A stretch of DNA of 31,332 nt from Candidatus Thorarchaeota archaeon (GCA_011364905.1 RDNZ01000032.1:1-31332), one strand, 5' to 3'; counted from the stretch's first letter, positions 1-31,332 are shown. The notes: a model not told the origin generated them from the sequence alone. Program-made: numbers and translations.

Positions 1-1050
1 ATGAATTCAAGTAAGATAGAGGAAATGTACGGTTTTATCCAGGCAAACGAGATTAACATTCAAAGTGTGTTGATTATTCGCAATGGCTACATAATCAATG
101 AGGAATACCTCTACAACTCCGTACGGCTGGATGAGAAAAGTTACTACTGGCCCGAGGCCGATCCATATTGGGAACTCAGAGATGGTAGACTACATCAAGT
201 TTGGAGTGTTACAAAATCTGTCGTTTCTCTGCTTACAGGGATAGCGATCGAAAAGGGATTTTTCGACTTAAACACGAAATTCTTTGATGTCTTCCCTGAC
301 AAGTGGGATTCCTCGAAATACGGTGATACGGTTTATCTTGATGCCAAGAAAGACATAACTGTGGAAAACCTACTTCTTCAGAACGCTGGTATTCAATGGA
401 ATGAGTTTGATCCACAAACCAATATCGAATGGGGTAGTACTGGTTTTAGTCTTGATTACTATCTCATGAAACCCATGGATTATCTGCCAGGAACAGATGA
501 TCCTAATGCTTGGACATACTCAAGTGGAAATCCAGAAATGCTGTCTGTGATCATAGCAGAGAAGACTGGGATGACACTGGCTCAGTTTGCTCGGGAATAT
601 CTATTCAAACCCCTCAAAATCCGAGATAGCGAATGGGATTGGATGTATGGTCCATCCGCATGGGGAACAGGAGATCTTGCGATAAAGTATCACGGGGGAT
701 TCGGACTCTTCATGACACATAGAGCGATGGCACGTTTCGGATTGATGCTTTTGAATCAGGGAAAGTGGCATGGCAGACAAGTTGTGTCACAAGAGTGGGC
801 TGAAACATCAACGAGTGCTCTCATAGACAGACTATTGTTTGGAGTATTTCCGATTCACTATGGATATCTATGGTGGGTCACTCCTGGCAAATACTACCAA
901 GCATTCGGAGCAAATACAAACCGGATAATCGTGATACCAGAATATGATATTGTAGTGGTCTTCACTGCCAATGATCCAGCTGATTTGGTATGGTCTGGTC
1001 CCGTCGACAGTCTGCTCATTGACTCATTCATAATACCCGCGGTTCTGTAG
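1..1050 (+). CDS. Serine hydrolase, beta-lactamase class C / penicillin-binding-protein-like family (may be 5'-truncated by the window edge)
   Basis: SxxK motif (WSVTKS), YSS motif (WTYSSGN), and typical 'YLFKPLKI', 'RAMARFGLMLLNQGKWHGRQVV' and 'YGYLWW...IIVIPEYDIVVV' segments. Confidence 0.9.
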   Translation: MNSSKIEEMYGFIQANEINIQSVLIIRNGYIINEEYLYNSVRLDEKSYYWPEADPYWELRDGRLHQVWSVTKSVVSLLTGIAIEKGFFDLNTKFFDVFPDKWDSSKYGDTVYLDAKKDITVENLLLQNAGIQWNEFDPQTNIEWGSTGFSLDYYLMKPMDYLPGTDDPNAWTYSSGNPEMLSVIIAEKTGMTLAQFAREYLFKPLKIRDSEWDWMYGPSAWGTGDLAIKYHGGFGLFMTHRAMARFGLMLLNQGKWHGRQVVSQEWAETSTSALIDRLLFGVFPIHYGYLWWVTPGKYYQAFGANTNRIIVIPEYDIVVVFTANDPADLVWSGPVDSLLIDSFIIPAVL

Positions 1051-1342
1051 TACAACTGCTAAAGAGGATAAAGAAAGTGTTCGGGTGAAAATCACAGGGA
1101 TCTACATAGGTGAGTATCGTGGATAAGCCGCTATTAGCAACATGCATGCTTTGGCGGCTGTTTCCACATTTTGCATAGCTGACGATGATGGCACCAACGC
1201 ATAGTTGGTCTAAAGTGTCCTGCAGGATGTTTTGATGGTGAATCATAGATTGCCTCCAATGTATTTTGGATGAATCACCTATCGCTTGGAAAGCATTACA
1301 TCGAGCCATTTAATGAATCTTTTTCGAGGTAAAATGGGCAAT

Positions 1343-3427
1343 TCAGAGCTCATCAAAATAGACACGGAGTAGTTCAGCAACACTTCGGGCTCGCGACACA
1401 CAGCCACGGTCTCTGTGAGGTTTTGACCCATCGAACATATCAGAAACCGTACCTAAGCAACCTCTACGGACACCATTCAAAACTGGTCTGAAGATGTTCT
1501 TTTCTGCCTTTGCTTTATTGGCGTCAGTCCTTCCATTGACGTTAAGCCAAGCGGTTATGTAAGGACCAATGAGCCAAGGATGAACAGTGCCTTGATGCGT
1601 GGCAGCGGCACGGCTCTTTGGACCGCCTGTATAGGCTCGCGCATAGCGACGGTCACTCGGTGACAATGTTCTTAGTCCGAACGGTGTCAAGAGTTCCTTT
1701 GTAACAGTCTTAAGAACGGAATTTGCCTGTATCTCATCAAGAAGTGGGTACGGGAGACTTACTGCAAAAATCTGGTTGGGCCTTATTGAACTGTCTTTCT
1801 TTTCATCAGTAACGACATCATAGAGGTAACCCAATTCCTCAGACCAGAATGTCTGTTGAAACGCTTCACGAATCCAAGAAGCGACTGCTCTAAACTCATA
1901 TGGATCCCGCCCAACAAGGTCGCACATGTCGCCCATAGCCATAAGGACATTAAACCAGAGCGCGTTCACCTCTACACATTTGCCAATCCTTGGAGTGGCG
2001 GTCCAATCCCCAATTCGCTCATTCATCCATGAAACTTCTACACCATCGATGCCTGAAATTATCAAACCATCATGGTCTTCGTGAATATTGAACTTGGTCC
2101 CAATCCGGTACGCTGCAATAATAGACTCCATTGTGTCCCAAATTATCCCTCGCAGAAACTCAACATCATTTGTAGCTTCTATATACTTGTGACACGCCAT
2201 TATGAACCAAAGTGAGGCATCGACCGAGTCGTACTCTGGCTGAATCCCTCTGTCAGGGAAGTCATTCGGCACAAGGCCGTACCTTGAGTGTCGAGCATAG
2301 TTTGTAAGTATGGCCCGGGCATCTTGGAATCGCCCGATTGACATGGTCAAACCCGGTAAAGAAACGAGAGCATCTAGTCCGATATCAGCCAACTCATGAT
2401 ATCCTGCAATCACTGAACGCATCTTTGTTGACACGCGGTCAACGATGAAGGTGTCCGCATCAAGCACAAGCCATTCAATATCCTCATCTCGTTCTTTAGT
2501 GGACATTGAAAATGCTCGGTCATTCAATATGTTTCTTCTGCGAAGCTCCTCGAATCTTAGCTTCGCAAAGTCTTTTCTCTGAGCCTTCGCTAATGTGCCT
2601 AGGTTTTTCATTAACTGCTTTCTATTTGGGCCAACTGCAAACAGGAACGAAAGGAAATGCTCTCCGGGGTCGAGCACTGTGTGGAACACTCCAGGCACAA
2701 CCATTTCTTCTTCATGGGGGAGTCCCATTGCCTTGTCCTTTCTGTAAATCTGAGGATCTGTGATTCTTATCTCACTGGGCATGAAATCAGCATCAGGTGT
2801 ATAGGCGTACATCCATGGACTGTTAGGCCTTTCATCAAAGGAAAGATAGGAATGTTCATCGACTACCTCCACCTCTGGAGTGAAATCAAGATGAGGTGGT
2901 CGAGAGTGAAGGTCTCGACAAGTCTGAAGTGGGGTCACTGTGAAGACTGTTTCTTCTGTATTTGTAACTTCGTAGTTTACGACAGTAAGATTCCGTCGAT
3001 ATGCCATGAAAACTGTCTTTTCAAGTTCAACACACCCGGTCTTGTAAACCATCTGAGGAAGAGGATTCAGTTCGAACCGCTTCAGATAGCGATAGCCCCG
3101 ATGTGTGACTCCCTTCGTGGTCTGTTCAGTGCTCAGATTGCACTCTCCCTCTTTGTTAACAAGTGCCTCATCCACTCTCGAGAGAGTCAACCATCGGTCA
3201 ACAGGGGGACTTAACGATGAAACAAGCAGACCATGGTAACCACGTACATTCAAACCTACAATAGTGGAAGATGTATAGCCACCTAGACCATTAGCATACA
3301 GCCACTCGAAAGTAACTGCTCTGTTTAGTCGTAGGTCGGCATCTTCCAGGCTAATCACTGTAAGCTTCCATCCAGATTCTGAACGCGAGCTGCTATCTAA
3401 ATATGCACACTTTAAGGGTTGTGTCAC
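1343..3427 (-). CDS. Archaeal-type glycogen debranching enzyme homologue (GDE_N + amylo-alpha-1,6-glucosidase GDE_C); catalytic motifs degenerate
   Basis: N-terminal 'EWLYANGLGGY...YHGLLV'; C-terminal 'IAGY', 'SVDASLWF', 'GKCVEVNALW', 'SIRPNQIFAVSL', 'LLTPFGLRTL', 'HQGTVHPWL'. True start may be about 20 codons downstream. Confidence 0.88.
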   Translation of the reverse strand: MTQPLKCAYLDSSSRSESGWKLTVISLEDADLRLNRAVTFEWLYANGLGGYTSSTIVGLNVRGYHGLLVSSLSPPVDRWLTLSRVDEALVNKEGECNLSTEQTTKGVTHRGYRYLKRFELNPLPQMVYKTGCVELEKTVFMAYRRNLTVVNYEVTNTEETVFTVTPLQTCRDLHSRPPHLDFTPEVEVVDEHSYLSFDERPNSPWMYAYTPDADFMPSEIRITDPQIYRKDKAMGLPHEEEMVVPGVFHTVLDPGEHFLSFLFAVGPNRKQLMKNLGTLAKAQRKDFAKLRFEELRRRNILNDRAFSMSTKERDEDIEWLVLDADTFIVDRVSTKMRSVIAGYHELADIGLDALVSLPGLTMSIGRFQDARAILTNYARHSRYGLVPNDFPDRGIQPEYDSVDASLWFIMACHKYIEATNDVEFLRGIIWDTMESIIAAYRIGTKFNIHEDHDGLIISGIDGVEVSWMNERIGDWTATPRIGKCVEVNALWFNVLMAMGDMCDLVGRDPYEFRAVASWIREAFQQTFWSEELGYLYDVVTDEKKDSSIRPNQIFAVSLPYPLLDEIQANSVLKTVTKELLTPFGLRTLSPSDRRYARAYTGGPKSRAAATHQGTVHPWLIGPYITAWLNVNGRTDANKAKAEKNIFRPVLNGVRRGCLGTVSDMFDGSKPHRDRGCVSRARSVAELLRVYFDEL

Positions 3428-3501
3428 GTGAAGCTATCTTGGACAGGCATCTCCATAAGGAGGACATAAACTTGATTCCGCTGTGCCTGGAGAAATGTTG
3501 A

Positions 3502-4788
3502 ATGAGTGATCAGAATTTCAGATCGATTCCAGATGAGGACTCCCAAGTTGGGGATAGCTCAGAGGAAAGGCTGAGATTCGGACTAAGCAAAAACCTACGA
3601 CGTCTGGCTCTTGTTACTGGAATTGCACAGTTCTCGATGAGCGTTTGGGTCTGGCAATTTGGTATCTTTATGGAGGCAACCGTGAATCAGCTCTGGCAAA
3701 TCGGACTTACTTTTTCAGTTGGAACACTTGCCACAATCGTAGGCTACGGATTGTCAGGTACAATAGCGGACTATTTTGGTAGAAAAAACGCCATGATATT
3801 TGGATTTCTTCCGATGTCTTTGGGACTCTTTACTCTTCGATTCTTCCCGCACTGGCCACTCATCCCATTTGAATACGCAACTGTTCAGATTGGGTGGGCA
3901 TTCATAATAATTATGACAAGTGCAATACCTGCGGATGAGATAGCAAAGTCAAGCGGAGTTAATGCAGTTCGTACATTCAACATGGTACTATTGCCTGCGT
4001 TTTTGGTTGATGGTATGAGTCCAATAGTCGCAGGAATTCTTCTCCAGATAGGTTACAGGGCAGGAGACCTTCACTTACTTGCTGCAGTAGGTGCTTTAGT
4101 GGCAATGCTCGCTACACAACGGGGTGTGAAAGAGTCTCTGGGAAAGGAAATAGTTGAGCGAGCTAGAGCAGGTTCTGTTATTACTCTCAGGGGACTGGGC
4201 CCCAACTTTTGGATCTTTACCGCGGGTATGTTTGGATTCACGCTCGTAATGAATTTCTCATTTCCCTATATGGGAAACCTGGTTGTGAATGAGTGGGGGA
4301 TAAACGAATCAATCTATGCATATGCATGGAGTGCATGGTCATTCACATGCGTGTTACTAATGTATGGAGTCGGTTCAGCTACCGATAAGAACATCAGAAT
4401 TGCGCTTATTGCAGGGACGTATTCGACTGCCGTAATCGCCGGACTCTTTGCTTATGGAACCACTGTTTTGGACCTTGTCATTCTTAACATCCTTTTGGCT
4501 GCACCTATTGTGATTTGGAGTGGAGCTGAAAAGACCCTTGCAGTCAACGGGGTAAGGAATGAGATGAAAGGGAGAGCTCTTGGAACATATCAGTTCATGA
4601 TGAGTTCTACGCGGTTGATGGGATCATTTGTTGGAGCACTTCTCTGGGAGTACTTCGGGAGTCTACGGGCAGTATATAGCATATCATGCATGGTTGGCAT
4701 GATGCTGGTCGTAGTCCTGACATTCGCTCTTATGAAATTAAAGCTGGAATATAGAGGAGAATCATCGACACTCGTTCTAACCGAGTAA
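3502..4788 (+). CDS. MFS transporter
   Basis: About 12 hydrophobic segments, MFS motif A 'GTIADYFGRK' after TM2, and 'MKGRALG' in the C-terminal half. Confidence 0.85.
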   Translation: MSDQNFRSIPDEDSQVGDSSEERLRFGLSKNLRRLALVTGIAQFSMSVWVWQFGIFMEATVNQLWQIGLTFSVGTLATIVGYGLSGTIADYFGRKNAMIFGFLPMSLGLFTLRFFPHWPLIPFEYATVQIGWAFIIIMTSAIPADEIAKSSGVNAVRTFNMVLLPAFLVDGMSPIVAGILLQIGYRAGDLHLLAAVGALVAMLATQRGVKESLGKEIVERARAGSVITLRGLGPNFWIFTAGMFGFTLVMNFSFPYMGNLVVNEWGINESIYAYAWSAWSFTCVLLMYGVGSATDKNIRIALIAGTYSTAVIAGLFAYGTTVLDLVILNILLAAPIVIWSGAEKTLAVNGVRNEMKGRALGTYQFMMSSTRLMGSFVGALLWEYFGSLRAVYSISCMVGMMLVVVLTFALMKLKLEYRGESSTLVLTE

Positions 4789-4844
4789 ATTTCTTATCTT
4801 CATTTGCGTGGCTAAAGATATCACCGGAGTCCCGAGGGAGTACA

Positions 4845-6767
4845 ATGGGTGACGATGATTCATCTTTCATTGGTCGTCGCTTGAAGCATACAGGGGACTT
4901 GCTTTTGGGTGGAGCAAAGAAACAGGTTGTGGATTATAAGCTAAAGTTTGATGGCTTGAAGGGCACATATGATGATTTTCTATCAAAGCTACTAATCCCA
5001 TATACGCCTAAGATGTTCGATGTTTCGTTCATTGATCAATTCTTTGGAAAAAGGAGCCTCAGCTTCGCTGGCGTTGACGGTACTGTATTGAAGGAAGATG
5101 TCTTTGATCTGGTTGTCTTTTTCGCAGGTGCCTATAGCGCACACGGGAAAATCGAGTTTGATAGTAAAGGTCACGCATCCATTGTTTACGATGAAAAGTA
5201 TCTGGAGAAGGGTGTTGGTGTATCCAGTGTTCTTCCAGTCTATATCAACGAAGTGCCCCTCATTGACCAGACTCTTCTGGTTCGTGATGAAGAGGGTCAT
5301 GCTGATGACTCTATAACCTTCACAGACGCTTGGGTTGTGGACAACTCAGCTTTTGCCGATTATTTGATGGGTCTTGCGGAATTCTATCTTGGATATCAGC
5401 TTGTCTGTTCAGAGAATCCGGTAGACATCCTCTTGATAGATAGAGTATTCTCTTCTGAAATTGCTTCATTTTATGCGGAAACATCAGATTTCAGATTAAA
5501 CTTGGACCATGAGTGTGGACTTATTGGTCATAAAATAGATGGGAGACCCTTCACCAAGACTGAGTGGATATTTGCAAGGAAGCTATTTGGCAACTTGAAG
5601 ATGGGAACACCTGCCCCAAGAGGAGAGTTCCTTTTTCCAAGGATTGTAATGGAGCTCATCAAAGAACCAGGCAACTCCTTGACCAGGGATGAACTTGCAG
5701 AAAAACTTGGATTGAATGGTGAATTCCATCTTTCGCGACTGGACAAAGAACTCGAGAAGGGCATACGTGGTTCGGGAGATGCTGAGGGATTAATAATTCG
5801 AAAAGACCAGCATTTCGTACTTAAACCGCAATATCGAGACATCAAAGACCGAATACGAAAGTTGGTTGATGAAGTATGTGGGAGGATGTTTTCAGGAGAC
5901 CCTAAAGTCTCCTATGATGACAGATTCAAAGTCGATGGAAGATGGATAACAACAAACGATCTTGCGTTTCTAAGTCTGGCATCACTCTATCTTTCAATTG
6001 AGAGCTGTTGGAAAAATAAGACGCTACTTGTGGGTGTTGCTAAGGACACGTCTGCAAGGGATCTGAAAAGACAAGTCTTGCCAGTTCTAAACTATGTAGG
6101 CCGGTTCAAAGGAACATTCAGTGGCAAAGGCCAGGACACTCCAGACACAGACCGGATGATTCTGCAATGGGTATCTTTGCATGAAAAAGAGCAACTGGCG
6201 GTACCTTGGGCAACTGTTGAATATGATACAGCTTTCAAGACAATAGTACCTCACTTTGAACGAAAACCCGGCCTTGTTTCCGGCGCTCGTAGAAATCAGA
6301 TATCTTTAGAAAAAACATTCACAAAATCGTATTTCCAGTTATGCCAGGCAGCGTCTGACAAGAAGCTTCGGAGTAATGTTCTCCTCTATGATCGACTGAT
6401 ATACCCAGATTTTGACGAGAATGAATCCAACTTACTTACTCTCCATCACGATTATCAAAACAGACCAGAAAGTCCAGAACTTGTTCAGGTTGTCTTTTAC
6501 GAAGGAGTTGACAACCAGATTCAATCGTTCATTATCTCCATGTTTGAAGAAATGACTAGTAAGAGTATCCCCGAGCTCTTTGGACACCTCAAGCCTCTCT
6601 ATATAGCCGATAAAGTCGCCAAGTATTATTGGAGCCAATTCAAAGGTATGGTAGACAGTACTGGGACTTGGCTCATCAATCGTTCTGATTTGAGGGAATT
6701 TCTGTTTTATCTAAGTAGTTTTAGAGAAAGGAGGTCAAGCGTTGAACAATCAAGAAGATATTCATGA
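4845..6767 (+). CDS. nurA: NurA-family nuclease, enlarged (640 aa), with a probable inserted winged-helix domain
   Basis: 'FAGVDGT' catalytic Asp motif, 'LLID', 'GVAKD' and a C-terminal 'GHLKPLYIADKVAK' motif; adjacent to a HerA ATPase; HTH-like 'LTRDELAEKLGL' in the middle. Confidence 0.72.
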   Translation: MGDDDSSFIGRRLKHTGDLLLGGAKKQVVDYKLKFDGLKGTYDDFLSKLLIPYTPKMFDVSFIDQFFGKRSLSFAGVDGTVLKEDVFDLVVFFAGAYSAHGKIEFDSKGHASIVYDEKYLEKGVGVSSVLPVYINEVPLIDQTLLVRDEEGHADDSITFTDAWVVDNSAFADYLMGLAEFYLGYQLVCSENPVDILLIDRVFSSEIASFYAETSDFRLNLDHECGLIGHKIDGRPFTKTEWIFARKLFGNLKMGTPAPRGEFLFPRIVMELIKEPGNSLTRDELAEKLGLNGEFHLSRLDKELEKGIRGSGDAEGLIIRKDQHFVLKPQYRDIKDRIRKLVDEVCGRMFSGDPKVSYDDRFKVDGRWITTNDLAFLSLASLYLSIESCWKNKTLLVGVAKDTSARDLKRQVLPVLNYVGRFKGTFSGKGQDTPDTDRMILQWVSLHEKEQLAVPWATVEYDTAFKTIVPHFERKPGLVSGARRNQISLEKTFTKSYFQLCQAASDKKLRSNVLLYDRLIYPDFDENESNLLTLHHDYQNRPESPELVQVVFYEGVDNQIQSFIISMFEEMTSKSIPELFGHLKPLYIADKVAKYYWSQFKGMVDSTGTWLINRSDLREFLFYLSSFRERRSSVEQSRRYS

Positions 6768-8616
6768 AAAGTACTTCACCGATTTTGATGGAACATTCGA
6801 TGGTAGACTAGCACGTGTGATTCCAGTTGCGGCAAACTATACATCTGAATGGGCTGGATCAGCGGCGAGATATGATTGCCGCATAAAGCTTCGCTACAAC
6901 AAAGAGCTGATGGCACAACTAGAGGAAGGAATGCTTCTTGCAGTCCGAAACTTCAAAGGGCAATCAAAGAAGTCCGAGAAAGAGAAGATTCAAAGATACA
7001 CTGTAATGGTGATTAGTAAAGTATGGCCACTTCACTATGGACTGGGTGGAGTCAGTGATAGTCATTACTATCCACTTCAAATGGAAATTATAGAGCAGTC
7101 TGTACCTGACTGGTCAACAGACGACCAGTCAACCATGATGGTCCAAATGACTGCTGTACCGATCAACTATGATCTCGTCATCGATGCAAAAGGTGATTTT
7201 GAGTTCAGGAAAGGATTCTCGTATCCGCTTTTAGGCGAACAAGTTCATGTTATCAATCTGGAAACTATAGATAGGATCTACAACTCTCGTGTAAAGGAAG
7301 CCATTTCCTATACAAAATCGACAACATCTTCTGATCCGAAGAAGGATCCGAGAGTAGGTACATTGCGGATGTTTTTAGAGAGCGACGAGCAAATTCCCAT
7401 CTATGTTGATTTCAATAAACTACTTCGTTATCATTTCGGAGTTTTCTCATTCACAGGTGGAGGAAAAAGCAATCTGCTTTCAAACCTATTTAGACGGATT
7501 CTCTATCATGATAAAGACACGAAACTTGTGATTTTTGATATTAGCTGTGAGTACCCATTCCTTCTAAGTGATGTATTCATGGACCCCAAGATTCCTAGTA
7601 GCATCGTACTAGAGGATGAGGCCAAGACTTCAGAACACTTTGCTCGTTCGATTGTCAAACCTAGAGACTTCGAGGAAGATCCAAGAGCAAATGAAGTTCT
7701 CAAGCAAATCTATGACAAGGGCAGAGTGACCTTTTACAACAGACCTCTGACACAAGTCCCAACCTTCAGTAGTCTAATCCAAGAGATGAGAACACTTCGT
7801 TCAGACAGTTCAGGTAGACCAAATTATGTACAAGCAATGGATGCGATAATTGACTTTGTAGGTTCATATTGTCAGACAACCGGAACATCAGAACATGATG
7901 AGATTGATATGGATTTCATTGACAAGCTTGACTCGATTGCTACACAAGCTATGGAAACTTACAAAGTAAATGAGAAGGCGACTGTTTATGCATGGGCAAC
8001 AACTAGATCAACATTGAAGGGTGTCTTAACGCGAGCCCAGAAGGCTAAGCGCAGCGGTGTAACAATCAAGGAGCTGATGATGAAATTAAGTGGTCCAGAA
8101 CGTGTTGTCTGCATCTCGATTGCAGATCCGGACACGATTAGAGACCTGGTCATCAAAATGACTAGCGCAGCCCTGCGTTATAGAAAGAAGAGCTTTGAAA
8201 TAAAGCCGCAGATTCTCTTTGTCTTTGATGAAGCTCAAGAATTTATACCGTCAAACGTAAGTGGGCAGCTAGGACAGTGTAGTGCTGCAGTCGAGAGGCT
8301 TCTTCGCCAGGGAAGAAAATATGGTCTCGGAGGCGCTATCGCTACGCAGAGGATTGCATATCTCAATACAAACATAATGCAGCAGCTCCACACATTCTTT
8401 GTTGGGACTCTACCTCGACCATATGATAGGACTGTTGTGAGTAGTTCATTCCAAATCGATCTTAGCATCCTAGACAAGACACTTGAGTTTCCACCTGGTT
8501 CATGGCTTCTTTCGAGCTATATCGCAACAGGACTAGACAATGTGCCTGTATTCGTAAAGGCTGACAACTCGGAGGACGTGTTAAAGCAACACCTTAATTC
8601 CTTGAACCAGAACTAG
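6742..8616 (+). CDS. herA: HerA/FtsK-family (DUF87-like) helicase/translocase ATPase with an N-terminal HAS-barrel-like region
   Basis: 'HFGVFSFTGGGKSN' (Walker A preceded by the HerA His), 'ILFVFDEAQEF' (Walker B), 'RQGRKYGLG...ATQR' (arginine finger and Q-sensor). TTG start preceded by AGGAGGT inside the nurA 3' end. Confidence 0.85.
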   Translation: MNNQEDIHEKYFTDFDGTFDGRLARVIPVAANYTSEWAGSAARYDCRIKLRYNKELMAQLEEGMLLAVRNFKGQSKKSEKEKIQRYTVMVISKVWPLHYGLGGVSDSHYYPLQMEIIEQSVPDWSTDDQSTMMVQMTAVPINYDLVIDAKGDFEFRKGFSYPLLGEQVHVINLETIDRIYNSRVKEAISYTKSTTSSDPKKDPRVGTLRMFLESDEQIPIYVDFNKLLRYHFGVFSFTGGGKSNLLSNLFRRILYHDKDTKLVIFDISCEYPFLLSDVFMDPKIPSSIVLEDEAKTSEHFARSIVKPRDFEEDPRANEVLKQIYDKGRVTFYNRPLTQVPTFSSLIQEMRTLRSDSSGRPNYVQAMDAIIDFVGSYCQTTGTSEHDEIDMDFIDKLDSIATQAMETYKVNEKATVYAWATTRSTLKGVLTRAQKAKRSGVTIKELMMKLSGPERVVCISIADPDTIRDLVIKMTSAALRYRKKSFEIKPQILFVFDEAQEFIPSNVSGQLGQCSAAVERLLRQGRKYGLGGAIATQRIAYLNTNIMQQLHTFFVGTLPRPYDRTVVSSSFQIDLSILDKTLEFPPGSWLLSSYIATGLDNVPVFVKADNSEDVLKQHLNSLNQN

Positions 8617-9332
8617 CTAAGGTCATCAGGATCAGTTGATAGAATTTTATCGACATCATGGATTTTGGCCAAATCCCCGAGGAGGTGTCCCGATCTGCGT
8701 GCTTTCGTCTCAAGATAGTGCTTGTTATATTCCGAGGGTTCGATTATCAGAGGAAGTCGCTCAGTGATTTTTACACCAGCATCTGTAAGCTGTCTTATTT
8801 TTGCAGGGTTGTTTGTAAGTAATTTAATGGATTTCACCTGAAGATTCTTTAGAATATTCGCAGCAACCCCGTAGTCACGCTCATCAGGTTTGTAACCAAG
8901 GTGGATGTTCGCCTCGACTGTATCATATCCCTGATCTTGTAATGCATAGGCTTTGATCTTTTCAGTCAAACCAATGTTTCGACCTTCTTGCCTGAGATAA
9001 AGAAGCACACCTTCCCCATTTTCCTCAATGATTCTCAGAGATTCTAGAAGTTGGTCCCGGCAGTCGCAGCGCTTACTTCCCATGACATCGCCTGTCAAAC
9101 ATTCAGAGTGTATCCTTGAGAGAACGCTTTCTTTTCCAACAATATCTCCTCGTATAATCGCTGTATGTTCTTTACCATCACAAGGGCTCACAAAGCCAGC
9201 AACTTGGAAATCTCCGAATCTGCTGGGAAGATCGGCAATAGCTACTAGTTGTACGCAACACTCGTCAGTCGCGCATACTTGTTTGGCACTAGCCAAAATG
9301 AGCTTGTCCACAACTTCGTCTGAGAGGTTCAT
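8613..9332 (-). CDS. ribA: GTP cyclohydrolase II
   Basis: 'RIHSECLTGD', 'RCDCRDQL', 'LYLRQEGRNIGL', 'DTVEAN', 'LLTNNP'. ATG at 9332 chosen; the ORF is open back to 9380. Confidence 0.93.
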   Translation of the reverse strand: MNLSDEVVDKLILASAKQVCATDECCVQLVAIADLPSRFGDFQVAGFVSPCDGKEHTAIIRGDIVGKESVLSRIHSECLTGDVMGSKRCDCRDQLLESLRIIEENGEGVLLYLRQEGRNIGLTEKIKAYALQDQGYDTVEANIHLGYKPDERDYGVAANILKNLQVKSIKLLTNNPAKIRQLTDAGVKITERLPLIIEPSEYNKHYLETKARRSGHLLGDLAKIHDVDKILSTDPDDLS

Positions 9333-9450
9333 TTGAATCAAGGCATTTCCTGGAAGCTGTCTTGATATACCTTTTCGCATGACTCATTTCCGGCACTTCT
9401 AAATAGTACTAAATCTCCAAAAATCGAAAGGAAAACACGAGGAAATCAGT

Positions 9451-10518
9451 TTGGGAAGAGACCATAACCTTGCATCTGAGAAGAGCCAAGAATGGCTTAA
9501 GGAGAACACTAAACGCTATGCTTTCAAGAAACTAGAGAGAGATGTCATTGCTTCGGGAGCTTGTGTGGAATGTGGGTCCTGTGTCGTAGGTTGCCCGGTG
9601 GATGCATTAACAGGGGAATTTGTTGATAGCAAGTATACTCCCACACTTACAGGAAAATGTACAGCTTGCGGAATCTGTTATGCAATGTGCCCGAGGACAT
9701 TCGTATTGGAAAACGAGGTTATAGGAGATTATGTAGGTGTTTGGAAAGCTCGATCCCTCGGAAGTCAAGGCCGCCAAGATGGAGGCGTTGTGACTGCTTT
9801 ACTGGCTATGATGTTAGACAAAGGAGAGATTGAGGCAGCAATCACAGTGGGACAAATCGATGACAAACCGTGGATGCCAGTGGCAAAACGGAACACAAGT
9901 AAGAAGGAAGTCCTTGATTCAGGCGGCACCATCTATACGCATGCACAAGTTGTGGGGGAGATGCATAACTGCTACAAGGAGAATCTTTCATCAGTTGCTG
10001 TGGTAGGAACGTCCTGCAATATTGATGCAATCAATCGAATGCAAGTCCATCCAGGAGGACTCTTCAATATTGATTCAAAAATGAGTGTCTTCAAAATTTG
10101 TCTCTTTTGCACGGAATCTTTTGGATATAATGGTCTGGTCAGCTTTTTGAAAAGCCAGAATATCAACATAAAGAAAGTCGAACGATTCGCGATTGCAAAG
10201 GGTGAGTTCAGCGTCACTATAGGTGGGGAAACAAGAAGTTGGCCAGTGAAAGATCTTGACTCCCTTGCTGCATCCTCTTGCGCCTATTGCAGTGATTATA
10301 CAGGGATGAATTCGGATATTTCATGTGGAAACGTCGGAACAGACGAGGGTTGGACCACTGTCATTGTTAGGAGTAAAAGAGCTGAAGGAATTCTAAAGGA
10401 TGCCATCAAGAATGGTATTATAGAAGCAGAGGAGATTGACGAAAAAGCCATCCAAGCTGTAATCAATTCGGCACGGTTCAAGATGAACAAGAGATATGCT
10501 CTTCAATCCTCTCCCTAG
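9451..10518 (+). CDS. Coenzyme F420 hydrogenase/dehydrogenase beta-subunit family protein (FrhB/FpoF-like) with an N-terminal 2x[4Fe-4S] ferredoxin domain
   Basis: CxxCxxCxxxCP twice, 'QDGGVVTALL', 'VGTSC', 'LFCTESF', 'CAYCSDYTG..SDISCGNVG..GWT.VIVR'. Confidence 0.9.
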   Translation: MGRDHNLASEKSQEWLKENTKRYAFKKLERDVIASGACVECGSCVVGCPVDALTGEFVDSKYTPTLTGKCTACGICYAMCPRTFVLENEVIGDYVGVWKARSLGSQGRQDGGVVTALLAMMLDKGEIEAAITVGQIDDKPWMPVAKRNTSKKEVLDSGGTIYTHAQVVGEMHNCYKENLSSVAVVGTSCNIDAINRMQVHPGGLFNIDSKMSVFKICLFCTESFGYNGLVSFLKSQNINIKKVERFAIAKGEFSVTIGGETRSWPVKDLDSLAASSCAYCSDYTGMNSDISCGNVGTDEGWTTVIVRSKRAEGILKDAIKNGIIEAEEIDEKAIQAVINSARFKMNKRYALQSSP

Positions 10519-10590
10519 GAGTTTTCAGCCATATAGGACAAGAGGTCAAAATGTCAACTCTTAAGAAACGAAACACACCCGAAACTGAAG

Positions 10591-11103
10591 ATGAAGAATA
10601 TTTTATTGACCGGAAAGCCAGGAGTTGGAAAGACAACTGCAATAAGACGTATTGTAGATGAGTTGAAGGCCAACACAACCGCAGGCTTTTGGTCAACAGA
10701 AATTAGAGAGAACGGACGAAGAGTTGGCTTTGGGATTGAAACACTCTCAGGAAAAACAGGAGTACTCGCACATGTAAATATTCAGCGTGGACCTCGTGTT
10801 AGCAAGTATAGAGTTAATGTTGAGGCGATTAACTCAATTGTTGTGCCTGAGTTAAAAGCCGCTCGTGAATCAGGGAAAGCAATCATTATCGATGAGATTG
10901 CCACGATGGAACTTTTCTCTCAGCAGTTTTTAGACGAAGTCAATAGATGTCTAAACACAAAGCGTGTCGTTGGTACCATTCAATATCGAAGGAGTCATCT
11001 TTTAGATGAAATCAAATCTCGTAACGATGTGGAAATCCTAGAGCTCACTCTGCATAACAGGGATAGAATACCAACGTATGTACTTGGTCTGCTCAAACAG
11101 TAG
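10591..11103 (+). CDS. Nucleoside triphosphatase, THEP1/NTPase_1 family
   Basis: 'LTGKPGVGKTT', 'GFWSTEIRENGRRVGF', 'RVSKYRV', 'IIIDEIATMEL'. Confidence 0.92.
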   Translation: MKNILLTGKPGVGKTTAIRRIVDELKANTTAGFWSTEIRENGRRVGFGIETLSGKTGVLAHVNIQRGPRVSKYRVNVEAINSIVVPELKAARESGKAIIIDEIATMELFSQQFLDEVNRCLNTKRVVGTIQYRRSHLLDEIKSRNDVEILELTLHNRDRIPTYVLGLLKQ

Positions 11104-11108
11104 TGCAA

Positions 11109-12866
11109 TTATCTTGTCCTTGTTTTGAAGTACAACACTAGGACTACTAATAGTGAAAGAGATCCAAATGCCACTACGGCAGCATAGAGTAGGGCTGAAA
11201 CTCTGTTATAACCCTGCGAAGTAATTTCCAAAGCGATCCAACCGGTGTCAAAGATGTTCTTAACTGATGAATTGTCCTCAGCCACCACCTTGAACCAGAC
11301 AGTAGCCCCGTGCTTGAACTCGCCAATGTTCGCTGTGTAAATTTCGTTAATTACTGATAGGGTCATATTCTCTGTATTAGGCTCAAAGTCAGTAGATCCC
11401 GGATCGCCAACGCCCCACTGAACTTCAACACTACTTATGTTATTCAAGTCCCAAACAGAGGCATGGATTGACACATTATTTGCTGTTGGTGTTGAAAAGG
11501 TCTGAATCGCAAATACTTGAGTGACTGTGGGAAGATGAGCATCAGGTGTCACAATAACCTCAATCACAGCATATGCGGTTTGGTTGAAGAAATCAGTATA
11601 GGACATGTTATAGTCGTAGGTTCCGACTTCGAATCCATCCACGTCTATTGCATAGCCCTCTCCGTGCCAAGTACTGTTCTTATATGAGACACCATTTAAT
11701 GTGAGGTTGTAGTACTTTGGATTACTCTCTTCAACTGTCCAGTTGATACTGTATCCAGTATATCCTTCCTCATAGGAGAGGTCACCGGAGGTTGTGATTA
11801 TGGGTGCCCGAATATCTGGATAGACTGTAACATTTACAGAATCATTCGTCATTCTACCAAAGTCATCAAAAAGCGTTAGTGTGATGGTGTAGTTGCCTAG
11901 GAAAAGACCACTGACATCCGCAGAAATATCGGCACCTTTGGGATCCGTAAAGGTCCAGTCTGATTGTATGATATCCGTGAACGTATGAAACTGAGAAACA
12001 TTACCATATGTCGTATCGTTATAGAGGACTATAGCTTTGATTGTGAAGTTCTTTGGATTGCTGTCATAGGCATGCCATATAATTGCGATATCCTTTTCAC
12101 CAAACTCGTACGCAATGTCATCTGGAGAAGTGATTGTAGGAGGAGATAGATCCTGAACAACCGTTACATTAACGACGCTGGTTGCATTCAGTCCAAATTT
12201 ATCTTTCACAAACAGGGAGTAGAGATACCATCGAGAAACATTCAGCCCATCGACATTTATGGTGATGTTCTTGTTGATCCATGGTCCAGATTCAATTACA
12301 GTCGCATTGTTTGTCGGTTCATTTGAAGTACGAGAGATATTATAGAAGTCAGGATTCGCTTCAGTAATATTCCACCGTATCTCATGCCCAAAACTGCCTA
12401 CTTCGTATGTAATGTTTTCCGGCTGTTGAATAATTGGTGGCGATTCGTCCAGTATGACAGTGATCACAGTAGTCGCTGACGCGCTTTCTCCACCATCATT
12501 GAAGACGGTACACACCATTGTCACAGTTTTCGGAAGCGTATCAATGAGCTTCTCATTATATAGCCATGCGAGGTACACTGTGATACTACCACCAGACCAA
12601 AGTCCATTATCCAGTTCGACACCATTGGCGGTGACAGTGTAGTTCTTTGGATTTGGATCATTCGCGTGATAGATAATTGTTAGACCAGTCGTCCCATTCT
12701 CAAATTGATAGGTGCTAGGTCCTGAAATAGTTGGGGCAGCTAGTTCAAACGTTGCTGTCGGAGTAAATGATTGATTATCAGTACTAATCGTGAAGGTATA
12801 AGGTGTAATTACGAACCATGTCAGCATCAAGACTAGTGCAATTCTATGTCGAGATAATGTGATCAT
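11109..12866 (-). CDS. Membrane-anchored cell-surface glycoprotein with about 4-5 tandem Ig-like repeats
   Basis: N-terminal signal-like hydrophobic segment; repeats starting PTISGPSTYQFENG / PPIIQQPENITYEVG / PPTITSPDDIAYEFG / APIITTSGDLSYEEG; more than 20 NxS/T sequons; C-terminal TM followed by KTRTR. Confidence 0.75.
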   Translation of the reverse strand: MITLSRHRIALVLMLTWFVITPYTFTISTDNQSFTPTATFELAAPTISGPSTYQFENGTTGLTIIYHANDPNPKNYTVTANGVELDNGLWSGGSITVYLAWLYNEKLIDTLPKTVTMVCTVFNDGGESASATTVITVILDESPPIIQQPENITYEVGSFGHEIRWNITEANPDFYNISRTSNEPTNNATVIESGPWINKNITINVDGLNVSRWYLYSLFVKDKFGLNATSVVNVTVVQDLSPPTITSPDDIAYEFGEKDIAIIWHAYDSNPKNFTIKAIVLYNDTTYGNVSQFHTFTDIIQSDWTFTDPKGADISADVSGLFLGNYTITLTLFDDFGRMTNDSVNVTVYPDIRAPIITTSGDLSYEEGYTGYSINWTVEESNPKYYNLTLNGVSYKNSTWHGEGYAIDVDGFEVGTYDYNMSYTDFFNQTAYAVIEVIVTPDAHLPTVTQVFAIQTFSTPTANNVSIHASVWDLNNISSVEVQWGVGDPGSTDFEPNTENMTLSVINEIYTANIGEFKHGATVWFKVVAEDNSSVKNIFDTGWIALEITSQGYNRVSALLYAAVVAFGSLSLLVVLVLYFKTRTR

Positions 12867-13066
12867 CAGACCTACTTCCTTCGTCGCCTGTAAAGGACTG
12901 GTTGACCGCTCGAACTTCTTGGCAGGGTTTTATACCCTTCGGTAGTTGAGGACATGGCCAAAGTCAAAGTACATCCGTATAGCATAGGCTGATAAGACGG
13001 ATTGATAACACAAAAAAAGAACAGCTCTGTCTTAATTGGGACTAGCAAGACATTGGGGAAGCAAAC

Positions 13067-13981
13067 GTGCCAAAGGCGATTCACTCTATATGGTGGGATG
13101 ACAACCTTGGACCATCCGTCGGACGCTCATACCCTGAAACAGACAATCTGACCAGTGAAGAAGCTTTGATCATTTTCATGGGTCATGGAGTGAATCGAGA
13201 AGCTGAAATCGGATATTCAAAATTGCCTCGTGGACTGTTTATTTCCTATATGAAACCACCAAATTGCATTGCCATTCATCTTAAGGAAGATGAGAATCCA
13301 ACCATCATTGAACGTAATGTTCTCAGACTTGTAAAGTATATTGATTTCAATAGTGATACATGGGATGCGGAACTACAGAGGGCTTTTGAACTATTGAATG
13401 AGCTGATAGATGAAACAAGTGGTGCTGAACTTCTTACAAATCCAGGTGTCAAAAAGCTCGTTGAGGACTTTGCTAAGAAACGCATGACTTCGATTAAACC
13501 AAAACACGTGCTTCGAGCCTCAGTAAGATATCCTGAAGCGTATGACTACTTTGGTACTGATGATGCAGAAGTTGTAAGACTTCTAAAAGATCTTGAAGAT
13601 GAGAACCTACTAGAATCTCGCACCTATGGAAGACGCATCGAGTGCAGGCAATGTGGCGCTTCAGACTTGACCGTTGAACTTCTTTGTCCAAAATGTGACT
13701 CCAATGACATTCACAAAGTATACACTTTGTTTTGTCCAAAGTGCAGCAATCAATTCCATGCAGTAATGATGGACGATATTGCAGAGGTCGTGTGTCAACA
13801 CTGCAAAGAACCTATCAAAGTTGGAGAACTATCAATTATTGATGTTGAGCCATTGTGTAACCAATGCGGGACAGCATCGAATGATCCAAGGATTGTATTT
13901 CGGTGTGCATCCTGTGGAAAGTATCTACGAGGAGCGGACCTCCTAGCAGGCACTGGTCTGGCTTACTATCCAAAAAAGTAA
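13067..13981 (+). CDS. uDENN/longin-like N-terminal domain fused to a TackOD1-like (wHTH + Zn-ribbon) domain
   Basis: N-terminal 'IHSIWWDDNLGPSVGRSYP'; C-terminal 'VRYPEA...LLKDLEDENLLES' followed by six CxxC motifs (CRQC, CPKC, CPKC, CQHC, CNQC, CASC). Confidence 0.65.
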   Translation: MPKAIHSIWWDDNLGPSVGRSYPETDNLTSEEALIIFMGHGVNREAEIGYSKLPRGLFISYMKPPNCIAIHLKEDENPTIIERNVLRLVKYIDFNSDTWDAELQRAFELLNELIDETSGAELLTNPGVKKLVEDFAKKRMTSIKPKHVLRASVRYPEAYDYFGTDDAEVVRLLKDLEDENLLESRTYGRRIECRQCGASDLTVELLCPKCDSNDIHKVYTLFCPKCSNQFHAVMMDDIAEVVCQHCKEPIKVGELSIIDVEPLCNQCGTASNDPRIVFRCASCGKYLRGADLLAGTGLAYYPKK

Positions 13982-14036
13982 ACCACAAGAGTTTTGTCGC
14001 GGGCTGCTTTGCGTCAAACCGGAGTGAGTTGACAAA

Positions 14037-14903
14037 ATGTCAGTAACCACAATTAATGTAGGAGTAGTCAAGCTTGGTGCCATTGCCTCAGCACCTCTTC
14101 TTGACCTTATACTTGATGAACGTGCAGAACGCGATGATATCAATGTTCGAGCCTTTACCAGCGGTGCAAAGATGGATGAAGAATCCAGTACAGGTCCTGT
14201 TAAGTCAGTCATAGCATGGGCACCTCATTTTGTCCTTGTTGTTAGTCCAAATGCGGCTCTGCCCGGACCAACAAAAGTGAGAGAGATGCTAGCCAAGGCC
14301 AAACTTCCAACAATTACAATCTCTGATGGTCCTGCTGAAAAGGCATTCTACAAAAAAGACGACCAAGGGAAGAAACATGTGGATGTCCTTGAGGGACAAG
14401 GATTCATTGTTATACCTGCGGACTCGATGATTGGCGCAAAGAAGGAGTTCCTTGATCCGACGGAGATGTCTTTGTTCAATTCTGATGCAATCAAGGTTCT
14501 GTCAATAACTGGAGTTGTAAGAGCAATTCAACACGAGCTGGACACAGTAATTACAGCTCTTCAGGAGGGCAAAACTCCCGAGATGCCCAAGGTGAAACTC
14601 ACAGTTGAAAAAATCGTCAACTGCGGATATTTCAAGAATCCATATGCAAAGGCAAAAGCCATTGCCGCTCTGACAATCTCTGAAGCAGTTGCGGATATCA
14701 CAGCAAGAGGATGTTTCAAAACCAAGGAAGCTGAAAATTACATACCTTTGGTTGCAGCTGGTCACGAGATGATGCGAGTCGCGGGCAAGTTAGCGGACGA
14801 AGTCCGTGAATTGGAAAAGACTGAAGATTCTGTATTAAGAAATCCCCATGTGTCAAAGGGCAGAGTAAAAACTAAGACAGCTCTGATGGAGAAGCCAAAG
14901 TAG
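14037..14903 (+). CDS. mtd: F420-dependent methylene-tetrahydromethanopterin dehydrogenase
   Basis: 'KLGAIAS..LLDLILDERAER.DI', 'TSGAKM', 'SPNAALPGP', 'DSMIGAKKEFLDPTEMSLFNSD', 'NPYAKAKA', 'AAGHEMMR'. Confidence 0.95.
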   Translation: MSVTTINVGVVKLGAIASAPLLDLILDERAERDDINVRAFTSGAKMDEESSTGPVKSVIAWAPHFVLVVSPNAALPGPTKVREMLAKAKLPTITISDGPAEKAFYKKDDQGKKHVDVLEGQGFIVIPADSMIGAKKEFLDPTEMSLFNSDAIKVLSITGVVRAIQHELDTVITALQEGKTPEMPKVKLTVEKIVNCGYFKNPYAKAKAIAALTISEAVADITARGCFKTKEAENYIPLVAAGHEMMRVAGKLADEVRELEKTEDSVLRNPHVSKGRVKTKTALMEKPK

Positions 14904-14911
14904 CCTTATTG

Positions 14912-16492
14912 CTACTTCTTCTTCTTCTTTTTCTTTACGGTCTTCTTCACGACTTTGCGGGCATCCTTCAGGATTTTCTCAGCACGAGCGAGACTTAGTC
15001 CTTCAATTTTCTGGGAGAGTCTTTGAGCAGACTCGCCAGCTAGTTGAGCGGCGGATGAATACCCCGCCGCTATCAGTTTTTTCTCGAGGCTGGACCCGAT
15101 GCCGGGAATTCTTCGAAGCGGGAGCATCTCGCTGAACTCATCGCCCAAAATGTCTTCCATTTCACTATCGCTCAACTCAGTACCAGCATCGATGATATCG
15201 AGTTGACTCTTTATTGATGCAAAGTCATCAGCCCTCACGAATGCATCGACTGTCCGCTTTATTTGCCGGGCATCAAAATCAAAGTCAAGATCCTCCATCT
15301 CAATCTCTCTACCGAGAGTAGTGGGCAACGGTCCAGTCAAATAGAGAGCTCCAAGTGACAAAAGAATGGCGAGTTGCCCCCCAATATATGACAGCCAGCC
15401 GGGGGCATTAAAGGTGACTCCAAATACCACCAGGTTTAGGTCCAAAGCCCAAAAAAGGGTCATATATCCAAGGAAAAAGAACCAGTACAGAGAGAGTCTA
15501 AATCCCTTAGTCCTCACGGGACCTAGTTCCGGCCAGATTAGAAGCAGACATAATCCAAGGAGAAAGCCTTCCACAAATCTTTCTGATAATAAGAGAGGCA
15601 ATAAATAGCCAGTACCGTATAGTGAAGAACCAAAAATGGTTAGTAGACCAATGAGGAGAATAACAAATCGAAAAGCTGTTTTCCTACCAAGACGATCCGA
15701 GATGAATCCCGCTAGGAGAATTGATGCTACAAAGGGCAACATTTCGAAATATCCAATATTAACGGACTGACTCAGCGAAACAACCGGAGGATCCAAACCC
15801 AATAGACTCTGCTTTGTGACTGTGAACCAAAGCAGATGAGCTCCAAGAACGAATGTCATTGGAATGAAGTATTTGAACGAACTTCCTGCAATTGTAAGGG
15901 ATGCGCGAGCAACCCTCCATGGTCTGAACGATGCTGAGATCAAAACTGCAACCAATGAAATGAACGCTGGAACAGGAATTTTGTTCATAAGAACTGCGAA
16001 GACTTCGAGACCGTCAATATACCTGAAGAGTAGGTAAAAGATGACTGCTGTAGCTAAGAAGATTGAAACTACTCTTCCACGAAAACGTATCACTACGCTT
16101 TGATTTATTCGTGCAGCCCATGAAATGAGCATGAGAGCAAGACAAGCAAATGTAATAGTAGACAACAAGATCGGATACGATTCTGAAACTACAGGGAGAA
16201 CATCCAAAAAACCAAGAATCCCTACAAAACTCGGTAGCAATGCGGCAATGTACATGAGAAAGTCATGTTTCCTTATTTTGTCAACCAGCAATCCTGAGAG
16301 AGGTAGAGCAATTGTTGCAGTAAGTGCTCCATAGCCAAGAAGTCCATAGTGCTCAGGTACGGTCACACTCATGAAGCTGAATAGAGTACCGGACAAGAGA
16401 CCTACAATGATGTAGATAGAGAATGCCATTGGTACTGCTAGTAACACGTAGATAACCATGGTCTTCAAAGGAAAATCTCTGTACTCCAACAT
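14912..16492 (-). CDS. MFS-like polytopic membrane protein with a C-terminal helix-hairpin-helix (HHH_5-like) domain and poly-Lys tail
   Basis: About 12 TM segments with motif-A-like 'SGLLVDKIRK' and 'AGFISDRLGRK'; C-terminal 'LRRIPGIGSSLEKKLIAAGY...IEGLSLARAEKIL' and 'KKTVKKKKKKK'. Confidence 0.72.
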   Translation of the reverse strand: MLEYRDFPLKTMVIYVLLAVPMAFSIYIIVGLLSGTLFSFMSVTVPEHYGLLGYGALTATIALPLSGLLVDKIRKHDFLMYIAALLPSFVGILGFLDVLPVVSESYPILLSTITFACLALMLISWAARINQSVVIRFRGRVVSIFLATAVIFYLLFRYIDGLEVFAVLMNKIPVPAFISLVAVLISASFRPWRVARASLTIAGSSFKYFIPMTFVLGAHLLWFTVTKQSLLGLDPPVVSLSQSVNIGYFEMLPFVASILLAGFISDRLGRKTAFRFVILLIGLLTIFGSSLYGTGYLLPLLLSERFVEGFLLGLCLLLIWPELGPVRTKGFRLSLYWFFFLGYMTLFWALDLNLVVFGVTFNAPGWLSYIGGQLAILLSLGALYLTGPLPTTLGREIEMEDLDFDFDARQIKRTVDAFVRADDFASIKSQLDIIDAGTELSDSEMEDILGDEFSEMLPLRRIPGIGSSLEKKLIAAGYSSAAQLAGESAQRLSQKIEGLSLARAEKILKDARKVVKKTVKKKKKKK

Positions 16493-16617
16493 GCTGCATC
16501 AACCCGCTACAAACCCAAATCAGTTTCCAGTTATGGATGTTTCGTGCTAATTCACTCATTCAAGGCCGATATCTTAAAGACTATTCAGAATCTGGAATAA
16601 GTCAGGAGTTAAAGTAC

Positions 16618-17517
16618 TTGGTCGAAAAACTCGGTGTTCTTGAATTCATGGTCCTTACAGCTGGCGGGACTCCTATCTTCCATTTCTCCAAGACTGCAAC
16701 CAGAAAATTGGATGAGTTGTTGTCCGGCTTTCTAAGCGCTATCACAAGTTTTGCTACCGAGTTTGGAGAGAAATCAATCCAGAGATTGTCTTTTGAAGGA
16801 TCAGAGCTTTTGTATGAGCAATATGGCACAGACTATCTCTTCATCTTTCTTGTAGAATCGGGCTCATCAGAGAAAGTGTTGCGCGTTGTATTAAGAGAAC
16901 TTACAAAGCGATTCGTTTCGAGATATGAGAACGAGATGAAAATGGACATACCTGTCCTCGATGTGTTTTTGGATTTCGAGCGTGATGTTCGCGCAGTCTT
17001 TGATTACTATGAAGAGATATTGCTCATTATGTCAAGTCTAAGTTCCTTTGTTATTCCAGAAACGAAGAAGGAGAATTTGGACATTGCAATAAGAAGCGGA
17101 GGATTCCTTGACGAATTCCACAGGGATCTTGGAAATTCCGGGAATCGAGTATTATCAGCAATAGATGGTAGGACATCAATCCACAATATTGGCAGGAATT
17201 TAGCGCTTTCAGAAAATGAGATTTTTGAGGTGATCGAGTATTTAGCAATTCGGGGACTTCTCAAGATTTCGAAGTTATGCCCATTGCTTCAGGAGAAAGA
17301 TGCGCGATTTGATGCCTATCTCGACTTGATTGGTCTACCAAACAAGGACTATCAACTCCTTGACCGTGCAAAATCGCTATGCGATGGTGAACACGGCTTA
17401 GTAGATGTTAGTGAAAGGCTTGGAGTTATTCCAGAGCAGTTGTACGATGTTCTTGAGAAGCTTGGTGACGAGGTGGAATGGAAACTCGTCGAGGTGAGCG
17501 GATTAGTAGGTGACTAG
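16618..17517 (+). CDS. Longin-domain protein with two C-terminal winged-helix domains (NPRL2-like architecture), paralogue A
   Basis: Longin pattern 'FMVLTAGGTPIF...LLSGFLSAITSFA...IQRLSF..SELLYE...YLFIFLV...LRELTKRFVSRY'; wHTH 'VLSAIDGRTSIHNIG...VIEYLAIRGLLKI' and 'LCDGEHGLVDVSERLG'. TTG start at 16618 follows AGGAG; the ORF is open from 16537. Confidence 0.7.
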   Translation: MVEKLGVLEFMVLTAGGTPIFHFSKTATRKLDELLSGFLSAITSFATEFGEKSIQRLSFEGSELLYEQYGTDYLFIFLVESGSSEKVLRVVLRELTKRFVSRYENEMKMDIPVLDVFLDFERDVRAVFDYYEEILLIMSSLSSFVIPETKKENLDIAIRSGGFLDEFHRDLGNSGNRVLSAIDGRTSIHNIGRNLALSENEIFEVIEYLAIRGLLKISKLCPLLQEKDARFDAYLDLIGLPNKDYQLLDRAKSLCDGEHGLVDVSERLGVIPEQLYDVLEKLGDEVEWKLVEVSGLVGD

Positions 17518-17550
17518 AACCCCTGAATTAAAGCGTCATCATTTTAGCCA

Positions 17551-17561
17551 AAGATATTAAG
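17551..17561 (+). promoter_or_regulatory. Putative archaeal BRE/TATA box
   Basis: Purine-rich AAG followed by ATATTAAG about 50 nt upstream of the 17611 start. Confidence 0.35.
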
Positions 17562-17610
17562 TGCCTTCACATAATTCGTTGAGCAGCTGTGTTGCTTGGA
17601 GGCCACCTCA

Positions 17611-18888
17611 GTGGTGAAAGAAATCATTGTTCTCCGTGAATCAGGGATTCTGCTCTTCCACTATAGTGTAGGCGGAACACGTAGACTTGATGAACTCACA
17701 GCCGCATTCTTGTCGGCTATGGGATCTTTCGCTCAGGAGGTCAGCCAAGACAGAATTAAAGCGATGTCATTTGCCAAAAATAAGCTGGTCTGGGAACGAA
17801 AAGGAGACCTCTACTTCATTGCGCTCGTATCCGAAGAAGATAGTGGTGAGATTCACAGAGTAATACTCCAAGATCTTGCAGAGCAGTTCGTTAGCATGTT
17901 CTATTCCGAATTGAGAAGGGAACTCCCGAACTCCAAAAAGTTTAGACCATTCGCGGATACTGTTGAGGCAACACTACAGAAGTTCGATGGCATTCCCGGT
18001 CTTGCACGAAGGTACAAAACAATACTACTACCTGCAAAAGACATCAATGCTTTGAAACGCGCACTCGCAGAAGTGGAAATCAATCGTGATATTCTGAGAG
18101 GAGGAATGGTCACATCAGATGGATATGTTGCTGTTTCAAACCTCAGAGCATATGAACTTGAGGCTGTGTTGGATCTTATATCCACAGTGAATGAAAGGGT
18201 CGAGATGAAAGACCACGCAAGTCTTGAGAAAGGCACATCCTTTTTGATGGTACAAATTCCGAAAAAGGGGATTGTTGCATTTGTGGTGAAGCTTGGAATG
18301 TCGGACAAGACCTACCTAGATCTTGTGAATCCGTTTACTTCACTTCTGCAGCTTACGAGTTTCGCAGATGCAAGGAAATTCAAACCTGACAAGGTTGAAG
18401 GGCCAATCTCATTCTATGATTTTGATGCTGTAGAACTTGCAGTTTCAGAGGAGGATATTAGACGCGAAACCAAAATGTCGTTATCCTCGTTCTCTGAGAG
18501 TATACAAGCAGGAGCACTAAGACTGGTTAATGCAATAGGAAAAACAACGACAGTCATTGAGGCTGTTGAGGCCAGCGGACTGATCCGTGAACAAGCAGAT
18601 GAGGTTCTTGCACAGCTCATTGCCAAAGGAGTGGTTCATATCTCGAAATTGTTCCCAGTGATGGAGGATAGAGATGAAAGGTTTGTGGCCTATCTAGAGG
18701 TAATAGGAATCAAGAAAAGGGATTTTGATATTGTCGAGTCCATCTGGAAGCTCTGTAATGGCAGTCTTTCGATTCGTGAAATATCGGAAAGGTCAGACAT
18801 CCCAGCACAAAGAATAATCGAAGTCCTTAGAGCTCTAGGTAATTATGTACAATGGTTGAAAGAGAGGATGCTTACTCATGTCAGGTAA
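17611..18888 (+). CDS. Longin-roadblock-double winged-helix protein, paralogue B
   Basis: Longin 'IIVLRESGILLF...TAAFLSAMGSFA...LVWERKGDLYFIALV'; central roadblock-like 'LKRALAEV...ILRGGMVTSDGYVAVSNL...FLMVQI..GIVAFVV'; two wHTH domains paralogous to those of 16618-17517. GTG at 17611 lies 8 nt after GGAGG; the ORF is open from 17596. Confidence 0.7.
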   Translation: MVKEIIVLRESGILLFHYSVGGTRRLDELTAAFLSAMGSFAQEVSQDRIKAMSFAKNKLVWERKGDLYFIALVSEEDSGEIHRVILQDLAEQFVSMFYSELRRELPNSKKFRPFADTVEATLQKFDGIPGLARRYKTILLPAKDINALKRALAEVEINRDILRGGMVTSDGYVAVSNLRAYELEAVLDLISTVNERVEMKDHASLEKGTSFLMVQIPKKGIVAFVVKLGMSDKTYLDLVNPFTSLLQLTSFADARKFKPDKVEGPISFYDFDAVELAVSEEDIRRETKMSLSSFSESIQAGALRLVNAIGKTTTVIEAVEASGLIREQADEVLAQLIAKGVVHISKLFPVMEDRDERFVAYLEVIGIKKRDFDIVESIWKLCNGSLSIREISERSDIPAQRIIEVLRALGNYVQWLKERMLTHVR

Positions 18889-19630
18889 GATAGTTTCGAT
18901 TCATAGTTTCAGAGGTGGCACCGGAAAATCAAACATTGCGGCGAATCTAGCCGCAGCAGCCGCCTTAGATGGAAAACGAGTAGCCGTGATGGATACTGAT
19001 ATGGCATCACCAGGTATTCATGTCATCTTTGGCATGGGCAGGGAGAGGATGAAGTACACCCTCAACGACTACCTTCGAGGGTCATGTGATATCACCGATG
19101 CTTGCGTGGACCTAACATCTCGATTGAAAATCAAACAAGGAAAACTCTTCCTCATTCCAAGTTCTATGACAGCAACTGATATCACGAGAATTCTTAGAGA
19201 GGGATATGAGGTTGGAGACCTAAAGAAAGGATTCACGGATGTCATAAGGAAGAAGGATCTGGATTATCTTATCATTGACACACATCCGGGACTTGATCGC
19301 GAAACTTTGCTGTCCATGGCCACAGCGGACTATCTCTTCGTTGTTGCCAGGATTGATGAACAGGATTTATTGGGAACTGCTGCAACCTTGAGTGTAGCCC
19401 GAAAGCTGCAAGTGCCTGACATTCGCATCATCATCAATAAGAAACCTGGTATCTATGAGAACAAAGCAATCATTTCCGAAGTTGAACAAAAATTCAAAAC
19501 AACTGTGGCAACTATTATCCCGCTCCTTCCCCTTCTCATCGAAGCCGGAAGCCGATATGTCGTCACACTCAGGCATCCAGATAGCGAATTCACCAAGAAC
19601 ATTGATGAGATCTACCGACTGATGAAGTGA
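18878..19630 (+). CDS. MinD/ParA-family (SIMIBI) ATPase
   Basis: Deviant Walker A 'SFRGGTGKSN', 'VAVMDTD..SPG', 'TLNDYL', 'YLIIDTHPG'; overlaps the upstream gene by 11 nt. Confidence 0.92.
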   Translation: MSGKIVSIHSFRGGTGKSNIAANLAAAAALDGKRVAVMDTDMASPGIHVIFGMGRERMKYTLNDYLRGSCDITDACVDLTSRLKIKQGKLFLIPSSMTATDITRILREGYEVGDLKKGFTDVIRKKDLDYLIIDTHPGLDRETLLSMATADYLFVVARIDEQDLLGTAATLSVARKLQVPDIRIIINKKPGIYENKAIISEVEQKFKTTVATIIPLLPLLIEAGSRYVVTLRHPDSEFTKNIDEIYRLMK

Positions 19631-19645
19631 ATGATGTTGATTATA

Positions 19646-19774
19646 TTATGAAATCAACCTTGGCAGGTAGATAATTGCTACAGCCAGAAGTAGTAGTATC
19701 AAACAAACAACAAGTACCACTGGAAGAAGAATATCTGAAGTGGTGTCTTCATCACTTGTCAAGGTGTGTGTCAC
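19646..19774 (-). CDS. Unannotated single-pass membrane microprotein (38-42 aa)
   Basis: Own translation: (MTHT)L/M-TSDEDTTSDILLPVVLVVCLILLLLAVAIIYLPRLIS*, with GTG 19774 or TTG 19762 start and TAA at 19646-19648; fills an otherwise empty gap. Confidence 0.55.
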   Translation of the reverse strand: MTHTLTSDEDTTSDILLPVVLVVCLILLLLAVAIIYLPRLIS

Positions 19775-19874
19775 AGGTAATTATATGCGTATCAAACCAT
19801 ATCAAATTGGTCATAATCAAAACACTTCTAACCAGCGATGAAAGATTGAGATGTTTAGCAGAGGTCTAGGAAGA

Positions 19875-20324
19875 ATGGATATCGATGTTCGCCTTGCAAA
19901 TGCGCAAGACAGGTCTAAAATTGAGGAGTTCTACACTAGAGAGGGTAAGAACTTCCAGCAGCTAATACTACATTCAGCAACAACTCCTTCAGGTGCAAGT
20001 AGTGAAACTATGTTTGTTGTTGCTGTTGCTCGAGGAGAAGTTGTTGCTGCGTTGAAGCTCGATATTGCGCGGAATCCTGCCATAGGTCGAGTCGGTTTTA
20101 TTAGACATTTCGAGATTGAGGATGAACTAGAACCAACAGATCTTGGGAAGAGAATGCTAGAAAAAACCAACGTTATTGCTGAAGACAAGGGTCTTCGTGC
20201 GTTGGAAGCTGTGTTCGATGTGGCAAGAGCAGACCTTTTTGATTTATATTCAGAGGCAGGCTTTCGAGAAGAGCGCAAGGAAATCTGGCTTAGAAAAGAT
20301 TTTCGTCCCAGCTTCTTTGAATGA
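19875..20324 (+). CDS. GNAT-fold acetyltransferase-like protein
   Basis: 'VRLANAQD..KI', 'FVVAVARGEVVAAL', 'GFIRHFEI', 'LGKRML', 'LYSEAGF'; ATG 19875 preceded by GAGGT. Confidence 0.7.
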   Translation: MDIDVRLANAQDRSKIEEFYTREGKNFQQLILHSATTPSGASSETMFVVAVARGEVVAALKLDIARNPAIGRVGFIRHFEIEDELEPTDLGKRMLEKTNVIAEDKGLRALEAVFDVARADLFDLYSEAGFREERKEIWLRKDFRPSFFE

Positions 20325-20331
20325 TTACGAT

Positions 20332-22146
20332 CTACGAAACTAGCCCTTTCAAGCCTAGCTCTTTGATGGTTTCTGGTGTAGGTACACCTTCGCTGTTCCA
20401 ACCCCTGAGTTCATAGTACTTGTCAAGGCAGTTATCAAAATCGTCTTGATCAATGAAGGACTTCATCCCCTTTGATGGACCAACTGTGTCTGGTTCCCAG
20501 AAACGAGGTGGAAGAACATCATCCTCTCGTGATATTCCTTCATTGATGTTGAACAACCGAATCAGAGTCTCGACTCGTTGGCCAAATTTGGAAATTCCTT
20601 CATCATCATAGGAAAGTCCAGTTCCACTGTTGAGCAATTGTATCTTTTCATCCCTCGTCAGTGGAAAGTGCCATGTGAAATGGCAAATGACCAGTGAGTC
20701 TGTGAGTATTTTTGTGTCACGCTCTTTAACCATTGACTCAACCAAATCGAGGGCAGATGCATCTGGCTTTTCAGTGGTCTGAGGCCAACCACGCAGATGG
20801 CTTGATCCAACATCAGCGGTCGCATAGGAGAGACCTAAACCTCTCTTACCTCGTGGGTCCCAAGCAGCTGTTTCAAGCCCTTTGACATGAACTGCCAACC
20901 TTTCACTCCCGCGTCCTATTTCGTTCGCAGCTGACCGAACGCCTTTAGCCAGTATTCTTCCTATACCATCATTGAAAGCGATCATTCTTAGTAATTTGAG
21001 TGCAGCTTCACCATCGCCAAAATGTAGTGGAAATCCGATTTCATTTTCTGTAAGGATCCCGTTTTCGAATGCATCCATTGCGAAACCAATTGCTGATCCC
21101 GCACTAATTGTGTCAATTCCCAGATCATCCGCAAGATAATTGAGCTTGAAGACAGTCTGGGCATCACTAATTCCAAGATTTCCGCCGCATAGTCCCCATG
21201 TTTCATATTCAGGAGTGGATTCAACCTCGGTGCCTGGATTGCTGGGATCTTCGGTTCGATAGGAATGTGTGCAGTGGATAATGCAATTTGGGCATGAAAG
21301 GTGATTCCCAACCTTCCATTTCTTAGTATATTCAGGAGTCAGTTTCTCATAATCTTCGAAGTATGAATTCTTCCAATTTCGAGTTGGGAACTGACCACGT
21401 TCGTTCGCTGTTTCAACAAGGACAGCTGTTCCATAATCCTTGAAGCCATAGTCCGTTTTTTCATCCCATTTTTTGGAAATCGACTTTCTGATTGCTCCAA
21501 GAGTAGCAGTATCTGCAGCAGATACCTTTTGGCTGCCTTTCACAACCAGACCCTTAAGGTTCTTCGAACCAAGTACAGCTCCAGCACCTCCACGTCCAGT
21601 TTGATGTGCGAGCTCACAGCAACCAGTTGCAGTCAAAACAAGATTCTCGCCTGCTGGGCCTATCACATATACAGCTGCGTCCTTTGGAGATGTGTCATGA
21701 AGCACACGAGTGCTTTCTTGAGTGCCTTTGCCCCATAGATGACTAGCGTCTTTAAAACTCACAGTGGCATCTTCAACAAGAACGGAAACAGGGGTCTCTG
21801 ATTTTCCACTGACTATAATTGCATCATATCCTGAGTTCTTTATCTCTCGGCCCAGAGGACCACCACAATGCGTATCGAGGAAAAGACCAGTCAGAGGTGA
21901 TTTCGTTACGAGTGTCCACCTACCAATCATCACCATAGGAAGACCCTGTAATGGACCAGTAAGAAAGATCAGTCGGTTTTCAGGCCCAAGTGGATTGGCA
22001 CCAGGTTTAACTTCCCGATTTAATAAAAATGCACCCAGACCCTTACCACCGATAAAGTCAGAATAGATTTCTTGTTCTATATCTTCTACCCAGTGAGTTC
22101 GTTTTTTCAAATCAATCTGCAATATCCTACCATTCCAAGCATCCAT
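20332..22146 (-). CDS. aor: Tungsten-containing aldehyde:ferredoxin oxidoreductase
   Basis: 'KSPLTG', 'GRGGAGAVLGSKNLKG', 'SCPNCIIHC', 'PEYET', 'DDLGIDTIS', 'DSLVIC', 'YYELRGW..GVP'. Confidence 0.95.
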   Translation of the reverse strand: MDAWNGRILQIDLKKRTHWVEDIEQEIYSDFIGGKGLGAFLLNREVKPGANPLGPENRLIFLTGPLQGLPMVMIGRWTLVTKSPLTGLFLDTHCGGPLGREIKNSGYDAIIVSGKSETPVSVLVEDATVSFKDASHLWGKGTQESTRVLHDTSPKDAAVYVIGPAGENLVLTATGCCELAHQTGRGGAGAVLGSKNLKGLVVKGSQKVSAADTATLGAIRKSISKKWDEKTDYGFKDYGTAVLVETANERGQFPTRNWKNSYFEDYEKLTPEYTKKWKVGNHLSCPNCIIHCTHSYRTEDPSNPGTEVESTPEYETWGLCGGNLGISDAQTVFKLNYLADDLGIDTISAGSAIGFAMDAFENGILTENEIGFPLHFGDGEAALKLLRMIAFNDGIGRILAKGVRSAANEIGRGSERLAVHVKGLETAAWDPRGKRGLGLSYATADVGSSHLRGWPQTTEKPDASALDLVESMVKERDTKILTDSLVICHFTWHFPLTRDEKIQLLNSGTGLSYDDEGISKFGQRVETLIRLFNINEGISREDDVLPPRFWEPDTVGPSKGMKSFIDQDDFDNCLDKYYELRGWNSEGVPTPETIKELGLKGLVS

Positions 22147-22175
22147 TTCTAAGAACCTCTCACAGTCAACAGTCT

Positions 22176-22325
22176 TTATTCTATTTCAACCAGACTTATC
22201 TTCTTCAAGTCCACATCTCTGAGATTAGACAAAATGGCCATGAGCATATCATTAATCACTTTTGAAACAAAGTCATTCATTTCTATTCGTTTTCCTTTCA
22301 CATAGAGTTCGAAATCTGAGCCCAT
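22176..22325 (-). CDS. Small 49-aa protein resembling the C-terminal extension of some MobB proteins
   Basis: Own translation: MGSDFELYVKGKRIEMNDFVSKVINDMLMAILSNLRDVDLKKISLVEIE*. GGAGGT lies 6 nt upstream of the ATG; the stop is 29 nt upstream of aor. Confidence 0.75.
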   Translation of the reverse strand: MGSDFELYVKGKRIEMNDFVSKVINDMLMAILSNLRDVDLKKISLVEIE

Positions 22326-22398
22326 GATTAGACCTCCAATTCGCGTGCATGTGAGATGGTGGTATTAAGTTTTACAGAGAAGCACTGTCCGATACGCA

Positions 22399-22404
22399 TT
22401 TATA
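22399..22404 (+). promoter_or_regulatory. Putative TATA box
   Basis: TTTATA about 60 nt upstream of the ATG at 22464, in a divergent intergenic region. Confidence 0.3.
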
Positions 22405-22463
22405 CCCCCCATCTTCGTAGAAGCCCGACTGACGTTGACCGTCACCAGGTGAGGAATGCAGAT

Positions 22464-24401
22464 ATGGCTCAATTGAGTTCGTTAAAGTCAGTGATTGGCG
22501 GATCAGAGCAATCAGAAGAACGAGTTAGCAGGATGGCTGGTTTTGGTAGCATTTTTGGCATTATCGCAGCTGCATTTGGCCTTCTCATTGGTAGATCTCT
22601 CGTTCCGATTCCAGCGCTAAATTGGGAAATAGTATCAGTAGTACCTTTTAACTGGATGATCGAAGGAGGCGGTCAATACCCAACCTTTGTAACCATCTTC
22701 ATGATATTGATGGCGGGTAGTCTTTTGCTCCAGGCACGGGGTTCAAAGAACCTTGGAAACTTCCTCGGTAGCGGATTCACAAATGTGTTCTGGGTAGGAT
22801 TTGTTCTAGCAGTCGCCATTGCATATGCGGTCCCAACTGCAATTGATCAAATATTTGCCGGCTCTCTCATTCAGACATTTCTCTCCCCAGTATATTACCT
22901 TGGAACTTTCTTCGTTATTGCTTGGCAATTAACTGCAATCATTTTCACAGATTCAAGCAAGACGTGGGTCGGATTTCTTGCTGGGTTGCTAAATGCGCTG
23001 TTCATCCCATTACTCGCAATTGGTCAAGCTATCAGTCCATTACTGATCTATGGTGCTTATGCAATCCTTCTTGTGGGCCAGATAATGGCACTTCTCTTCT
23101 GGTGGTCACCCTTTAGTACAATCCGTGAGTATGCTAGAAGTCCACAAAAAGCGAAGTTTGCGTTTGGCGTGAGCGGTGTTTTAACATTCATCCTCGGTCT
23201 TGCTGCTTTGTACGTGGGGCCAATTGGAGAACAGCATGGCATTTCGGTCTGGTACCCTTGGAGTACGCTAATCAACTCAACGACCTATCGCACTAATCCA
23301 GCTCTTGTGTTTGGTTTCTTGTCAATGATGCTCTTCTGGGTCATGTTAGCTCCAAGACTTGGAGCTCGAGAACTCAAGGCGGTAGCAATTGGGGAGGACA
23401 TTATTAAAAGCGGCAACAAATACTTCATGCTGTTTATGGCCATTATTGGACTGATGGCTGCAGGACAAGCAGGAATATATACAGATAGTGTTGGATCATG
23501 GGGATTCTTCCTTGTGATGGGTCCTGCAGCTGTGATGTTTATAATGGGGGCATCCTACACAGCCAAGACAGACATGTTAACGGGAATTCCATTGGTTGTG
23601 ACATCTATTTTTCTAATGATTCACCCATTCGTCCTACTGCCCCTTGTTATTTATGCGTGGTTCATCGTTATCATCACACAATTGTTCGTGATGGTTGAAT
23701 CATGGTGGAGAGGGCTCACGGGATTTTCACAAGCTTCTTTTTCAGTGATCTTTAGCCTTGCATTTTCCATTATAGTTGTAGCATTCCTGCTAGGTGGTTT
23801 TGGTAGTGGGCCTTTTGCACTATGGCCAACAAACCGCTGGTTCAATATCACCTTAATTCCTGGGATACCGGCAGCAGTTCAAGCTCCAGTTATACTTGTG
23901 CTGCCTCTTTTGGCTCTGCTCGTAAGAAACGTTTCGCTTGCGGGCTACTCGTACGGAAGAGGATATGCCACAGGAGGAATCTTGGTGGGTATGAGCATTC
24001 TGCTTGCTTTCGCGATCCCTGCTATTGCAGAAAACGACAGTATTGCTCATGAAGCAAACACTGGAGCTGCCCTATTGCTTGCACTCTATTCAATTAGCAT
24101 TGTATTGGTGTTATCTCTTAATATCAGTCTTGCAAATGATGTTGAAGAAAAGGGACACGGTTTTGAAGGCACACTTATCAAAGTAGCAACTATTGCATCA
24201 TTGATAGCAGCTGCTGTTGTCATTGTACTCGTAATGATAGTGTTTGCAGGCAGGCCTGGACCGGACCAAATCGCCTGGATGATTTCCATCATGGTGACAT
24301 TTGTGGTCAGTAGTGAAGCCCTTTCAATCGTGGGATGGTTCATAGCTGGTGTTCGACTGGGAATGCTAAAAGAAGGTTTCAGATTCGCAAGACCGACATG
24401 A
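22464..24401 (+). CDS. Large polytopic membrane protein of unknown function (about 18 TM segments)
   Basis: Almost continuous hydrophobic helices; ATG 22464 follows AGGTGAGG; the ORF is open from 22356. Confidence 0.8.
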   Translation: MAQLSSLKSVIGGSEQSEERVSRMAGFGSIFGIIAAAFGLLIGRSLVPIPALNWEIVSVVPFNWMIEGGGQYPTFVTIFMILMAGSLLLQARGSKNLGNFLGSGFTNVFWVGFVLAVAIAYAVPTAIDQIFAGSLIQTFLSPVYYLGTFFVIAWQLTAIIFTDSSKTWVGFLAGLLNALFIPLLAIGQAISPLLIYGAYAILLVGQIMALLFWWSPFSTIREYARSPQKAKFAFGVSGVLTFILGLAALYVGPIGEQHGISVWYPWSTLINSTTYRTNPALVFGFLSMMLFWVMLAPRLGARELKAVAIGEDIIKSGNKYFMLFMAIIGLMAAGQAGIYTDSVGSWGFFLVMGPAAVMFIMGASYTAKTDMLTGIPLVVTSIFLMIHPFVLLPLVIYAWFIVIITQLFVMVESWWRGLTGFSQASFSVIFSLAFSIIVVAFLLGGFGSGPFALWPTNRWFNITLIPGIPAAVQAPVILVLPLLALLVRNVSLAGYSYGRGYATGGILVGMSILLAFAIPAIAENDSIAHEANTGAALLLALYSISIVLVLSLNISLANDVEEKGHGFEGTLIKVATIASLIAAAVVIVLVMIVFAGRPGPDQIAWMISIMVTFVVSSEALSIVGWFIAGVRLGMLKEGFRFARPT

Positions 24402-24413
24402 GTCACCACTCCT

Positions 24414-25178
24414 ATGGAAAGGGAAAAGATATTGGCTCAAGCTGTGAAGGGAGTCATTACCCGACCGAAAGGAGCCTCTGTCGCAATCCTATTGGTTCAC
24501 GGATTTGCAGCCTCGTCGGATGAGTTAGCTACCTTGGGAGAATATCTGGGTGATGAGGGATATGCATCCTTTGCAATACAACTTGCAGGACACGGTACCA
24601 CCCCGGAATCACTCAAAGCAACAATATGGCAAGATTGGTACCATTCAGCTTTGAAAGGTCTCGAGAAGATCCGCGCCTGGGATCCTGACAGAATCATTCT
24701 TGTAGGGCTATCAATGGGAGGACTGCTTTCGATTCTCATGGCATCGGAAGAGGATGTAGATGGGTTGGTGTTGATTGCTCCTGCTCTGAAGATTCCAGGA
24801 CTTTTATTCAGACTGGTGCCAATTCTCAAGTACCTCATTAAGTGGAGGGATGTTGACATTGAGGCTGCTCAAAAAGTCTATGATGTCAAGAGGTTCAAGC
24901 TCAGCAAAGAACCGGTGTCTGCATATCATGAGCTATACAAACTCCAAAAAGTCGCAAGAGATAGAATGAAGCACATTAAAACTCCAACATTAATCATACA
25001 AGGCACAGACGATAAGACAATCGATCCGCGCAGCGGCGAAGTAGCCTATAATGGAATTCTATCTGAGAAGAAAGAACTTCACATGATTGAAGGAGCAGAG
25101 CATGTAATCACCTGCCATCCCACTAGACACCAGGTCTATCCTCTAATTTTAAAATTCATTGAGGATAATACGAGCTAA
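24414..25178 (+). CDS. Alpha/beta-hydrolase carboxylesterase (monoacylglycerol-lipase-like)
   Basis: 'LLVHGF', 'LAGHGT', nucleophile elbow 'GLSMGG', 'QGTDD', 'GAEH'. Confidence 0.92.
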   Translation: MEREKILAQAVKGVITRPKGASVAILLVHGFAASSDELATLGEYLGDEGYASFAIQLAGHGTTPESLKATIWQDWYHSALKGLEKIRAWDPDRIILVGLSMGGLLSILMASEEDVDGLVLIAPALKIPGLLFRLVPILKYLIKWRDVDIEAAQKVYDVKRFKLSKEPVSAYHELYKLQKVARDRMKHIKTPTLIIQGTDDKTIDPRSGEVAYNGILSEKKELHMIEGAEHVITCHPTRHQVYPLILKFIEDNTS

Positions 25179-25879
25179 GATATGGCTTTGAGAACATCAA
25201 CAGCTTTGTCGGGATAGTCAGTGACCACACCGTCAACACCGAGAGAATACAACGTTTTCATTCTAGGTGAATCATTCACAGTCCAAGGGTATACTTTAAG
25301 CGAAGCAGAATGCAAATCTTCAACCAACTCTCGAGTTATTAGTCGGTGGTGAGGATTGACAGCATTTACATTGAATCCCAAGGCATAAGATATGATGTCC
25401 TCAATGGGCTCCTTGACTAGAATTGCCGTTGCAATGGACTCATTCAATTCATAGATAGTCTGCAAGGTTGCATGAAGAAAAGACGAAACCAAAATGTTTG
25501 GAACCATTTCATGTCGCTCTACCAGGTTTATGACCTCTTGTTCAACTCCAATCACCTTGAGCTCGATGTTGACCTGTAATCTACCAAATGCAAACTTGAG
25601 AACATCCTCAAGGAGAGGTACGGATTCTCCGTTTCCTGCATCAAATTCCGCCAACTCTCGATAGTCTAATGCATGGACTGCACCAGTTCCATTTGTTGTT
25701 CGTTCTACTGTAGAATCGTGTATGCATACAAGTTTTCCGTCAAGAGTCTCGTGTACATCGAGTTCGATCATGTGAGCGCCCATGTTCCAAGCATTCTTGA
25801 ACGAGAGTATGGTGTTCTCAGGAAAATAACCTGATGCCCCTTTATGAGCAATCACTAGTTGGTTCGTAATCAGCCTCAC
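25175..25879 (-). CDS. Glycerophosphodiester phosphodiesterase (UgpQ/GlpQ family)
   Basis: 'IAHKGAS..PENT', 'ELDVH.T.DG.LVCIHD', 'NIELK', 'WTVND', 'GVDGVVTDYPD'. Confidence 0.93.
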   Translation of the reverse strand: MRLITNQLVIAHKGASGYFPENTILSFKNAWNMGAHMIELDVHETLDGKLVCIHDSTVERTTNGTGAVHALDYRELAEFDAGNGESVPLLEDVLKFAFGRLQVNIELKVIGVEQEVINLVERHEMVPNILVSSFLHATLQTIYELNESIATAILVKEPIEDIISYALGFNVNAVNPHHRLITRELVEDLHSASLKVYPWTVNDSPRMKTLYSLGVDGVVTDYPDKAVDVLKAIS

Positions 25880-25909
25880 TCTCCACAGAACTCTGTTGGG
25901 ATTTGACGT

Positions 25910-26215
25910 TCAGTCAACTGTGTCATCAGGACGAGCGAGTCCGGTACCACCACATCTCGGGCAAGTGCTGTACTCCGTACCACTCTTTATTTTGCCGGTT
26001 CCTTTGCAGTAGTAGCAATCATCTTTTGGAACATCCAGAGATTTCTCAGCACCTCTGGCAAATGCGGCTCCAACTCCAATCAGCACAACTGCAACGAACA
26101 TGAGAAAGAGGGAAAGGATATACAAGCCAGGTATCGGCAGTATAAGCAACAAACTACCAAAAAATAAAGCAAGTCCAACAATTGACAACAACATGCCAGT
26201 GGTTTTTCTATCCAT
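25910..26215 (-). CDS. Small two-TM membrane protein with a C-terminal DnaJ-type zinc finger
   Basis: Two hydrophobic helices followed by 'CYYCKGTG' and 'CPRCGGTG' (CxxCxGxG twice). Confidence 0.78.
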   Translation of the reverse strand: MDRKTTGMLLSIVGLALFFGSLLLILPIPGLYILSLFLMFVAVVLIGVGAAFARGAEKSLDVPKDDCYYCKGTGKIKSGTEYSTCPRCGGTGLARPDDTVD

Positions 26216-26522
26216 TGTTATTCCCTATCCTAGTGAACTACGGAACTGCTGGACAAACCTGCTTTATAATTTGTGGCTCTGCAAAACTACGACACACCAG
26301 AAATGAAGATCTCTTGGCAAATATCATCAAAGACTTATTAGAAAACATAACGACGAGATCAATTAGTTCATTGGCAACCACGATGCTTTTGGTGGTTGAC
26401 GATTATTCTTACAAATATGTAAGGACTTACACGAACTACTGTGGAATCTTCGATATAGATTACCCGAAATGATAATAGACTGAACTGAAATTAGGTAGTA
26501 GTAATTTGTGGGAGAATGAAAG

Positions 26523-27440
26523 ATGTCGAGAACGGACCTCTTTGCGAAATATACGCAAATGTACGCAAAAGCACAAGCCAAGGAAATTGTACCAGATGGG
26601 ACATTTGTTAGACAACTAATCGACTTGCCTCGACGAAACCTCGATGTAGGCATATTCTTCAAAGCTAAGAGAACAAGCAGAGTCGTGCAGATGTATTTAG
26701 GAAATCCAATTCCAAGTGAAGTGGCATCTGAGGATGGATTTCTTGAGACCGAAGACTCAACCTACTTCAGCAGGTCGATTCTTTCAAAATTCAAGTCAAT
26801 TGATTTCTTAAGGGTAGTAATATCAGCTGGAGAGGTTCTTGTTAAGAAGGAAGAAAGAGTAGAATTCTTGAAAACATCTCAACGCATTATAGATGTCATC
26901 TTAAGAAAAGCTCGGAATATTCTACACATGGAGGAGTTAGAACCATTCAGATTCGACACCAGGGTGCGGACTTTGTATGAGTTCCTCAATGATGAGCTCA
27001 AAATGGATGAAGTGTCAGTACAGGCGGCATCTATTCCATTCAATGTAGCTGGGCCAATGTACATTCTTCTTTCCGATGGCTCGATGATTGTCGTAGGTGA
27101 TGAGCCTATGGTTCCGCAAGCAGAATTCTATCTGGTTGGTGGGATTGGATATAGGTTTGATAAAACAGAAGGTGCAATTAGCGAAGAGCGGTTGTTTAGA
27201 TCAACTGCGGATTTAACGCCATATGGAATAGATGAGGCGTATATTGATGGTATGATTCAAAGAGTCACTGAAGATTTCCAGAATAGACTTCATTCTTTGA
27301 TTTTTACAGACGTTTGGAAGAAAGGCAAATGCAGTCCAATCGGAGTCAACTTTGATGGAAACCTCCTAGTCAAAACAGAAGCAAGCAGTGACATTTGGAC
27401 AGGGGTATTTGAGGTTTATGTGAAGTCGCCTAAAACATGA
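26523..27440 (+). CDS. Hypothetical soluble protein
   Basis: 305-aa ORF, GGAG upstream, normal composition, no motif recognised. Confidence 0.7.
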   Translation: MSRTDLFAKYTQMYAKAQAKEIVPDGTFVRQLIDLPRRNLDVGIFFKAKRTSRVVQMYLGNPIPSEVASEDGFLETEDSTYFSRSILSKFKSIDFLRVVISAGEVLVKKEERVEFLKTSQRIIDVILRKARNILHMEELEPFRFDTRVRTLYEFLNDELKMDEVSVQAASIPFNVAGPMYILLSDGSMIVVGDEPMVPQAEFYLVGGIGYRFDKTEGAISEERLFRSTADLTPYGIDEAYIDGMIQRVTEDFQNRLHSLIFTDVWKKGKCSPIGVNFDGNLLVKTEASSDIWTGVFEVYVKSPKT

Positions 27441-29016
27441 TGAAGTCAAATGCATCTATTGCAAAGAACACAGCGCGATAGGCATAGATTCTGAAAGTGT
27501 AAGTAGAAATTCCAGTTTCAACGCCATCAACAGCTGACCTGAATTCGTTCAAGGAATTGTTTCCAAATGCATTCAGGAATGAAGGCAATGATTCCAGTGT
27601 CACTTGTTCGACCCCATTTCCCCCAGCGAGGGCGATGTCGTTCACCAAGGTATTCATGTCTTGGTAGACGCTATCAGGTCTACCAAAAATATCGGTGGAA
27701 TTTCCTGCTTCGCCAATTCTCATGCTCCAAGAAGGCCCTTGTTTGGAAATCGAGCTAGAGTAAGAGTGAACCAGATATTCGCCTACATCACCTCTCATTT
27801 CGAACGAGAAACGAGAACGAATTGTTGACACGGAAACGAAATCCCAATCTCTCAAAGAACTCGGGGTGACTCCACAAAGTCGCATTGAATTTGAGGCATC
27901 ATTAAGCAAGTCGTCTACAACGAAAGTTTCAACAAGGAGGCCAGAATCTATCCCGGTAGCCTCTGCTTGGGTGTGTAGCATTGATGATGCAGACTCAATT
28001 CTGCTGAGGTCAACGGAATGGATTGATCTTCTAAGTAGACCTCCAAATCCAATCAGGTCAAGACTCCTTATATGCAGCATGAACTCTTGCCACTCAGGAA
28101 TCGAGAAGGTCATATCAAAAAGAATGAACTCCGGCATACTTGTGATGTTAGCCAGTTCGACATCAGTTAACCGATTCAAAGCATTACTGTGACTATCGTA
28201 AATGGACTCAATTAGATCAGTCGTGGCGAGAGTTGTTGGTTCTTCGCTAGCATGGGAACTTCTGTTAGAAGTGAGTGTAATTGAATATGCTATTTCTGTT
28301 TCATTGAGTGCTAGTAGCCAATTTCGTAATCGGGACCATGATGCAGCATCATTCTCAAGAACATGGAGGTCAACAGAGAATGAATTCGACTCAATATCTG
28401 TGAGTAGTTGAGAAGAAGGAGTCACATTTTGATAAGGGTAGTCGAAATCAGCTAGTGGTACACTGAATCTTAATGCAGGAGGCGTATTGACCGCTACAGA
28501 AGCAATGGGACTTTGGCCCATCAGGACTATCGAGATCGGAAATGAAAGCCCTAGCAGGTTTACGAATATAAAGTAGGCAATCACTTTCTTCCCTGCGTCC
28601 CTGAGCCTTCCTCTCGGTCGGAACCTCCCTAGAAAGAAGAGAAAAATCGCAGCAACAATATTGAAGACGAAGCAAACGATGAAACCTCGAACCAAAACCG
28701 AAAGCACTCCAAAAAACACTGTGCAAATCATTAAGAAAACGAAGTTCCAAGCTGCAGTCCGGCCAGTGTAGTACGCACGAATCATAATTGGTAGAATTAT
28801 CATCATTGGAAGAATATAGAGAGCGATTGGCAGTGAATCTACAAATCCCACACCACCCAGGGTCATCCGGGATGTCACAGATATCAAAGCGTAAAGAATC
28901 AGGACCATATTGGCGCTCAGTACAATTGTGATAAAGCGATGAATAATGAGATCATATTTTGGACGAGCATTCACTTGTCGTCGAACTTTTCTTCGTGCTT
29001 CAAGAAGCTGACTCAT
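27430..29016 (-). CDS. Hypothetical membrane protein: about 5 N-terminal TM segments plus a large soluble C-terminal domain
   Basis: 528-aa ORF with a hydrophobic first 170 aa, followed by an alternating alpha/beta-looking domain with several NxS/T sequons. Confidence 0.72.
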   Translation of the reverse strand: MSQLLEARRKVRRQVNARPKYDLIIHRFITIVLSANMVLILYALISVTSRMTLGGVGFVDSLPIALYILPMMIILPIMIRAYYTGRTAAWNFVFLMICTVFFGVLSVLVRGFIVCFVFNIVAAIFLFFLGRFRPRGRLRDAGKKVIAYFIFVNLLGLSFPISIVLMGQSPIASVAVNTPPALRFSVPLADFDYPYQNVTPSSQLLTDIESNSFSVDLHVLENDAASWSRLRNWLLALNETEIAYSITLTSNRSSHASEEPTTLATTDLIESIYDSHSNALNRLTDVELANITSMPEFILFDMTFSIPEWQEFMLHIRSLDLIGFGGLLRRSIHSVDLSRIESASSMLHTQAEATGIDSGLLVETFVVDDLLNDASNSMRLCGVTPSSLRDWDFVSVSTIRSRFSFEMRGDVGEYLVHSYSSSISKQGPSWSMRIGEAGNSTDIFGRPDSVYQDMNTLVNDIALAGGNGVEQVTLESLPSFLNAFGNNSLNEFRSAVDGVETGISTYTFRIYAYRAVFFAIDAFDFIMF

Positions 29017-29117
29017 CTGTCTTCATCTTGGTCTGAAACTACATGCTGATAAAGGTTGATGGGCTTAAACTTTAAGACGATACAATATCCGCTTCAATAT
29101 GTGAGTGATTGACTAGA

Positions 29118-30314
29118 ATGCATGATGTCATCGTGATCGGAGCGGGTCCAGGCGGATCCACTGCAGCCCGATTTTTGGCAATGTCGGGGTTAGATGTTTG
29201 CTTGATTGACAAAGATGAATTTCCTCGTGACAAACCGTGTGGAGGTGGATTCTCCCGTTCAATCATTGACGATTTTTCGTATTTGAAGCCAAGAACTACT
29301 GAGTTTTTGAAAGGAATTGCTCGAGTTGGTGTTCTCCACTCGCCAAATAGACGGATTGTTCTTGAAGGCAAAGTTGACATGGCTCTAGCGCTCCGACTAG
29401 ATTTTGACTATGTTCTTTTTCAAGAGGCTATTTCAGCAGGAGCATCTCCCCTGACAAATACTCGAGCCAAGAGAGTCTCAGTTCATGACACGAAAGTTTC
29501 TGTTGAGTTAACAAATGGAGAAACAGTTCAAGGAAAAATCATCATTGGAGCCGATGGCGTTACTAGCATGGTCGCAAGAGAGGTGGGTCTTAACAAACGT
29601 TGGCCAAGCTCCAGCGTGACAGCCTGTAGGGTGTGCGAAGTTCCAACATCAACTAAAGACATTCTTGATCGATATTCTAGCGATTTGAAATATCATTTCT
29701 TTACGAATTTTGGAAACCAACCCGGGTATGGATGGATTTTTCCAAAGCATGAAACCATCAATATTGGATTAGGGATTGTTGGGACTCATGCACGAGGACT
29801 GCCACGAACGTTTGATGCTTTTGTCAAATATCTCAAGCGAAGAAACCTCTTGCCCGAGAATGCGGACCTCTCTGGATCAAAAGGTGCATTGGTCCCTACA
29901 GCTGGGCCAATAAAGCAAACCGTTGTTGACAGGTGTTTGCTAGTTGGTGACTCTGCCGGACAGGTGAGCCCACTTACGGGTGGAGGAATTGGTCACGCCA
30001 TGAAAGCAGGGAGATACGCCGCTCAAGTCGCAGCTCATGCAATAGAGAGTGGTTCCTTGGATGCCACTAGCCTTGAAGAATACCAAAGCCTTTGGCAATT
30101 TGATTTCGGGGGCGGTCTCCAAAAGCAGCTAGTTGCTCAGAAAGTCTTCACAAGTCCCTTCACAAACCTGCTCTTTCACATAGGCAGCAAGGACGACAGG
30201 ATACAAGAAATAGTATCAGAATCCTTGGCCGAGTCTTCTGGCGGCGATATTGATGTCATACAACTGACTTATCGAACGCTTGTAGTGTGTCTTCGTGAGG
30301 CATTTAAACTCTGA
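29118..30314 (+). CDS. Geranylgeranyl reductase family FAD-dependent oxidoreductase
   Basis: 'DVIVIGAGPGG', 'FPRDKPCGGG', 'IIGADG', 'GYGWIFPK', 'LLVGDSAG.VSPLTGGGI'. Confidence 0.92.
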   Translation: MHDVIVIGAGPGGSTAARFLAMSGLDVCLIDKDEFPRDKPCGGGFSRSIIDDFSYLKPRTTEFLKGIARVGVLHSPNRRIVLEGKVDMALALRLDFDYVLFQEAISAGASPLTNTRAKRVSVHDTKVSVELTNGETVQGKIIIGADGVTSMVAREVGLNKRWPSSSVTACRVCEVPTSTKDILDRYSSDLKYHFFTNFGNQPGYGWIFPKHETINIGLGIVGTHARGLPRTFDAFVKYLKRRNLLPENADLSGSKGALVPTAGPIKQTVVDRCLLVGDSAGQVSPLTGGGIGHAMKAGRYAAQVAAHAIESGSLDATSLEEYQSLWQFDFGGGLQKQLVAQKVFTSPFTNLLFHIGSKDDRIQEIVSESLAESSGGDIDVIQLTYRTLVVCLREAFKL

Positions 30315-30379
30315 TTTGATAAAATCAAATAATCTCCCCTTGCTTGCCAATTGACTGGTTCTTGTATCAAGTTTGAATT

Positions 30380-30937
30380 TCAATCTGAATGCAAGATGTC
30401 AGTTTGAAGATTCTCAATTAGAGAAAAGACTTCTGGACGACCAAGTAGTTTCCTACGTGTTTCACTTAGGTTGTTGATGACGCATGCAACACCAATGACC
30501 TGAGCCCCCAGTTTCTCAACAACCTTAGTCACAGCCAATACCGAGGTCCCTTGAATTATCCAGTCATCAACGATAGCCACTCGGTCACCCGCGTCTATGG
30601 AATCAGACACAATCGCGAGTCGCCTATCTGCAAACATGCTATCGGGAAAGAATTCTACAGGTCGTTGATAGTCTTCAGGGAGATATGCAATGGAACGAGC
30701 TGGAACAACCCCGCAGCCAAGATAGTACGCAATCGCACTCCCGAGGGCAAGACCTCTTTGTTCTATCCCTATGACCTTGTTTGGTCGAACCTCTACGAAT
30801 GGCTTTGCCAGAGTGACAACAGCTTCGTGGAAAACATGAGGATGCTCCAAAAGCCTGCTAATGTCGCAAACAGCCATTCCAGGTTCAGGCCAGTCCCTAA
30901 TCACATCGACGTATTCTGAGAAATCCACCTGTGCCAT
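30380..30937 (-). CDS. Adenine phosphoribosyltransferase-like type I PRTase (divergent active site)
   Basis: 'DWPEPG...DIS.LL..P', 'GIEQRG', and PRPP loop 'VAIVDDWIIQGTS'. Confidence 0.8.
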   Translation of the reverse strand: MAQVDFSEYVDVIRDWPEPGMAVCDISRLLEHPHVFHEAVVTLAKPFVEVRPNKVIGIEQRGLALGSAIAYYLGCGVVPARSIAYLPEDYQRPVEFFPDSMFADRRLAIVSDSIDAGDRVAIVDDWIIQGTSVLAVTKVVEKLGAQVIGVACVINNLSETRRKLLGRPEVFSLIENLQTDILHSD

Positions 30938-31096
30938 CGTTTCAACCTGAGCTGAGCTAGCTACTAGTAAGATTTTATTCTTTCTGTAGCAATCATTAAT
31001 GAGAAGAACAATGGCCTTGATGATAGTTACACACGAAACAGTTAAGAAAATACAAAGGGCTTTGGTCTACACTCAGCTAGGAGGCTCTAAGCAGTC

Positions 31097-31332
31097 TTGA
31101 TAATCCCTGGCACAACAATCTCACTAACATTGACTCCAACTTACGTTGAAGTCCGTGATAAGGGAACAGTGAAGAAGAAGATTCCCCTCAAAGACAGATC
31201 GTTTGATGACGTTGCTCTAGAGCTACAAAAGTATCTCCGTTATCTTGGCAAAAGGCTAGCACCAGGAGTGCTTGAGGACGTTTTAGTCCGCATTGGACTT
31301 CCTAAAGCGAGAAGAGTTCTAAAGGAACCGGT
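31097..31332 (+). CDS. Hypothetical protein, 3'-truncated by the window end
   Basis: TTG at 31097 after GGAGG; frame open to the end: MIIPGTTISLTLTPTYVEVRDKGTVKKKIPLKDRSFDDVALELQKYL... Confidence 0.6.
   Translation, partial: MIIPGTTISLTLTPTYVEVRDKGTVKKKIPLKDRSFDDVALELQKYLRYLGKRLAPGVLEDVLVRIGLPKARRVLKEP

Follow-up and report, generated by a model that had tools for sequence, protein, structure and literature searches.

With what do two longin-bearing proteins act when their genes stand directly ahead of a gene for a MinD/ParA-type ATPase? Asgard genomes abound in 'eukaryotic signature' proteins of the longin and roadblock kinds that have yet to be matched with partners, and the question is raised by a 31,332-nucleotide stretch of a Candidatus Thorarchaeota genome (GCA_011364905.1 RDNZ01000032.1:1-31332), hereafter the window, in which two adjacent genes, A and B, are followed by such an ATPase gene. 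A first-pass annotation had proposed that A and B form a longin heterodimer with the ATPase, in place of a small GTPase, as its partner NTPase, and that the whole is possibly a GATOR1-like switch for positioning or nutrients. In this study, we favour with moderate confidence a different reading, namely that the locus is the chromosomal, vertically inherited Asgard version, found in Thorarchaeia and Hodarchaeota-type genomes, of a two-component ATPase/winged-helix module that works in the way proposed below.

The layout of the locus is given in Table 1. The TTG start of A is preferred in comparison with homologues, because these open with 'MVGKLGV..', and the preferred start of B is a GTG with GGAGG just 5' of it, B homologues being 425 aa long. 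The ATG of the ATPase gene lies 11 nt inside B, the stop codon of which is at 18886-18888, in agreement with the overlap reported at first. This arrangement of stop region and start suggests that translation of B and the ATPase may be coupled, and in Thorarchaeota loci the two genes repeatedly overlap or stand a few bases apart.

Table 1. Features of the locus, in positions of the window
Feature	Coordinates	Strand	Remarks
MFS-like membrane protein gene	14912..16492	-	divergent from A
Divergent intergenic region, membrane-protein gene to A	16493..16617	.	125 nt
Paralogue A	16618..17517	+	299 aa; acidic, pI 4.7
A longin domain	16630-17031	+	residues 5-138; then long helical linker
A two winged helices	17104-17493	+	residues 163-292; C-terminal to long helical linker
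Paralogue B	17611..18888	+	425 aa
B longin	17611-18000	+	N-terminal
B roadblock/LC7 domain	18001-18384	+	between longin and winged helices
B two winged helices	18448-18858	+	C-terminal
B/ATPase overlap	18878..18888	+	11 nt
MinD/ParA-class ATPase	18878..19630	+	250 aa
ATPase Walker A variant	18902-18931	+	HSFRGGTGKS
ATPase DTDxxSPG motif	18992-19015	+

By sequence comparison A and B are clear paralogues, as had been claimed: the peptides quoted in support of the claim all occur in the two ORFs, and BLASTP aligned the two proteins in two collinear segments, N-terminal (31% identity over 185 aa, E 3e-23) and C-terminal (30% identity over 125 aa, E 1e-19). In a maximum-likelihood tree A and B are each monophyletic (100/100); the single copy of family f2 joins A at 94/92, under the starred threshold, and the order of duplication is not resolved. 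The domain order first described, an N-terminal longin and two C-terminal winged helix-turn-helix (wHTH) units, is also supported. In AlphaFold2 models both N-termini are beta-beta-alpha-beta-beta-beta-alpha and both C-termini consist of two helix-helix-helix-hairpin units. The longin of A aligned with solved longin domains at Z 11-14, and Fuz_longin_1 gave a sub-threshold match in all 22 A-family members; the longin of B was modelled at low confidence. The middle domain of B has the alpha-beta-beta-alpha-beta-beta-beta fold of roadblock/LC7 proteins, and its residues 136-263 (ORF numbering from 17596) aligned with such domains at Z 10-12.5, the matches comprising MglB, Asgard roadblocks, RagC/Gtr2 C-terminal domains and LAMTOR, all four at rmsd 2.5-3.0, and the later domains of Mon1 and Inturned. 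B also matched a TrmB-type wHTH model of Pfam above its cut-off (32.8 bits). ESM Atlas searches returned unnamed Asgard clusters and nothing else.

Structural searches do point to NPRL2 and NPRL3 for A. Foldseek with A placed chains of these proteins at ranks 1-6 (E 7.6e-7 to 2e-5, 344-461 aligned columns) with TM of 0.25-0.29, values indicating a common domain order and no rigid superposition; with B the top matches were tri-longin GEFs (Fuzzy-Inturned, Mon1-Ccz1) and NPRL3. At the sequence level, Pfam NPR2 (PF06218) and HTH_NPRL3 (PF24064) matched neither A nor B in direct and whole-genome searches, and HMMER profiles of A, B and the C-terminal tandem retrieved from PDB sequences no NPRL chain up to E 10 and generic winged helices alone at E > 0.05. 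HTH_NPRL3 gave sub-threshold values (E 0.0015-0.002) in the Hodarchaeota-type and f2 orthologues. A weak HTH_NPRL3 match on another contig was set aside, since the 290-aa wHTH protein that gave it is unrelated and is encoded next to radical-SAM and DUF2797 genes. Of the suggested NPRL2/NPRL3 likeness, the best full-length structural matches of A are retained; the likeness of wHTH motifs to NPRL2 is undetectable, since no NPRL2/NPRL3 sequence model matches A or B, and the resemblance is one of architecture only. The same organisation is found in the NPRL2-like family of Thor- and Lokiarchaeota, present in most Thorarchaeota MAGs, that Liu et al. (bioRxiv 10.1101/2020.10.19.343400) describe as longin plus winged helix, the two being likened here by description only.

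The ATPase exceeds Pfam thresholds for AAA_31, ParA and CbiA, and among solved structures it is closest to MinD of archaea and bacteria (E 2e-12 to 1e-10). It scores best against MinD models and not ParA partition models, with 83 bits for the archaeal MinD model TIGR01969, below the cut-off of 201.75, and 60 for the NCBIfam model of the KGGVGR variant, cut-off 90. In its Walker A an Arg replaces the signature Lys and the P-loop Lys is retained; besides DTDxxSPG, an IDTHPG motif is present. The signature Lys of KGGxGK[ST] is absent from the family, R12 being invariant in 22 aligned orthologues and 80 metagenome relatives. K17, S18, D39, D41 and D134 are invariant among the orthologues, which keeps the P-loop Lys, the DxD and the Walker B Asp. 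Of six deviant-Walker-A ATPases found in the 81%-complete genome, this is the sole Arg variant. The protein is mildly basic (pI 8.9), and no C-terminal membrane helix is evident in a simple hydrophobicity scan. Across Thorarchaeota it is exceptionally conserved (76-98% identity, with 47-85% for A and 41-85% for B, whose divergence does not outpace that of the metabolic genes nearby), and it shares 50-61% identity with orthologues of other Asgard classes. Complex prediction on the three proteins together (979 residues, each with its own alignment, the ATPase being the chain scored) gave 0.00 in two runs made without controls, a result that speaks neither for nor against binding.

How old is the association of these genes? 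The A-B-ATPase order is kept, where the contig permits, in almost all of 57 Thorarchaeota loci, a synteny that owes partly to colinearity of the entire neighbourhood; five loci have gaps of 1.2-3.6 kb between module genes, and in one genome the ATPase gene is on a contig apart from its partner genes. The linkage with the MinD-type gene, for which a synteny check had been suggested, extends beyond Thorarchaeota: in f2 and in 17/17 genomes of f12 (Hodarchaeota-type) with both on one contig, the ATPase gene is immediately preceded by full-length B, and the genes flanking these loci are unrelated to those of Thorarchaeota, with the exception of the membrane protein gene discussed below. Among 300 Asgard genomes, full-length B was found in f1 (64/76), f2 (1/1), f12 (18/19) and no other family, and the ATPase orthologue in these three families and also in f28 and f30. 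The association with the ATPase is ancient, having been co-inherited from before the split of Thorarchaeota and Hodarchaeota. A sketch tree by FastTree without support values placed the Thorarchaeota, f2 and Hodarchaeota ATPases in one clade, apart from those of Helarchaeota and those linked to small wHTH proteins. Two more distant longin-wHTH relatives have no adjoining MinD-type gene.

Longin/roadblock platforms usually act on small GTPases (MglB, Ragulator, Mon1-Ccz1, GATOR1), and at least nine Ras/Arf/Rag-like GTPases are encoded on other contigs of this genome, so that A and B might be regulators or effectors of such GTPases and be linked to the ATPase in another way, for example by shared localisation. 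We consider this very unlikely, as there is no small-GTPase gene in the window or related loci, and a direct functional link is favoured by the common phyletic pattern and by the fact that the genes of B and the ATPase overlap.

The wider ATPase clade suggests which part of A and B such a link would involve. ATPases with HSFRGGTGKSN / SPGxHxxFG occur in at least 586 metagenome stretches and form a large clade, most of which is not from Asgards. Of 45 loci sampled outside Thorarchaeota and Hodarchaeota (each at least 4 kb; partner counted in the retrieved stretch, within ~3.5 kb), 30 have the ATPase accompanied by an ORF of ~110 aa with a long helix and a wHTH, often immediately up- or downstream, or by a 650-980-aa protein with that module; long-helix wHTH proteins were beside ATPase relatives in 38/73 sampled loci. 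The small wHTH family resembles the winged-helix region of A and B (hhalign E 3.8e-5, probability 71%; reversed control E 0.32), a modest similarity given that winged helices resemble one another generally. From this usual neighbour we infer that the winged-helix part, not a longin dimer, is the ancestral partner of the ATPase, the longin and roadblock domains being putative Asgard additions. Partners can change, because in Helarchaeota and f28 the ATPase orthologue has as neighbours a small unrelated protein and one with TPR repeats; the 110-aa upstream protein of Helarchaeota was considered as B-like and rejected (hhalign probability 0.1%).

These observations weaken the first-pass proposal of a longin heterodimer paired with the ATPase, and with it the model in which A and B dimerise through their longins into a GAP or GEF of an ATPase that replaces a Rag/Ras-like GTPase. 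In favour of a GATOR1-like GAP or GEF, NPRL3 and NPRL2 head the Foldseek ranking of A (E 7.6e-7 to 1.7e-5), tri-longin GEFs and NPRL3 that of B, the roadblock domain of B matches Rag C-terminal domains, MglB and LAMTOR, and a ParA displacing MglA beside MglB is described in a recent preprint (bioRxiv 10.64898/2026.10.19.760177). However, the heterodimer is not conserved or required, since Hodarchaeota-type and f2 genomes keep B alone beside the ATPase and one Thorarchaeota genus (g12) keeps A alone; the recurrent neighbour in the ATPase clade is a longin-free helix-wHTH protein; and by rigid alignment the longin of A is no nearer to NPRL2 than to TRAPP, adaptin or SRX longins. Judged by sequence position, G16-G17-x-P19 and R29 are invariant in A, and B has G17 alone, without the Pro and a conserved Arg. 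A GATOR1-like action on the ATPase is quite improbable, and in the reading favoured here the module would not be a GATOR1-like GAP on a Rag GTPase.

The same preprint ('Widespread Recruitment of ParA-like NTPases into Prokaryotic Immunity') raises a further possibility. It describes a mainly archaeal ParA-wHTH system (ConB2 assemblage), interpreted as defence, in which a variant ParA with an Arg in Walker A and a PG motif past the DxD sensor is encoded with one or more wHTH genes, the wHTH having a long N-terminal helix and at times being fused to a profilin/longin-like domain; Asgard, Thor- or Lokiarchaeota are unmentioned in its text. The earlier statement that no pairing of this kind with MinD had been described is hence outdated. 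In an anti-mobile-element system, the wHTH would sense invader DNA, the ParA would assemble there and the longin-like domains would multimerise. The ATPase of the window has S10 (the Ser opening Walker A), R12 and DTDxxSPG, which may correspond to the features of ConB2, and its relatives adjoin wHTH genes with a long N-terminal helix; their neighbourhoods are highly variable, with ParA paralogues in tandem and large proteins containing a wHTH among the neighbours, and in Hodarchaeota-type loci a type II restriction-modification-like methyltransferase lies two genes off. Which Lys is replaced in ConB2 is ambiguous in the preprint, where the legend has 'second lysine' and the main text calls the dimer-interface Lys 'first'; the legend's wording was initially taken to exclude the ATPase from ConB2, an argument dropped after small helix-wHTH partners were found. 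On the other hand, ConB2 has fast-evolving wHTH proteins and a sporadic, defence-like distribution, whereas in Thorarchaeota and Hodarchaeota the module is single-copy, vertically inherited and fixed in its core-genome position, and the divergence of A and B noted above is no faster than that of metabolic neighbours of an exceptionally conserved ATPase. The acidic-to-neutral winged helices of A and B (pI 4.3-8.1) would be poor for DNA coating. Uniform GC, the lack of relatives in an IMG/VR search and a PADLOC search with weak matches alone and no significant family also count against a mobile or defence setting. Defence is an unlikely explanation, and a housekeeping role in positioning or signalling is more likely.

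The divergent gene upstream of A encodes what is likely a third component. The protein has ~12 hydrophobic segments, an acidic linker, a C-terminal helix-hairpin-helix (HhH) domain (Pfam HHH_5, E 5.7e-8) and a poly-Lys tail, the last 72 aa having a pI of 10.6, and the closest Atlas clusters that bear a name are MFS_1 transporters (score 0.94). Hodarchaeota-type loci have a homologue (BLASTP E 8e-21) that adjoins B and is read divergently from it, and among the 300 Asgard genomes the protein is, like B, confined to f1, f2 and f12. Partition systems combine a ParA with an HTH adaptor, and by the same logic the locus might serve DNA segregation or DNA-membrane tethering, with a ParA-type motor, wHTH adaptors in place of ParB/SegB and the membrane-protein tail holding DNA. 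While the RadA-type HhH tail (net charge +14) and the basic ATPase fit this scheme, the acidic winged helices of A and B and the preference of the ATPase for MinD models speak against it, and we regard it as highly improbable. It is also conceivable, though improbable, that through the A/B platform an ATP switch of ParA type is connected with an MFS-like 'transceptor', or else with small GTPases of Asgards, as a forerunner of the GATOR1/Ragulator/SLC38A9 scaffold logic; if so, a longin/roadblock platform would read a transporter and set an NTPase switch, with a SIMIBI ATPase where eukaryotes use Rag GTPases.

In the reading that we favour, the module would consist of the variant ParA/MinD ATPase, with Arg at the signature-Lys position, and a winged-helix-bearing partner that in these Asgards acquired an N-terminal longin and a roadblock domain and so came to be built like NPRL2/NPRL3; duplication of the partner gene in Thorarchaeota would then have given B and A, the latter without the roadblock domain. 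The ATPase would serve as an ATP-dependent dimerisation switch, and the winged-helix region of A and B, as the ancestral contact, would modulate or read its nucleotide state. The longin and roadblock domains would dimerise, as A-B in Thorarchaeota and as B-B where B is alone, in a platform that may join the switch to a further component, for which the co-inherited MFS-like membrane protein with its basic HhH/poly-Lys tail is the best candidate.

Both halves are already on record in two preprints, the NPRL2-like Thorarchaeota family (bioRxiv 10.1101/2020.10.19.343400) and the ParA-wHTH systems (bioRxiv 10.64898/2026.10.19.760177). The module offers one longin/roadblock family a concrete candidate partner and a candidate membrane component, all three being soluble or separable enough for in vitro work. 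The comparison across genomes suggests that an NPRL2/3-like architecture arose here when the winged helix of a prokaryotic ParA partner was extended with longin and roadblock domains, an origin that would bear on the assembly of eukaryote-like scaffolds.

Among known systems, NPRL2-NPRL3 (yeast Npr2-Npr3; GATOR1/SEACIT) are, like A and B, two paralogues with an N-terminal longin and a C-terminal winged-helix region, but they have no detectable sequence match to A and B, which lack a DEPDC5 and adjoin a SIMIBI ATPase instead of a Rag GTPase. MglB-MglA, Ragulator/Rag and the tri-longin GEFs (Mon1-Ccz1, Fuzzy-Inturned) share the combination of a longin/roadblock platform with a P-loop switch, whereas in this locus a MinD/ParA ATPase that dimerises takes the place of the Ras-like GTPase as the switch, and A and B carry extra winged helices. 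MinD-MinE and ParA-ParB/SegA-SegB resemble the locus in that a deviant-Walker-A ATPase is encoded with a dedicated partner, but here the signature Lys is Arg and there is no MinC, MinE or ParB. ConB2 probably has in common with the locus a variant ParA with Arg in Walker A and PG after DxD, coupled to wHTH; unlike ConB2, the module described here has a duplicated partner that carries a true longin, a roadblock domain and tandem winged helices, does not evolve fast, and is a fixed part of the core genome in both Asgard lineages.

The contig belongs to a Thorarchaeota metagenome-assembled genome (MAG), near-identical homologues bearing the name Candidatus Thorarchaeota, and carries two longin-winged-helix genes, A and B, arranged head to tail with a MinD/ParA-type ATPase gene. 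The pair of paralogues beside an ATPase reported in the first-pass annotation is confirmed: the peptides quoted as shared are all present in the sequence, the second paralogue does overlap the ATPase gene, and A and B share 30-31% identity over two collinear stretches, one N-terminal (E 3e-23) and one C-terminal (E 1e-19), the middle of B holding about 125 residues more than A.

Genes of the module and the divergent membrane protein gene
Feature	Position	Strand	Details
A	16618-17517	+	TTG start, 299 aa; homologues start MVGKLGV
B	17611-18888	+	GTG start preceded by GGAGG, 425 aa
MinD/ParA-type ATPase	18878-19630	+	250 aa; ATG 11 nt inside B
MFS-like membrane protein, divergently transcribed	14912-16492	-	acidic linker, basic HhH/poly-Lys tail

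The N-terminal longin and two C-terminal wHTH units attributed to each protein were also recovered. In AlphaFold2 models built from family alignments (mean pLDDT 69-71), residues 5-138 of A form a longin domain that aligns (Z 11-14, rmsd ~3 Å) with the solved longins of TRAPP Tca17/sedlin/synbindin, VAMP7, Sec22, adaptin sigma/mu, the SRX domain of the SRP receptor and Fuzzy; the longin of B is poorly modelled (pLDDT 36-57) and homologous to that of A. Residues 136-263 of B (ORF numbered from 17596) form a roadblock/LC7 domain (Z 10-12.5) matching MglB, Asgard roadblocks, the C-terminal domains of RagC/Gtr2, LAMTOR and later domains of Mon1, Ccz1 and Inturned. Each of the two models closes with two helix-helix-helix-hairpin units, and the score of B exceeds the Pfam cut-off for a TrmB wHTH.

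The proposed likeness to NPRL2/NPRL3 of GATOR1 stood for domain order and failed for sequence. Human GATOR1 NPRL3 and NPRL2 were the six best PDB chains for A in Foldseek (E 7.6e-7 to 2e-5, 344-461 columns aligned), and B matched best Fuzzy-Inturned and Mon1-Ccz1, then NPRL3; TM-scores were low (0.2-0.3), thus the longin-then-winged-helix order is shared, but not the rigid shape. Pfam NPR2 and HTH_NPRL3 matched neither A nor B and had no relevant match elsewhere in the genome, HMMER searches with profiles of A, of B or of the C-terminal tandem retrieved no NPRL chains from PDB sequences up to E 10, and sub-threshold HTH_NPRL3 matches came from Hodarchaeota-type and family f2 orthologues only. 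As no sequence-level link was found, A and B are filed as "built like" NPRL2/3, and membership in that family is not claimed. The C-terminal winged-helix tandem, in some cases with a longin, is also present in more distant proteins encoded elsewhere in Asgard genomes (G000:C57:110300-111355 on the minus strand, P0264, P0289 and P0312) with no MinD-type gene beside them; the closest Atlas structural cluster is a 360-aa Asgard family (TM 0.57).

The A-B-ATPase order is kept in 57 Thorarchaeota loci wherever the contig reaches, and the whole neighbourhood is likewise colinear, thus synteny within Thorarchaeota alone proves little and the evidence from other lineages is stronger. ATPase orthologues (50-61% identity) were found in Hodarchaeota, Helarchaeota and other Asgards. 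Directly upstream of the ATPase in Hodarchaeota-type contigs, a 409-422-aa protein without Pfam match is orthologous to B over the full length (hhalign probability 100%, E 5.6e-55, 415 columns), flanked on its other side by a divergent homologue of the MFS-like membrane protein (E 8e-21), and all remaining neighbours are unlike those in Thorarchaeota. Across 300 sampled Asgard genomes, full-length B was restricted to families f1 (64/76), f2 (1/1) and the Hodarchaeota-type f12 (18/19), membrane protein homologues were confined to the same three, and the ATPase occurred in these and in f28 and f30. The expected linkage to the MinD-type gene therefore extends beyond Thorarchaeota: wherever a single contig of an f12 genome holds both genes (17 genomes), B precedes the ATPase in the same orientation at a distance of 35-105 nt. 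Families f2 and f12 have B without A; in six genomes of Thorarchaeota genus g12 (G170:C86, locus L072, and five others) B was not found, and a single 301-311-aa A-type protein directly precedes the ATPase, the rest of the neighbourhood being colinear. Either paralogue alone is thus enough beside the ATPase. Exceptions to linkage were G167, with the ATPase on a different contig, and 1-4 kb inserts in a few loci; at the Thorarchaeota loci L028, L050, L051 and G075:C6, inserts of 2-4 kb lie between the two paralogues or between B and the ATPase.

Several other genes were noted. The gene at window 13067-13981 (plus strand) encodes 304 aa with a TackOD1 zinc-ribbon output domain (Pfam E 2e-18) and an N-terminal ~140 aa to which no domain is assigned; it keeps its place near the module in Thorarchaeota, whereas Hodarchaeota-type loci lack this synteny. 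At two Hodarchaeota-type loci, a type II restriction-modification-like N6-methyltransferase (Eco57I/TaqI_C; L064:235-1890 and L069:193-1848) adjoins the HhH membrane gene. At L076:4911-6290 (G000:C44), two neighbouring Ras-family GTPase genes (179 and 277 aa) adjoin PhoU and ABC-ATPase genes.

The ATPase passes the Pfam AAA_31, ParA and CbiA thresholds, and its nearest solved relatives are archaeal and bacterial MinD, but it scores far under the cut-off of the archaeal MinD model. Its Walker A, HSFRGGTGKS, has Arg at the signature Lys, keeps the P-loop Lys and, together with DTDxxSPG and DTHPG, is invariant in all orthologues; it is the sole Arg variant among six deviant-Walker-A ATPases found in the 81%-complete genome. 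In Helarchaeota and f28 the orthologous Arg-variant ATPase (49-51% identity) has a different partner set: the genes in front of it encode a TPR protein of 516-528 aa and a second protein, of 110-137 aa, that has no relationship to B (L066:3108-5753, L071:2411-5260).

Scanning metagenomes for the motifs RGGTGKSN and SPGxHxxFG yielded at least 586 stretches encoding ATPase relatives; the best 80 span GC 0.37 to 0.70, and only 7 are of Thorarchaeota/Hodarchaeota type. Among the other 73, a helix + wHTH module lay within the fetched stretch in 38 (30 of the 45 at least 4 kb long), carried by a ~110-aa long-helix + winged-helix protein or by a 650-980-aa protein containing it, often directly adjoining the ATPase gene. 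The small family resembles the A/B winged-helix region (hhalign E 3.8e-5, probability 71%; reversed control E 0.32), the alignment extending into the RF.AYLE.IG..K.D...IW segment; this is evidence of moderate and not decisive weight. In a rough ATPase tree, Thorarchaeota, f2 and Hodarchaeota form one clade apart from Helarchaeota and small-wHTH-linked ATPases. On high-GC metagenome contigs (L114, L133, L142, L146, L148), the genes for 961-976-aa proteins with the module begin 6-37 nt beyond that of the ATPase, and at L085, L106, L107, L150 and L151 a tandem paralogue with P-loop HSFRRGTGK[TS] (second Gly to Arg) comes after the HSFRGGTGKSN ATPase.

Since winged-helix modules recur beside this ATPase clade, and longin and roadblock domains are limited to the Thorarchaeota/f2/Hodarchaeota branch, the A/B winged-helix region would be the probable contact with the ATPase; the likely interface thus moves off the longin dimer favoured earlier. 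The pI values of the A/B winged helices, 4.3-8.1 (acidic to neutral), speak for contacts with proteins and against a coating of DNA. The longin/roadblock domains would form a dimeric platform, A-B in Thorarchaeota and B-B elsewhere, putatively connecting the ATPase switch to another component, for which the co-inherited MFS-like protein would be the obvious candidate. Every binding step of this model is inferred.

A recent preprint (bioRxiv 10.64898/2026.10.19.760177) describes ParA-wHTH systems, in which a ParA whose Walker A carries an Arg substitution and whose DxD sensor is followed by a PG motif is coupled to wHTH genes, some fused to a profilin/longin-like domain; its authors predict a function in defence. 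For the module here, a housekeeping role in positioning or signalling is more likely than defence, because it is single-copy and vertically inherited at a fixed core-genome position, A and B show ordinary divergence rates (41-85% identity across Thorarchaeota versus 76-98% for the extremely conserved ATPase), GC is uniform across the window, no relatives were found in IMG/VR, and PADLOC gave weak matches only.

This is a genuine, old module of unusual form, and the earlier interpretation is partly supported. Our analysis adds the three-gene phyletic pattern of B, ATPase and membrane protein, lineages with A only and with B only, and direct evidence for the small helix + wHTH protein as the usual partner of the ATPase clade. 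The metagenome loci match the ParA-wHTH system as that preprint describes it, and the ATPase, whose context fits, is a candidate member of its ConB2 assemblage, the wording being ambiguous on which Walker A Lys is replaced. The best reading is thus a new variant, specific to Asgards, of the recently described ParA and wHTH partner, joined to what may be the NPRL2-like protein family already reported (Liu et al., bioRxiv 10.1101/2020.10.19.343400).
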